Assembly: GCF_963921235.1 (NCBI RefSeq)
Contig: NC_086107.1
Location: 97,032,001-97,096,000, forward strand
Direction: 5' to 3'
Length of the DNA stretch: 64,000 nucleotides
DNA from: Mobula hypostoma
Taxonomy: Eukaryota
The position numbers were made by a program, and so were the translations under genes. Below are positions 1 to 64,000 of the stretch, one piece after another. Under the pieces are notes generated by a model that was not told the origin of the DNA, ran no database searches, and saw nothing but the letters and a program-made list of their open reading frames with translations. Positions within the stretch are counted from its first letter, which is position 1. Each line of letters begins with the position of its first letter.

Positions 1-1960
1 GTTGTGAGAATGACACGACTGGCAGATCAGCATTCCTTGGTTTTGATGTTTCAGATGTGATAGAGAGGCAGGTAAGGGAGTCGGAGGGGTTGCATTTCTA
101 ATCAGGGAGAACGTCGCTGTTGCACACACTGAGGACATGCTGCAAGGCCTGTCCACAGGCAATGTCAGTGGTGCTCAATTGGGAAGAGAGAGAGAAAGAG
201 AGAGAGAGTGAGAGAGAAAGGGGGAGAGAGAGAGAGAGAAGGAGAGAGGGAGAGGGAGAGAGAGAGAGGGAGAGAGAAAGAGAGGGAGATAGAGAGGGGG
301 AGAAGGGAAGAGGGGTAGAGCATGAGAGAGACGAGACAGGGGGAGAGGTGGGGAGGGGGGAGAGGGGAAGGGGGAGAGAAAGGGGGAGAAAGAGAGGGGA
401 GGGAGAGTGGGGGAGGGAGGGAGAGAGAGGGGGAGGGAGGGAGAGAGGGAGAGGGGATAGAGGAGGGAGAGAGAGGGAAAGAGAGAGAGATTTGTAGGCA
501 GATTACAGGAAGATGTAAATACAAGAGTTGTTCTAATGGGTGACTTTAACTTCCCCAAATTGCTGGAACCTTTTACTGCAAGAGGCAGCATTTCATGGGT
601 GATTTCAGGAGGGTTTCCTGGAACAGCATGTGAATAATCCCATGGGAGGAGTGGCCATGCTGGACGTGGTGCTGGGAATTAAACCTGGCCAGGTAACTGG
701 CCTTTCAGTAGGAGAATATTTTGAGAACAGAGATCATAACTTAATTTTTAATTAGTTATGAATAAGGGTATGTCTGGACTCGAGGGTATGCAGGAGGCAA
801 CCTGCAAGTATTGTTTATGGGAGAGTGCTGAATTGGGGGGGAGGGCAAATCATGACTCTATTAACCAGGAACTGGGGGAGTTAGTAGGGGGGCAGCTGTT
901 ATCAAGCAAATCCACATCTGTCATGTTAAGGTTGTTTAAAGACCAGCTGATCAGAACACAGAACTAGTGTGTTCTAGTAAGAAGGACCAGGATCACAAGG
1001 CAAGGAAACCCTGCACGATGAGAGAAGTTGTGAGTTCAGTAAAAAAAAACACATATATGTTTAGGGGAAAAAAAAATCAGAGAGGGCCCTTGAGAAATGT
1101 AAAGAATACAGGTGAGAATTCAAGCAGGAGAATAGGAAGTCCCAAAGGGGCCATGAAAATAGGATTAAAGGGAATTCCAGGGCATTTTATGCTTGCATTA
1201 AAAACATGAGGTTATCTAGAGAGAGGATAAGACCAGTCGAGGAAGAATTTGTGCATGGAGTCAGAGGATGTGGATGAGGTACTAAATTGGTGATCACTAA
1301 GAAGGGCAGTGAGGACAATTCAGAACATGCTAATGTGCAAGGGCATTTTGAGATCAAGAGGGTGGTGCTGGATAAATCCCCAAGTCCTGATGAGATCTAT
1401 CCCAGCTTATTAAGAGAGGAGATTGGTGGGTTCTTGATGAAGCTGTTTTGGATCACCACCAGCAACAAATGAGGTCCCAGAGGACTAGGAAGCAGCCAAT
1501 ATTCCCTTTTTCAAAAAGGTTGATCCAGGGAACTTCAGGCCGGTGAGCCTCATTTCTCCTTGTAGGGGTGTCATTGGGAGGATTTTTAGGGATTTATGTA
1601 TATTGGGAACACCATGGCCTGATTAGGGACAATTAGCATGGTTTTTGTACAGGTCATGTCACCTCTTGCAAACTTAATATTTTCTTTTGAGGAGGTGACA
1701 ACCGTGCTTTATGAGGGTAGGACAAAGGATGGTGTTTTTTGTAAGTTATTTTAAGGTTTTTCACAAGGTGGTCCTTCATGGTAGGCTGATCCAGAAGATG
1801 GAATCCACGGTGACTTGGTAGTTTGGATCGGAAATGGCTTGCCTACAGAAGAGAGAAGGGAGGGTAGAAGTGGAAGGGTGTTATAATGGCTGGAGGTCTA
1901 TGATCAGTGGTGTTCTGCAGGGATCAGTGCTGGGACCTCTATTGTTTATGGTAAATATTA
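1..1960 (+). mobile_element. Degenerate CR1 LINE ORF2 remnant (endonuclease to RT)
   Basis: GDFNFP endonuclease motif near 538; DKSPSPD.IYP linker near 1371; SGVLQGSVLGPLLF RT motif near 1905-1950; many stops and frameshifts; interrupted by a GA tract. Confidence 0.85.
182..490. repeat. Purine-rich (GA)n/(GGA)n low-complexity tract
   Basis: Direct reading; accounts for the spurious ER/LS-rich ORFs. Confidence 0.95.
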
Positions 1961-1986
1961 TAAATAAATAAACATACATACATATA

Positions 1987-2061
1987 CTGCCCTGAAACTC
2001 GACCCCTGAACCTCCTGCTCTGAAACTCCTGCCCTGAATCTTCTGCCCTGAAACTCCTGCT
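1987..2061. repeat. Short tandem repeat, about 15-bp unit (ctgccctgaaactc-like), about 5 copies
   Basis: Direct reading; lies at a junction between two CR1 pieces. Confidence 0.8.
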
Positions 2062-2585
2062 GGTAAGACCTCACTTGGAGTACTGTAGCAGTTTTGGGCT
2101 CCTTACTTAAGAAAGGATGTGCTAACGTTGGAGAGGGTACGGAGAAGATTCACTAGAATGATTCCAGGAATGAGAGGGTTAACATATGAGGAACGTTTGT
2201 CCACTCTTGGCCTGTATTCCTTGGAGTTTAGGAGAATGAGGGGGTACCTCATGAAACATTTTGAATGTTGAAAGGCATAGACAGAGTGGATGTAGCAAAG
2301 TTGTTTCCCATGATGGGGGAGTCTAGTACGAGAGGGCATGACTTAAGGATTGAAGGGCGCCCATTCAGAACAGAGATGCAAAGAAATTTTTTTAGCCAGA
2401 GGGTGGTGAATCTATGGAATTTGTTGCCACGGGTGGCAGTGGAGGCCAAATCATTGGGTTTATTTAAGGCAGAGATCGATAGGTATCTGAGTAGCCAGGG
2501 CATCAAAGGTTATGGTGAGAAGGCGGGGCAGTGGGACTAAATAGGAGAATGGATCAGCTCATGATAAAATGGCGGAGCAAACACA
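2061..2585 (+). mobile_element. CR1 LINE 3' end (young subfamily)
   Basis: ORF2 C-terminus ...RGHDLRIEGRPFRTEMQRNFFSQRVVNLWN...; near-identical reverse copy at 62420-63062. Confidence 0.92.
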
Positions 2586-3584
2586 ATGGTTTCTTTCAGT
2601 GTCACAAATTTTCTATAATTCTTTTTTTTTATTACTCTTAACAAAAATTCACACGTAACAGGTAGGGTATAGAGGATTTCAGACCAGGTAGAGGCTGTTA
2701 GAAATTATGGTTAGTACAGGCATGGTGGGCTGAAGGGCCTGTTTCTATATTGTAATGTTCTATATTTATAGGACTTGTATTTCCTTGCAAGAATGAGACT
2801 TATAGTATTGCATGCAGTCCTTCAACCTTGCCAACCCTCAATCTTCAATTAATTCTATATGGCTTCTTTGTTTCATGTACATGTTTCAACGTATTGTGCC
2901 TTTTCATGTCCACTTGTTTAAAAACGTTATTCTTGTTTTTTCATGCACCCTTATATGTATTGATTCCTATTATCCTGCATTAGACATTCACTGTCTGTCA
3001 GCCCAGATTCTACTTCCAGCAATCACTCTGGATTTTTCCTCTGATTGTCAAGCTCCTAAACGTTATCCTCAAAAAACTGCAAAATGACCCAAAATTATAA
3101 TTAATGATATTTGCACCTTGAATCATAATGCTACCAGTCAAAAAAAATCTCCATTTCCCATGCTCTGTGGTTTTCAAGCCTGTCTGCAGTCCCTGTTAGT
3201 ATAAAATCCTCCTCTCCCAGTTTGTCACCCATCCTTTGGACTTCCATACTGTTGCCTTTGGTTGCTTTCCCATTGACTGCATGCTCGATCAATCTGTCTC
3301 TGGTGATAAGATGAAAGACAGAGCATGAAACATTTTAAGGCCTGCTTGTGTGATGTGGGATCCTTCTGTGTAGTGAAATCTGCTTGTCACGTGGATGAAT
3401 ATGACAATGGTTGTAGTGTAATTGAAGAAGTTCTCATGCATTATGGTTCAGGAACAGCCCTCAGGTTCCTTCACCAACTTTAGGACTCACTTTCAAGGAC
3501 CCTACAACTCAGTGTTATCTATCTATCTGTTGTTCCTTTTCGCACATTTTTTTGCTATTTCCTTAGCATTTGTCTGTTCTTATG

Positions 3585-3716
3585 AGGCCAAGTTACTAAC
3601 TCGACACTCAACCCAGCATGGACGGAAAGCGTGCAAGGGGCTGGGCCGGCCGGATTTGAACCCAGGACCATTCGCCTCCAAGTCCGGTGCTGATGTCACT
3701 ACACCACCGGCCAGCT
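3585..3716 (-). mobile_element. tRNA-derived SINE
   Basis: Minus strand has A-box-like TGGTGTAGTGA and B-box GGTTCAAATCC. Confidence 0.7.
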
Positions 3717-3764
3717 GTCTATCTAAACCTAGTCAGCTCTGTTATGGGCAGTAGCCTCTGTAGT

Positions 3765-4372
3765 ATCAAGGAGTGATGCCTCAAAGAGGCATTGTCCATC
3801 ATTAAGGACCCCATCACCCAGGTCATGCCTTGTTCTCATTGCTACCATCAGGGAGCAGGTGCAGGAGCCTGAAGACACACACTCAATGATTCAGGAACAG
3901 CTTCTTCCCCTCTGTCATCCGATTTCTGAATGGACATTGAACCCATGAACACCAACTCATTACTTTGTTATGTCTTATTTTGCACCGCTTACGTAACTTA
4001 GTTATTTAATATATATTTATAAGAAATTACTGTAATTCAGGTTTTTCTCCATTGTGATGTATTGCATTGAACTGCTGCTGCAAAGTCAACAAATTTCAGG
4101 ACATATGCCGGTGATATTAAACCTGATTCTGATTCTGTCTGTCTGTCTACCTATCTATCTATATATCTATCTATCTACCATCTATATATCTATCTGCAAA
4201 ATTTGTCTTCTTTTGCACATTGTTGTTTATTGGTCTTTGTTTCTATAGAGCTTTCATAAATTCTATTGTATTTCCTTTATCTTCCTGTAAATGCCCGCAA
4301 GAAAATGAATCTCTGGGTAGTACAGTATATGGTGACATATATGTACTTTGATAATACATTTACTTTGAATTT
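3765..4372 (+). mobile_element. Rex1/Babar-type LINE 3' end remnants
   Basis: Similar to the minus-strand copy at 12945-13680 (SIIKDP...FFPS); (GATTCT)n tail near 4125-4135; second tail near 4360. Confidence 0.7.
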
Positions 4373-4639
4373 GATCACTGCAAACTATTTTATCAAGTAA
4401 GCAAAGGTCAATTTGCTCTTTGCCATTTTACATATTCAGGCATCGAAACTCACCGTCCAATGGAATAATTCTTAGCTTTGAATGGCAAGCCTCTTCCCCA
4501 CACTGAAGCTGATGGACGGGACAACAGAGTTGCAGAGTACAAGAGATGGCCCATGTGATAATATATTTTTGCACCGTCGCCTAATGATTAAATACTCCCC
4601 TGCAAAAGGTCAACAATTCTTGTCCGGTTATAATGTAGG

Positions 4640-4812
4640 ATTGGTGGGCTGGAGGTACGTCTCTACCAAAGGAGGTGTAAGGCACACCCTCCCTCCACTT
4701 GCCCGCAGGTGACACTTTGGCAAGGTGTAGCACCTGCTTAGCACCCACCCTCCCCCGGGTCAGGGTCACATGAAGCCACGGGAGGAGGTGGTGGATGGTT
4801 GTCTGAGCAGCT
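4640..4812 (+). mobile_element. Interspersed SINE-like repeat
   Basis: Same sequence recurs at 49090-49430 (+) and 25690-26100 (-). Confidence 0.7.
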
Positions 4813-5004
4813 GCTGCTGCTGATGAGAACCAGAGCTATATTCTGGCACCCTGATACACCCTGGGTCCAGTCATAGTACCAGCGTTGGACTCTTCCCCAC
4901 GCTTTACACCAAACATCAACTCAATAACCAGCGTTCATGTCGCCCCTTTACAATGATTGTCCCATCGTGCTTTACAGGAGATTTATCGAGGAAAGTTTGA
5001 CTTT

Positions 5005-5730
5005 TTAAGATTCATTTATGGGATGTGGGCATCACCAGCATTTATTGCCCATCTCTAATTGCCCTTGAGAAGGTGGTGATGAGCTGCCTTCTCGAACCGC
5101 TGCAGTCCCTGAGGTGTGGGTACTCCCACAGTGCTGTTAGGGAGGGAATTCCATGATTTTGACCCAGCGACTATGAAGGAACGGTGATATGTTTCCAAGT
5201 CAGGATGGTGAGTGGAGGGGGATCTCCAAGTGGTGGTGTTCCCGGGTATCTGCTGTTCTCGTCCTTCTAGATGGTGGTGGTCGTGGGCCTGGAAGGTGCT
5301 GACTTAGGAACTTTGGTGTGTTGTTGCAATGCATCTTGTAGACAGTACACACTGCTGCAACTGTTCATCGATGGTGGAGGGACTGGATTCTTGTGGAAGA
5401 GGTACCAATCAAGTGGGCTGCCTTGTACTGGATGGTGTCAAACTTCTCAAGTGTGATGGAGCTGAACTCATCCAGGCGAGTGACGAGTATTCCATTACAC
5501 TCCTGACCTGAACCTTGTAGATGGTGGACAGGCTTTGGGGGGGGGGGGGTCGGGAGGTAAGTTACACACCACAGGATTCCTAGCCTTTGACCTGCTCTTG
5601 TAAGCCATGGTGTTTATATGGCCAGATCAGTTCAGTGTCCTGTCAATGGTAGGGGATGTTGATAGTTGAAAGTAGGGGATTCAGTGATGGTGACGCCACT
5701 GAATATAAAGGGGCGATGGGAATATTAGGT
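5005..5730 (-). mobile_element. LINE 3' remnant (CR1/L2 group)
   Basis: Degenerate RT C-terminus on the minus strand, ending in a 3' UTR with AATAAA. Confidence 0.6.
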
Positions 5731-5786
5731 CAGGGACAATAATTGAAGTCCAGCAAAGTGTTTTAAAGAGAGTCTTGCAGAAAAAA

Positions 5787-5794
5787 GAGAGGGG

Positions 5795-5841
<47 letters not shown>

Positions 5842-5905
5842 GGGAGGGAGAGAGAGAGAGAGAGAGAGATGGGGAGAAAGAGAGAAAAGAAAAAAAAAGA
5901 GAAAA
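5787..5905. repeat. (GA)n microsatellite
   Basis: Direct reading. Confidence 0.95.
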
Positions 5906-7054
5906 TGAGAATACGCTAGAGGCAGCAAAAAGAGCACAAAACCAGAATTGGTAGAGAATAGATCTTGTGGATGTTGGCAGGACTGGATGAGAGTACTGAA
6001 GGGCGAGGCCAAGGAAGGAATTGAATGCAATGTGGTGAGAGTTAGTCTGCAGACAGACATTTTGGGTGAGCTCCAGGTTACAGAGTAGAAAGGGGCAGAT
6101 CACTTAGAGGTGTGTTGGAATTATCATCTGGGAGAACAAAAGGAAGGCATGAGGGTTCTGGGAGCAGTTGTAAGGAAGGGATCCAGCAGTGGAATAAACT
6201 ACCCTGCAATGCATCAGAATCCAGCTGTGACTCTGTGCTTCTCATAAACAAGTGATTCTAAAATCATGCTACAGTGACCACTTCCTCCACATCTCACCCT
6301 TCACCACTTCCGTGTCTGACGTTGCACCTCTGAGCCACAAATAAACCACCACGCTTCAGATCTTAATTCACCTCTGCGAAGCGCAGCTGGCTTCTGGGGA
6401 AATGGGACTCTCGGCTCCTTTCACTGTGATTCTGCTCCGCAGCCCACTCCCATGTGGGCTCTCTGTCTCAGCTTCCGTACTGACACACCACCGACCCCCC
6501 CTGCTCTTTCAGGCTCTGGGATTTTCCCATTACACAGAGGAGATACACATCAATGGTACCCACCAGTGTGGGGCAAAGACAGAAATGATTCATGAGAGAT
6601 ATATGGGTGTGTGTCTGTGTTGGAGTGGGGGAGGGTGCTTTGATGAGATTTACTGTAAAAGAAACTAAGTAATGAATTGATCCTAGATATCGCAGGCCGC
6701 AGGATTACACAAGACACTCGTGCATTCTTGTTCTTTCTCAAATTAACACTGTCAGTGGGTAACTTTCTCAACTCTGAGTCAGAAGCTTTGCAGGGTTCTA
6801 GCTCTAATCATATATAAGGGACGGAGTTGGTTATGTGCCTCCCTAAACTTCCACCATCACTGATCTGATCTTGAAGGGCCTTGTTCCACCCTGGAGCCTG
6901 ATAATAAATAAATAAACAAACAAACAAAGAAATGCATTTGTAGCTGCCCAGGAACTTCCCTGTAAGCCATTGAGTTGCAACAGGAAGCTGAAATATCTGG
7001 GGTTAGTTCATGGTGAGAACTGCACACGCGCACGCACATGCACACAAACAAACA

Positions 7055-7608
7055 AACTCAGTGGTCACTTCATTAAGTATTCTCCTGTACCTAATAAAGT
7101 GGCCACTGGGTGTACGTTTGTGGTCTTCTGCTGCTGTGGCCTATCTTCTTCAAGGTTCGAATTGTGCGTTCAGAGATGCTTTTCTGCACACCACCGTTGT
7201 GATGCGCGGTCACTGAGTTACCGTCGCCTTCCTGTCAGCTTCAACCAGTCTGGCCATTCTCCTCTGACTTCTCTCAGTCATAAAGAGTTTTCACCCGCAG
7301 AACTGCAGATCACTGGATGTTTTTCTCATTTTTTGCGCCATTCTCTGTAAACTCGAGAGATTGTTGTGCATGAAAACCCCAGGTGATCAGCAGTTTCTGA
7401 GAAATTCAAACCACCCCATCTGGCACCAACAATACGTCCACAGTCAAAGTCACTTAGATCACATTTCATCCCCATCTGATGTTTGGCCTGAACCGAATCT
7501 CTTACCCATGTCTGCATACTTTTATGTATTGAGTTACTGCCGTGTGATTGGTTGATTAGATATTTTCATTAACAGGCAGGTGTAGAGGTGCAAAGTGGCC
7601 ACTGGGTA
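7055..7608 (-). mobile_element. Non-autonomous Tc1/mariner element
   Basis: TIRs cactcagtggccacttt-like; transposase N-terminal HTH remnant MGMKCDLSDFDCGRIVGARWGGLNFSETADHLGFSCTTISRVYREW. Confidence 0.85.
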
Positions 7609-8224
7609 TATTCAGCGATTCTGTCTTCACTGCTTCGGGTGTACAAAATACCGAAGATTCATGATCCCCTGGAAGTCAAAAATCATCCTTATCTCTGCAA
7701 TAAATGGATGAACCCTTATTTTGAATCCGCGACTCCAAATTCTAGATAAGCTCTACTAAGAGCACCCAGCTCTCATAACCTTTAAGATTTTTCTTCTCTT
7801 GCGTTACCTTTCGTTCTTTTAAACAAAACTCACCACTATCACCTTTTGGATGAGACAATGATGCCCCATCTATTCCTGCAGATCTGAAAGCAAGTCAAAA
7901 CAAAAATAAGTTGCTGGTGAACGCAGCAGGCCAAGTGGCACCTATAGGAAGATGCTGCCTGGCCTGCTGCGTTCACCAGCAACTTTGATGTATGTTGCTT
8001 GAATTTCCAGCATCTGCAGAATTCCTGTTGTTTGCAAAACAAAAATAATCTTCTTTTTAATGGAAATGGAGTCCCAAAGAGTGGCACTACGTTGCAGCAG
8101 CTGAGGCTGCTTCCTCACAGCTCCGGAAATCCTGATCCCTGGTTCTTCCTGTTTCCACCTTATCTTCTGGGCAGCTGAGTTCTTCTTGGGTGATCCAGTT
8201 TCCTCCTACATTCCAATAGTCCAG

Positions 8225-8775
8225 TCAAATCAAGTTTACAGTCATTTAACAACATACATGTATACTGCCAAACGAGATATCGTTTCTCTGAAACTGGGTG
8301 AAAGGCACAGTAGTACACATTACGCACTATAACTTATTAAAGTAAGAACAAAATCTACAGATGAATCACACATAAGTAACCAACTAGTGCATCAATTAAA
8401 TATTGTAGGGTACAGAGCAGATTAACCAGTGACTCTTCGAATACGATGTGGCCGGGACTTCAGAAACCTAATGGCCTGAGGGAAGAAACTGTTTCTCATC
8501 CTGACCGTTCTTGTTTTTATGCATCGGAGTCTCCTGTCTGATGGTAGAAAATCCAGGAGGATGATGGATGGGTGGGTGGGATCGTTAATAATACTGAGGG
8601 CCCTGTGTACGCAGCGCTCCTGACAAATGTCCCCAATGGATGGTAGGGAGATTGCCTGTGGTCCTCTAGGCCATTCTCACAGTACTTTGCAGGGACTTCC
8701 GGTCCGATGCTTGGCTGCTCCCAGACCAGATAGAGATGCAGCTTGTCAGGACGCTATCACTGGTGCTCTCGTAAA
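8225..8775 (-). mobile_element. Rex1/Babar-type LINE 3' remnant
   Basis: Degenerate C-terminus (SFFPQAIR) and (TTGA)-type tail on the minus strand. Confidence 0.6.
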
Positions 8776-8984
8776 ACGCAGTTTAGATGGGGGGGGGGAG
8801 TATAGCGGATGCAGTCGCCCACTTGCCGACTGGGTGGCAGGAGAATCAGGGATAGTTGATGGGTATAGGAAAGAGAGAAGGTTACAGTGAAGTGTAGAAG
8901 AATGAGACAGCTCTGAGATAAAGCATTGGCCTGATGGGCCAAGCAGCCTCCCCTCAGCTGTAAGAAAATAAGCGAATAATATGT

Positions 8985-9975
8985 ATAGATGCATAGAGTT
9001 GTGCAGGATTGAAACAGGCTTTTTGGCCTAACTCATTCACAATAATCAAGGTATCCATTCCATTTTCCTGCTTTTGGCCCATAACTTTTCTAATTCACAT
9101 ACCTGCCCAAATGTCTTTTAAATGATACAACTGGACAAACTTCTACCGCTTCCTTTGGCAGCTTGTTCCTTATACCCATCACCCTCCGTGTTAAAAACTT
9201 GCTCCTTAAATCCGTTTGAAACTTTCCCCTCTCACCTTAAATCTGTGCCTTTTAGTTTTAGACTTCCCTGTACTAAGAAAACGACTGCAACCACTTACCT
9301 TTTTGATATCCCTCACAATTTTAACATCAAAGTCAAATTCTTCAGAATATTCAACCTCTATTAACTTCTTTAAGGTCACCACTCAGCCTCCTTTGCTTCA
9401 GGGAAAACAGTCTTCATCACCATAATCTCTCATTACTTTCAAGTCCTCCAATCTACGCATCATCCCTGTGAATCTTTGTATTTATTTTTTGCGATACAGC
9501 ACCGAATAGGCTCTTCCAGCCCTTCGAGCCGCGTCACCCAGCAACACGGTTTAAGCTTAGCCTACTTACACCAATCAGCCTATTTAAAGGCCTTTGGACT
9601 GCGGGAGGAAACCAGAGGAAACCCACGCGGTCATGGGGGGAGAGTGTACAAACGCTGTAAGAAACTCCTTACAGGCAGTGGTGGGAATTGAACCTGGGTC
9701 GCTGGGACTGTAAAGCGTTGTGCTGACCACTACGTCACCGTGCCGCCTTTGATAAGGGGCGAATCCTTTCTGCACCTTATCACATCCTTGGCGACAGGAC
9801 CTTTGCACAATCCTCCAAATGCGGTCTAACCAACGACTTGTACAATATGAGCATGACTTTCCAACGCATATGATCAATGCCTTAGCCAATGAAGACAAGC
9901 ATCCCATACATCTTCTTCACCATTCTGTCTATCTATATAGCCATTTTTAGGGAAATGCAAACTTGTACCCTCACC
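8985..9975 (-). mobile_element. Old CR1 3' remnant interrupted by a SINE
   Basis: CR1 3'-end similarity on both sides of 9480-9747. Confidence 0.65.
9480..9747 (-). mobile_element. tRNA-headed SINE
   Basis: Head GGCGGCACGGTGACGTAGTGG...GGTTCAATTCC; homologous copy at 47225-47505. Confidence 0.8.
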
Positions 9976-11015
9976 TATTTTCCCAATTGATGTAAATCCT
10001 GCCTTCAACAGCCTCCTTTACTCTCTACTGGACTGCTGATTGTGGTGTTGTCTGCATCCTTATTAACTGCGTCACCTCTGTTCAGGGGAATCACTAATCA
10101 GTATGGAGAACAAATAAGGAACCCAACACCAATCCCAGACACAGCGGGTTCTGCAGGTGCTGGAAATCTTGAGCAACTCACAGAAAATTCTGGAGAAGCT
10201 ATGCAGGTCAGGCAGCATTTATGGAAGGAAATGAACAGTCAACGTTTCGAGCCATTTCCCTCTGTAGATGCTGCCTGACCTGCTGAGTTTCTCTAGCACT
10301 GCTCAATGCCAAATCCCTGTGGCGTACCATGTGTCCAATCTGAAAAAGTGACCCTCTACTACCACCCTCTGGTCTCCTAGCCCCAAGTCAATTTTGTATC
10401 CAATTCACCTTGGATATTGAGGAGACTACATTGCGAACTGAATCCATTTGGATTCCTGGGTGAGAAGGTCTTTAAATGGTAGTTTTTGGATGTCTGGTTA
10501 TATGAGACCTCTCCACCTTGGTGCAAACAGTATAGCAGGGAACTCACGCTGTCATCCTGCTAAGAGTTCAGAAGAATCGCTGATGCTCCCTGAACACTAT
10601 ACGTTACACGATGGATATTAAACTTATACACTCCCAGACATGTTGTCTTTCCAACAGAATGAAATACTCTCAGATGCAAACTTACATAATATCACCCTCC
10701 CTTGTGCATCCATCCAGGCACTGTTACACACAATCTCACTTCGCGCATAGACACACAACGGCCTCACGTGCTCAGCCTCTCAAACTGTCAAGAATAATCC
10801 TTTTTATTTATAATCTCTCACACACACTTCATCGCATGCACAATCCTCTCTCCCTAACACAATGTTATACACACGAAAAAACCCTCGTACACACATATTC
10901 TCCTTACACACCCCTCTCAGATGCACACTCATTCACATGCACTTCCACGCCTGCCCAAAAACTCTCACACAAGTATTTAGACAGGCGAATATCCTCTCAC
11001 ACAATTGTATGCATA

Positions 11016-11568
11016 CACTCAGTGGCCGCTTTATTAGGTACACCTGCACACTGTTTGTTAATGCAAGTATCTAATCAGCCAATGATTTTGCAGCAACTCA
11101 GTGTATAAAAGCATGCAGACCTGGTGAAGAGGTTCAGTTCTTGTTCAGACAAGACATCAGAATGGAGAAGAAATGTGATCTATGTGACTTTTTCTATGGA
11201 AGGATTATCGGTGGTTTGAGTATCTCAGAAACTGCTGATCTCCTGGGATTTTCCCAAACAACAGTCTCTGGAGTTTACAGAGAATGGTGCAAAAAACAAA
11301 AAAAAAATCCAGTGAGTGGCAGTTCTGTGGGTGAAAACACCTTATTAATGAGAGAAGTCAGAGGAGAATGGCCAGACTGATTGAAACTGATAAGAAGGTG
11401 ATAGTAACTCAAATAACAGCATTTACGACATGGTGTGCAGAAGAGTAACTGATTGTACAACACATTGAACCTTGAAGTGGATGGGCTACAGCAGCAGTAG
11501 ACCATGAACATACACTTAGTGTCCACGTTATTAGGTAGAGGAGGTAGCTAATAAAGTGGCCACTAAAT
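11016..11568 (+). mobile_element. Non-autonomous Tc1/mariner element
   Basis: TA + cactcagtggcc TIR; MEKKCDLCDF...GLSISETADLLGFSQTTVSGVYREW. Confidence 0.85.
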
Positions 11569-11769
11569 ATACTTTTCAAAACTTTTCCATGCATTTAAAT
11601 GTACACTTACTCATACACACGCTCATTCATATCCCAGCGCATATACACACACTCACATTCATTATACTCCTCAGATACACACTCCTAAAATTATTCGCTC
11701 ACACGCAAAACATACAGAAAAATTTAAATTCTCAAGTAAGCTGAAACACACACGTGGATTCACATATAC

Positions 11770-11911
11770 TCAGGGAAACACACAAACTCTCACACATACT
11801 CACACACACACACACACTCACACTCACATACACACACACACACAGACATACACTTACAAACACACACACAAACTCACACACCTACACTCACACACACATA
11901 CATTCACACAC

Positions 11912-11949
<38 letters not shown>

Positions 11950-11950
11950 C
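11770..11950. repeat. (CA)n-rich microsatellite
   Basis: Direct reading. Confidence 0.95.
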
Positions 11951-12298
11951 ATGGATTTATACATACAAGTATGTGCATACTCAAAATTACATATAGTTAT
12001 ATCTATACAGATACACATATCTTCGCAAACACATGTTCCATTACACAAAGTATAGTTACAGATTCCAGCTGAGGTCATGCTGAAGTGATCAGAAGTCAGA
12101 TCCCTGAGCTGAATTCTTTCCCTAATATTGTCATATTAAAGTATCCAGTTGACCCTGACCATAGGAGAGGGTCAGTCTGCCAAAGACCATTGGGCACAGA
12201 GCAAGTTCCTCTCAGAGTTACCACAATCTTTGGACATCCCCTCAGCAGGTTAACAGTTACAGTGAGAGCTCTGAGCAAACTTATTCCTACATTCCTAC

Positions 12299-12380
12299 CT
12301 GTGCCTGTTTCAATACATTCCAAGGACAGCAAATCCTCTTCATAACCTTGAGGACACATTTCTTTTCGGTGAAGCGCCGG
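12299..12380 (-). CDS. Candidate coding exon, Cys-containing (PALHRKEMCPQGYEEDLLSLECIETGT)
   Basis: Pyrimidine-rich acceptor cttccctcaataccctgcAG; donor AG|GTAGG; open frame; non-repeat context; no recognised homolog. Confidence 0.35.
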
Positions 12381-12458
12381 CTGCAGGGTATTGAGGGAAG
12401 ATGACTTGACGGATTTTTAACTCTCTCTGGGGTTTGAGCTCTGATACCAATGACTTAC

Positions 12459-12532
12459 CCTTCCTTCCCCGCAATCTGTGCTAAGGCGATGATTGGTGAA
12501 CACGTTGCAATCACATTGAGGAAGTGGAGTCA
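12459..12532 (-). CDS. Candidate coding exon (TPLPQCDCNVFTNHRLSTDCGEGR)
   Basis: Acceptor ttttttttaacttttcaaAG; donor GG|GTAAGT; phase-compatible with 12299-12380 across a 78-bp intron. Confidence 0.35.
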
Positions 12533-12944
12533 CTTTGAAAAGTTAAAAAAAAGTTTCTACAGCAGCGCCCATTAACACCACAGCTTTAACTTTGCAAAAC
12601 ATCCCTTTACAAGCTCTCACAATGAGCCATACATGGAGAGAGCTGGGGCAGGTGATGTTAAGTGTGGGTAAAGCTCTGTCTTTCAAGGAGCCTGACTGGA
12701 CACAAGTACAGAAGGTGGGAGGTCTGTTACCTCACCTGAATTACTAGTGAAATCAAGATTGGCAGAGAGTCACTAGAAATTAATGCAAAGAGCTGAAAAA
12801 AATTAGAACAACATTAAATAAGAAGTAATTTCTTTCAATTATTTTTATTATTTATTATTAACAAAATTATGAAAGGTAGAAATAAAAGAGCTTGTTGGAA
12901 GAGCTAGTAATATATAAAAGCCAAACCAGCTTTAATAGAGCTGG

Positions 12945-13680
12945 CATATGTCATGAAATTTGTTGATTTTGTGGCAGCAGTACAATGCAATACATAATAA
13001 TAGAGGAAACAACTGTGAATTACAGTAAATATACAGTAAGTATGTGTATTAAATAGTTAAACTAAATAATTAGTGCAAAAATAGAAATATAAAAAGTAGT
13101 GAGGTAGTGTTCACGGGTTCAATGTCCATTCAGAAATCAGATGGCAGAGGGGAAGAAGCTGTCCCTCAATAGTTGAGTGTGAGCCTTCAGACTTCTGTAC
13201 CTCCTTCCTGATGGTAGCAATGAGAAGAGGGCTTCTCCTGGGTGATGGGGTCCTTGATGATGGATGCTGCCTTTTTGAGGTATTCCTCCTTGACGATGTC
13301 CCTGATAGTATGGAGGCTGGTGGCCATGATGGAGCTGACTAAGTTTAGAACTCTGCAGTTTACTTCAATCCTGCGTAGTAGCCCCACTCACCAGAAGGTG
13401 ACGCAGCCAGAGTGAATGCTTTCCAGGGTACATCTGTAGAAACGTGCGAGTACTTTTGGTGACATGTCAAATCTCTTCAAGCTCCTAATGCAACATGGCT
13501 GCTGTCGTGCCTCCTTTGTAGCTGCATCGGTATGTGGGGTCCAGGTTAGATCCTCAGAGACATTGACACCCAGTAATTTGAAACTGCTCACTCTTTCCAC
13601 TTCTGATCCCTCTATGAGGATTGGTGTGTGTTCCCTCATCTTACCCTTTCTGAAGTCCACAATCAGTTCTTTGGTCTTAC
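12945..13680 (-). mobile_element. Rex1/Babar LINE 3' portion
   Basis: ORF MDFRKGKMREHTPILIEGSEVERVSSFKLLGVNVSEDLTW... typical of the Rex1 RT C-terminal domain. Confidence 0.85.
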
Positions 13681-15984
13681 TGTCACCAAATGCAACTAAT
13701 TGAAGTTCCCAATCTGAGGTCCACAGACCTTTCGGTTAATAGCATAAAAAAGGTTGGGAACCCCTGAACTAAAGGATACTCAAGTAGTCAGTTGAAATGC
13801 AGTTGGTTTTACGGATCAGTGTGGAGCAGGTAAAACAGATGGAGTTACAATTCTATGCCATTTATCACCATGCCCTGCATACCTTGCTGCAGAGTGAACA
13901 AAGCAAGCAACCCAAATGCTTCTTGCCCGGAAACCCTGAAGCTTGCAGGCTCTGGTCAGCCCAAGTTTGACCCTGACTGATCTGAAATGCACGTGGATGT
14001 CTCTGGATTCCCACTGTTTCCTGTAAATTAGAACACAGTCTCTGTCTCAAGTCCCAAGTGTTCCAGTAAGGAGTGTGTAGTTCACCAGTACAAGGACCAG
14101 TGTAGGGTAAACTGGGTAAATCTGGTCATCATGAAGTCCATGTTGGCGCAGAGTGCAAGAACTGCTGTACAGGTCCACCTGTTGGCTTGTGGAAGTACTG
14201 CAATATCCGAGGTGGGCGCAGGTCAGAGGGCTGATAGAAACATCTTGCTCTGAACATGCTGAGATCTGGAAATCTTCACAGGCAAAGAATTAGAAAGAGC
14301 TGTCTTAACTTATGAATTTCTATTCACACAGATGATGAAACATATTGCGATGTGCTGAATGACTGTGTCGCCTTCTTTCCCTGGTGTAGTTTAATCACCA
14401 GAGTTTTGACAAAGTCGTCGTCGTCATCATTATGTGCCATACCATGTGACAAAAGTCTCCATTGGGAGGACCTAGCTGCAGGATAAGAGGCTGGTCATTT
14501 AAAACGGAATGAGTAGAAATTTATTTCCTCAGAGAGTGTTGAATCTCTACCGAGAGGGTTGTGAGGCTCATTATTTAAGGTGGAGGTAGGTACATTGTTG
14601 AAAGCTCAGGGAATGGAGGGCTTTGGGGAACAGACTGGTTGACATGACTATATTGAATGACAGGGCAGGTGGCCCTGTTGTTGCTTGTGTATTCTGGTGC
14701 ATAAATGAGACAATGCTGACGAGCTCAACTTCCTAATTCTTATCCAACTTCTGTTCATTATCATCCTCCTGCCAGCTGACCTCCAGACTATCTATACCTC
14801 CATTTTGTAATTCCCACTCTGCATTCAACTCATTCTCTAGCCTTAGCTCTCTCCTGCTCTGTAAACTTTTCCCAACACCACAACACTCCCTGTGTTCCTC
14901 CAGTCTGACTTTCTGATCATTTCCAAATGCTGCCCTTGAAGCCCGAGCTTTCAGCTGCCAAAGCTCTTGGCTCTGAAATTCTCTCCTTATATCTATCTGC
15001 CTCTCTTCAGGATCCTCCTCAAAGATCTACATCTTCTATTTCCCCCGCCCTTCTACGTGGGTAAACATTTGTTTATGGATCCCCCTGCTGCATTGGGCCT
15101 ATTGCTAGGTTAAAGGTATAAGGTAAATACAAAGCGAAGTTTGTGGTGTTGATTCCAGGTCGCAGATCTGGCGAGCGGGACAGAAAACACTGACTGCCAA
15201 AAGGTATATTAATCATTTATTTAGAAACAGTAAAAATCTGACTAAACATTCATGCTCCCCAAGTTACAGACACTACAAAGCTGAATATTCAACAAACATA
15301 CTTAGTTAAAAGTGCACGCGGAGCATACCTTCCCGATGGTCATGTGCACCGCTTGCCTTAAGCAAAGGAAGAGAGAAAGAACCTTCCACACATCTCTGTA
15401 CGTACCCAGGATATTTGAAACTGGACAGTAGCCAGCTAACCAATGGGAAAAGCAGATGCAGTTTCTAAACTAACCAATCACAACAGAAGCGACTTTTGAC
15501 AATCAGAATAAGCCACACCTCCCACAGGACAAGGTTTTCCTACAAAACATGTGGTGTGTGACCAACAACCTCTCCAAATGCGTTCTAAATAGATGCTGAG
15601 CTTTAAGATGCAATTGATGATGACTGATATATTTTGAGGCTGTCACGTTTCTCTATGAAATTTAGTGACTCTGATGCTGCAGGGTATAGAGGATGCAACA
15701 CGCTGGGCTGTCAGCCACAGATTTCTGGTCAATCTTGACAAAGTGTAGTGATCCAAAAGACCACTTAGAACTAGTCCAGTGTGGAAGCTATGTTATTGGA
15801 GAACAGCTGAGCTCCTTTCCTTGAGCTATGAGAAAGCATACCCTGGATGTAAGATCAGCAAGCCAGGCTCCAGTGGGTCTTCTGTTGGGTGTCAGAGTAG
15901 GAGCAGGGTGTGGTGCTCCCGTCATCACTATGGATCTGGGCATTAATTTCAATCATTATGTAATTGTTTGATTTTCTAGTCTGC

Positions 15985-16505
15985 CAGTGTCCACCCTCCA
16001 AAGAGCAGCCATTTTAATTCCCATTTCCATTTCCGTTCCAACATGTCATTCCATGGCCTCCTCTTGTGCCATGATGAGGCCACCCTCAGGGTGGAGGAGC
16101 AACACCTTATATTCTGTCTGGGTAGCCTCCAACCTGATGGCATGAACGTGGCTTTCTCCTTCTGGTAATTTTTTTTCCCTCCCCCCTCCCCTCTTCTTCT
16201 ATTCCCCACTCTGGCCTCTTAGCTCTTCTCACCTGCCTATCACCTCCCCTGGGTCCCCTCCTCCTTTCCTCTCTCCTGTGGCCCTCTCTCCTCTCCTGTC
16301 AGATTCCTTCCTTTCCAGCCCTTTACCTTTCCCACCCACCTGGCTTCACCTTCCCTTCCCCCTCCCTTCCCCCTTTTTATTCTGGCATCTTCCCCCTTCC
16401 TTTCCAGTCCTGAAGAAGGGTCTCAGCCCGAAACATTGACTGTTTATTCTTCTCCATAGATACTGCCTGACCTGCTGAGTTCCTCCAACATTTTGTGTCC
16501 TTGCT
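15985..16505 (+). mobile_element. Penelope-like element 3' end (GIY-YIG C-terminus plus terminal repeat)
   Basis: Translates as ...HGLLLCHDEATLRVEEQHLIFCLGSLQPDGMNV; pyrimidine-rich UTR; CTGAAGA...GAAA core at 16405-16442. Confidence 0.8.
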
Positions 16506-16985
16506 TAAGGAGTGGATAGTTTAGTTTTGTGAAAGATAGTGCCCAGCAGTCAGACTTATTCATGTGATCACAGTGACACAGACACATGCACACCTCGCAG
16601 AGATATTAGCTGGATGTCTTCCCAACCCTGGAGTGCAAGGGAAATTTTTTTCTCTAACTCAGGCTAAGGATAATCATAAATAAAGCATGCTGGATAAAGC
16701 ACAAAATATTTGAAGTCTAAGACTCCCTTTGTGTCTCTCCCAGATTATGCCCTATTCTCAGACACTTTCACTTGCTGTCATTTACATAAAAATACAAGAG
16801 ATTCTGCAGATGTTGGAAATTTTGAGCAATGTACGTAAATGCTGGATGAGCTCGGCAGGTCATGCAGCATCTACAGAGATGAGTAAACAGTCAGTGTTGT
16901 AGGCCGAGACTTAGCTGTCCCTTCGTGCCCGTGTGACACGGTCAATAGTGACTGAGCCAGTAGAGGGAGCTCAGCCACCAGCAAT

Positions 16986-16992
16986 GAGAGAG

Positions 16993-17069
<77 letters not shown>

Positions 17070-17214
17070 CAGACAGAGAGACAGAGAGGGAGAGAGAGAG
17101 AGAGACAGAGAGAGAGAGAGACAGAGAGACAGACAGAGAGACAGAGAGGGAGAGAGAGAGAGAGAGAGAGAGAGACACAGACAGAGAGAGACAGAGAGAG
17201 AGAGAAAGACACAC

Positions 17215-17248
<34 letters not shown>

Positions 17249-17260
17249 TGAGAGAGAGAC

Positions 17261-17313
<53 letters not shown>

Positions 17314-17399
17314 GTGAGAGACAGAGAGAGAGACAGACAGAGAGAGAGAGAGGGAGAGGGAGAGAGACAGAGAGAGACAGAGAGAGACAGACAGAGAGA

Positions 17400-17453
<54 letters not shown>

Positions 17454-18056
17454 GAGAGACAGAGAGAGAGTGAGAGAGACAGAGAGAGAGAGAGACAGAG
17501 AGCGAGAGAGAGAGAGAGACAGACAGAGAGAGAGAGGGAGAGGGAGAGAGACAGAGAGAGACAGAGAGAGAGACAGACACAGAGAGAGACAGAGAGACAG
17601 AGAGAAAGAAAGAGAGGGATGGAGAGAGAGAGAGAGGGCAGTGAGAGAGGGAGAGAGGGAGAGAGAGACAGAGAGAGATAGAGAGAGGCAGAGAGAGAGA
17701 CAGAGAAAGAGAGACAGAGACAGAGAGTGAGAGAGAGAGAGAGGGAGAGGGAAGAGAGAGAGAGGAAAGAGAGACGGAGAAAGAGAGAGAGAAAGAGAGA
17801 GAGAGATAGGGTCAGACAGCGGGAGAGAGGGGGTCAGAGAGAGAGAGGGCAGTGAGAGAGGGAGAAAGGGAGCGAGACAGAGAGAGATAGAGAGAGGAAC
17901 AGAGAGAGACAGAGAGAGAGAGAGACAGAGAAAGAGAGAGAGACAGAGACAGGGAGAAAGAGAGGGACAGAGAGAGAGAGATGGAGTCAGAGAGCGGGAG
18001 AGAGAGAGAGGGCAGTGAGAGAGGGAGAAAGGGAGAGAGAGACAGAGAGAGAGAGA
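16986..18056. repeat. About 1.07-kb compound (GA)n/(GACA)n microsatellite
   Basis: Direct reading. Confidence 0.97.
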
Positions 18057-18239
18057 AAATAGCCTTCACCATAACTGATTGTATCTCTGCTGCAGTTAAC
18101 CTCTCCACCAGAAGTAATGCTCTCTTCACCTCAAGTAAGTCACTCTCCATTGGACGTTAACCCTCTTTCTGCTGCAGTTAATCCACTCTCTACCAGAGGT
18201 AACCCTCTCTTCATGCTTCAAACATAACACACTCTTATA

Positions 18240-18375
18240 AACAAGAGGAAATCTGCAGATACTGGAAATCCAAGCAACACACACAAAATGCTGAAGGAAC
18301 TCAACGGGCCAGACAGTATCAATGGAAAAGAGTAAACAGTTGACGTTTCGTGCCGAGACCCTTCGGCAGGACTGG
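18240..18375 (-). mobile_element. Penelope-derived terminal repeat fragment
   Basis: Reverse complement of the repeat at 24890-25025 and 16405-16505. Confidence 0.75.
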
Positions 18376-18968
18376 TTGAGGCTGGCCGGTTCGATAAGCG
18401 TACAGGGACTGTGGATGGGTGCTGGGATTTAATAGGCTGCAGGAGGTAAGTTGGAAGGGAATGACAATGACGCCTGCTAGCTGGGTGAAGGCTGAAGGTA
18501 GCAGCCAGTGCCAGCGGAACCCCTCGGTGAGTGAAGCATCCAAGGTGAAACTGGTCAGCACCCAAGACCCCTTCTCTGGGCCTTACTCTTCCCAGTCGAC
18601 CAGATACTGCACATATCATCCATGACGATGTGAATTTATCGACTGGCACACCTACACTGGACCACCTTCCACCATCCGGAGGTCCAGGTTCAGGTGGGTT
18701 GAGTGGTCTGTGGACAAGTGCTTGCGACAGGACACATGGAAGCTAGGTGAGATCCTGGGGCCTGGTGGCAGCTCAGATGGTAACTGACTGGGATGATGCG
18801 ATGGAGAATCTTGAAGGGATTGCTGAACTGGGGCAAGAGCTTACGGGAGTCGGTATGCAGGGGCAGATTCCTATGCAGCTGCGGTCCCCAGGCTGGGCTC
18901 TGATGGGATTAGCCTGGTTGCAGAAGGTGCGACTGCAGCTAGGAAGGACCTTTATACCTTCTTCCAGG

Positions 18969-19533
18969 TGTAACATGCCGTAAGGTTTCACTGCTAAGGC
19001 TAATGTAATGTTTCACTGTTAAGGTCATGGTTTCTCTGTAGCAGCAATGTTTGGGTTATGGCTAGAGATAACAGGAGTTTGGAATGTACGTTATCCAATG
19101 GGAGAAACGTTGTTCTTTCTTGTGTGTCTGGGAGCTGGGTTTTTCACGGATTTTCGTCGGGGAGCGATGGAGAGAGAGGACGCGAGTGGAGAGAGCTGGA
19201 AGACCACCGGATGGAGTGGACTGAGGAACGAGGGTCTGAGGGCCGGCGACTCTTGGAGGAGGTCCATGGTTGATGAATAACCGTATCAATGAGTTCGAAC
19301 GATGACTTTTTACTTTTACTCTTTGTTTTCTTTACTAGCCTTTCATTCAGATTAAGATTTATAAAGCTCAATCATTTAATCACGTATTGTGCACTGTCTG
19401 ATATTTTGCGGTGCGGATTTGTAACCGGGCAACACGTCACGCAGCATCCACACAAACGAGATTTCTCAGTTTGGCGGGGCCAGGAGTTGTTTTCCCCTAC
19501 AGGAACATGTGCTGACCAAGCCTGATAGTTGCA
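18969..19533 (+). mobile_element. Probable solo LTR inserted in the chromovirus
   Basis: Termini TGTAAC...GTTGCA; non-coding; interrupts integrase homology; no clean TSD seen. Confidence 0.5.
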
Positions 19534-19869
19534 GAAGCATTCCGGCAACAGAGAACAAGGGCTCTGACAGATGGGACCTCCATTGTTGGGCTTCCATAGG
19601 GAACAAGTGGGTTGGTAGCCATGAAGCACTTCAACGGGTGAAATAGCCATGGCAGAGGTGGTGTGTAGATCGTGGAGCAGCTTGGCCCAGAGCAAATACT
19701 TCATCTATGTGGAGGGGGTGGGAGGTGGCAGAGCATGGCAGAAACTTCCTCACTTGCTGTTTGCTTTTTTCCAATTGACCATTGGTCTGCAGATGATAGC
19801 CAGAGGATAAACTCATCGATGTGTGGAGGAGGGAGTGGAAGGCTTGACAGAAGCAGGAGACGAATTGTA

Positions 19870-21541
19870 AGAATGTGTAACATAAGGGAAACAGATAGGG
19901 AAGTTATGGAAACTATGATGATTAAAGAAGAGGAGGTACTGGCGCTTTTAAGGAATATAAAAGTGGATAAGTCTCCAGATCCCGACAGGATATTCCCTCG
20001 GACCTTGAGGGAAGTTAGTGTGGAAATAGCAGGGGCTCTGACAGAAATATTTCAAATGTCATTACAAACGGGGATGGTGCCGGAGGATTGGCGTATTGCT
20101 CATGTTGTTCCATTGTTTAAAATGGGTTCTAAGAGTAAACCTAGCAATTATCGGCCTGTGAGTTTGACGTCAGTGGTGGGTAAATTGATGGAAAGTATTC
20201 TTAGAGATGGTATATATAATTATCTGGATAGACAGGGTCTGATTAGGAACAGTCAACATGGATTTGTGCGTGGGAGGTCACGTTTAACAAATCTTATTGA
20301 ATTTTTTGAAGAGGTTACAAGGAATGTTGACGAGGGTAAAGCGGTAGATGTTGTCTATATGGACCTTAGTAAGGTCTTTGACAAGGTTCCACACGGAAGG
20401 TTAGTTAGGAAGGCTCAATCGTTAGGTATTAATATTGAAGTAGTAAAATGGATTCAGCAGTGGCTGGATGGGAGACACCAGAGAGTAGTGGTGGATAACT
20501 GTTTGTCAGATTGGAGGCCGGTGACTAGTGGTTTGCCTCAGGGATCTGTACTGGGTCCAATGTTGTTTGTCATATACATTAATGATCTGGATGATGGGGT
20601 GGTAAATTTGATTAGTAAGTATGCAGATGATATTAAGATAGGTGGTGTTGTGGATAATGAAGTAGGTTTTCAAAGCTTGCAGAGAGATTTAGGCCAGTTA
20701 GAAGAGTGGGCTGAAAGATGGCAGATGGAATTTAATGCTGATAAATGTGAGGTGCTACATTTTGCTAGGACTAATCAAAATAGGACATACATGGAAAATG
20801 GTAGGGCATTGAAGAATGCAGTAGAACAGAGGGATCTAGGAATAATGGTGCATAGTTCCCTGAAGGTGGAATCTCATGTGGATAGGGTGGTGAAGAAAGC
20901 TTTTGGTATGCTGGCCTTTATAAATCAGAGCATTGAGTATAGGAGTTGGGATGTAATGTTGAAATTGTATAAGGCATTGGTAAGGGCAAATTTGGAGTAT
21001 TGTGTACTGTTTTGGTTACCGAATTATAGGAGAGATGTCAACAAAATAGAGAGAGTACAGAGAAGATTTACTAGAATGTCACCTGGGTTTCATCACCTAA
21101 CTTACAGAGAAAGGTTGAACAAGTTGGGTCTTTATTCTTTGGAGCGTAGAAGGTTGAGGGGAGACTTGATAGAGGTATTTAAAATTATGAGGGGGATAGA
21201 TAGAGTTGACGTGGATAGGCTTTTTTCCATTGAGAGTGGGGGAGATTCAAACAAGATGACATGAGTTGAGAGTTAAAGGGCAAAAGTTTAGGGGTAACAT
21301 GAGGGGGAGCTTCTTTACTCAGAGAATGGTGGCTGTGTGGAACGAGCTTCCAGCAGAAGTGGTTGAGGCAGGTTTGATGTTGTCATTTAAAATTAAATTG
21401 GATAGCTATATGGACAGGAAAGGAACGGAGGGTTATGGGCTGAGTGCAGGTTGGTGGGACTAGGTGAGAGTAAGAGTTCGGCATGGACTAGAAGGGCTGA
21501 GATGGCCTGTTTCTGTGCTGTAATTGTTATATGGTTATGTG
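19870..21541 (+). mobile_element. 5'-truncated CR1 LINE with a long RT ORF
   Basis: ORF 19672-21264 with PQGSVLGP and KYADD motifs; frameshift near 21225; (TTATATGG)-like tail; TSD gaattgta at 19862-19869 and 21542-21549. Confidence 0.95.
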
Positions 21542-21929
21542 GAATTGTAGACTCATGGCAACATGTCCTGAGGGAAGCTGTGGGGGTGAACTACATGTTG
21601 GAGAAGCAGGTCCAACGTCTCAGCAGCTGACAGAAGTTTGGACAGGGCAATGAACTGGGTCACCTTGGAGAAATGATTGACCAGTTTTAGGAACACAGTG
21701 GCCCCGTTGAAAGACGGCAAACCTGCGATGAAATCCATTGCGATGTGGGATCACGGTTGCGGAGGGACTGGCCGAGGCCTGGACAGCTGCTGGTTGGGGG
21801 GATTGGACTGGGCACATTGAGGGCAGCAGCAACGAACTGTTGTACATTTGCAATCGTGGTGGGCCACCAGAACTGGCAACGCAGAAAATCCAGAGCCTGC
21901 CATGCACCTGGTTGACCAGAATGGGGTGA

Positions 21930-22465
21930 GGAGTGTCTTGGAGGACACAGCCGCTGATGCTAAGGGGAAGGCCCCATATCCTTGGCTTTGCCTATTGCTT
22001 GTTGCTGGGGTCGGGGTCAAAGCGCTCGGCAGAGATGGTGCTCGGTGCTTGGTGTCGGAGGGCTGGTCGGAGGCTTGAAGTTTTCGGACGGACTCAAGTG
22101 TCGTCTGTGGTCGAGTGCTTCCAGGGTGCTGCGTCGGCAAGTTTGCGGCGCTGGAAGCTCATGGCAGGGAGAGTTTCACTTCCTTCTACCGTTTGCGTGA
22201 GATGATGGGACTTTCGAGAGACTTTGAGACTTTTTTTTAACCGTGCCCATGGTCTGTTCTTTATCAAATTATGGTATTGCTTTGCACTGTTGTAACTATA
22301 TGTTATAGTTATGTGGTTTTTGACAGTTTTTTTAGTCTTGGTTTGTCTTGTGTTTCTGTGATATCATTCATGGAGGAACATTGTATCATTTCTTAATGCA
22401 TGCATTACTCAATGACAATAAAAGAGGACTGCGTGTCCTCATAATCTAAGATTCTAATAATCTAA
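21930..22465 (+). mobile_element. Non-coding retroposon with a (TCTAA)n tail
   Basis: Highly similar reverse copies at 52020-52465 and 63410-63960. Confidence 0.75.
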
Positions 22466-22614
22466 TATGCCATTGTCAGGGGACCCGGTGGATCTGGTTC
22501 TCAAAGTCCCAGATGATCAGGGTGAGGACCTGGGAGGATGGAAGGATGGGCTGAGGGCTGACATCCGTTTCAGCTGGATTGAGCTGTCGTGACAGGGCAT
22601 CTACCAAGACCTTA

Positions 22615-23630
22615 ACAGAGGGACCTTGGGGTTCAAGTTCATAACTCGCCAGTAGTGCCTACGCAGGTTGATAGGGTGGTTAAGGGGACATATGGCAAGC
22701 ATGCCTTTGTTAGTCAAGGCCATGAGTTCAAAAGTCAAGAAGTTATGTTGCAGCTTTATATTTAGGCTGTGTCTGGAGTACTGCACATAGTTCAGGTTGC
22801 CTCACTATAGGAAGGATGTTGAGGCTTTGCAGAGGGTGTAGGAGTGATATACCAGCAAGTTGCCTGGTTTAGAGGGCATGGGCTATAAGGAGGAGGCTGG
22901 ATAAACTTGAATTGTTTTCTCCAGAGCAGGCTGAGGGGAGATCTGATAGAAGCTTATAGGATTACGAGCGGCATAGATAGAGTGGACAGGGAGTATCTGT
23001 TTCCCAGGGTTGAAATGTATAATACTTGAAGAGCATTTAGTTAAAGTGAAATGGGGTAATTTCAAAGGAGATGTGAGGGGCTAGATTTTTACCCAGCGAG
23101 TAGTGGGTGGTTGGAAAGCGCTTTCTGGGGTGTGGTAGCATTAGGGACTTTTATGAGACATTTAGATAAGTACATGAATGTGAGGGAATTGGAGGGACAG
23201 GAATATCGTGAAGGCAGTAAAGAAGAGTTCAGTTATCCGTTTGATTACTAGTTTAATTGGATTGGCACAACACTCTGGGCCAAAGGACCCATTCCTGTGA
23301 TGTATTGTTCTATGTTCTATGATGTGCTTAAATCCTTTATTTTCGCTGTGGCATGGAGTATCAATAACAAGAGGGCAGGGGTTCAGGGTGAGAGGGAAGA
23401 GTTTTAAAGGGGGCATATTTTTTACACAGAGAGCATTTGATACTGGGAAAGCTCTGCCAGAGTAGGTGGTGGAATCAGATACAATCCCTGCTTTTTTATA
23501 AACATTTGGGCATAAAATAGGCAAGGCACAGAAGTTTATGGTCCTAAAGCGAGCAAATGGGGTTAGTGTAGATGCGGAATGGGGTTGGCATGAACATGAT
23601 GGACCGAACGGCCTGCTTCTGCGCTCTACA
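22615..23630 (+). mobile_element. Two old CR1 3' remnants
   Basis: LEYC..F..PHYRKDV-type motifs; (TTCTATG)n tail near 23310. Confidence 0.7.
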
Positions 23631-24805
23631 ACTCTGCCACACCATGTTTGCTTATCAGACAATCAGATTCAAAAGAACAGCAGGGTGACAATTTACTCCA
23701 GTTAGAAGAGGCATTCAACAAATGTTTGGACCAATTAATTCAGCACTTGTGTTTGCATACGGTAACACCCAGTGAGAAGAGCACAGATTGAAGCCACACA
23801 TTATTACCAAGGAGGAGGGAGGTTCAGAACTGACTGTGAAAAAATGAACACGATGCTCCGTGGTGCCTTTGGGATTTTTATAATGAACTACAGAAGAGAA
23901 AAGAATCAAAATATTAGTTAGAATCAAGATATTAGTTTTATATTGTTGAGCATAATTACAGTTTAAGTATCATCTGATGATATTAGTAAAGAGGCCCTCA
24001 CAGGTTTAAATGACAAGCTTCCATGCACCCTTTGAGTAGCAGCGATATTTTGTTTATTTAAGTGTTCACCTGCTACAAACAACTTGGCACTTCTTGCCAC
24101 TGGTGTAAACGCCAAAGTGAAGTGACGGGAATTTAATCACGGAACCAGACTAAATCAAATGCTAATGGAGTTGTTCTCAGCGAGAAATACTCAGTTAAGG
24201 TAAATTAGCAATAGCTATTTCCACTGCTCCACGAGCTATCATGCACCTATCATTCAGAAATAAAGTGCGTGGAGGTGCAGCAGATAGGAAGACACTTAGC
24301 CCACTGTGCCCTCATCAACTCAATAAAAAGTACCTTCGAATTTGTCTCGATCCCCTGCCGTCTTCTCAGACTCTTGCAATTTATTTCTCAAGGGGCTGTT
24401 ACCCAAATACCTGTACGATGTTATTATTGACTTTACTTTCACCATTCCATGAAAACTACTCGCTACGTAAAATACTCCCGTCTCTCCTATGATTCTTTTG
24501 CTATTATTTTTAATTTGAGCCTTCCTGTTACTAACCCCTCTGCAGATTCTTTCAGTCAGCTCTGTCCCCATACTTGCAAGGAATGTCTGCATAACAAGTG
24601 ATCAATTTGAGTGAAGACTAGTAATCCAGAAAGCTGAGTTCAACCTCAAGCAGTTATAAAACTTGAAATGGAAACAAAATAATCCTAGTAATATAAACTA
24701 CAAAACTACTGGATTGTCATAAAGAAAACTCATTCAGATCACTAACTTGCTTAAACCTCCATCCTACTTGCCTCTGATAGTCTGTAAGGCAGGTGGAGAG
24801 GAGCA

Positions 24806-25225
24806 TCACACACAAAATGCTGGAGGAACTCAGCAGGCCAGGCAGCATCTGTGGAAAAGAGCACAGTTGATGATTTGGGCCGAGACCTCCAGTCCTGCAG
24901 AAGGGTCTCGGCCCGAAACGTCGACTGTACTCTTTTCTGTAGATGCTGCCTGGCCTGCTGAGTTCCTCCAGCATTTTGTGTGTGTTGCTCGGATTTCCAG
25001 CATCCGCAGATTTTCTCTTGTTTGTGATTTGATTACCACTCTGTGAAGTCTATTCCACGGAGGCCTACCCTGAAGAAGCTTAAATCTCCCCTGAGCCCTG
25101 ACGAAGGGCCCCAGCCCGAAACATCGACTGTTTATTCTTTTCCATAGATGCTACCTGGCCTGCTGAGTTCCTCCAGCATTTTGTGTGCGTTGCCTTGGAT
25201 TTCCAGCATCTGCAGATTTTCTCTT
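24806..25225. mobile_element. Penelope-derived repeats, including a fold-back pair (24806-24985) and a tandem copy (25095-25225)
   Basis: cacacaaaatgctggaggaactcagcaggccaggcagcatct is present on both strands around a hammerhead-like core. Confidence 0.8.
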
Positions 25226-25689
25226 TTTTTGTGAGGTGGAGAGGAGGATAGGACGATCCTTCTGTTGTCTTTGCTGACCTCTGTGTGTTCTCGGGGAAGA
25301 CACTCAAGGTCTTCCGTGATATCCTAGATGCTTTTACATTTTGATTGGTCGGGACCAAAGATCCCTCTGAATGTGATGGATTCAGAGTACTGCACTGATT
25401 CTATGAATCTGGTGACGGCTGTGCAAAAGGAGTGGCTTGGTCACCAGAGCAACATAAGTGTTCCTACACTGGAAGTGGACACTGTCTGCAAATGAAGAGG
25501 AGGCACTTGCTGCCCTAGTGGTCTTAAAGGTGGATAATTCACCACAGCCAGTTGGGATACAGTATATCTCAGACCGCTATGGGAGGCAAGGGAAGAGTTT
25601 GCAACATCTCTGGATGAAATTTCATTTACAAATTTGGTGGCCAAAAGTAAAATAACAGATGAGTGAAGGATGCCAATTATATTAATGTC

Positions 25690-26100
25690 ATCATCATTAA
25701 GTGCCATGTCATATGACATCATCATTATATACTATGTCATATGACATCATCATTATGAGCCATGTCATATTACGTGGGCGATTATGATCCTTGACGATGA
25801 TTGTTCTTGGCAATTTCTTTTCTCTACAGAAGTGGTTTGCCATTGCCTTCTTCTGGGCAGTATCTTAACAAGATGGGTGACCCCAGCCATTATCAATACT
25901 CTTCAGGGATTGTCTGCCTGGTGTCAGTGGTCACATAGCCAGGACTTGTGATGTGCACCAGCTGCTCATACGACCATCCACCACCCACTCCCAGGGCTTC
26001 ATGTGACCCTGATTGGGGGCTAAGGGGGTGCTACACTTTGCCCAAGGGTGACCTACAGGCTAGTGGAGGGAAGTGGTAGAGACGTATCTCCACCCCGCCA
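25690..26100 (-). mobile_element. SINE-like repeat with a triplicated tail unit
   Basis: Homolog of 49090-49430; three tandem copies of a catcatcatta...atgtcatatga unit at 25690-25775. Confidence 0.7.
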
Positions 26101-26104
26101 TCAG

Positions 26105-26480
26105 TGTAGGAAAGTTATTAGAAAAAAAAACTGAGGGGCAGGATTAATGATTATTTGCAAAGAAAAATGTGATCAGAGGTGACCAGCATGGTTTGGTAAA
26201 AAGCATATTTCATCCAACCTATCTAATTGAATTTCTTGAGGAGGTAATAAAGTGTATTGATGATAGTGGTGTGGTGGGTGTGGTTTACATAGACTTCAAC
26301 AAGGTCCCACACGGGAGACAGATTCAAAAGGTTCAGATCCTCACTGCTTGTAACACTTATGAATGATCAGGATGTGGCTACAGGAGGCATGATAAATAGG
26401 TTTGCAGATGTCAAGAAGGTCGGTAGAGTTGTAAGCTACAGGGTGATATCGAAGTGTCAGTGAAGTGGGCTGAGAACTGA
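26105..26480 (+). mobile_element. CR1 RT remnant
   Basis: IRGDQHGLVK...YLIEFLEEVIKCID...VVYIDFNKVPHGR. Confidence 0.8.
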
Positions 26481-26514
26481 CATTTTGGGCTGAACGCTGT
26501 TAGTCATGGGGTGA

Positions 26515-27220
26515 CATGCACAAAATGCTGGGGGGGGGGGTGTGGCGGATCTCAGCAGGCCAGGCAGCATCTATGGAGGCAAATGAGCAGTCAATACTTC
26601 GGGCCAAAAGCCTTAGTCAGGACTGGAAAGGAATGGGGCAAAGGCCAGAACGAAAAGTAGGGAGGGAGATGAGTACAAGCTGGAAGGGGATAGGTGAGTC
26701 CAGGTTAGAGGGGAAGGCAGGAGGGTGGGGAAGGGGAGAAAGGGAAGGCAGCAGTGATAGGTGAAGAGGCAAAGGGATGAAGAAGAAGGAATATGACAAG
26801 ACAGTTGACCATGGAGTAAAGGGAAGGAGGTGGAGAACCAGGGGGAGGAAGGTCTAGGTGATGGCAGGGGAGGGGAAAGAGAAGGGATAAAAAGGCCACT
26901 GGGATAAGGGAAAACAAGTAGGGAGTGGAGAAAGGGGGAACAGAGGAGATAGTTACTAAAAAGTTAGAGAAATCAATGTTGTTTTTGTCAGAATGGAGAC
27001 TACCAAGATGGATTTGAGGTGTTGCTCCTCCAGTCTGCATGTGACCTCAGCGAGGCAGCAGAGGAGATTGGAGACAGACACACCAGTATGGGAAGGGGAA
27101 GTCGAATTGAAGTGGCTGGCCACTGGGAGATCCTGACTGTTATGGCAGATGGAGTGAAGGTACTGTATGAAACAATCGCCTGATCCACCAATAGAGAGAC
27201 GGCCACACCGGAAAGCTCAT
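26515..27220 (-). mobile_element. Penelope-like element 3' end
   Basis: Minus strand LEEQHLKSILVVSILT/NNIDFSNF matches the 15985-16505 element; degenerate hammerhead core at 26588-26625. Confidence 0.75.
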
Positions 27221-28224
27221 GACAGCGTAGATATTGAGATGTTTTCAGTAGTGGAAGAGTTTCGAATGAAGGGAATGAGATAAGGAGCCAGAAATTTAAA
27301 ATGAGGTATGGAGAACCTTCTTCTTGTGGAGGGTGGTGAATCCCTGTGACTCCCTACTCCAAAAAGTTGTGGAGGCTAGCTCATTAGAAGTTTTAAACTG
27401 TGGATAGGTATATTTAGAAAGATCAGGGATCAGGCATGGTGGGAGAGTTGAGGCCTGGGGTTGATAGCCATACACATATTGACTGACAGTGTAGGGTAGA
27501 AGGCTTACTCCTACTCCCACTTCCTTCCTGTCATTGACTGACTTAGAAACTTCAGTGAGAGAGGGGTAAACCAGTCCTCGCCTTGTTTTCACTTTATTTT
27601 TACATTTAAGTCTAGCTGGTCGCCAGATACAAACAAGGGCATTCATGCTTTTGAAATTTATATTTTCTTGAGCTTTATAAAACTGCACAGTCCTGACCTT
27701 GCCACTGGTTATCCTTGATTCCAGAGGTCCGTGCTTCTGTGACCTGATTATTGCTCCTGTGACAACTGGTTGGTTTATATAGTTTTGCAAGGAAACTACA
27801 TAGAACTTACAAGACTAAAACAGGCCAATGGCAATGTTTATGCTCCACGGGAACTTCCTTCCAGACTTCTGCACATCTTCCTTTAAACATTTACCTAAAT
27901 ATCCTTTCTCACGTGTCCGACTTAAAAAAAAGATACTCTACTCTCTGAAGAAATTTCTCCTGAATTTCTTGCTGACATTATTTAAAAAGTTATGTCTACT
28001 TAGGAACATAGCAGCAATGAGATTGTGGGGGCCACATACCTAATGAAGAGCAAGGAAGACCTAATTCTTAGCAATATACAGAATAGAACTGGAGTAGGCA
28101 AGAGGACTTCTGAAACCTGTTCATCTATAAATAAGATCGTGGCTGACCAGCTCGCCCTCTGTTCCACTTCTTGCCTGCTCTCCACAGGCCTTGGGTCCCC
28201 TATAATCATAAACTCTTCTCTCTA

Positions 28225-28628
28225 TCTTACTGTCCATTATGCCGCTGGTAATTAAGGCAGCAATGAAGGTCCTCCATCTCTGGTGGTGTTCAGGGCTTCC
28301 TTCATCGTATCAGTAGCTTCCTTTTGGTTTTCGTTACCGTCAGTCATACAAGTCCCGGGTGGAGACTCAGGAATACCATCGCACTCAGATGTAGAAGGAT
28401 TCTTCATTGCTGTTTCCATAACAATTTTGTTTTACATGAGCTGACCCCCCAAACCTGGAGGACCGGTGGACCACTCTTAACCTGGCCTCTATCCTTTGAC
28501 CTGTTTGGCATGGGTGAGCCTACTAAGAGCCAAAGCAATAAAGTCCTGACTCCAGCCAACTCAGCTCTCCGGGTCATTGAGGCATGACAGGCCTCCAAAC
28601 CTCGGCAAGGTTGTGGTCCTCCTGGAGG
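28225..28628 (-). mobile_element. RTE-derived bipartite non-autonomous retroposon
   Basis: 5' end resembles RTE 5' UTR (accacaaccttgccgaggtttggagg...cacccatgccaaacaggtc); related copy at 55200-55515. Confidence 0.6.
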
Positions 28629-28929
28629 TTGTTTATCTCAGCCTCAATTAGTTCAATGACTCAGCTTCAATACCTGGCTAAAGAAATTCAAAGGTTCTCA
28701 ACCCTCTGAGGGATGAAATTTCTCCTCTTTTCCATCCATGAACTAGATACCTCTGTGAGGGAAAACATCGTCTCAGCAATTATCCTGACAAACTCCCTTA
28801 GACTCATATATTTAATCAGATAAAGTTCCCCATAATGATCACATCTCATGTTTCTACTCACTGAAATGTATATATAAATATTATTTTTCTGAACACCACA
28901 AATCCAGATTGCTTAACCTTTCATTATAA

Positions 28930-29635
28930 GATGATAAAAGATTCCAGGAAGTGAGCACATACTTGGATGGCCTCAATGTGAAGAAACTTCGGGACGGGGC
29001 ACGAGCAGACGTTTGACTCAATTTTGCCATTTAAAGCATCCATTAATCACTGATTAAAGCTTCGAGGAAGACTGAGACATCGAGGTGAATGCAGCAGGCG
29101 AGCGAGAGTTTTAGCGCTGACTGCCTGCCCTTTGATTGTTGCCAGAGAAGGAATCTGTGAGTGGCCTATTGCAGTGGCAGGTGGGTAGGCCTCTCTGCCT
29201 CGTGTGGTGTCTCTCTCTTTCGATGAATGTCGGTGGTATCGTAGGATGGTATTGTGGTTCTGCGTGTATGGATTAGATTATTGCGTTAATGGACTGTGGA
29301 CTTTTCAGACTTATGTTTTTTATATTTTATTTTTTTTAATCGCCTGTTCCTTTTCAGTTTTGTTTTGCCAGGGGAAGGTGTTTGGGGGTTGATGTTCTGT
29401 TGCGTTCTGTTAGTTTCTTGTGCGAGGTCGATGTTCCTGTTCTGTTTTGAGCAGGGGGTGGGGGGTTTTTGTGGTTGATGATCAGGACACCATTCTTTTT
29501 TGCATGGGGGTTGGGCGTGGGTTTGATGTTTCTCTCTGAAAGACTTCACGTTCTTTATTTGTTTCGTGGCTATCTGGAGAAGGCAGATTTCAGAGTTGCA
29601 TGTGGATACATGCTTTGGTAATAAATGAACCTTTG
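28930..29635 (+). mobile_element. Non-coding retroposon with a Rex1-like 3' tail
   Basis: Ends ...catgctttggtaataaatgaacc; related reverse element at about 45630-46420. Confidence 0.5.
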
Positions 29636-29927
29636 CCCTTTGCCCTTCATCAATGAAATCAGCCTAGTGAACTTTGTTTCTGGCCTACCTTCCAAAGAGC
29701 GCTATCCCTCCAATCGTGGGGTCACACAGTACAGAAATAGGCCCTTCAGCCCAATTGGTCCGTGTAAGCTAAGACGCCCTATCCAAGGTTGTCCCATTTG
29801 CCAGTGTTTGACCTATAACCTTACCCTTTCCTGTCCATGTTCCTGTCAAACCGTGTTTTTTTAAAGGTTGTTACTGTGCCTGGCTCAATCGCTCCCTCTG
29901 GCAGCTGATTGCAAATAGATGCCACAA

Positions 29928-31275
29928 TGTTACGTATCCGCACGTCAAGAATGACAACGGAGTAGTATCATGAAACGTTTTGACTGAGTCATGCATACGC
30001 TGTGCAATTTAGAGCATGGGAACCACGAGCCGGGTCCACCAAGACAAAAGACACACGCAATCGACAGTCCGCGCCCTAAAGAGAGTGCCTCCTGCACGTG
30101 GGGGGCCCAGTCGATTCACCCGAGTGATCGATCCACTGCATGCATTCTTGCAGTCGATCTGGTATGGTACATCCCTCCCTCCTAAGAGAGAAACCGCAGA
30201 CGAAGGGAATGATGAATTGTCTATCCCGCTTGGGTGGGAGGCGCATCCTCAGGGACTACCACAGGGGGGCAGCGTTCCTCTCTGTGTCTTCCTGGTTAGC
30301 TGATGTTGGAGGGCAGTGGACGGTGAATCTCCTCTTCCCTAGATGAATTGTCGATTGGTTCATCTGCTGGGATGCTGGCTTCATCAGTAGGGGACGCTTC
30401 TGTAGCTTTCCTGGGACCCCCATCAGTTTGCTAGCATTTATGATCCAAGTTCATCCATCTGACAGCTCAAGCTCTGCTACATGACCATGACAATCCCGGA
30501 TGACAGCCGATAACCAGCTTTCTTCCCGTAAGAAGCTTGTGCAGATTTTGTCTCTGGCACCAAACATTCGCGGTCTGCCGTGCAGATCATTCTTTTGATT
30601 CATGACCTCTCGCTTGCTTCAAATTTTCTCTTGGCTGGCTGGCTGTACGAGATCTAATCTGGTGCGTATGGTGCACTTAAACATTGATTTGGCAGGTGAT
30701 GCACCTGAAAGTTCATTTGGGGTAACCTGGTAATACAAAAAGGAAATGGTTTAATTTTGTTATCAAGTCACACTGCTTTAGTTTGGAAAGGCCTCCTTTT
30801 ACATTTGCTCAGCCTGCTCCACCAGTCTACTTGATGCCCTATGATTTGGAGCCATTGTCAGGTGCTTCTTCTTCATCATCATTCTTCTTGATAAACTCCT
30901 CAAATTCTGCTCTTGTGAAGACCAGGCCACTCTCAGATATGATCATTTCCGGAATACAAAATGTAGCTTAATAATGGTAGCTGCCGAGGAACATGATGAA
31001 TTAGGAACATGCCTTTATCCGCTTTGCATGAGCATCCGCAATAACCAGAGGTATGTGTCCCCAGCACAGTGCAAAATGATTGATGTGGATGTGCTTCCAC
31101 AGGGAATCAGGCCAGGCCCATGTTTTAAGTTGGGGGGGGGTGCGTGTGCTTTGGCAATGTGTTTTGCATCTGCTGACAAATAGGGCAGATGTGCGCCAAG
31201 TTCTCAATATCAGTGTCCTTTTTAAGCCACCGCACACAGCTTCTTGCCAGAGCCTTTATTCTCACACTGGGGGGA
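29928..31275 (-). mobile_element. Gypsy element A, 3' part (integrase, PPT, 3' LTR)
   Basis: Minus strand RIKALARSCVRW..DIENL...CPICQ and W.WPD..WKHIHIN...LVIADAHAK; PPT AGGAGGGAGGGA at 30172-30183 abutting an LTR TGTACC...TAACA (30171-29928). Confidence 0.8.
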
Positions 31276-34200
31276 GTTGTGTATTTTAATATTTCAGTAA
31301 TATTTGAGTAATACTGTAAATATATTGTTTGATTAAGCATTTGTTTTTTATAAATAATTATGGATCACATAATAATTATGGGTCATATGTAAAAGTATGT
31401 GAATGGCATAAGTCATCCCACCACCACATCATATGTACGTGCCTTGCTTAAAGTAAAAATAAAACTAAGACTCACATTTACGGACTCTCTGTGTTTTCCT
31501 TTCAATTAGTTTTATGTTTTTGGAGTGGCAATAAGGAAGTTTTAAGTGAACCTGAGACTACCTGTTGAAGCACAGTGAGACATTTGAGTTAAAAAAAAAG
31601 CAGCATAACACGTGAGTCTTCAGGAAGGACTGAAATGGTCGAGTTAAAAAATAAAGTCAGAAAACAGATTAAATTCACAGGTTCATAAACAGTGAGTGCT
31701 AAGTGATAATAACCATAAATAAAAATAAAGCAGAAATGGCTGGCTACATAAGAAAGATAGATGCATTTGAATGCACAACAGATAATTTGATATTGTATGC
31801 TGAGCGAATTGAACAGTATTTTGAAGTAAATGAAACAGCCAATGAAAAATGAGTTCCAGCTTTGCTGAATGAATTGGGTTCAAAGACATACAGTTTGCTT
31901 AGCAGTTTAACTGCTCCAACCAAACCAGCCGAAATGAGCTTTGCTGTACCATGAAAGCAATGCAGGAACACTTAGAACCAAAACCATTGTTTCAAGATGA
32001 TGCCAGTGACCAATGCTGACATCCTGCAGGCAGTTCACAAAACTACTTATTTTACTTTTTTCTTTCCAATTTGATTCTATTGCTAAGTTGTGTATAATTA
32101 GAACCTGTGATTTACTTTTAATGGCGTGTTTTTAGGCCAATTGAGTAATCTGGTGCCTTGCTGTCTCTGAGGGAGTTTGGAGAGGTTGGGAGAAGAGTGC
32201 ACTGCCTGGTGGCCTGGACATCAGCACGAGCCCAAGATTAACTCCATTACTTCTCTCTGATTGAGGCGTTGACCAAGGTTGAAGTCAACAAAGATGGGAG
32301 CGGAGGACGGGCTGGTGTTTGGCGCCATTTGCCTGCGTTTGACCAGTCTTCCTCTCCCGCTAGCGGCTGTCAGAGGAAAGCGCAACAGTCTTGGGTTCCA
32401 CATTGAAAGGACTGATCAGCAAGGCTCCTGGCTGTGGACTTGTTTTGAGGGACTTTGACGTTCAAGTTGCATGTGTTACTGGATTCTGGTTACTCTTTTG
32501 TTTTGCTGATTTTGAGCAGTTTGATTGAGGCAAATGGTGAGGACTGGGCAGAACGCTTTAGATTTCAAAGCAGAATCAAAAAGAAGGGTGTATATTTCAA
32601 TGTACGTGGCTAAACTGAAGAAATTGTTTGAGCATTGTCAGTTCAGTGATGGACTGAATGATACACTGAGAGATCATTTAGTTTGTGGAATCTTGCAAGA
32701 AAGCATTCAAAAATGGCTCCTAACTGAAGCACAACTTACATCTAAAACAGCAGTTAACATTGATGTATCAATGGGAACAGCAGACAGAAGTGCAATTGAG
32801 TTGCAGTCAGGAATTAAAATAAGTGTGAGCAAAATTGCAGTATCCAAACAGAAATCAGCCTGGCCAAACAAATTGTGTTACTGTTGTGGCAGGAGCTCAC
32901 ATACGCCAGACCAATACAAGCTTAAAGGTGAAACTTGCAGAAATGCAACAAAGCAGGACACGAACAAAGATCACGTTCGGCAGAGAGTAATAAATGGACT
33001 GCACTGGGAAGAGAAAAAGATAAAAAGTCAAGTTGCAGTTTCAAAAAGAGCACTAATCTGCATACTGTTGATGAAAAATGTGATAATGATAAGAGTGACA
33101 CAGAACTGAACAGCTTTCAGATTTACAATATGATTACTAACAAGAGACAAGCAACACGCCTTACACTAGAAGTAAGTGACAAATTAATTGTAAATCTGTG
33201 GGAATGACATTTGTAACAGCGAAATACAACAACCAACAAGCCACATTGGGTTTATATGTAGTAAAAACAGGAGGACCAGCATTGTGGGAATGTGATTATA
33301 TGAGATAACTACAATTTGATTGGAGATCCATCCAGTATTTACATGCCACACCCCCTGCAATAGAGTCAGCTAAAAGCAAATGAAAAAATATACTGGATGA
33401 TATCACAGCACCACAGCAGTTTCCAAGAATGGCATTAGGAAAACTCGAGGGAGGAATAGAGTTAAATGAAAGTGCCACACACAAGTTTTACAAAACCTGT
33501 CTGGTTCCTTATACATCCATGATAAAGTAGCTAGTGAGCTGCATAGAGGCTGAAGGAATTCTTTCCAAGGTTGAGTGGAGAACGTGGACAATGCCAGTGG
33601 TCCCAGCAGCCTAAAATAATGGGTCTTTTGGGATCTGTGTTGATTTTAAGGTCAAAATCAACCCCGTACTGAAAGTAGATCAATACCCTCTGCCTAAGAT
33701 TGATGATATCTTTGCAAATCTTTTCCAGAGGAAAGTGGACTTAGCTGAGGCCTACCTACAGATGGAGATGGAAGAAGAGGCCAAAGGGTTTCTCATCAAA
33801 AGCACACGCAATGGGCTTTATTGCTATAATAGACTAATTTCTGGAGAAGCATCTGCGCCTGCACTCTGGCAGAAAGCTATAGACCAGGTGCTGAAAGGCT
33901 GCCTGGACACTCAGTGTTACCTGGATGACATCATTGTTATCAGTAAGGATGACAAGGAACATCTCCAAAATCTCAAGACAGTGTTAAAAAGGTTGGAAGG
34001 TTATGGGCTCAGAGCATGACATGACGAATGTGAATTCTTTAAACCAAGCATCACTTACTGTGGTCACACCATTGACGCACAAGAATTTACACAAGTGTGC
34101 TGAGAGAATTCAAGCAGTGGTGGATGCTCCAAGGTTAAATAACGTGTCCACAGTTGTGGTTCTTTTTAGGATTTGTCAGTTACTATAACAGGTCCCTGCT

Positions 34201-35088
34201 AAACGTGGCTACTGTGTTCCATCCCCTGAACTCATTACTACAGATTGGGAAGAAATGGCAATGGGTGAAGCAGTGTGAGGTAGCTTTCCAAAAGGTGAAG
34301 GAAATGGTGACATTAAACACAGTACTCACACATTCTGATCTACATTGCCCAGTGAAGCTTGCCTGTGATGTCTCGCCTTGTAGCACAGGTGCAGTCACAT
34401 TACATGTTATGAATGATGGAAGTGAATGCCCCACAGCCTTTACATCACCTTCTCTTATTGCTGCAGAGAAAAATTACACACAAATTGACCGAGAGACCTT
34501 GAGTCTTGTTTGGGGTGTAAAACGCTTCAACCAGTACTTGTACAGGAGAGAGTTTACCCTCATTACTGATCATCAACCACTAGTGTCCATTTTCAACCCA
34601 CAGAAGGGAGTCCCACTAACAGCAGCAGCACGAATACAGAGATGGGCGTTGCTTCTTGAAGGACACAATCACAAGATTGAATTCCAAAGGACGACTAATC
34701 ATGAAAATGCTGGTGGATTGTCAAATTTGCCCTCGGAGAATGAAGTGCCAAAAAAATTTACAGAAGTGGATAATCCTCTTGAATTATTCTCCCTAATACA
34801 GATCAGAAGCCTCCCTATTACGGCAGAAAGGAAATGAGAAAAGACCTCACACTGTCTCAGGTCTTCATGGCCACCCAGTCTGGCTGGAATGTGCAAAAGA
34901 ATTCCCAGTTCCTCTATTTTTACCAGCATCAGATGAACTTGACCTAGATGGGGGTTGCCTTATGTGGTGTTTGAGAGTTGTACCAGCCAGGCTGAAAGCT
35001 AAAATGCTGGAGGAGCGACAGGTCAGTTCTCCAGGTATGGTCAAAATGAAAGTGTTGGCTCAAAGCTTTATCTGGTGGCCTGGTTGAT
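31276..35088 (+). mobile_element. Gypsy element B (5' LTR, gag, RT, RNase H, start of integrase), 3'-truncated and degenerate
   Basis: LTR 31276-31525 homologous to 41987-42237; gag ATG at 31736; YLDD near 33918; RNase H LACD...AEKNYTQIDRETL...LITDHQPL; ends at GMVKMKVLAQSFIWWPG; unrelated insert about 31995-32560. Confidence 0.9.
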
Positions 35089-36048
35089 GCAGGACAACAC
35101 TGATGACATCTTTCTAATCCACTTTCTGTCTGGCAAATAAGGCTGTTGGCCTCCTCTGACCACATGTGGAACAGGTTCCTCTGGTGAGCCACATCTGCTG
35201 TAAAGACACCACGTACACCCATCCTCTCTCCAGTGTAGCCGTGGAACACAAATTCCGTTGTTATAATTTTGGAATCAGACGTTAGGATTATTCCCTGGTA
35301 TCCAACTCAAACTTCATCAGCTGGTTGTCCACTGGAGTGTAACCAAGTACGGAGGCTGGTTTTGGTGGCTCATGTCATGGGCTTGGATAATACTGCTCAC
35401 TTCTTCACTCTGGCTGTCTCCTTGCATCAAGCTGATGGTTGAATTCTGCCATAAGGCTTCTCTTGACTGCCTCCCAGTGGTGAGCTATGGAACATGCCTG
35501 TCCCAGGACAAATGGTGCTTTTTGGATAGGAGGCTCTCGTACATCTTCCCATCTTGGACTCCAACAATCAACACTTGGATAAGCATCGGTTCCTTGAACT
35601 TACTCAGGGGAATATTTTTGTACTTGCATTCCTGCGCTGCTAGGACCAGTCTTGTGCTGAAATCATCTACATTCTCACTGGAATCTGTCACAGCTGAAGA
35701 GTACCATAAAGGCACTGCCCTACATCCTCCAAATGTTGGCCAAAGCCTAAAACGCATCTGTCAGTTGCAATTTGATCTGTAGGGGCAGAGCATCAAAGTA
35801 TTTCTACCCAAGTTCTCCCACGTGCATGTAGAGCAGCTTGAGTTTCACTGCTTCCTCCAGCTTTGCTACCGCTGGTGAAATTGGTAGGAGTTCGACGTAG
35901 TCCAGGAAGTTTCTTTACCATTGCAGCCAAGTTCCACCAGTCAGTTTTGCCATAGCTGCGGTCCAAAATTAATTGTGTGTTAGACTAGAGAGGCCATTCT
36001 TGTTTTGATCCTCATCGCCAGAATGTTAATATAATTTGATGCAGTACA
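35089..36048 (-). mobile_element. Gypsy element A, 5' part (PBS, gag)
   Basis: PBS-like TGGCGATGAGG at 36020-36010; gag-like ENVDDFSTRLVLAAQECKY...MLIQVLIVGVQD. Confidence 0.75.
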
Positions 36049-36710
36049 CACCCTTTATGTAAAAATGTTGCCCTTCATATTCCTCTTAACAGTTTTCCCT
36101 CTCACCATAAAACCTATGCATTCTAGTTTGTGATACCCCAACTCTAGGAAAAAGGGTGCCTTCACCCCATCTATGGCCCTCATGATTTTGTGTAAGATCA
36201 CCTCTCAGTCTCGTACACTCCAAAGAGAAAAGATTAAGCCTCCATATCACTCAGTCCTTGCAGTAATTTTTCTGCACTCTTTCTAGTTTAATAACATCTT
36301 TCCCATAACAGGGAAAAGGAGATCAAAACTGTACCTGAAGTGTGTTTTTACACTTTACTCCATCTCCTTGGTAACAAATGCCAAATTCCATTTGTTTCCT
36401 TTCCTACATGCTGTGACTACATGTCACGTTTCTGAGTTTCATGCTTGAAGATACCCATGTCCCTCTGTACACCAACATTCTGTTGTCCATTTCCAATGTT
36501 CTGCTCCTCTGGACTTCCTAACGAAGTGCATAACCTCACAATTCCCCATATTATGCTCTATCTGCCAATTTTTATCCATTTACTTAACCTGCTTAGACTC
36601 CACTTTTCATAGCATCAGCAAATTTGGCACCTGAATGCTCAAGCTTCTTCATTTAAGTATTAATGGGAATTTTAAGCGCTTAAGGCTTCAGCACTGATCC
36701 CTGAGGCAGC
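36049..36710 (-). mobile_element. Old CR1 remnant, continuing 29725-29927
   Basis: CR1 3'-end homology resumes immediately after Gypsy A. Confidence 0.65.
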
Positions 36711-39700
36711 ACACGAGCTGGAGCTTGCCAAACTGAAAGCAACATTTGGACAAGTATGTGGATACTCAGCTGTGGGCCAGTGAGGACTAGCTCAGGTAGG
36801 CACCTTGGTCAGTTTGAACAAGTTGCACAAACTTGGGTGTTGTATGTTTCTACGGTTCTATTTGCCTCAACTCTCTATTTTCTGTTGGGAGCCAAAGCTC
36901 AATTATGCTTATTTAATTCCCTGCAGCACCAGGAGCTTTAATTACACTGGACAACAGAAGTTTCAAAAGTGTTGCTTCCTCAGAATTTTTTTTTGTTTAT
37001 AATAGACTGCTTGAAGCCGAACACAAATATAATTCCAGACTATGTGTATCACGTAGGAATTTGGAGAAACAAGAAATTAAGTTTTATTGAATATAAAGTG
37101 TTTAATTGCACAATGGTGCTAACACTTTGCAATAGTTTAACTCGGCCAGTAATATTAAACCTGATTCTGATTATGAAAGCTATCGCGGCACTCTAGGTTT
37201 ATATCATTTAAATTAACCATCTACGCTCCTGCAAAATATAAATGACTTTAAACAGTTAATGTCAAATATGGTGTGTGTGTGTGTGTGTGTGTTTGTTTCT
37301 GAGGAGGGGAAATGGGGGAAGTGTTCTGGAGTCATATGCAGTTGAAACAGGGTCAGGATAGCTGGTTTCTTTGCCTGAAGGATGTAAGTGAAGCAGATAG
37401 ATTTTGACAGTCTATTAGTTTCATGCACCAACACAAAGACTATCTTCATTTAAAAGAATCCATATTATTATTTGCATTTAAGTTCTTCAGTTGCTGCAGT
37501 GGTACTTAGAGCCAGAGACGAAATCAGAACAGACCCCTCAGCCCATTACGTCCATACTGAACATGGTACCCACTCAGCTCGTCCTAATTTCCTGTGTTCA
37601 GCCTATAACCCTCTCCTTGCCTCTGTATGGACCTATCAAAGTACTTCTGGAATGATACTACTGCCTCTGCCTCAACCACTTCTTCTGGCAGCTCGTTCCA
37701 TGTACTCACCACACCCTGCATGAAAAAGTTGTTCTTCAGGACACTTTTAAATCTTTCCCTTCTCAACTTAAATCTATGCCCCGTAGTTTTGGTCATTCTT
37801 ATCCTGCCGAAAAGACTGTTACAATCCTTCTTACTATGCCTTTCATAATTTTAAGTATTTTGATATGATCACCCCTCATCTCCTATGTCCCAAGGAATAG
37901 AGATGTAGCCTGTCCAGCCTCTCCCTCTATCTCAGACCCTCTCGTCCTTGGAACATCTCCTGCACTCTTTCCAGTTTCAGCACACCTTTCCTAGAACAAG
38001 GTGACCAAAACTGTACACAGCGTGGCCTCACCAATGGCTAACACATCTGCAACATGATGTCTTAACTTCTCTATCAGTGCTCTGAATGATAAGCTAAACA
38101 CCCTTTTCACACCCTATCTGTGACTCTGCTTTCAACGAACTACACAATAGTGGTCCTGCTCCATTACACTCTCTAGCGTCTTACCATTCATAGTATAAGT
38201 CCTAAACTGGTTTAGTTTTCCACCTCACACTTAATTGTATTGAAATCCATTTGCCACTCCTTGGTCCACATCCCTATCTGATCAAGATCTCCTTGCAATC
38301 TACCATGTTCTTTTTCATGATCAACAACAGCTAATTTTGTGTCATCCATAAATTTACACATTGCTCAAGCCTTATACATTCACATTCAAATCATTTATAT
38401 AAATAACAAAAAACAAGGCTCCCAACTGAGATCCCTGTGGCACAGCATTATTCCGTGGTTTCCATTCGGAGAAACTAACTTCAACTAACCTTCTGTTTCC
38501 TACCTCCAAACCAATTCTGAATCCACCAAACTAGCTCTATCTGGATTCCATGGGACCTAACCATCCAGACCAGTCTACCATGCAGGACCCTGTTGAAGGC
38601 TTTGCTAAAATCCAAATAGACAACTTCAATTACTCTGCTCTGATCTACCGTTTTTGATTATCTTTTAAAAAGCTTTAAAAGGTTAATCAAGCACAAACTT
38701 GCACGTACAGAGTTATGCAGGATCCTCCTAATCAGAATCTGTCTGTCCAAATGCTGGAAGATCCTTTCTCTCAGAATTCCCTCCAGTAACATCCCCACTA
38801 ATGATGTCAATTTGACCACTTGTCTGGCTTGTTTTTATTAACCTTTATAAAAAACAGAACAAGATTCGTAACCTTCCTATCTTCAGGAACTTCGCCAGAG
38901 GCTAATGATGAAGGAAGTATCTCTTCAGGGACATCTGCTCACCCATCTCCCACAAAGTCCAAAGATACATTCTGTCAAGTCCTGGGATTTATGCACCTTA
39001 ATGTGCTGTAATGCTGCAAACATTGTACAACCATGATTTTCTCTTCAGTAAACAATGAGGAGAAATATTTGTTAAAAATCCCACCCATTTCCTGTTTGAG
39101 ACATAGTCAACCATGCTGATCTCTCTACTGTCTCCCTAGCTTGTCTTTCACTCCTCATGTGGATATAGACTGCATGAGATTTTCCTTGAACTTACGTTCC
39201 AGATCTACCTTATACCCTCTTTTTGGCCTTCTGATTTCCCTCTAAACCTCTTATTCTTAATCTTTTTATAGTCATCAAGGGATTTACCCAATCACAAAGT
39301 CCTAAACCAGGTATATACTTCCTTCTATTTCTTGACCAGAGTCTCATTGGCCAAGACTCCCTAAACTTGTCGGGTTAACCCTTCGCATGCTGCAACTGGA
39401 CCCTTACCATTGCACTTGAAAAGCCTTCCACCTACTTTCCATTCTTTTCCTCTCAGATAGGCTTAATCCTGCTCTATCCTTCTCCATTGCCATCTTAAAG
39501 CCAATAAAATTATGGAGCTAAAGCGCTTCCTGACTGCCACTTCAGTTACCTGCCCTGTCTCTCTCCCTCAGAGAAGGTCCAGTATTGCACCCTCCTGCGT
39601 AGGACCCTCTATATATTAACTCAAGAATCTTTCCTGTACGCATTTCACAAATTCCACCTTGTTCAGTCCCTTAACATTCTGGGTGATCCAGTCAGTACTG

Positions 39701-40262
39701 GGGTCATTAAAATCTCTCACCAATACAACCCTATTATTCTTACAACCATGAGCAGTTTCTCTACATGTTTGTTCCTGAAGTTCCCGATGACTGTTGGGGA
39801 GCCTATACCAGCAGTCCTGCTCGAGTGACCCTCACCTTCTTATTTTTGAGTTCCACCCATCTCCCGAGAATGTCATCTCTAAGCACTGCTGTCGTGACCT
39901 CCTTTATCAAAAAGGCTACACCCTCTCCACGCTTAACCGTACCCCTGTCATGCCTGTAGCATCTGTATCCTGGAATAATGAACTGCCAATCCTGCCCTTC
40001 TCTCAGTTGTGTTTCTGCTGTGGCTACAACATCCCACTCCTTGGAGCCAATCCACCCTCTGACTTCGCCTCCCTTACCTGTTAAACTCATACATTGAAAT
40101 AAATGCAGTTTAATCGGTATTCCTTTCTCTGTCCTTACCTTGTCCCTGGCTATCCGGATTACTAAACTTGCTTTCTCTGGTTGTTGTTTTACCCCTTGAC
40201 TTGCTCCTGCTCAGAGTTCAACCCTCTTTGCCAATCTAGTTTAAACCCTCCTGTATTACATT

Positions 40263-40685
40263 CGTCGTCGTCGTGGCTATCCGTCAAGGTCGAGGATGAT
40301 GGCCTTTGTTCTGAAGAAGTGGCCCACAGAGTGAAGACGCCTGTGCGTGTATTTGTTTAATGTGTACTTGATGTTGCACTCCAAGAAGCACATGATACTT
40401 CACAAATCAACCAACTGATTCCAATGGCATGGAAACCACAACGATTGGAGCTGATGGATTTGTTGCAGCCTTCATCCACCTTCACAGCCGTTGAGTTCGA
40501 AGTAACTTCGTCCGCCTGTTCCACCATTGAGGTCTTGGTTGGATTGTTCTTTGTCAGGGACTTCACCCTCGATCTTACCGCCATGGGTGACCCTACCAGG
40601 AGCATAGCTCCAGACAACATTGCTCTCGGGATCACAGGACCACACAAGCTTCTCCACCACGACAAGGTGACAATCCACGGAGAAG
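40263..40685 (-). mobile_element. RTE-derived bipartite retroposon with an 11-bp TSD
   Basis: TSD tgtattacatt at 40252-40262 and 40686-40696; RTE-like 5' end gtcaccttgtcgtggtggagaagcttg; (GAC)n tail. Confidence 0.8.
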
Positions 40686-41427
40686 TGTATTACATTAGCA
40701 AATATCTCCGCAGGGATATCGGTCCCTCTCTGGGTCAAGTGCAACCTGTCCTTCTTGTACAGGTCATCTCTACCTCAAATGAGATCCCAATAGTCCAAGA
40801 ACCTGAATTCCTGTCCCCTACTCCAACTCATTGGACTTATCCAGCTACTTCTGACCTCACTAGTATGTAGCACCAGGAGTAATCTGGAGATGACTGTCTT
40901 TGAGGTCCTGTTTCTTACCTAACTCCCTACACTTATTCTGTAGGACTTCATCCCTAGTTTTACCCACTTTTTATGTACCAACAGCCAGAGGCTGTTCATT
41001 TTCTTCACTCTCCTGGAGAATTTTCTGCAGCCACTGAAATAACTTCTCTTGAATGGATTAACTTCACTCTGATTCCACAACCTACTGAGTCACTTTCAAG
41101 GACTTTACACCTTATGTTCAGTATTATGTGTTATTATTATTATTTGTATATTGGTTGTCTGTTTTTGTGTGTAGTTTTCCAATGTTTCTATTGTAATTAA
41201 CTGTTCTTCTGTGAATGCCTGCAAGAAAATGAATCTCAGGGTTGTATATGGTGACATGTATGCACTTCAATAATAAAGTTACTTTGAACTTTAACGCAAC
41301 CTTGACCCTGGCACCTGGGAGACAACACATCATCGTGGCATCCCTTCTGCAGCCATAGAATCTCCTCTCTGTCCTGTCCATCGAGTCTCCCATCACTATC
41401 ACCCTATCTGACTGCATCCTCCCCCAA

Positions 41428-41617
41428 CATACAAAGAGCATGTCGGGCAGATAAAAATAAACGGACTGCACAGGGAAGAGCAAAAGCTAAAAAGTCAAGC
41501 TGCAGCTTCAAAAAGAGCACCAATCTGCAAGCTGTTGATGAGAAATCTGATAACGTTGAGAGTCACACAGGACTGTGTAGCTTTGAAACTTACAGTGTGA
41601 AGGTTAGCAATAGACAT
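41428..41617 (+). mobile_element. Isolated Gypsy gag fragment
   Basis: Matches 43128-43322 and 32955-33150. Confidence 0.85.
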
Positions 41618-41986
41618 GACTACCTCTGTGAACCCATGAAAGAACATACCCCTCAACAGTTTCCAAAGGCTATACCTGTTAGTGAGGGGAATGGCCGTAA
41701 GGAGCCCAGTACTGACTGCCTACTCCCCTTAATTTCCCTATCCAAAGCCTATACCTTGGGTGTGAGCACCTCAGTAAAAGTTTCATCTATGAGGTTCTTT
41801 GCCACCTGCATAGTCCTAAGTATATCCAAACTGAGCTCCAGTTCCTTGATCTGGTCTGTCAGGAGTTGCAGGTGGGTGCTCTTCCGGTAGATCCAGTCAT
41901 CAGGGAGACCAAGAGGTTTTGTGACTCGCCACAACTTGCAGGAAGAACCTGCCATCCCAACTACATTGAATCAAGCAAAGAAAAAG

Positions 41987-44889
41987 TGTATTTAATATTT
42001 CAATAATACTTGAGTAATCTTGTATGTATATATACATCTTGGTTGATTAAGCATTGTTGTTCATTTAAATGATTAATAATGGGTTATATGCAAAAATAAA
42101 TTAATTGCATATGTCATCACACTACCACATGATATGTGTGTGCCTCTCTAAAAGTAAACTCGAACTAGACACATGTTCCTGGTCTTTTGTGTCTTCATTT
42201 GAACTAATTTAATGTTTTGAAACTGCAAAACATAACATTGGTGACGACGTATTTTTAAAATGAACCTGACACGGCTACCAGCCTGTTAAAGTGCAGTGAA
42301 ACGTTTGAAATAAAATAAAAGGCAGTGAGGAACAGGCGAGTTACCAAAACATGTGCTCTTTGGAAGGGAAGATGTGATTGATTTTTAAACAAGGCTGTAA
42401 GAGGAAATTAGGGTTCATAAAGAGTACCAGCTGATAATAATCTTTAAAAAAAACAGAAATGGCGGGCTGCATCGGAAAGATTGTTGAGTTTGATTGCATG
42501 ACAGGTAATTGGCTTGTGTATACTGAGCTATTGGAACAATGTTTTGAAGCAAATGAAATAGCCAATGAGAAGCAAATGCCAATTTTGCTGAGTTCATTGG
42601 GTTTAAAGGCATGCAGGCTTTCAATTTGACTGCTCCAACCAAACCATCAGATATAAGCTTTGCTGATATTGTAAAAGTGATACAGGAACTCTTAGAACCA
42701 AAGTCGTTGTTGATTGCAGATCACTTTAGGTTTCTTAAGCAGAATCAAAAACGAGTGGATTCCATTTCAACATACATGGCTGAATTGAGGAGATTGTCTA
42801 AGCACTGTCAGTTTGGTATTAGGCTTAATGATACACAAAGAGCTTGTTTCGTTTGTGGAATCTTAAAAGAAAGCATTCAAAAATGGCTCCTAACTGAAGC
42901 ACAGCTTACATTTAGAAGAGCAGTGGAAATTGCTGTTTCAATGGAAACTGTAGACCGAGATGCAATTGACGTAATCAGGAATGAAAGTGGGCATGAACAA
43001 AATTGCATTGTCTAAAAAGAAACTAGTCTTGCCAAACAAGTTGTGTTACCATTGTGGCAGGGGCTCACACTCACCAAACAAATGCAGATTTAAAGGTGAA
43101 ACTTGCAGATAATGCAACAAAGTAGGTCACATACAAAGAGCATGTCAGGCAAACAAAAATAAATGGAATGCACAGAGAAGAGAAAAGCATAAAAAAAAGT
43201 CAAGTTGCAGTTTCAAAAAGAGCACCAATCTGCATGCTGTTGATGAAAAATCCGATAATGAGGAGAGTGACACAGGACTGCACAGCCTTAAAATTTACAG
43301 TGTGAAAATTAACAATAGACAAGCAATATAGCTTACGCCAAAAGTGATTGGCAAATCAATTAAAATGGAATTGGACACTGGTTAGTCTGTTCATGTAACT
43401 CCAGTAAATGAGTTTGAACGCCATTTCAGAGATACTAACCTGAGGCTTACAGATATCCAACTAAGAACTTGTGCTGGAGAAAAGACCACTCCAATGAGAA
43501 TGACATTCATAAGAGTGAAATACAGTGACCAACAAGCCACATTGAGCTTGTATGTGGTGAAAACAGGAGGACCAGCATTGTGGGGTCATAATTGGCTGAG
43601 ACAACTGCAACGTGATTAGAGATCCTTCCACCACTTACATGCCACATGCCCTGCAATGAAGTCAACTGAAAGTGAATTAAGAAAGGTACTGGATGATTCC
43701 ACAACTGTCTCCACGGTGAACACTATGAACCTTAGGTCAACAGAGGACAAACAGGTGTTGGTGCCAGCCTCTGTGCCTCTGTTTGGAGAGCACATTGAAC
43801 CAAGGAAGGAACATGGGGCTCAGAGGAATTGTGAAAATGGTGAAAGCAGTGGTCTGGCTACAGCAGTTTTTGTAGGCAACATATCTGAGAAAGCTTCTGA
43901 TATGTTAATCAGAACATATCACAAGCTTTCTCAGAAATGTTAATCAGGTAGTTACTTGTGAAATGTGGCTTGGATTTAAGCTGGAAGAGAGTTCAAGGAG
44001 CTTCAGGAAAGTTGCAAGCATTCAGCTTTTATGACTATAAAGAACCAGAGTCTACTTTACGTGCGTTAAGGTTATTGCATGAATTTCAAGTGGGAGACAA
44101 AAAGTTGCTTGTAAAAGTAGATGCCCTGCTGGATGAATGGAAGGCCGAAAAGAAAGGAGTCAATGGAGATACAAAAACAGGGAATTCATCAGCTAATGCT
44201 GTGATTGAGGGAATGAAAAGGAGAGATCGGATCATAAAGGGAGCAATAGAAGGATTAATGAGAGAATACTCTAGTGAACTAAATGCATCTTCCCACGATC
44301 AAGATGCACAAACTAGAAGAAGGAAAAGGAAGAAGAAGGAAGGTGACTACTGCTATCAGAGCCACTTCCTGCAGCCCATAGTCAACTGCAATCACCATGG
44401 AGGAGGCCCCAGACCTGAGATTGTTTCACAGCCATAAGTCTCATCTGCCAAGCAGAGTGACCTCCCTTGTCAGGAAAGATATTATCCCACAAGAGTAGGA
44501 AAGCCTCCACGGTGATGAAATCTTTCAGTCTGAATGGGACAATTTAAAATTTACTATGCTGTGGATGTCTGTTTATAGCAGCTTCATTATATAATATATT
44601 GTGTCTCTAGTTGAGGTGCATTCTATATTGAGTTGGAGCTTACAGCTAAGCAGGGAAGAGTGTTGTGTATTTAATTTTTCAGTAATATTTGACTAATCTT
44701 GTACATGGATTGTTTGATTAAGATTTATGTTCATTTAATAATTAATTACATAAAATATTTAAAAATATGTTAATTGCATACATCATCATGCTACCACATG
44801 ATACATGTGTGCCTCGCTAAAAGTAAACTTGAACTAGACTCGTATTCCCAGTCTCTCATGTCATCTGAATTAATTTTTGAAGCTACAAA
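41987..44889 (+). mobile_element. Gypsy element C: two LTRs, gag and protease, with pol replaced by RBM25 sequence
   Basis: 5' LTR 41987-42237 ending ACA plus PBS TGGTGACGAC; gag ATG at 42459 with CCHC knuckles; protease MELDTG; PPT AAGCAGGGAAGAG then 3' LTR 44661 to about 44889. Confidence 0.92.
43755..44342 (+). pseudogene. RBM25: Intronless RBM25 fragment (RRM region) captured in a Gypsy element
   Basis: VFVGNISEKASDMLIR...KCGLDLSWKRVQGASGKLQAFSFYDYKEPESTLRALRLLHEFQVGDKKLLVKVDA...KRRDRIIKGAIEGLMREYSSELNA matches the RBM25 N-terminal RRM as I recall it; 35-bp duplication and TAG at 43949 disrupt the frame. Confidence 0.92.
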
Positions 44890-44949
44890 GCCTTACCTGT
44901 TGTTATTTGAAGATCCAGAACTCTGGAAGTCAGCCCAGTAACACAGCTG

Positions 44950-45510
44950 GCGTCACGTAACCGTAGTGGTTAGCACAATATTATTGCTGCTCAGGGGTGC
45001 TCTGCAGGTCAGAGTTCAATCCTGGCGCTGTTCCGTAAGGAGTCTCTGTACGTCCTCCCCATGGAATGTTTGGGTTTTCCCCGGGTGCTCCGGTTTACAC
45101 TTACAGTTCGAAAACATACCGGGTAGGTTAACTGGCCTGTGATTAAGTTAGGGTTAATCGGGGTTGTGTGGGCATGTGGCCAAGTGGTTAAGGCATTGGG
45201 CTAGTGACCTGAAGGTCGTGAGTTCGAGCCCCAGCAGAGGCAACGTGTTGTGTCCTTGAGCAAGGCACTTAGCACACGTTGCTCTGCGATGACACTGGTG
45301 CCAAGCTGTATGGGTCCTAATGCCCTTCCCTTGGACAACATTGGTGTCGTGGAGAGGGGAAATTTGCAGCATGGGCAATTGCTAGTCTTCCATACAACCT
45401 TGCCCAGGCCTGCACCCTGGAGAGTGAAGACTTCCCAGGCGAAGATCCATGGCCTTGCAAGACTAATGGATGCCTTTATTCGGGGTTGGGGGGTCACTGG
45501 GGTAGCGTAG
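44950..45510 (+). mobile_element. tRNA-SINE containing a second nested tRNA-SINE (about 45167-45478)
   Basis: Outer head ccgtagtggttagc...gagttcaatcc; inner head gtggccaagtggttaagg...gagttcgagcc; tcggggtt repeated at both flanks of the inner element. Confidence 0.8.
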
Positions 45511-47224
45511 CTGGTAAGAATGGAAGAGCATAAAACCATTTCCCATAATATCAATGCAATATTTGCATTCTTTTTAGAGACACATAGCATGAAAACAGAC
45601 CCTTTAGCAGAGTCCACCCCAACTATCGAGCACTCAAAGGTTCAAAGTACACTTATCATCAAAGTACACTTATCATCAAAGTACGTATGTGGGATGCAGC
45701 CCCACCGACAGCCACGAAACAAAGAAACCCATTCAAAGAAAATATCAAACACCCAGTGCACAAAAAAAGGAACAAATCATGCAAATGACAGGACACATAC
45801 AGAATATTTAACATCAAACCACAGAGTCCTTGAAACAGTCTAGAAGGTTCAGTTCAATTTAGCGCTGTTCAATTTGCCTGCAGGCCGCAGAGCCAGTCTG
45901 CCCTGATCATAATTGTGCAAAGTAGCAGTTAAAAGAGTACTCAGAAACCAGAAACACATATAACATGAACTGCAGAGCCCTCTATAAACGTTCAATCCAC
46001 GAACTGTGCCGATCAAGACCCAAGACTCCTGCACCTTCTGGCAGCAGCAAGTGAGAGGGAGACCGGTCACATGCAGGCAGACGGCACGAAACACCGTCGC
46101 TTGCCTTCCACTGTCGTCTTCGTTGATTTCAATCTTGCTCGACGCTTCAGTCGGCGGATAGGTTGAGAATTGGAGTCAAGCTCGGGTTCGTGCTTTGCCA
46201 TTAGGTTGCATACTCCATTCTCAACCTCGCTCTCAACGACACCGAGTTCTCTCGGAGACAGCAAAAACATCAGGGGGCCCAAAAACGCATTATCAAAGTG
46301 TAAAATTAAAGGCTCCATTTGCACACAGATGGGTAGTAAAACTATTTAAAAGAAGAAGGAGAAGTAGCTTTGTGAACTGTCGGCAGGACCTCGCCGTTAG
46401 TAGCATTGTTGGCTGATGTCATCTTGCTCATCATTTAAACTTATTCCATTTAATCCCACCCAGCCTCCCCCCGCCCCCCCACCCGCCACATACAGTACAT
46501 TACCGACAGCTCTGTTCTGCTTCTACCATTCACCTACAGACAACGGTTAGTCGACCTGCATATCTTCGGAAAGTGGGAGGAAGCGCAAGTGATCACAGGG
46601 AGAATTTACAAGCTGCACAGACAGTACCAGAGGTGAGGGTTGAACCGAGGTTGCTGCAGCTGTGAGACAACAGTGCTGCGAGCTCTGCCACTGCGCTTTA
46701 TATTAGCTTGTGATGGATGTGATGAAGTGCACCAGCCAAACAGAAGCTCCTTCTGTACAGCCAGTGCTCAAGTTGTGTACTAAACTGCCAGAAAAAGTTA
46801 TTGCGTTTAGCTTGCTTGAGGACAGGGTCATATCAGGAATTCTCCTTCAAAGTTTATTATGATATCAACATGGCAAATACCCACTGAGAAATACTTGGCT
46901 ACTTCATCCAATCCCTGTTAAAACCCATCAGCTGCCCAGCTGGGAGCTTCAGAGATTGAAACGCTACTTAGATCAGCCCTCCCTTACCGAATATAGTAGG
47001 TCAAAACGAACAAGGGCTGCTTCAAATTAGACCTCAAGCAAAGTGGCCAATACTGACAGAGTACAGATTAAGGTGGCAGGAGAGTATCACAGAGTTGTGA
47101 TATGTGGCTTGTTCCAGGCTGATGTGCAGGCAGAGACCAGCTGAACTCTTGGCAGAAAAATAGGAGGATGGAAGAGAGGAGGGGGAGAAAGAGAAAAATA
47201 ATGGTTGCAGAGTTTGTACTTAAT

Positions 47225-47505
47225 TATTTATTGAGCTACAGTAAATAGACAGAATAGGCCACTCCGGCCCTTCGAGCCGCTTGCCCAGCAACCCCCGATT
47301 TAACCCGAGCCTAATCACGAGACAATTTTCAAAGCCCGATTAACCTACCAACCGGTACGTCTTTGGACTGTGGGAGGAAACTGGAGCACCTCGAGGAAAC
47401 CCATGCAGTCGCGGGAAGAATGTACAAACTCCTTATGGACGGCAGTGGGAATTGAACCCGGGTCACCGGAACTGTAAAGCGTTGTGCTACCCACTACGCT
47501 ACTGT
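47225..47505 (-). mobile_element. tRNA-headed SINE
   Basis: Homolog of 9480-9747. Confidence 0.8.
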
Positions 47506-47965
47506 GGGAAGAAGGAGGAGAGGAAGCATAATGGATGGCAGCACTCTTTTAGCTATAAACATACATGAGGTTCCCTGACTCCCTACATCTTGTAGGAGGA
47601 ACTTATCTGCCATCCTGTCTTCACTAAATCAAGTACTAAGGATCGCCAGCCTTACCTATAGTTATTTGATGATCCAGAACTCTAGGAGACAGTCCAACAA
47701 CTTAACTGGGTGTCACGGCACCGTAGTGGTTGGCGCAACGCGATTACAGCTCAGAGCATTCTGGAGTTTGGAGTTCAGCTCTGGCACCGTCTGTAAGCAG
47801 TCTCTGTACGTCCTCCCGATAATTCCAAATATATTATAAATAGCCAAAGATGACATAATTTCCAAGGGTTCATTGTGAACCGACCAGTAAGTGTAACATA
47901 CAGCAGGCAGGAAACTGTGCCAGCAGAAACATAAAGTAAATATAAGTGTAAATGCAGACATTGTA

Positions 47966-47999
47966 ATTTGCATATTTATGAAGTCATTTGCATATTTAT
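47966..47999. promoter_or_regulatory. Tandem octamer motifs (ATTTGCAT x2, 20-bp spacing)
   Basis: ATTTGCATATTTAT at 47966 and 47986 in non-repeat sequence; function not shown. Confidence 0.4.
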
Positions 48000-49089
48000 A
48001 AACCCAGTATTGTAGTTATCATTAAAATGTTTTTTTGAAACCATTGAATAAAGGAAATAAACAGTTATTTAGTACTGCCTTTGGAATAGTCTGTTCTACT
48101 GAAAGAGTCATTAGAAAGTTTGGACTCCTAGCTGAAGGAAAACATTTCAAGTCCTATTACAGTAACCTGGGTTTAAATGATAATCCCCTAGAGAAATAAA
48201 ATAACCCAGAGAGATTCACAGCATGTGATCAAAACAAATCTGATGATGAACCAAGGTAGGAGGATGGGTAGGCTGGGGGTTGTTAAAGCCGGCGAAAGTG
48301 GAGGAACTATTTCAGATAGGGAAAAAGTAGTGGAAGAGTGAGCCCTCAGTGGGAAATCACAGGACAAAGATAGGACAGCGGGTATTCAACAGGAGATTGT
48401 TGGGTGAAGGGAAGCAATTGAGCTTTGCATTGAGAATGTGGGCGAGGGATAATCAATTGAGAACATAAAGAAAAGGGAGATGTGGTTTCACAGTGGGATA
48501 CCATGCATGTACCTGGGGCATTTGTTAGGGTCCGGTGTCTGGCATCATCCTCAATTCCTTCATCTTTAGGGTTTACTATGTCTGAACTCAGCAAGGATAC
48601 AGAGGTTTGATAAAAAATAAATTAGGAGGTAATTTGTCAGGAAAGTAGTGTCCAGGTAACTGGTCTTTTCATTAAATCCCTCCACCAAGACTTCTATTAA
48701 ATCTAGTGTGTAACCTTCCTATCTATAGTGGTCGGGTGGCGGGGTGCAGCGATGTCTCTGACAACGAAGGTGTAAGCCGCTTGGATATATACTTGGAAGC
48801 GCTGAGATCTATAGAGCTACGTGTCAAATGTTAGAGGTATACTAGTTAACAGAGGCTTCCCAGAGACAAAGATTGTCTGCGGGACACTGGAATGGACGCA
48901 GGCTCTTTCTCATTGATGCGGTCAGATAGATTTAATGTCCCCTCCCAGAGACGAAGCGTGATAAGGCTTGCCACTTCTGAATGAGTTCTGGAGCCCATAT
49001 GGTTCTGAACTAGCAGGCATTCACACTGAGAAATGGAAACCTTGATCAAGGGTGCCAGAGTTTAAGAGGGATACTCAGTCATAGTATGG

Positions 49090-49430
49090 GTGTCAGGGTG
49101 GAGGTACATCTCTACCAGAGGAGGTGCAAGGTGCGCCTTCCCTCCGCTAGCCTGCAGGTCACCTGATTGCCCCCCTCCCCCCACCCCAGATCAGGGTCAT
49201 GTGAAGCCATGGGAGCAGGTGGTGGATGGTCGTATGAGCAGCTGGTGCACATCACAAGTCCTGGTTATGTGACCACTGACACCAGGCGGACAATCTCTGA
49301 AGAGTATTGACAATGGCTGGGGTCACCCATCTTGTAAAGACACTGCCCAGAAGAAGGCAATGGCAAACCACTTCTGTAGAAAATTTGCCTGGAACAATAA
49401 TGATCATGCAAAGCCATGGTCGCCCAAGTC
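49090..49430 (+). mobile_element. SINE-like repeat
   Basis: Homolog of 4640-4812 and 25690-26100. Confidence 0.7.
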
Positions 49431-49431
49431 A

Positions 49432-51605
49432 TAGACCATAAGACCATAAGACATAGGAGCAGAATTAGGCCATTCAGCCCATCGAGTCTGCTCCGCCATT
49501 CCATCACGCCTGATCCCAGATCCCACTCAATCCCATTGACCTGCCTTCTCACCATATCCTTTGCTGACCTGACCGATCAGAAAACTATCAACTTCCACTT
49601 TAAATACACCCACAGACTTGGCCTCCACTGCCCTCTGTGGTAGAGCATTCCACAGATTCACTACTCCCTGACTAAAAATATTCCTCCTTACCTCTGTTCT
49701 GAAGGGTTGTCCCTCAACTTTGAGGCTGTGTACTCTAGTTCTAGATACCCCCACCATAGGAAGCATCCTCTCCACATCCATCTTATCTAGTCCAGTGGGA
49801 TGGAGGAACTGAGTGAAATACATGTTAGTAGGGAAGTGGTGTTAGGTAAATTGAAGGGATTGAAGGCAGATAAATCCCCAGGGCCAGATGGTCTGCATCC
49901 TAGAGTGCTTAAAGAAGTAGCCCAAGAAATAGTGGATGTATTAGTGATAATTTTTCAAAACTTGTTAGATTCTGGACTAGTTCCTGAGGATTGGAGGGTG
50001 GCTAATGTAACCCCACTTTTTAAAAAAGGAAGGAGAGAGAAACCGGGGAATTATAGACCGGTTAGCCTAACGTCGGTGGTGGGGAAACTACTGGAGTCAG
50101 TTATCAAGGATGTGATAACAGCACATTTGGAAAGCGGTGAAATGATCGGACAAAGTCAGCATGGATTTGTGAAAGGAAAATCATGTCTGACGAATCTCAT
50201 AGAATTTTTTGAGGATGTAACTAGTAGAGTGGATAGGGGAGAACCAGTGGATGTGGTATATTTGGATTTTCAAAAGGCTTTTGACAAGGTCCCACACAGG
50301 AGATTAGTGTGCAAACTTAAAGCACACGGTATTGGGGGTAAGGTATTGGTGTGGGTGGAGAATTGGTTAGCAGACAGGAAGCAAAGAGTGGGAATAAACG
50401 GGACCTTTTCAGAATGGCAGGCGGTGACTAGTGGGGTACCGCAAGGCTCAGTGCTGGGACCCCAGTTGTTTGCAATATATATTAATGACTTGGATGAGGG
50501 AATTAAATGCAGCATCTCCAAGTTTGTGGATGACACGAAGCTGGGTGGCAGTGTTAGCAGTGAGGAGGATGCTAAGAGGATGCAGGGTGACTTGGATAGG
50601 TTGGGTGAGTGGGCAAATTCATGGCAGATGCAATTTAATGTGGATAAATGTGAAGTTATCCACTTTGGTGGCAAAAATAGGAAAACAGATTATTATCTGA
50701 ATGGTGGCCGATTAGGAAAAGGGGAGGTGCAACGGGACCTGGGTGTCATTATACACCAGTCATTGAAAGTGGGCATGCAGGTACAGCAGGCGGTGAAAAA
50801 GGCGAATGGTATGCTGGCATTTATAGCGAGAGGATTCGAGTACAGGAGCAGGGAGGTACTACTGCAGTTGTACAAGGCCTTGGTGAGACCACACCTGGAG
50901 TATTGTGTGCAGTTTTGGTCCCCTAATCTGAGGAAAGACATCTTTGCCATAGAGGGAGTACCAAGAAGGTTCACCAGATTGATTCCTGGGATGGCGGGAC
51001 TTTCATATGAAGAAAGACTGGATGAATTGGGCTTGTACTCGTTGGAATTTAGAAGATTGTGGGGGGATCTGATTGAAGCGTATAAGATCCTAAAGGGATT
51101 GGACAGGCTAGATGCAGGAAGATTGTTCCCGATGTTGGGGAAGTCCAGAACGAGGGGTCACAGTTTGAGGATAGAGGGGAAGCCTTTTAGGACCGAGATT
51201 AGGAAAAACTTCTTCACACAGAGAGTGGTGAATCTGTGGAATTCTCTGCCACAGGAAACTGTTGAGGCCAGTTCATTGGCTATATTTAAGAGGGAGTTAG
51301 ATGTGGCCCTTGTGGCTACGGGGGTCAGGGGGTATGGAGGGAAGGCTGGGGCGGGGTTCTGAGTTGGATGATCAGCCATGATCATAATAAATGGCGGTGC
51401 AGGCTCGAAGGGCCGAATGGCCTACTCCTGCACCTATTTTCTATGTTTCTATGTTTCAACATTTGGTAGGTTTCAATGAGATTCCACCCCTCCCCTCACA
51501 TTCTTCTAAATTCCAGTGAATACAGGCCCAAAGCTGCCAAACGCCCCTCATATGTTAACCCCTTCATTCCCGGAATCATCCTCGTGAAGCTCCTCTGGAC
51601 TCCCT
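49432..51605 (-). mobile_element. CR1 3' fragment (49432-49792 and 51457-51605) split by a younger CR1
   Basis: (TCTTATGG)n tail at 49432; homology resumes at 51457. Confidence 0.85.
49793..51456 (+). mobile_element. Young 5'-truncated CR1 with an uninterrupted 520-aa RT ORF
   Basis: ORF 49800-51362 with PQGSVLGP and KFVDD; 3' UTR and (TTTCTATG)n tail. Confidence 0.96.
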
Positions 51606-52019
51606 CCACATACAACAGGGCACATAACAAACAATCTGTAGAGGCAACAACAGACATCTCTCTACATGATCAAAGTTTCCTGCAAGGAGATATCTCTAAT
51701 GAAGCATAAAACTGAAGCCTTTGCAGTTAGAGGATCTTGTTCAGGTGTCTTCCAGCTGTGGCTTTGCTGTTGATTCTATTTAAAGTTCAGTGAGAGAATC
51801 AGGACTACTCCTACTTCCTTGTGTATTTAATATTGATCTGACCTTCAGCAGGTGAAATCCTCCTACGCCTGGAGCCCATTGTTTATTCTGATGGGAGAAA
51901 TCATGAACTTTGGAGATACAATCAAAATGGTTGTGGTGAGGAACTTGCACAGTGTTTTGTAGATGACATACTCTGTGGTTGTGGGCCAATCTATGCACAA
52001 TATGAAGGGTGTTTTTTAG

Positions 52020-52465
52020 ATTTTTAGATTATGATGACACTCAGTCCTCATTTATTGTCATTTAGAAATGCATGCATTAAAAAATGATACAGCGTTCCTC
52101 CAGAATGATATTACAAGAAAACACAGGACAAACCAAGACTAAAACTGATGAAACCACATAATTATAACATATAGTTACAACAGTGCAAAGCAATACCATA
52201 ATTTGATAAAGAGCAGACCATGGGCACTGTAAAAAAAAGTCTCAAAGTCCCGATAGACTCATCATCTCACGCAGGCGGCAGAGGGGAGAAACTCTCCCTG
52301 CCATGAACCTCTAAGCGCTGCCAACTTGCCGATGCAGCACCATTGGAAGCACCCGACCGCAGCGGACTCTGAGTCCGTCCGAAATCTTCGAGCCTCCGAC
52401 CAGCCCCTCCGACACAGCCCCTCCGAGCATCATCCTCTGCCGAGCGCTTCGACCCCACCCCGTTT
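52020..52465 (-). mobile_element. Non-coding retroposon (family of 21930-22465)
   Basis: Reverse-complement similarity. Confidence 0.8.
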
Positions 52466-52599
52466 GGGATTGTGAGTAGGATATGAATCGAGCGCGCTGA
52501 TTTTTCCCTGATGGTGTAAAGTTTCCTGAGTACTGTTGGAGGCTGTTTTCATCCAGGTGCACAGAAAGTTTATGCTCCTGACTTTCGCTTTGTAAACAG

Positions 52600-52925
52600 G
52601 GAAATGCTTTGATGTTGTGTTGTTCACCGAGCTTGGTAATTAGCTTGCAGATGTTCCATCACCAGTCTCGGTGACATCCTCAGTGCACAGTTACTGGCGT
52701 TTCTCTCTGGAAGTGTTTGCGTTTATATAGCCCCTTGCTCACTTGTCTCAGCTGTGATTGGCTACTCCTTCAGTTGACCTTTCAATTCCATTGGATCATA
52801 TTTCTTTGGCTCTTAGGGGTTCGTAGATGGTGTCTATTTCTATTTGTTTATGGAGTTACCAGAAGAGCACCACGCTTCTAAAAATTCTCGTGCCTGCTCC
52901 GTGCTTGCCTGCGCCAGGACCTCTA
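52600..52925 (-). mobile_element. Second Penelope-like family, GIY-YIG C-terminus
   Basis: Minus strand EVLAQASTEQAREFLEAWCSSGNSINK...IDTIYEPL; hammerhead-like core at 52647-52686. Confidence 0.75.
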
Positions 52926-53212
52926 CGGTGTCCCCGTTAAAGTGATTTCCTTCTCGGTCTCCATGTACTGAAATTGGCGACAGTGGATCATGTCTCCATA
53001 CCGCCAGTTTGTGTTCCCGTCAATGAGTTGAGGGTTTGCGTCTTGTCTGTCTGGCGTAGTTCCAGTAGCAGCCTCCACAGGTGATCCTCTACACCACACT
53101 TGGGGTGTCAAGAGTTGAGCATCTAGACTCTTACCTGTTCTTGCAGCCACAGTATTTAGTGGCTTGTTCAGTTCATTGATCAAACGTGACCCCTGTGCTG
53201 CTAATAGATCAA

Positions 53213-53285
53213 GCAGGGGTTCCCAACCTGGGGTCCATGGACCCCTTGTTTAATGGTAGGGGTTCATGGCATAAAATGGTTGGGT
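53213..53285. mobile_element. hAT-type MITE fragment
   Basis: caggggttcccaacct terminus; related copy at 13705-13766 ends ggttgggaacccctg. Confidence 0.55.
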
Positions 53286-55070
53286 TAGAGGTTAGTGATG
53301 GTAATGCTGTGAACAGGGCCAATGAACTTAACCTGTTCTTTAACAGATTTGACATTTTGGCCCCTGTCCATCCCCCACATGAGTCATCTGTGGTCAGCCC
53401 CCAACCAACACATATTCCACTCTCCCCTCCTACCCCTCCTCACAGTCCCCCACCCTGCTCTCATGACCATACCCCTTCCCCACACGAAACCACCACGGTG
53501 GGCTTCACAGCTGAACAGGTGAGAAGACAGCTGAAACGTCTCAACCCAAGCACGGCTGCAGGACAGGATGGTGTCACTACCAGGGTGCTCAAAGCCTGTG
53601 CCCCTCAGTGATGTGGAGTACTTCGCCATGTCTTCAACCTGAGCCTGAGGCTCCGGAGGGTTCCTGTGCTGTGGAAGACATCCTGCCTCGTCCCTGTGCC
53701 GAAGACGCCGCGCCCCAGCGGCCTCAATGACTACAGACTGGTGGCATTGACCTCCCGCATCAGGAAGACCCTGGAGAGACTTGTTCTGGAGCTGCTCCGG
53801 CCTATGGTCAGGCCACACTTAGATCCCCTCCAGTTCGCCTACCAGCCCTGACTAGGAGTTGAGGATGCCATCATCTACCTGCTGAACCGTGTCTACGCCC
53901 ACCTGGACAAGCCAGCGAGCACTGTGAGGGTCACGTTTTTTGACTTCTCCAGTGCGTTCAACACCATCCGCCCTGCTCTGCTGGGGGAGAAGCTGACAGC
54001 GATGCAGGTGGATGCTTTCCTGGTGTCATGGATTCTTGATTACCCGACTGGCAGACCACAGTACGTGTGCTTGCAACACTGTGTGTCCGACAGAGTGATC
54101 AGCAGCACTGGGGCCCCACAGGGGACTATCTTGTCTCCCCTTCTCTTCACCATTTACACCTCGGACTTCAACTACTGCACAGAGTCTTGTCATCTTCAGA
54201 AGTTTTCTGATGACTCTGCCATAGTTGGATGCATCAGCAAGGGAGATGAGGCTGAGTACAGGGCTACGGTAGGAAACTTTGTCACATGGTGTGAGCAGAA
54301 TTATCTGCAGCTTAATGTGAAAAAGACTAAGGAGCTGGTGGTAGACCTGAGGAGAGTTAAGGTACCGGTGACCCCTGTTTCCATCCAGGGGGTCAGAGTG
54401 GACATGGTGGAGGATTACAAATACCTGGGGATACGAATTGACAATAAACTGGACTGGTCAAAGAACACTGAGGCTGTCTACAAGAAGAGTCAGAGCCGTC
54501 TCTATTTCCTGAGGAGACTGAGGTCCTTTAACATCTGCCGGACGATGCTGAGGATATTCTATGAGTCTGTGGTGGCCAGTGCGATCATGTTTGCTGTTGT
54601 GTGCTGGGGCAGCAGGCTGAGGGTAGCAGACACTAACAGAATCAACAAACTCATTCGTAAGGCCAGTGATGTTGTGGGGATGGAACTGGACTCTCTGACC
54701 GTGGTGTCTGAAAAGAGGATGCTGTCTAAGTTGCATGCCATCTTGGACAATGTCTCCCATCCACTACATAATGTACTGGTTGGGCACAGGAGTACATTCA
54801 GCCAGAGACTTATTCCACCGAGATGCAACACAGAGCATCATAGGAGGTCATTCCTGCCTGTGACCATCAAACTTTATGATTCCTCCCTTGGAGGGTCAGA
54901 CATCCTGAGCCAATAGGCTGGTCCTGGACTTATTTCATAATTTACTGGCATAATTTTCATCTTACTATTTAACTATTTATGGTTTTATTACTATTTAATT
55001 ATTTATGGTGCAACTGTAACGAAAACCATTTTCCCCTGGGATCAATAAAGTATGACTATGACTATGACTA
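53286..55070 (+). mobile_element. 5'-truncated Rex1/Babar LINE, RT region with few stops
   Basis: WKTSCLVPVPK...NDYRLVALTS, FFDFSSAFNTI, GAPQGTILSPLLF, KFSDD; (TATGAC)n tail. Confidence 0.93.
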
Positions 55071-55199
55071 ACTTTAAGGAGGTTACACTCTCTCTTGTTG
55101 AAAAGGGCAACTGTATAGGAATCTTGTGGTGTAAATGTTATTTTCTATTTATCAACCCATGTCTGAATGTTGCTAGGTCTTGCTACATGGAGGTGTATT

Positions 55200-55515
55200 T
55201 ACTTACTTACTGCCTGTTACGCCACAATGAAGGTCCTCCATCTCTGTCTGTCCTCAGTCACACACAGATGCAGAACGATTCTTCGTTGCCTTTTTCCGAA
55301 TTCTTTTTTTGACCATTCAGGGTTGTTGGCCCTGAACTGAACCCCTGAACCTGGAGGACTGGTGGACCACTCTTAGTCTGGCCTCTACCCTTTGACCTGT
55401 TTGGCATGGGTGACCCTACCAAGAGCCAAAGCACAAAGCCCTGACTCCAGGCAACGTCGTTCTCTGGGTCATGCATGCAAGCCTCCAAACCTGATGACAA
55501 GGCTGTGGTCCTTTG
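55200..55515 (-). mobile_element. RTE-derived retroposon (family of 28225-28628)
   Basis: Direct similarity; (AAGT)n tail on the minus strand. Confidence 0.65.
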
Positions 55516-55929
55516 GAGGACATGGAGGTGTGGGCTGCTTCATTTGCTGATACATAGTGAATTGAATTGATTATTCTGCCACCATTATCACAAAAGAGCA
55601 AAGAACGATTCACTGGGAACTCAACAGCTCAAGAAACATCTGTGGGATGAAAGGAATTGTCGATGTTTCTGACTGAAATGCCGCGACAGTCCTGATGCAG
55701 GGTTTTGGCCCAAAACATCAACAAATCCTTTCCTCCCACTGACTCATCTCGACCCACTGAGTTCATCCAGCAGGTTGTCCATTGCTCTAGATTCCAGTAT
55801 CTGTGCCTCTTGTGTCGCCATCAGCACAATGGACTTAGACTTTGTTTTCATTTTCATTGAGTTCTGTTCTATATTGTATAATTTATGTTTTTCTTGTGAA
55901 CATAGACAAGAAGATATAGGAGCATAAGT

Positions 55930-57410
55930 AAGACCACAAGACCAGAAGATATAGGAGCAGAAGTAGGCCATTCAGTCCATTGAGTCTGCTCCCCCATTCA
56001 ATCATGGGCTGATTCAATTCTTCCAGTCATCCCCACTCCCCTGCTTTCACCCCATACCCTTTGATGCCTTGGCTAATCAAGAACCTATCTATCTCTGCCA
56101 TAAATACACCCAATGACTTGGCCTCCACAGCTGCTCGTGGCAAAAAAATTCCACAGATTTACCACCCTCTGACTAAAGTAATTTCTCCTCATCTCAGTTC
56201 TAAAGGGACATCCTTCAATCATGAAGTCATGCCCTCTTGTCCTAGAATCCCCTACCATGGGAAATAACTTTGCCATATCTAATCTGTTCAGGCCTTTTAG
56301 CATTTGGAATGTTTCTATGAGATTTCCCCTCATTCTCCTGAACTCCAGGGAATACAGCCCAAGAGCTGCCAGACATTCCTCATACAGTAACCCTTTCATT
56401 CCTGGAATCATTCTTGTGAATCTTCTCTGAACCCTCTCCAATGTCAGTATATCCTTTCTAAAATAAGAAGCCCAAAACTGCACACAATACTCCAAATGTG
56501 GTCTCATGAGTGCCTTATAGAGCGTCAATATCACATCCCTGCTCTTATATTCTATACCTCTAGAAATGAATGCCAACTTTGCATCTGCATTCTTCACAAC
56601 CGACTCAACCTGGAGGTTAACCTTTAGGGTATCTTTCACAAGGACTCCCAAGACCCTTTGCATCTCTGAATTTTGAATTCTCTCCCCATCTAAATAATAG
56701 TTTGCCCATTTATTTCTTCCAGCAAAGTGCATGACCATACACTTTCCAACATTGTATTTCATTTGCCACTTCTTTGCCCATTCCCCTAAACTATCTAAGT
56801 CTCTCTGTTTCCTCAACACTACCCACTCCTCCACCTATCTTTGTATCATCGGCAAATTTAGCCACAAATCCATTAATACCATAGTCCGTATCATTGACAT
56901 ACATCGTAAAAAACAGCAGTCCCAAAACCGTCACCCTGTGGAACTCCACTGGTAACCAGCAGCCAGCCAGAATAGAAACTCTTTATTCCCATTCTCTGTT
57001 TTCTGCCAACCAGCCAATGCTCCACCCATGCTAGTAACTTCCCTGTAATTCCATGGGATCTTATCTTGCTAAGCAGCCTCATCAAAGGCCTTCTGAAAAT
57101 GCAAGTACACCACGTCTACTGCATCTTTTTTGTCCACCCTGCTTGTAATTTCCTCAGAGAATTGCAGTAGGTTTGTCAGGCAGGATTTTCCTTTCAGAAA
57201 ACCATGCTGGCTTTGGTCTATCTTGTCATGTGCCTCCAGGTACTCCGTAATCTCATCCCTAAAAATCGATTCCAACAACTTCCCAACCTCTGACGTCAGG
57301 TTAACAGGTCTATAGTTTCCTTTCTGCTGCCTCCCACCCTTCTAAAATGCCTCCACAATCTCTCCAGCTACTTCCTTCAGAACCTGAGGGTGCATTCCAT
57401 CAGGTCCAGC
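55930..57410 (-). mobile_element. CR1 LINE RT and 3' end with frameshifts
   Basis: ORFs 57069-57278, 56891-57085 and 56085-56834 carry CR1 RT motifs. Confidence 0.92.
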
Positions 57411-58409
57411 ACAGTACAGGTCCTTCAGCCCACAATGTTGTGCCAACCCTTTAAACTACTGTATGGTCAATCAAGTCCTTCGGTCCTACATAGCTGTCCA
57501 TTTTACTTTCATCCACGTGCCTATCTAAGCATGTCTTAAATGTCCCTAATGCATCTGACTCCACCATTACCCCGGCAGTGCATTCCACACACCCACCAAT
57601 CTCTATGTAAAAAGCTTACCTCTGATACCCCGCCCCCCCCCGCCCATACTAGCCTCCAAAACAATGCTCCCTCGTATTAGCCATCTCTGACCTGGGAAGA
57701 AGTTTCTGGCCATCCACTCAGTCTATGCATTTTGTCATCTTGTACAGCTCTATCAAATCGCCTCTTCTCCTCCAAGGAGAAATGCCCTAGAGTGTTGTGT
57801 CTCTAATGCTTTGTGCTTGTGATGCTCCTACACGTAAATTTTACGTTGCACCTGTGCATATGACAATAAACTTGACTTTGATATGTGATGGGGCGGGGGA
57901 ATGTGAAGCAATGAAAATAGTTACACCTGGACACTGGCAAATGGAAAGTGGAATACGTGACAGGGAAAGGTTCGACCTGAGAGTGCCTGCACTAACATCC
58001 CGGGGCTGGGAGAATTGACCTCTAACAACTACAAACATCTTCCTTTATATCTCCAACCATTTTGGTATTTTTGCCCTTCATGTCCACAGACTTCAGTTTT
58101 ACCAGGATATACTTGTTCAAGATACCATCCTGATGTCATGCTTCACCTTGCTGGTTATCATGGCTTAGTGTTCTCCCATCTCTTGACAATGGAAATTTTC
58201 ACCAAAGCCTCTAATAAATCTCACCTTAACCTTTCCAGCTGCAAACAAATTCTCTTGCCTCTCTACGTGATCAAACTTTCTGAGAAACTGAAATGAAACA
58301 CACTGCGAAGGCTCTTTAAGGGACGCCTGCCCTGAAGAAGTTTAAATTGTCTCTTTGACAGGAGTTCCGTGAAATCCTATCCCACTGCTCCCCCACTGTG
58401 ATCTCTGCA

Positions 58410-58685
58410 GCCGTCTGACTCTTTGACCACATCCTTCTCCTCCAGCCCTTTACCTTTCCCACTCTCTTGGCTTTACCTATCACCATCTAGCTAGCCCCCT
58501 TCCCCCCACTCCACCTTTTTATTCTGGCAACTTCCCCCTACCATTTCAGTCGTGAAGAAGGGTCTCGGCCCTAAATGTCAACAGCTAATTCATTCCCAGA
58601 GATGCAGCCCGACCTGCTGAGTTCCTCCAGCATTTTGTGTGGGTTGCTTTGGATCCCCAGCATCTGCAGACTTTCTTGTGTTTAT
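58410..58685 (+). mobile_element. Penelope-derived 3' UTR/terminal repeat
   Basis: Homolog of 16280-16505. Confidence 0.75.
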
Positions 58686-60189
58686 GAAACATATGATGAA
58701 GCCTTTGGACTTTGCGAATGTCAGTCAGGCCTCTGATAGCCTGTCCAGCTGGGTACTTGCTGCTGGATCGCAGCTAAAGTGAGATTATTATCTTTTCAAA
58801 GCACCAGTGGGCATGGATTTTGAACAATGAATAGAACTTCACCAGAAGTCCAGTTTATGGCATGATTTGCAAAATGACAGTGGCTAGAAAGACAACAAGT
58901 TGTTATTCAAGTTTTAATCCTTCCCATGCTCCATGTTAATAGATGATGGGGAGTTGAGATCCTCAGGCTGGTCCATTGAGAATAGACTCAATGTCTTGGT
59001 CTTCTCCTTTCACTGCATTGTAATGAAGCCTATTCTTTTTGAGACTGGGGATACTAATACATCTTGCAAAACCCCATCCATCATTCATCACCCTACCCCA
59101 AGCTAAGATTTAGCAATCCAGTAAGCTATTAGTCTTAGACTGTGAAATGACAGTGAGGTTCAGGAGGGCTAGAATATTGCGGAGACTTTCTGGAAATTCA
59201 TAGGAATAAAGTGGGGACTCTCTGGGAATTCAGCCACACATCTGGGGAACAGTTTGAGAATGAATGCCTTGGTTGATTTATGGATTAGTCCTCAAGTGAC
59301 TGGAATTCTGAAACATTTAATGTTGTCGTAATCATATGATTAATCAAATTATGGAAAATTAAGTTATTTAACATTTCTTTAAGAAGTTTCAATTTCAGTC
59401 TGTAGTTAACTCTTTGGTCGTTAGCACAGTCCAATCACAAAATGCCTCTCCAACAGTTGCTATGGAGATGGCAATACATCCTTTAATCTTTTTTGGATTT
59501 GGAGTTTTTTTTTATTGCAGTCTATTATGAGATCAAAGAATGGTGTCAGCTTCCTGATGGCTTTTCTAATCCCATATACTAAGTACCTCAGGGTACTGAG
59601 TCTGTAGCAAAAATAGTTGTTCTTAATTACAGATGCTTGGTCTTAATTCTCCGGAGCAGTTACCTGTTATTGTATAGAGAGTGATGGCAGAAAACAAGGT
59701 CATTTAGACCATCACATTAATGCCAACTCTTTGATAATTCTCTCCAATTAGCCCTATTTCTTGTGGCATTAATGCCCTCCATGAGGCGGAGATGTGAGCA
59801 AAAAATCAATTTATCCCTTTGGCTTGAAGATAAATTTGAAGGTAAAATCTTTGAAAATAAATCACAACTATTATGGATGGCAACTTGCCTTTGTTGCAGG
59901 GTGGTTGACAGTGTCAGAATAAGAAAGAATGACTGCATCCATATACACCTTCATAGGAACCACTGCTGGATTCCTGTCTTCATTTGTTCTCCTTCCTGAA
60001 CAAGGAATTTAATTGCTCTGGAGAATTATTTTATCTCACTGTCTCTGGATATTCAATTATCGAGTTTATTCAAAGATGAGATTAGTGAGATTTTTGGATG
60101 CCAATGCAGTCAAGCAATATAGGGATCAAGCAGGAAGTTTGTCTTGAGGCAAACGATCAGTGACAGGATTAAGAAAGTGATAAGATTTG

Positions 60190-60615
60190 CAGAATCAGAA
60201 TCAGGTTTAATATCACTGGCATATGTCGTGAAATTTGTTGCTATGGGGCAGCAGTACATTGCAATACATGATATTAGAACTGTGAATTACAGTAAGCATA
60301 TATATTTAAAAAATTAAATAAGTAATGCAAGAACACAAGTAGTGAGGTAGTGTTCCTGAGTTCATTGTCTATTCGGAAATCTGATGGCGGAGGGGACGAA
60401 GCTGTTCCTGAAACATTGAGAGTGCATCTCCAGGCTCCCGTACTTACCCCCTAATGGTAGCAATGTGAAGAGCACAGGTCTTGGGTGATGAGGATCCTTA
60501 ATGATGGAGGCTGCCTTCTTGAGTCACCGCTCCTTGAAGATGTCCCAGATGCTGGGGAGGATAGTGCCCCTTGATGGGGCCGACTGAGTTTACAACTTTC
60601 TGCAGCTTATTTTGC
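60190..60615 (-). mobile_element. Rex1/Babar 3' remnant
   Basis: Homolog of 12945-13370 and 3765-4135; (GATTCT)n tail. Confidence 0.75.
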
Positions 60616-60635
60616 AAGTTTATAGCAAGGAAAAA

Positions 60636-61261
60636 CACTCAGTGGCCGCTTTGTTAGGTACCTCCTGTCCCTAATAAAGTGTCCACTGAGAGTATGTTCG
60701 TGATCTTCTGCTGTGTAGACAATCTGCTTCAAGGATCGGTGTGTTGTGCATCCTGAGATACTCATCTGCAAACCACTGCCGTAACATGTGGTTATTTGAG
60801 TTACTGTCGCCTTCCGTCAGCTGGAACCAGTCTGGCCATTTTCCTCCGACAGTTACCAGGTGTTTTCCCCATAGAACTGCCACTTGCTGGATGTTTTTTT
60901 GTTTAATGCACACTCTCAGTAAACATTACACTCTGTAGTATGTGAAAATCCCAGGCGATCAGCAGTTTCTGAGATACTCAAACCACCCTGTCTGGCGCCA
61001 ACGATCATTCCATGGTCAAAGTCACTCAGATCACATTTTTCCCCCATTCAGTCTGAACAACAATTGAACTTCTTGACCATGCCTGAAAGCTTTAATATAT
61101 TGAGTTTCTGCCACATGATTGGCTGATTAGAGTTTCTCCAGCATTATGTGCCTGTTGCTCTGGAATTCCAGCATCTGCAGAATCTCCTGTGTTTATGGAT
61201 TATATAACTGCATTAACAAGCAGGCACACATTACCTAATAATGTAATGTGGCCACTGAGTG
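60636..61261 (-). mobile_element. Non-autonomous Tc1 element with a small Penelope-repeat insert
   Basis: TIRs cactcagtggcc / ggccactgagtg followed by TA; homolog of 7055-7608. Confidence 0.85.
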
Positions 61262-61337
61262 TAGAACCAAGGCATTGGAAGAGGTGAATATGTCACTGAG
61301 AATTAAAACTACAAAATGCAGTAATAAAGTATTTACA

Positions 61338-62322
61338 TCGGCTATGATTTATAATATTATTATGAAACTTAGGAAAGCTCCATTTGATAAGATTAGGGTA
61401 AATTGGGAACAGGAATTGGGGCTTACCATTTCTGTGGATGATTGGGGGCAGATTTTACAATTAGTTAATACTTCCTCTATTTGTGCTAAACATTCCCTAA
61501 TTCAATTTAAAGTTGTTCATAGAGCACATATGTCCAAAGATAAGTTAGCGCGTCTTTACTTGCATATTAATCCTTTTTGTGATAGATGTTCGGGGCAGAT
61601 AGCCTCTTTAACTCATATGTTTTGGTCTTGCCCTACTTTGGAAACTTTTTGGAAAGACATTTTTAATATTATTTCTAAGGTATTAAATATAGATATCTCT
61701 CCTCACCCTATTACTGCTATCTTTGGACTACCTAAAATTTCTAGTAATCTTTCCCCTTCAGCCCGTAGAGTGATTGCATTTCTTACTTTAATGGCGAAAA
61801 GATGTATTTTACAACATTGGAAAGGGCTTAATGCTCCAACTACCTTTTTTTGGTTCTCTCAGACGATATTATGTTTGAATCTGGAGAAAATTAGAAGTAA
61901 CCTTTATGATTCTTCATTTAAATTTGAACAGACTTGGGGATCTTTTATTCGATATTTTCATTTAATGTAATATATACCCTTCTTGTTTTTTTTCACTGTT
62001 TTTAATGGAGGTCGGGATTGAGGACGTGATTTTAAGTTTAACTCTGTTTGGTTTCAAGTTAGCCCATTGCTTTGCTCTGCTTTTAGTTAGTTGCACGGTG
62101 GGTTTTTTTTTTGGGTTTTTTTTTCTTTTTTTCTATTGATATATATATAAAATTTAGTATACTATTATGTTATCTTGGTTTCTTATGTTTAAATTACATT
62201 GTTTGTAGTATTTTTTTTGGTATTGATACCTTCTGTAATTTTATTATATTTTAACATTGTATTAATGTTTATATGGCTTACCTTTTTGTATACTTATTCA
62301 ATAAAAAGATTTAAAAAGAAAG
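61338..62322 (+). mobile_element. L1-clade LINE 3' fragment with a 15-bp TSD
   Basis: Open ORF2 C-terminus with CDRC...HMFWSC zinc motif; AATAAA and A-rich tail; TSD aataaagtatttaca at 61323-61337 and 62323-62337. Confidence 0.93.
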
Positions 62323-62419
62323 AATAAAGTATTTACAAAAGGCTAAAAGTTTGCAACATTCATGTTTCTAATTTCATTGTCACATTCCGGTGGTGATCAG
62401 TGGAAAACTGGTGATATTA

Positions 62420-63062
62420 GACCATAAGACAAAGTAACAGAAGTCGGCCATTCGGCCCATCGAGTCTGCTCCGCCATTTTATCATGAGCTGATCCATTCT
62501 CCCATTTAGTCCCACTCCCCTGCCTTCTCACCATAATCTTTGATGCCCTGGCTGCTCAGATACCTATCAGTCTCTGCCTTAAATACACCCAATGACTTGG
62601 CCTCCACTGCCGCCCATGGCAACAAATTCCATAGACTCACCACCCTCTGGCTAAAAAAATTTCTTCGCATTTCTGTTCTGAATGGGTGCCCTTCAATCCT
62701 TAAGTCATGCCCTCTCATACTAGACTCCCCCATCATGGGAAACAACTTTGCCACATCCACTCTGTCCATGCCTTTCAACATTCAAAATGTTTCTATGACG
62801 TCTCCCCTCATTCTTCTAAACTCCAAGGAATACAGTCCAAGAGCGGACAAACGTTCCTCATATGTTAACCCTCTCATTCCTGGAATCATTCTAGTGACTC
62901 TTCTCTGAACCCGCTCCAACGTCAGCACATCCTTTCTTAAATAAGGAGACCAAAACTGCCCACAGTACTCCGTGAGGTCTCACCAGCACCTTATAGAGCC
63001 TCAACATCACATCCCTGTTCCTATACTCTATTCCTCTAGAAATGAATGCCAACATTGCATTC
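62420..63062 (-). mobile_element. CR1 3' end (same subfamily as 2061-2585)
   Basis: ORF 62506-62781 is nearly identical to 2265-2540. Confidence 0.92.
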
Positions 63063-63409
63063 TGTATAGTAACATCGGTTGCCCAGGGAGGGGTGGCACC
63101 GCTGGTGTAGGGGCTTGTCGAGTCTATTCCGGGGCTGCTCACTCACCTTTGATCCCCACCCGACGCGGTTCCCACCTGTGGGTCCAGGTAGCATGCTACA
63201 GCGGCCACACCCTGGTCTATCACTTCAACAGGTGGGTTGACCCAGGTGACGGCGGCCAGTGGCATCAAACTCCAGTGAGATAGAGACATGCCTGTCCTAG
63301 CATGCAAAGTCAGATGGGGCAGATTGGACTGATGAGATCTACAATGAGATGCAACGACTAGGATGGTGGTAATTCAACGTTCCGTGGAGAGTGAAGGGCG
63401 TGACAAGGT

Positions 63410-63960
63410 ATTAGATTAGATTAGATTATGAGGACACTCAGTCCTCGTTTCTGGTCATTTAGAAATGCATGCATTAAAAAATGATACAATGCTCCTCCAG
63501 AATGATATCACAGAAACACAGGACAAACCAAGACTAAAACTGACAAAACCATATAATTATAACATATAGTTACAACAGTGCAAAGCAATATCGTAATTTG
63601 ATAAGAGGCATGGCAAAAAAAAGTCTCAAAGTCCCGATAGCCCCAACTTCTCACACAGATGGTAGAAGGGAGAAACTCTCCCTGTCATGAGCTGCCAGCG
63701 CCGCAAACTTGCCGATGCAGCATCCTGGAGGCACCCGACCACAGTCCAACTCTGAGTCCATCCGAAAACTTCGAGCCTCCGACCAGCCCTCCGACACTGA
63801 GCACCGAGCACCGAGCACCGAGCCCTATCTCTGCCGAGCACTTCGACTCTGCCCCGGCCCCAGCTGCCGAGCAACAAGCAAAACCGAGGATTCGGGGCCT
63901 TCCCCTCTGGAGATTTCCGATCACACAGTAGCGGCGGCAGCGAAACAGGCAGTTCAGAAG
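63410..63960 (-). mobile_element. Non-coding retroposon (family of 21930-22465)
   Basis: (TTAGA)n tail on the plus strand; direct similarity. Confidence 0.8.
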
Positions 63961-64000
63961 TTATAGAAGATGTCGTGATCATCCACTGCAACCACAGAAG

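What the first reader, a model, noticed from the sequence alone, without database searches (positions are those of the whole stretch)
41987..44889. Gypsy LTR retrotransposon carrying a captured, apparently spliced RBM25 mRNA segment in place of pol
Seen: LTR-PBS-gag-protease, then about 640 bp of non-Gypsy sequence, then the Gypsy 3' region (PEIVSQP, YPTRVGKPP), PPT and LTR. The sister element at 31276-35088 has RT/RNaseH at this position. Known: 43755-44342 translates to the RRM region of splicing regulator RBM25, which spans several exons in vertebrates, yet it is continuous here. The 5' junction is in frame with pol (STESELRKVLDD-STTV...KQ-VLVP). Inference: template switching onto co-packaged host mRNA during reverse transcription, analogous to retroviral oncogene capture. 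The cis elements needed for mobilisation (LTRs, PBS, PPT) are recognisable, so this could be a non-autonomous family spreading an RRM domain. This copy is disabled.
Basis: partly seen in the sequence, partly recalled or inferred. Interest (0 to 1): 0.82.

Follow-up and report, generated by a model that had tools for sequence, protein, structure and literature searches.

The report
Retrotransposon family carrying captured RBM25 fragment
This is an old, dead copy of a jumping gene whose copying enzymes were replaced by a spliced piece of the host's RBM25 splicing-factor message, and the hybrid then multiplied to very many copies in at least three related genomes.

Summary
Window 41987-44887 is one discrete LTR-element insertion. 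An uninterrupted paralog of the split flanking repeat lies at 47563-47840. It carries LTR, gag, protease and the PR-RT linker, all homologous to the autonomous sister at 31276-35147. Then come about 650 bp (43698-44347) of RBM25 coding sequence, a short pol C-terminal tail, a polypurine tract and the 3' LTR. The RBM25 piece matches a shark RBM25 best (72-79% identity). It includes a 16-residue insertion seen only in the three shark-type sequences. It runs uninterrupted across five positions where RBM25 gene fragments of other fish, or shark isoforms, show exon ends, so it came from spliced mRNA. It has no poly(A) and lacks the 3' part of the mRNA. Both junctions are in frame, and the 5' junction lies in about 15 bases that resemble both parents. 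New here: laying contigs of four public runs shows a high-copy family. More than 100 contigs cover each variant site, and 12 displayed contigs, 77-90% alike, bridge the 5' junction in three organism labels. This particular insertion is shared by all three. Closest known cases are LTR-mediated retroposition (Tan 2016), maize Bs1 and ETn/MusD. The kind is known; the copy number is unusual.

The parts
41903..41986 (+). Left flank: part of an older repeat that the element split. AAG at 41984-41986 is a possible half of a 3-bp target duplication.
   Evidence: Aligns at 77% mean column identity with the uninterrupted paralog 47563-47645.
41987..42227 (+). 5' LTR (241 bp), starting TG and ending CA.
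   Evidence: blastn to the 3' LTR E 2e-39. 82% identity over 220 aligned columns, K2P 0.21. Aligned with the sister LTR.
42239..42250 (+). Candidate primer-binding site (starts TGG), 11 nt after the LTR end. Not verified.
   Evidence: Sequence read. Not conserved in the sister element.
42459..43330 (+). gag remnant with two CCHC zinc knuckles (about 43044-43160). Broken by frameshifts and stops.
   Evidence: Translation. 79% to the sister element. tblastn of Gypsy polyproteins, e.g. P0237 residues 56-179 and 204-435.
43332..43697 (+). Aspartic protease (D-T-G at 43374-43382, followed by a stop) and the PR-RT linker. This is the last stretch that is only Gypsy.
   Evidence: The sister element aligns through 43697.
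43698..43712 (+). 5' junction zone: 15 nt (S-T-T-V-S) that resemble both parents.
   Evidence: 11 of 15 nt equal to the sister element (counted by eye). Gypsy relative P0232 has A-A-T-V-F here. Shark RBM25 P0376 has A-T-T-V-S.
43698..44347 (+). Captured RBM25 cDNA fragment, matching P0376 residues 12-224, with the whole RRM. Exon-exon junctions are continuous at 43754|43755, 43960|43961, 44017|44018, 44167|44168 and 44344|44345.
   Evidence: for identity. for exon ends. RRM_1 at P0376 residues 72-140.
43902..43936 (+). 35-bp inverted duplication that shifts the frame. Many other copies lack it.
   Evidence: Self inverted match 43878-43941. Joints 'skips 35' in 22, 31 and 28 contigs of X1, X5 and X10 for the best-supported placement (table 5).
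44348..44512 (+). Remnant of the pol (integrase) C-terminal tail, in frame with the RBM25 part, with one internal stop, ending at a double stop at 44513-44518. The origin of 44348-44413 is less certain.
   Evidence: C-termini of P0253 (926-955 of 960) and P0287 (1330-1377 of 1383) align to 44414-44509 and 44369-44506. The C-terminal motif occurs in 4 of 150 Gypsy representatives.
44649..44660 (+). Polypurine tract directly before the 3' LTR.
   Evidence: Sequence. The LTR start at 44661 is fixed by loose ends with unrelated sequence before it (table 7).
44661..44887 (+). 3' LTR (227 bp).
   Evidence: Family depth ends and single-copy depth begins at about 44882 (table 2).
44888..45080 (+). Right flank: continuation of the split older repeat. 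AAG at 44888-44890.
   Evidence: 85% mean column identity with 47648-47840. Contigs of X1, X5 and X10 run from the LTR into this flank.
31276..35147 (+). Sister element of the same or a sibling family, with RT, RNase H and the start of integrase. It is cut off after the integrase zinc finger.

Best explanation
A Ty3/Gypsy-type LTR retrotransposon of a cartilaginous-fish-like host picked up about 650 nt of spliced host RBM25 mRNA during reverse transcription.

Proposed course of events:
- While copying its own RNA from the 3' end (U3, polypurine tract, pol tail), the reverse transcriptase switched onto a co-packaged RBM25 mRNA.
- It copied that mRNA from just inside the exon after the one ending KKEE back to the ...ATTVS region.
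- It then switched back onto the element's RNA at the PR-RT linker, within about 15 nt that resemble both templates.

The product kept the LTRs, leader, gag, protease, pol tail and polypurine tract, but lost RT, RNase H and integrase. It behaved as a non-autonomous element copied in trans by autonomous relatives such as the sister at 31276-35147. It multiplied to hundreds or thousands of copies before the three sampled organism labels diverged. The window copy is one old, fixed, decayed insertion.

Shown: the anatomy, the RBM25 origin, the absence of introns, the single insertion, and the shared 5' junction in many diverged copies.
Inferred: the template switches, mobilisation in trans, and the order of events.

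The broader statement (RNA-mediated capture followed by amplification as an LTR element) I put at about 0.85. The two-switch version is scored in the confidence field.
For: RBM25 identity:
- 243 proteins at E <= 0.001 of 1238 candidates, best 2.8e-45.
- Top hit overall is P0121, a shark RBM25-like protein, E 5.7e-55, 79%.
- The alignment runs from P0376 residue 12 to 224 with only a 4-residue gap in each half. The first of these gaps disappears against isoform P0375.

Spliced origin:
- 3 of 3 hits are single-exon ORFs that start at VLVP and end at RQLLA.
- 19 of 21 proteins fetched are single-exon ORFs bounded AFGF...NG.
- P0153, P0121 and P0375 read into an intron after KK[DE]E, while mRNA-type P0376, P0122 and P0125 go on with DDI.
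- Shark isoforms X1 and X2 differ by 12 nt exactly at KQ|VLVP, and the window has the X2 form.
- All five positions are continuous in the window.

Not LINE-type: there is no poly(A), and the piece is internal to the mRNA (residues 12-224 of a protein of about 800-860 residues).

Gypsy flanks:
- Sister homology runs to 43697-43712.
- The pol-tail motif sits at the extreme C-terminus of Gypsy polyproteins, which have PR-RT-RH-IN order.

Reading frame: both junctions are in frame. The absolute frames are equal, and the 35-bp duplication accounts for the shift inside the RBM25 part.

One insertion: a paralogous uninterrupted site exists.

Family:
- 23414, 25920 and 28283 contigs of X1, X5 and X10 lie on 43400-45100 at >= 80% likeness.
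- 12 of the 25 displayed records bridge the 5' junction zone with 31 or more letters on both sides (records 2, 3, 4, 9, 10, 11, 12, 14, 15, 20, 21, 22), at about 77-90% identity to the window.
- DNA contigs such as records 5, 11, 13, 21 and 23 span exon junctions.
- Summed depth in the RBM25 part is thousands, against 5, 11 and 18 in the unique flank bin.
Against: - The template switches are not observable. The parental nucleotide sequences (host RBM25 mRNA, autonomous element pol tail) were not available, so microsimilarity is judged from a 79%-similar sister and from protein alignments.
- The RBM25 homology ends within 0-3 nt of an exon-exon boundary (44344|44345). For a random switch point this is roughly a 3% coincidence by my own estimate. 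It fits a splice-made junction better.
- The Gypsy origin of 44348-44512 rests on weak matches (E 0.003 in a small search space, 0.13 against the window). No counterpart exists in the window.
- The LTRs are only 82% alike, the target duplication is at most 3 bp, and the PBS is unverified. The cis elements are therefore 'recognisable' rather than proven.
- Different flanks for different RBM25-bearing copies were not shown, because the contigs are too short.
- Summed contig depth is not a copy number, as the tool itself warns.
- Exon ends come from other species' gene fragments, not from the host gene.
Confidence: 0.55

Rival explanations
1. Splice-assisted transduction of the retroviral-oncogene type. 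A Gypsy copy sat in sense orientation in the RBM25 intron after the exon ending KKEE. An RBM25 transcript spliced from that exon's donor into a cryptic acceptor in the element's pol tail and ended in the element's 3' LTR. This chimeric RNA, which carries U3-R, was co-packaged. A single illegitimate template switch (the 5' junction) then joined it to gag-protease. Amplification followed as in the best explanation.
For: The RBM25 homology ends at 44344-44347, which is 0-3 nt from the exon end marked by P0153, P0121 and P0375 against P0376, P0122 and P0125. Only one non-homologous event is needed. The 5' junction, by contrast, lies inside exon sequence with microsimilarity. That is what this model expects for the recombination end.
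Against: The end of homology lies in a low-complexity K/E/R-rich stretch, where the alignment can slip by a codon. One further residue (D) matches the next exon. No acceptor signal can be checked, because the autonomous element's sequence upstream of the junction is not in the window. No Gypsy copy in an RBM25 intron has been seen.
Confidence: 0.25
2. DNA-level origin. An RBM25 processed pseudogene (LINE-made) or a stray cDNA fragment was joined into a Gypsy copy by insertion plus deletions, or by end-joining or gap repair. The composite, still having LTRs, PBS and PPT, was then transcribed and amplified.
For: The final structure would look the same. LINE remains are present nearby (weak Exo_endo_phos hit, E 0.0039).
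Against: There is no poly(A), no 3' end of the mRNA and no target duplication at the RBM25 piece. The model needs an insertion plus two precise deletions that happen to leave both junctions in frame and to remove exactly RT-RH-IN. The 5' junction lies in a stretch similar in both parents, which is the signature reported for RT template switches (Tan et al. 2016, abstract and section 6 read).
Confidence: 0.1
3. The RBM25-bearing unit did not spread by retrotransposition. The many copies arose by segmental or tandem duplication of one chimeric locus, or the high depth comes from something other than chimeric elements.
For: Different flanks of RBM25-bearing copies were not demonstrated. Depth sums are not copy numbers (notes).
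Against: - Copies are 10-23% diverged from the window copy and number more than 100 contigs per site in each of three DNA runs.
- The window copy is a discrete insertion with LTR ends inside another repeat.
- LTR starts are preceded by unrelated sequence in 286-339 contigs per DNA run (agreement 0.34-0.35, table 7), as expected for dispersed insertions.
- No second copy lies within this 64-kb window.
Confidence: 0.05

Closest known systems
LTR-mediated retroposition in animals (Tan et al. 2016, Genome Res, PMC5131818; abstract, section 6 and found passages read)
   Same: An intron-free fragment of a host mRNA sits inside a discontinuous LTR retrotransposon. The mRNA is 3'-truncated, with no poly(A) or target duplication around the retrocopy. 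There is short similarity at a fusion point, and the in-frame orientation follows the element's own transcription.
   Different: Their cases are young and occur at one or a few loci. Secondary retroposition gave a few identical copies. Here the chimera is old, shared by three organism labels, and present in more than 100 contigs per site. It also retains gag-protease in frame with the captured piece.
Maize Bs1 and other plant LTR elements with captured gene fragments (passages of PMC13317346, PMC2774510 and PMC5131818 read)
   Same: An LTR retroelement whose internal region holds spliced host gene fragments. [quoted passage not shown] It has no RT of its own and depends on other elements.
   Different: Bs1 has 1-5 copies and three donor genes. 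In maize, 425 elements came from at least 189 captures, so there are few copies per capture. Here a single donor fragment sits in a high-copy vertebrate family.
Mouse ETn/MusD pair (passages of PMC12283350 read; the statement that ETn's interior is unrelated non-coding sequence is recalled)
   Same: A non-autonomous LTR element that keeps the cis elements of an autonomous partner, lacks its pol, and is copied by the partner's machinery.
   Different: The ETn interior is not a recognisable host coding fragment. No autonomous partner with a matching 3' tail was found in this window.
Acutely transforming retroviruses (Swain and Coffin 1992 model; recalled, seen only as a reference in PMC5131818)
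   Same: Part of pol/env is replaced by spliced host exons fused in frame to gag-side sequence. The product is replication-defective and needs a helper. The junctions arise by splicing or read-through plus RT recombination.
   Different: There is no evidence here of any selective effect of the captured domain. This is a germ-line retrotransposon, not an infectious virus.

Membership tests
Ty3/Gypsy (Metaviridae) LTR retrotransposon | Two direct long terminal repeats with TG...CA ends bounding one insertion | tested here: met
   LTR pair at E 2e-39 and 82% identity. Ends are TG/CA. A paralogous uninterrupted target exists.
Ty3/Gypsy (Metaviridae) LTR retrotransposon | Target-site duplication of 4-6 bp | tested here: inconclusive
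   Only AAG (3 bp) is shared by both flanks. The element is old.
Ty3/Gypsy (Metaviridae) LTR retrotransposon | tRNA primer-binding site next to the 5' LTR and a polypurine tract next to the 3' LTR | tested here: inconclusive
   A polypurine run at 44649-44660 abuts the LTR start fixed. The PBS candidate lies 11 nt from the LTR end and was not compared with any tRNA.
Ty3/Gypsy (Metaviridae) LTR retrotransposon | gag with zinc knuckle, aspartic protease, then RT, RNase H and integrase in that order | tested here: not met
   gag, zinc knuckles and the D-T-G protease are present. RT, RNase H and the integrase core are absent from this copy. They are present in that order in the sister element and in relatives. 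This copy is therefore a non-autonomous derivative, not a complete member.
LTR-mediated retrocopy (chimeric retrocopy made by RT template switching) | Host-gene stretch lacks the parental introns | tested here: met
   Five exon ends known from other fish gene fragments or shark isoforms are continuous here. The host gene itself was not available.
LTR-mediated retrocopy (chimeric retrocopy made by RT template switching) | Flanked on both sides by parts of one LTR retrotransposon, with no poly(A) or target duplication at the retrocopy | tested here: met
   The 3' side rests on weak protein matches.
LTR-mediated retrocopy (chimeric retrocopy made by RT template switching) | Microsimilarity between the two templates at the switch points | tested here: inconclusive
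   5' side: 15 nt resemble both a 79%-similar sister element and shark RBM25 protein. 3' side: no parental Gypsy sequence was available to compare.
Non-autonomous LTR element amplified in trans (ETn/MusD-like relation) | Many copies with the same internal junctions | tested here: met
   12 of 25 displayed records bridge the 5' junction, and more than 100 contigs cover each site, in three organism labels. The 3' junction could not be scored.
Non-autonomous LTR element amplified in trans (ETn/MusD-like relation) | Copies lie at different genomic sites, and an autonomous partner shares the LTR, PBS and PPT | not testable with these tools
   No genome is held and the contigs are too short. The sister element shares LTR and gag at 68-80% only.
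RBM25 (host splicing regulator gene) | RRM plus ER-rich region plus C-terminal PWI domain in an intron-containing gene | tested here: not met
   Only residues 12-224 (RRM and the following linker) are present, without introns, with stops and a frameshift. It is a fragment, not a gene.

The most novel reading that the evidence does not exclude
The founder element may have encoded one continuous Gag-protease-RRM-pol-tail protein, since both junctions are in frame. The captured RRM would then have been kept as a working part while the family spread, for example by binding the element's own or host RNA. In that case this would be a non-autonomous retrotransposon that succeeded because of a stolen splicing-factor domain. 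In addition, the hundreds to thousands of RBM25-like copies could feed small RNAs that act on the host RBM25 message.
Probability: 0.1. Interest if true: 0.85.

Novelty: new member of a known kind. Interest (0 to 1): 0.6.

Why it matters
It gives a clear vertebrate example of an LTR retrotransposon that captured several spliced host exons and then spread them in very many copies. In animals this has been documented mostly for single or few-copy loci. Such a family scatters an intact-domain coding fragment (a complete RRM) through the genome. That is raw material for exon shuffling, a source of false 'RBM25-like' gene models, and possibly of small RNAs matching an essential splicing regulator. 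The shared junctions and the lineage-specific RBM25 exon extension make the capture datable across related species. The near-coincidence of the 3' junction with an exon end offers a test between splice-assisted and purely recombinational capture.

Tried and rejected
- Own-genome search: no genome is held. The host RBM25 gene and a copy census could not be examined.
- Pfam on the window's own ORFs gave no RRM or gag hit, because the RRM is split by the frameshift. The PDB search gave only a weak PABP RRM match (E 0.0064).
- The 5'-junction ORF used as a protein query found 3 proteins, all real RBM25 exons and no chimeric protein.
- Earlier findings of this scan: nothing by sequence, place or words that bears on this.
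- Expression: no RNA holder is listed. X18 is only guessed to be RNA. It holds family contigs, including two that bridge the 5' junction (records 14, 15), and has no cover in the unique flank bin. I draw no conclusion on transcription from this.
- 3' junction in other copies: the tool skips 44311-44342 as repeat, and cover is low over 44312-44411, so bridging could not be scored. The printed consensus of loose ends before 44413 agrees with the window's own preceding letters at 24 of 29 positions (by eye, allowing the 1-base insertion that 67 X1 contigs show). Homology therefore seems to continue at least to 44384.
- Counterpart of the pol tail in the window: none.
- Retained intron reading: I first read TMN...KQ before VLVP as a retained intron end. 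I rejected this after P0375 and P0376 showed it is part of shark mRNAs.
- LINE-type retrocopy: rejected (no poly(A), internal fragment).
- Minus-strand gag/protease after 35100, suspected by eye: not supported by tblastn at E < 1e-5.
- Literature: no paper links RBM25 with retrotransposon capture. Searches were 'RBM25'+'retrotransposon' (29 papers held both terms, 15 listed; none of the listed titles or abstract openings concerns capture), 'RNA-binding protein 25'+'transposable' (2 papers, unrelated) and shark+Gypsy+non-autonomous+LTR (9 papers, reviews). Repbase-type libraries could not be consulted.
Full report
**Observation**

- Two direct repeats, 41987-42227 and 44661-44887, match each other (blastn E 2e-39). 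A global alignment gives 181 of 220 aligned columns identical, 28 gap columns, K2P 0.21.
- Between them lies a decayed gag with two CCHC knuckles, a protease with D-T-G, and the PR-RT linker (translation).
- These parts are about 79% identical in DNA to the element at 31276-35147 (42716-43361 vs 32548-33189, E 9e-158; 43495-43703 vs 33199-33407).
- That sister element continues with reverse transcriptase (PF00078, E 7.5e-13) and RNase H (PF17917, E 8.6e-27). A 1324-residue Gypsy polyprotein (P0237) lies along it from residue 6 to 974.

**The insert is RBM25**

The ORF 43952-44434 finds 243 proteins at E <= 0.001 among 1238 candidates of 283-2000 residues. Every listed row with a descriptive gene name is RBM25 (best E 2.8e-45). 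Among proteins of similar length, the top hit is a 220-residue 'RNA-binding protein 25-like isoform X1' of the shark Heptranchias perlo (P0121, E 5.7e-55, 79%). Its cluster holds isoform X2 (P0375) and an unnamed 268-residue Logan protein (P0376).

tblastn places P0376 residues 12-224 on window 43698-44347. The first half is 59% identical and the second 72%. The only gaps are two of 4 residues. The first disappears against isoform X2. The whole RRM (P0376 residues 72-140, RRM_1 E 3.4e-10) lies inside.

The window shares with these three shark-type sequences a 16-residue insertion before VLVP. It also shares the variable stretch after 'GVNG'. The bony-vertebrate RBM25s that I fetched lack both. 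So the donor was a shark-type RBM25.

**Spliced origin**

No genome is held for the window, so I used gene fragments of other fish that the protein searches returned.
- VLVP and RQLLA ends: all 3 of 3 hits to the first ORF are single-exon ORFs from genomic contigs. They start with unrelated residues, then ...Q|VLVP, and end ...RQLLA|VS.
- AFGF and NG ends: of 21 short proteins fetched, 19 are single-exon ORFs. They have unrelated residues, then AFGF...NG (or NR/NV in two of them), then V and unrelated residues.
- KK[DE]E end: P0153, P0121 and P0375 read on into non-RBM25 sequence after KK[DE]E. The mRNA-type sequences P0376, P0122 and P0125 continue with DDI.
- KQ|VLVP: the two shark isoforms differ by 12 nt exactly there, and the window has the short form.

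The corresponding five positions are 43754|55, 43960|61, 44017|18, 44167|68 and 44344|45 (coordinates). All are continuous in the window. The inference that the host gene has the same introns rests on conservation of intron positions, not on the host gene itself.

**Junctions**

5' junction:
- The sister element aligns cleanly to 43697 and then more loosely.
- The closest Gypsy relative, P0232, still matches through K-V-L-D-x-x-x-T-V.
- Shark RBM25 matches from A-T-T-V-S onwards.
- So 43698-43712 resembles both parents (11 of 15 nt equal to the sister, by eye), and the cross-over cannot be placed more finely.

3' junction:
- RBM25 homology ends at 44344-44347.
- From 44369 or 44414, the extreme C-termini of two Gypsy polyproteins align (P0287 residues 1330-1377 of 1383; P0253 residues 926-955 of 960, 15 of 32 identical).
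- The motif they share occurs in 4 of 150 representatives. It ends 11-13 residues before the C-terminus in three of them and 89 residues before it in the fourth.
- These matches are weak (E 0.003-0.13). The window holds no other copy of this tail.

Reading frame: the protease-linker frame equals the RBM25 frame. The RBM25 frame after the 35-bp duplication equals the pol-tail frame. So both junctions were in frame, which has a chance of 1 in 9.

There is no poly(A) and no direct repeat around the RBM25 piece.

**One insertion, old and shared**

- Left flank 41903-41986 and right flank 44888-45080 align with one uninterrupted repeat copy at 47563-47840 (77% and 85% mean column identity). So 41987-44887 went in as one unit.
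- Only AAG is repeated at the two ends.
- Contigs run from the 3' LTR into the unique flank in X1 (record 7, no differences), X5 (record 25, 9 other letters and 4 gaps over 282 positions) and X10 (depth 18 over 44863-44936, with seven listed differences). The same insertion therefore exists in three organism labels.
- An LTR divergence of K2P 0.21, against about 3% between labels A and B at this locus, puts the insertion several times deeper than their split. This is a rough inference.

**A high-copy family**

Words of 43400-44700 occur in runs of seven organism labels from nine studies. I laid two DNA-type runs (X1, X5), one run of unknown type (X10) and one guessed to be RNA (X18) on 43400-45100 at 80% likeness.
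- 23414, 25920 and 28283 contigs lie on the stretch in X1, X5 and X10.
- Of the 25 displayed records, 12 bridge the 5' junction zone with at least 31 letters on each side. They are about 77-90% identical to the window. Three are from X1, four from X10, three from X5 and two from X18.
- DNA contigs such as records 5, 11, 13, 21 and 23 cross exon junctions, so they are intron-free DNA copies.
- Summed depth in the RBM25 bins is 2.9-24.9 thousand in X1, against 5 in the unique flank bin. The corresponding figures are 3.9-33.0 thousand vs 11 in X5, and 8.6-79.6 thousand vs 18 in X10. The tool warns that this is not a copy number. I take it only as 'hundreds to thousands'.
- The 35-bp inverted duplication at 43902-43936 is skipped by 22, 31 and 28 contigs of X1, X5 and X10 at the best-supported placement, so many other copies lack it.
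- The 3' junction could not be scored, because 44311-44342 is skipped as repeat.

**Mechanism**

The anatomy fits RNA-level capture. The internal fragment is spliced and 3'-truncated, lies between discontinuous parts of one element, and has template similarity at one junction. This is what Tan et al. 2016 describe (abstract and section 6 read).
- I prefer two template switches (0.55).
- A splice-assisted 3' junction plus one switch (0.25) is favoured by the near-coincidence with an exon end. It is weakened by the low-complexity alignment there.
- A DNA-level origin (0.10) needs more events and does not explain the two in-frame junctions.
- After capture, the element lacked RT, RNase H and integrase. 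It must therefore have been copied by relatives such as the sister element. This is inferred, not shown.

**Comparison and novelty**

- Capture of gene fragments by LTR elements is known. Examples are maize Bs1 (1-5 copies, same switch points), 425 maize elements from at least 189 captures (passages read), and animal cases at one or a few loci.
- Non-autonomous LTR elements that outnumber their helpers are also known, such as ETn/MusD.
- I found no paper on RBM25 capture.
- This is therefore a new member of a known kind. It is notable for copy number, for five spliced junctions with a complete RRM, for two in-frame junctions, and for its presence in several related genomes.

**Caveats**

- The host gene, the autonomous partner's tail and full copies of other family members were not available.
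- The PBS and target duplication are unproven.
- Transcription is undetermined.

Noticed in passing
window 41427-41616: A 190-bp fragment of the same family's gag-protease spacer lies alone 370 bp upstream of the element's 5' LTR. It is 84.5% identical to 43129-43321 and 80% to the sister element. It sits among minus-strand ORFs that looked LINE-like by eye, though Pfam found nothing in them at E <= 0.01.
   Followed up: no
window 30445-31325 (minus strand): The integrase part of another Gypsy copy (P0237 residues 989-1218; weak Integrase_H2C2 hit, E 0.0045) abuts the sister element's 5' LTR in the opposite orientation. The sister element itself stops at the integrase zinc finger (P0237 residue 974, at 35084). 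The two pieces overlap by about 12 residues in homologous position, so they look like two copies rather than one inverted element.
   Followed up: partly
window 43878-43941: A 64-bp self-complementary stretch was created by a 35-bp inverted duplication inside the RRM-coding part. Many other copies of the family lack the 35 bases.
   Followed up: yes
window 47329-47840 and 44888-45200: Two copies of an older repeat whose right part is tRNA-like/SINE-like. One was split by the element and the other is intact. Very high contig depth from about 44996 onward shows it is itself a high-copy repeat.
   Followed up: partly
proteins P0121, P0375, P0376 (not in the window): Shark RBM25 sequences carry a 16-residue in-frame insertion between the usual ...ATT and VLVP. 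They also have an alternative 12-nt (CFTQ) extension at the next acceptor. Neither is seen in the bony-vertebrate RBM25s fetched. This looks like a lineage-specific exon extension of RBM25.
   Followed up: partly
window 39806-40210 (minus strand): An ORF with a weak endonuclease/exonuclease/phosphatase match (E 0.0039, below Pfam's cut-off). It is probably a LINE endonuclease remnant.
   Followed up: no

What the first reader, a model, noticed from the sequence alone, without database searches (positions are those of the whole stretch)
41987..44889. Gypsy LTR retrotransposon carrying a captured, apparently spliced RBM25 mRNA segment in place of pol
Seen: LTR-PBS-gag-protease, then about 640 bp of non-Gypsy sequence, then the Gypsy 3' region (PEIVSQP, YPTRVGKPP), PPT and LTR. 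The sister element at 31276-35088 has RT/RNaseH at this position. Known: 43755-44342 translates to the RRM region of splicing regulator RBM25, which spans several exons in vertebrates, yet it is continuous here. The 5' junction is in frame with pol (STESELRKVLDD-STTV...KQ-VLVP). Inference: template switching onto co-packaged host mRNA during reverse transcription, analogous to retroviral oncogene capture. The cis elements needed for mobilisation (LTRs, PBS, PPT) are recognisable, so this could be a non-autonomous family spreading an RRM domain. This copy is disabled.
Basis: partly seen in the sequence, partly recalled or inferred. Interest (0 to 1): 0.82.

Follow-up and report, generated by a model that had tools for sequence, protein, structure and literature searches.

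The report
Gypsy retrotransposon family carrying spliced RBM25
This is one decayed copy of a large family of defective Gypsy-type jumping genes that long ago swapped their copying enzymes for a spliced piece of the host's RBM25 splicing-factor messenger RNA and then spread through the genome.

Summary
Window 41987-44897 is an LTR element with gag and protease. Its RT, RNase H and integrase core are replaced by 634 nt (43707-44340) made of five host RBM25 exons joined at their splice sites.

The host gene (contig C1) has introns of 1.7-4.8 kb at these joins, and run contigs join three of them identically.

The piece is not private. Thirty other loci on many contigs span both junctions. An RBM25-only probe gave 2,750 first-look candidates, of which all 40 scored matched. 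The 5' junction is the same in 30 of 30 copies and flanks differ, so this is an amplified non-autonomous family. A stingray gene model carries the same junction.

The founder carried about 1.05 kb (eight exons). The window copy is a short form with an internal deletion.

The 3' junction lies mid-exon in a purine-rich microhomology, which fits template switching. The 5' junction starts at an exon's first base, which suggests splicing.

The cargo evolved neutrally. Copies lie about 0.12 substitutions per site from their ancestor.

The mechanism is known (LTR-mediated retroposition, Bs1, crocodilian ERV captures). The copy number and the RBM25 cargo appear undescribed.

The parts
41987..42237 (+). 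5' LTR (TG...CA, about 251 nt)
   Evidence: It pairs with 44666-44897 (76% identity; K2P 0.23 over 211 nt). The same start and end are seen in the aligned LTRs of other copies.
42239..42249 (+). PBS-like motif (TGGTGACGACG), one base after the LTR
   Evidence: A TGG-led motif sits at the same place in 7 family copies and 5 autonomous relatives. The primer tRNA was not identified, and ARAGORN found no tRNA gene in the window.
42459..43330 (+). gag remnant (ATG at 42459; CCHC knuckles around 43040-43150), with several stops and frameshifts
   Evidence: ORF list. It is 79% identical to the sister element at 32548-33189. The zf-CCHC match is only weak (E 0.18).
43331..43703 (+). Protease remnant (DTG at 43374-43382) and the first codons of pol after it; last Gypsy-homologous bases
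   Evidence: 43495-43703 is 79% identical to sister 33199-33407. Aspartyl-protease Pfam matches in copy L015 fall below the curated cut-off.
43704..43706 (+). 5' junction triplet (ACT; autonomous elements have GCA followed by GT)
   Evidence: Alignment of 30 family copies, 12 autonomous copies and the host exons.
43707..43754 (+). RBM25 exon X (48 nt)
   Evidence: Window 43707-43756 matches host C1:99832633-99832584 at 82% over 50 nt; exon X is the first 48 nt (to 99832586). In the host gene the exon is flanked by a pyrimidine tract plus CAG and by GTAAC. Its peptide is present in a shark RBM25-like model, P0121.
43755..43960 (+). RBM25 exon A (start of the RRM), interrupted by a private 35-nt inverted duplication at 43913-43947
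   Evidence: 90% over 160 nt to host C1:99829162-99829003. 43913-43941 matches the same exon on the opposite strand. The duplication is absent from 29 of 29 other copies.
43961..44018 (+). RBM25 exon B
   Evidence: 93% over 59 nt to host C1:99827252-99827194. Run contigs join A>B and B>C at these bases.
44019..44167 (+). RBM25 exon C (end of the RRM), with a 12-nt deletion
   Evidence: 82% over 164 columns to host C1:99824417-99824254.
44168..44340 (+). RBM25 exon D up to its lysine-rich end; short-form deletion point and 3' junction (overlap 44334-44340)
   Evidence: 83% over 174 columns to host C1:99819430-99819258. Long-form copies continue here with exons E, F and part of G.
44341..44515 (+). 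Integrase C-terminal tail remnant, in frame with the cargo, ending at TGATGA
   Evidence: EL 44334-44722 matches autonomous copy L052 4193-4581 at 82%, and five further copies match from 44334-44341 (L047, L048, L053, L054, L057; L055 only from 44354). The frame was compared with L052 integrase.
44516..44647 (+). 3' untranslated internal region
   Evidence: Shared with family copies and autonomous relatives.
44648..44665 (+). Polypurine tract region immediately before the 3' LTR
   Evidence: A purine-rich motif is conserved before the LTR start in the aligned copies.
44666..44897 (+). 3' LTR
   Evidence: Copies become unrelated to each other immediately after the terminal ...ATAACA.
31276..35088 (+). 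Sister element of the autonomous type, 3'-truncated (LTR, gag, PR, RT, RNase H)
   Evidence: Pfam finds RVT_1 and RT_RNaseH.

Best explanation
Window 41987-44897 is a dead, short-form member of a non-autonomous Ty3/Gypsy LTR-retrotransposon family.

The founder. It kept the LTRs, a PBS-like site, the PPT, gag, protease and the last roughly 58 codons of integrase. RT, RNase H and the integrase core were replaced by about 1.05 kb of spliced host RBM25 mRNA (exons X, A-F and the first roughly 33 nt of G). This covers the RRM and the Arg/Glu-rich region, and it is in frame at both ends.

Capture (inferred). It happened during reverse transcription inside a virus-like particle, as in LTR-mediated retroposition and retroviral oncogene transduction.
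- The 3' junction lies inside exon G, in a purine-rich stretch shared with the element (GAGAAGAAA..GG). This fits a microhomology-guided template switch.
- The 5' junction begins at the first base of exon X, opposite a GT in the autonomous element. I favour splicing of a read-through chimeric transcript from a cryptic donor in pol (about 55%) over a second template switch (about 35%).

Spread. The chimera was copied in trans by its autonomous sister family, at the same time as that family. It reached at least tens of copies, probably hundreds to a few thousand.

Short form. A deletion between two similar purine-rich tracts removed exons E-G and produced the more numerous short form.

Role of the cargo. 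It behaved as a passenger with no detectable constraint. All copies examined are now decayed.
For: Identity of the cargo: vertebrate RBM25, E 2.8e-45. It is 82-93% identical to the genome's own RBM25 exons.

Splicing:
- In host C1 the exons are separated by introns of 3.4, 1.7, 2.7 and 4.8 kb with GT..AG ends.
- In long forms the captured exons span 23.4 kb of the gene.
- Run contigs join X>A (3 of 4 runs laid), A>B and B>C (4 of 4) at the same bases.

Amplification:
- 30 of 39 other loci span both junctions in one alignment.
- The 371-nt cargo-only probe gave 2,750 first-look candidates, and 40 of 40 scored matched at 83-87%.
- The exon E/F probe gave 539 candidates, and 40 of 40 scored matched.
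- The 5' junction is at the same place in 30 of 30 copies.
- Gypsy sequence resumes at the same place in the 24 copies plus EL that could be anchored.
- Flanks are unrelated beyond the LTR end.

Loss of the enzymes: autonomous relatives carry RVT_1, RT_RNaseH and an integrase between the two breakpoints.

Timing:
- The gag-PR tree is a star with terminal branches of 0.10-0.21 (median 0.13), and family and autonomous copies are interleaved.
- LTR-LTR K2P is 0.16-0.25 in the 4 elements with at least 80 nt aligned.

Passenger status:
- Changes seen in 1 copy are 21% synonymous (107 of 504).
- Changes shared by 4-14 copies are 24% synonymous (17 of 71; Fisher p 0.64 against singletons).
- The random expectation is 21.6%.
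- Changes shared by 15-30 copies are 77% synonymous (23 of 30). This fits change in the host gene after capture.

Second species: gene model P0190 of Hypanus sabinus starts with the same Gypsy/exon X/exon A junction. Its other part has matches of at most 46% identity in this genome.
Against: - A target-site duplication was seen in only 1 of the 3 elements for which both flanks were held: GTTA in L014, none in the window copy or L026.
- Copy number rests on unscored first-look candidates. Only 40 were scored per search.
- The copies analysed are the best-scoring ones, so divergence is biased low.
- The tree does not show the family as one clade. It only fails to reject it (AU p 0.47).
- For the splice reading, the putative donor in the autonomous copies (..GCA|GTGTTC) is weak.
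- No relic of this Gypsy family lies in the host intron upstream of exon X. The nearest LTR-like matches are antisense and more than 36 kb upstream.
- The three bases before exon X differ from the autonomous copies: ACT, or ACA in four copies, versus GCA.
- What precedes exon X in host mRNA is unresolved. The upstream coding exon ends in phase 1 while exon X reads in phase 0.
- gag and protease are recognised mainly by homology to the sister element. Their Pfam matches are below cut-off.
Confidence: 0.9

Rival explanations
1. Both junctions were made by two microhomology-guided template switches of reverse transcriptase between a co-packaged, fully spliced RBM25 mRNA and Gypsy RNA. This is the double-switch model of LTR-mediated retroposition, with no chimeric transcript or splicing involved.
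For: - This is the general mechanism documented in animals, where 25 of 29 junctions had microsimilarity with a median of 6 bp (passages of PMC5131818 read).
- The 3' junction here fits it well.
- At the 5' junction the element and exon X share GT and scattered further bases.
- No Gypsy relic lies in the host intron.
Against: - The host-derived part starts exactly at the first base of exon X. With a switch allowed anywhere in a mRNA of a few kb, I estimate that as a coincidence of a few percent.
- The 5' microhomology is short and imperfect.
Confidence: 0.35
2. The RBM25 RRM and Arg/Glu-rich module was an adaptive domain gain. Fused in frame to Gag-protease, it would have helped the element, for example in RNA binding, packaging or nuclear localisation, and that would explain its success.
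For: - Both junctions are in frame, about 1 in 9 by chance.
- The chimeric family is abundant.
- The 284-aa frame in copy L009 is open across both junctions and has a recognisable RRM_1.
Against: - Variants shared by 4-14 copies are 24% synonymous, the same as private decay (21%) and random expectation (21.6%).
- The commonest form has lost the Arg/Glu-rich half.
- Several internal-deletion variants of the cargo coexist.
Confidence: 0.07
3. A LINE-made processed RBM25 pseudogene landed in, or recombined at DNA level with, a Gypsy copy. The hybrid was then mobilised.
For: The cargo is intronless. LINE-type retrocopies are common in vertebrates (general knowledge).
Against: - There is no poly(A) tail. 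The mRNA piece is cut at both ends, inside the coding region.
- It replaces about 3 kb of pol instead of interrupting it.
- No target duplication flanks the piece.
- There is microhomology at the 3' junction.
Confidence: 0.03
4. The many copies arose by segmental or tandem DNA duplication, not by retrotransposition.
For: One locus (L028) carries two RBM25 segments in tandem.
Against: - The matches lie on 17 contigs.
- Similarity stops exactly at the LTR ends and the flanks are unrelated.
- The tree is a star with near-zero internal branches.
- There is one clean 4-bp target duplication.
Confidence: 0.02

Closest known systems
LTR-mediated retroposition chimeras in animals (Tan et al. 2016, Genome Res 26:1663, PMC5131818; abstract and passages read)
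   Same: - An intron-less, partial mRNA copy replaces part of the internal ORFs between two LTRs.
- There is microsimilarity at the fusion points and no poly(A).
- The chimera can act as a non-autonomous element and be retroposed again.
   Different: - In the passages read, only two fly retrocopies were described as having more than one insertion site. Here there are at least 30 loci with both junctions and thousands of candidates.
- The 5' fusion point here coincides with an exon boundary.
- The family here is old, not young or polymorphic.
Maize Bs1 LTR retroelement (Jin & Bennetzen 1994; Elrouby & Bureau 2001, 2010; seen only as described in review PMC13317346, and in PMC5131818)
   Same: An LTR element that lost pol and carries transduced pieces of host genes read as a hybrid ORF with gag.
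   Different: Bs1 is a plant element with three different gene fragments. This one is from a vertebrate and carries one multi-exon fragment. That Bs1 is low-copy is my recollection, not something read in these calls.
Crocodilian ERV captures of KIT-ligand and nectin3 mRNA (Chong et al. 2014, Retrovirology 11:71, PMC4299795; abstract and section 15 read)
   Same: Vertebrate LTR elements that took up a host mRNA. The nectin3 case came at the expense of a viral gene and then spread by retrotransposition.
   Different: Those are retroviruses (ERVs) carrying whole ORFs reported to be under purifying selection. Here a Gypsy element carries an internal fragment fused in frame, with no detectable selection.
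Acutely transforming retroviruses (v-onc transduction by read-through transcript plus non-homologous recombination; Swain & Coffin 1992 as cited in PMC5131818; details recalled)
   Same: Replication genes are replaced by spliced host exons, the result is defective and depends on a helper, and the 3' junction is made by illegitimate template switching. The exon-boundary 5' junction matches the read-through/splice version of that model.
   Different: This is not an infectious virus and there is no sign that the cargo was selected. The germ-line amplification is massive.
HERV-K capture of FAM8A1 (Jamain et al. 2001, as cited in PMC5131818)
   Same: An LTR element with a captured gene and microsimilarity at the fusion points.
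   Different: PMC5131818 describes it as a single case that yielded an untranscribed processed pseudogene.

Membership tests
Ty3/Gypsy (Metaviridae) LTR retrotransposon, non-autonomous derivative | Two direct LTRs with TG...CA ends bounding the unit | tested here: met
   The LTRs are 41987-42237 and 44666-44897, and the same termini are seen in the aligned copies.
Ty3/Gypsy (Metaviridae) LTR retrotransposon, non-autonomous derivative | Primer-binding site next to the 5' LTR and polypurine tract next to the 3' LTR | tested here: met
   The TGG-led motif and the purine tract are conserved in family and autonomous copies. The tRNA was not identified.
Ty3/Gypsy (Metaviridae) LTR retrotransposon, non-autonomous derivative | Pol domain order PR-RT-RNase H-IN in the autonomous relatives | tested here: met
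   The sister element and loci L047-L057 have RVT_1 then RT_RNaseH above Pfam cut-offs. Integrase motifs follow, but the rve match is below cut-off (E 0.0031).
Ty3/Gypsy (Metaviridae) LTR retrotransposon, non-autonomous derivative | gag with zinc knuckle, and aspartic protease | tested here: inconclusive
   CCHC and DTG motifs are visible. Pfam matches are below cut-off. Homology to the sister's gag-PR is 79%.
Ty3/Gypsy (Metaviridae) LTR retrotransposon, non-autonomous derivative | Short target-site duplication | tested here: inconclusive
   GTTA/GTTA in L014, none in the window copy or L026 (1 of 3). Flanks of further copies could not be fetched.
LTR-mediated retroposition / transduced-gene LTR element | Host-derived insert lacks the parental introns | tested here: met
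   Four joins are seamless in the window copy and seven in long forms, against introns in host C1. Run contigs show the same X>A, A>B and B>C joins.
LTR-mediated retroposition / transduced-gene LTR element | Insert replaces internal element sequence and has no poly(A) | tested here: met
   RT, RNase H and the integrase core are missing. The mRNA piece ends inside exon G in long forms, or at the end of exon D in short forms.
LTR-mediated retroposition / transduced-gene LTR element | Microsimilarity at the fusion points | tested here: met
   At the 3' junction a purine-rich stretch of about 9-12 nt is shared. At the 5' junction only GT plus scattered bases are shared, so that end is weaker.
LTR-mediated retroposition / transduced-gene LTR element | Further rounds of retroposition of the chimera | tested here: met
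   The same junctions occur in 30 other loci with unrelated flanks.
Functional RBM25 paralogue / retrogene | Intact ORF with RRM and C-terminal PWI domain, under purifying selection | tested here: not met
   The piece covers only about gar residues 61-410. The PWI exons occur once in the genome. Stops are present in most copies. Substitutions within the family are neutral.
LINE-type processed pseudogene | 3' poly(A) tail and target duplication directly around the retrocopy | tested here: not met
   Neither is present at 43703-43707 or 44334-44341, nor in the aligned copies.

The most novel reading that the evidence does not exclude
The in-frame Gag-protease-RBM25 (RRM plus Arg/Glu-rich) fusion was not a mere passenger. 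In this reading a splicing-factor RNA-binding module gave a defective Gypsy element an edge in packaging or nuclear handling of its own RNA. Alternatively, its thousands of antisense-capable copies now feed small RNAs that tune host RBM25. Either would explain why a pol-less chimera became so numerous and persists in more than one cartilaginous-fish-like genome.
Probability: 0.07. Interest if true: 0.75.

Novelty: new member of a known kind. Interest (0 to 1): 0.5.

Why it matters
- It is a clean vertebrate case of host-mRNA transduction by a Gypsy element, with both junctions readable. The captured exons were carried to hundreds or thousands of sites, whereas the animal examples I read about are single or few copies.
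- The parental gene is in hand, so the two junction types can be compared directly: one mid-exon with microhomology, one at an exon boundary. That bears on whether the retroviral read-through/splice route also operates for retrotransposons.
- Practically, the family scatters RRM-coding pseudo-exons through the genome and already contaminates gene models, such as the 'GTF2IRD2-like' model P0190. Repeat libraries for these genomes should include it.
- The host gene's mostly synonymous divergence from the family also gives an internal clock for dating the burst.

Tried and rejected
- **PDB sequence search with the 161-aa frame.** It returned only generic RRM proteins at E >= 0.006 and was no help.
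- **Pfam on the window copy's own frames.** Nothing was above cut-off because the copy is too decayed.
- **ARAGORN on the window.** It found no tRNA gene, so the primer tRNA is unidentified. A resemblance of the PBS to a tRNA-Trp-type site is only recalled and is not claimed.
- **Sequencing runs.** No RNA holder is listed; the kinds of the runs are guesses. Expression of the window copy itself was not tested, because the single read-laying run went to the host gene.
- **What precedes exon X in host mRNA.** The output as shown did not tell this.
- **Gypsy relic in the host RBM25 intron.** None was found. This neither supports nor excludes the read-through model, since a progenitor insertion need not have been fixed.
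- **Earlier notes of the scan.** None mentions RBM25.
- **Literature searches.** RBM25 + LTR retrotransposon gave 6 papers, RBM25 + retrocop* gave 1, and elasmobranch/Gypsy/captured was also tried. By their titles and the abstract openings shown, none describes this family. Subscription journals and repeat databases (Repbase, Dfam) were not searchable.
- **Reading the bases before exon X as derived from the upstream RBM25 exon (shared GCCAC).** I considered this and judged it less parsimonious: it needs two indels, whereas deriving them from Gypsy needs one or two substitutions.
- **Flanks of further copies for target-duplication counts.** These could not be obtained.
Full report
**Anatomy of the window copy**

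The region is an LTR element. Its two LTRs (41986-42210 and 44665-44876 in BLAST) are 76% identical.

I aligned the 3' LTRs of the other genomic copies that could be anchored (26 loci, one of which did not align) with both LTRs of this copy. This fixes the LTR start at TGTATTT... (41987 and 44666). It fixes the LTR end at ...ATAACA, which is 42237 in the 5' LTR and, in decayed form, 44897 in the 3' LTR. Past that point the copies are unrelated to one another. The element is therefore 41987-44897, eight bases longer than the finding says.

- A TGG-led PBS-like motif follows the 5' LTR (42239-42249). It recurs in 7 family copies and 5 autonomous relatives.
- A purine tract precedes the 3' LTR.
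- Between them lie a broken gag (ATG at 42459, CCHC knuckles) and a protease with DTG at 43374-43382.
- Homology to the sister element at 31279-33407 runs to 43703 and stops.
- The sister continues with RVT_1 (E 7.5e-13) and RT_RNaseH (E 8.6e-27).
- From 44334 the window copy matches the region just after the integrase of autonomous relatives. The best match is L052 4193-4581 at 82%.

**The foreign piece is spliced RBM25**

The frame 43952-44434 finds vertebrate RBM25, best E 2.8e-45 at 66-68% identity.

The window's genome (3.48 Gb; the window is C45:97032001-97096000) has one RBM25 gene with the C-terminal PWI exons on contig C1, minus strand. I fetched 120 kb there and mapped the exons.

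| Window part | Host exon | Identity |
|---|---|---|
| 43707-43754 | 48-nt exon X | 82% |
| 43755-43960 | exon A | 90% |
| 43961-44018 | exon B | 93% |
| 44019-44167 | exon C | 82%, with a 12-nt gap |
| 44168-44340 | exon D | 83% |

- In the gene these exons are separated by introns of about 3.4, 1.7, 2.7 and 4.8 kb with canonical ends.
- Contigs of public runs laid on the gene join X>A (3 of 4 runs), A>B and B>C (4 of 4) at exactly these bases. The runs' kind is only guessed to be RNA.
- The exon X peptide also opens a shark RBM25-like model, P0121.
- So the 'STTV...KQ' linker of the finding is itself RBM25.
- The RRM frame in this copy is broken by a 35-nt inverted duplication of the end of exon A (43913-43947). 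None of 29 other copies has it.

**It is a family, not a one-off**

- I used window 43600-44450 as a DNA query. Of 39 other loci scored on 17 contigs, 30 span both junctions in one alignment at 74-79% identity.
- A cargo-only probe (43960-44330) gave 2,750 first-look candidates. All 40 that were scored matched at 83-87%. These candidate numbers are a rough index, not a count.
- In an alignment of 29 loci plus the window copy, with 11 autonomous loci and the sister, the switch from Gypsy to exon X is at the same place in 30 of 30. Two copies have small deletions there.
- Gypsy sequence resumes at the same place in all 24 loci plus the window copy that could be anchored.
- P0190, a Hypanus sabinus gene model, begins with the same protease-tail/exon X/exon A junction.
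- The rest of that model has matches of at most 46% identity in this genome. The window's genome is therefore probably another species and the family is shared.

**The founder was longer**

- A protein search with gar RBM25 returned 54 scored matches, all continuous across the positions of the host introns. Several reach residue about 410.
- Eight of the ten loci taken from that search carry exon E.
- In the five of them checked against the host DNA (L021, L022, L024, L025, L026) exon F follows. L022 and L025 also carry the first roughly 33 nt of exon G.
- The captured exons span 23.4 kb of the gene, about 1.05 kb once spliced.
- The long forms share both the 5' junction and the Gypsy resumption point with the short forms.
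- The short form, which includes the window copy, is therefore an internal deletion. It runs from the lysine-rich end of exon D to the junction, between two similar purine-rich tracts.
- An exon E/F probe gave 539 candidates, with 40 of 40 scored matching. Short forms thus seem the majority.

**Junctions and mechanism**

*3' junction.* In long forms it lies inside exon G. The mRNA reads ...GGAGAAGAAAAGGG... and autonomous copies read ...GGAGAAGAAAGGTG... just after the integrase motif HIDQL. This is roughly 9-12 nt of microhomology, the signature described for LTR-mediated retroposition (passages of PMC5131818).

*5' junction.* Autonomous copies read ...GATGATGCCACAGCA|GTGTTC. The family reads ...GATGATGCCACAACT|GTCTCC, and four copies (L023, L024, L025, L027) have ACA in place of ACT. 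The host part starts at the first base of exon X, which follows a pyrimidine tract and CAG in the gene.

A switch at an arbitrary point of the mRNA would rarely hit an exon's first base. This favours a chimeric read-through transcript spliced from a cryptic GT in pol to the exon X acceptor, as in the classical oncogene-capture model. That model would then need only one illegitimate switch.

Three points count against the splice reading:
- The donor is weak.
- No relic of this Gypsy family lies in the intron.
- I could not establish what precedes exon X in host mRNA, because the upstream coding exon and exon X are out of phase in my gene model.

I put the splice route at about 55% and a second switch at about 35%.

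Both junctions keep the reading frame. The protease frame runs into exon X. The cargo frame runs into the integrase tail and reaches the natural TGATGA stop at 44513-44518.

**Age and dynamics**

- A maximum-likelihood tree of about 985 nt of gag-protease was built from 21 family rows and 11 autonomous rows. Copies with less than 600 nt aligned were left out.
- The tree is a star. Terminal branches are 0.10-0.21 with a median of 0.13, and no inner branch is well supported.
- The two kinds of element are interleaved. Holding the family together costs 2.4 log-likelihood units (AU p 0.47).
- LTR-LTR distances within elements are K2P 0.16-0.25 in the 4 elements with at least 80 nt aligned. The window copy is 0.23.
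- The chimera thus arose from, and spread together with, its autonomous helper in one old burst.
- Without the species' mutation rate I can only say tens of millions to more than a hundred million years.
- The copies analysed are the best-scoring ones, so the divergence is biased low.

**Was the cargo useful?**

I compared the 30 copies with the 615-nt host exon sequence.

| Number of copies sharing a change | Synonymous | Of total | Percent |
|---|---|---|---|
| 1 | 107 | 504 | 21% |
| 4-14 | 17 | 71 | 24% |
| 15-30 | 23 | 30 | 77% |
| All possible changes (random expectation) | – | – | 21.6% |

- The 4-14 class does not differ from singletons (Fisher p 0.64).
- The 15-30 class differs strongly (p 7e-10).
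- The near-fixed, mostly synonymous differences are what one expects from the host gene evolving under constraint since the capture.
- Within the family the cargo drifted freely.
- Together with the loss of half the cargo in the commonest form, this marks it as a passenger.

**Comparison with what is known**

The kind is known.
- LTR-mediated retroposition with microsimilarity is described in flies, mosquito, zebrafish, chicken and mammals. It includes hints of re-mobilisation (PMC5131818; abstract and passages).
- Maize Bs1 is known to me only as described in review PMC13317346.
- Crocodilian ERV captures of KIT-ligand and nectin3 mRNAs are described in PMC4299795 (abstract and section 15).

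Three features look undescribed in the library I could search: a Gypsy element carrying an eight-exon RBM25 fragment, its amplification to this scale in a vertebrate, and a 5' junction at an exon boundary. Repeat databases and subscription journals were out of reach. I therefore class it as a new member of a known kind.

**Limits**

- Target duplications could be checked in only three elements, and one was clean. Further flanks could not be fetched.
- Copy numbers are unscored candidate counts.
- Expression of the family was not examined.

Noticed in passing
window 43913-43947: A 35-nt insertion consisting of the reverse complement of the preceding exon-A bases plus a repeat of AATCAG. It looks like a snap-back type of duplication. 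It is private to this copy (0 of 29 others).
   Followed up: yes
L047:1100-1320 and L048:1120-1320 (minus strand): Two 'autonomous-type' copies lack the integrase core. Their deletion ends at the same purine-rich spot (GGAAAGGTG...CCAGAG) where the RBM25 cargo joins the element and where the short-form deletion ends. That tract may be a hotspot for template switching, or an internal polypurine tract.
   Followed up: partly
host gene, G000:C1:99840521-99832633 (loci L036, L037): The conserved N-terminal coding exon of RBM25 (...PPSVPPG) ends in phase 1 at a good GTATGT donor, while the next known exon (X, 48 nt) reads in phase 0. An unseen small exon, another splice choice or an assembly error must lie between them.
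   Followed up: partly
protein P0190 (Hypanus sabinus, 383 aa): This public gene model fuses 78 residues of the Gypsy-RBM25 junction to a GTF2IRD2-like (transposase-derived) body. It is probably an annotation artefact caused by this repeat family.
   Followed up: partly
window 41427-41616: A 190-nt fragment of another related Gypsy gag lies just upstream of the element, 84.5% identical to 43129-43321. An open frame over 41306-41890 continues into unrelated sequence.
   Followed up: no
window 44889-44994 and 47648-47754: The sequence directly downstream of the element repeats 2.7 kb further on at 77.6% over 107 nt. It is probably a short interspersed repeat.
   Followed up: no
L028:1470-2600: This locus carries two RBM25 cargo segments one after the other (gar residues 102-220 and 72-269), so it is a tandemly duplicated or nested copy.
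   Followed up: no
G000:C1:99876650-99876890 and 99906403-99906635: Two solo-LTR-like matches of this Gypsy family lie upstream of the host RBM25 gene, in antisense orientation, 36 kb and 66 kb from its first mapped coding exon.
   Followed up: no
family copies, bases right after the 3' junction: Two sequence types occur after the junction...GGTGGCTACTGCTGTCAG (window copy and several other short forms) and ...GGTGTCCAGAGCTGTCAG (most others and the autonomous copies). This indicates at least two sublineages among the short forms.
   Followed up: no
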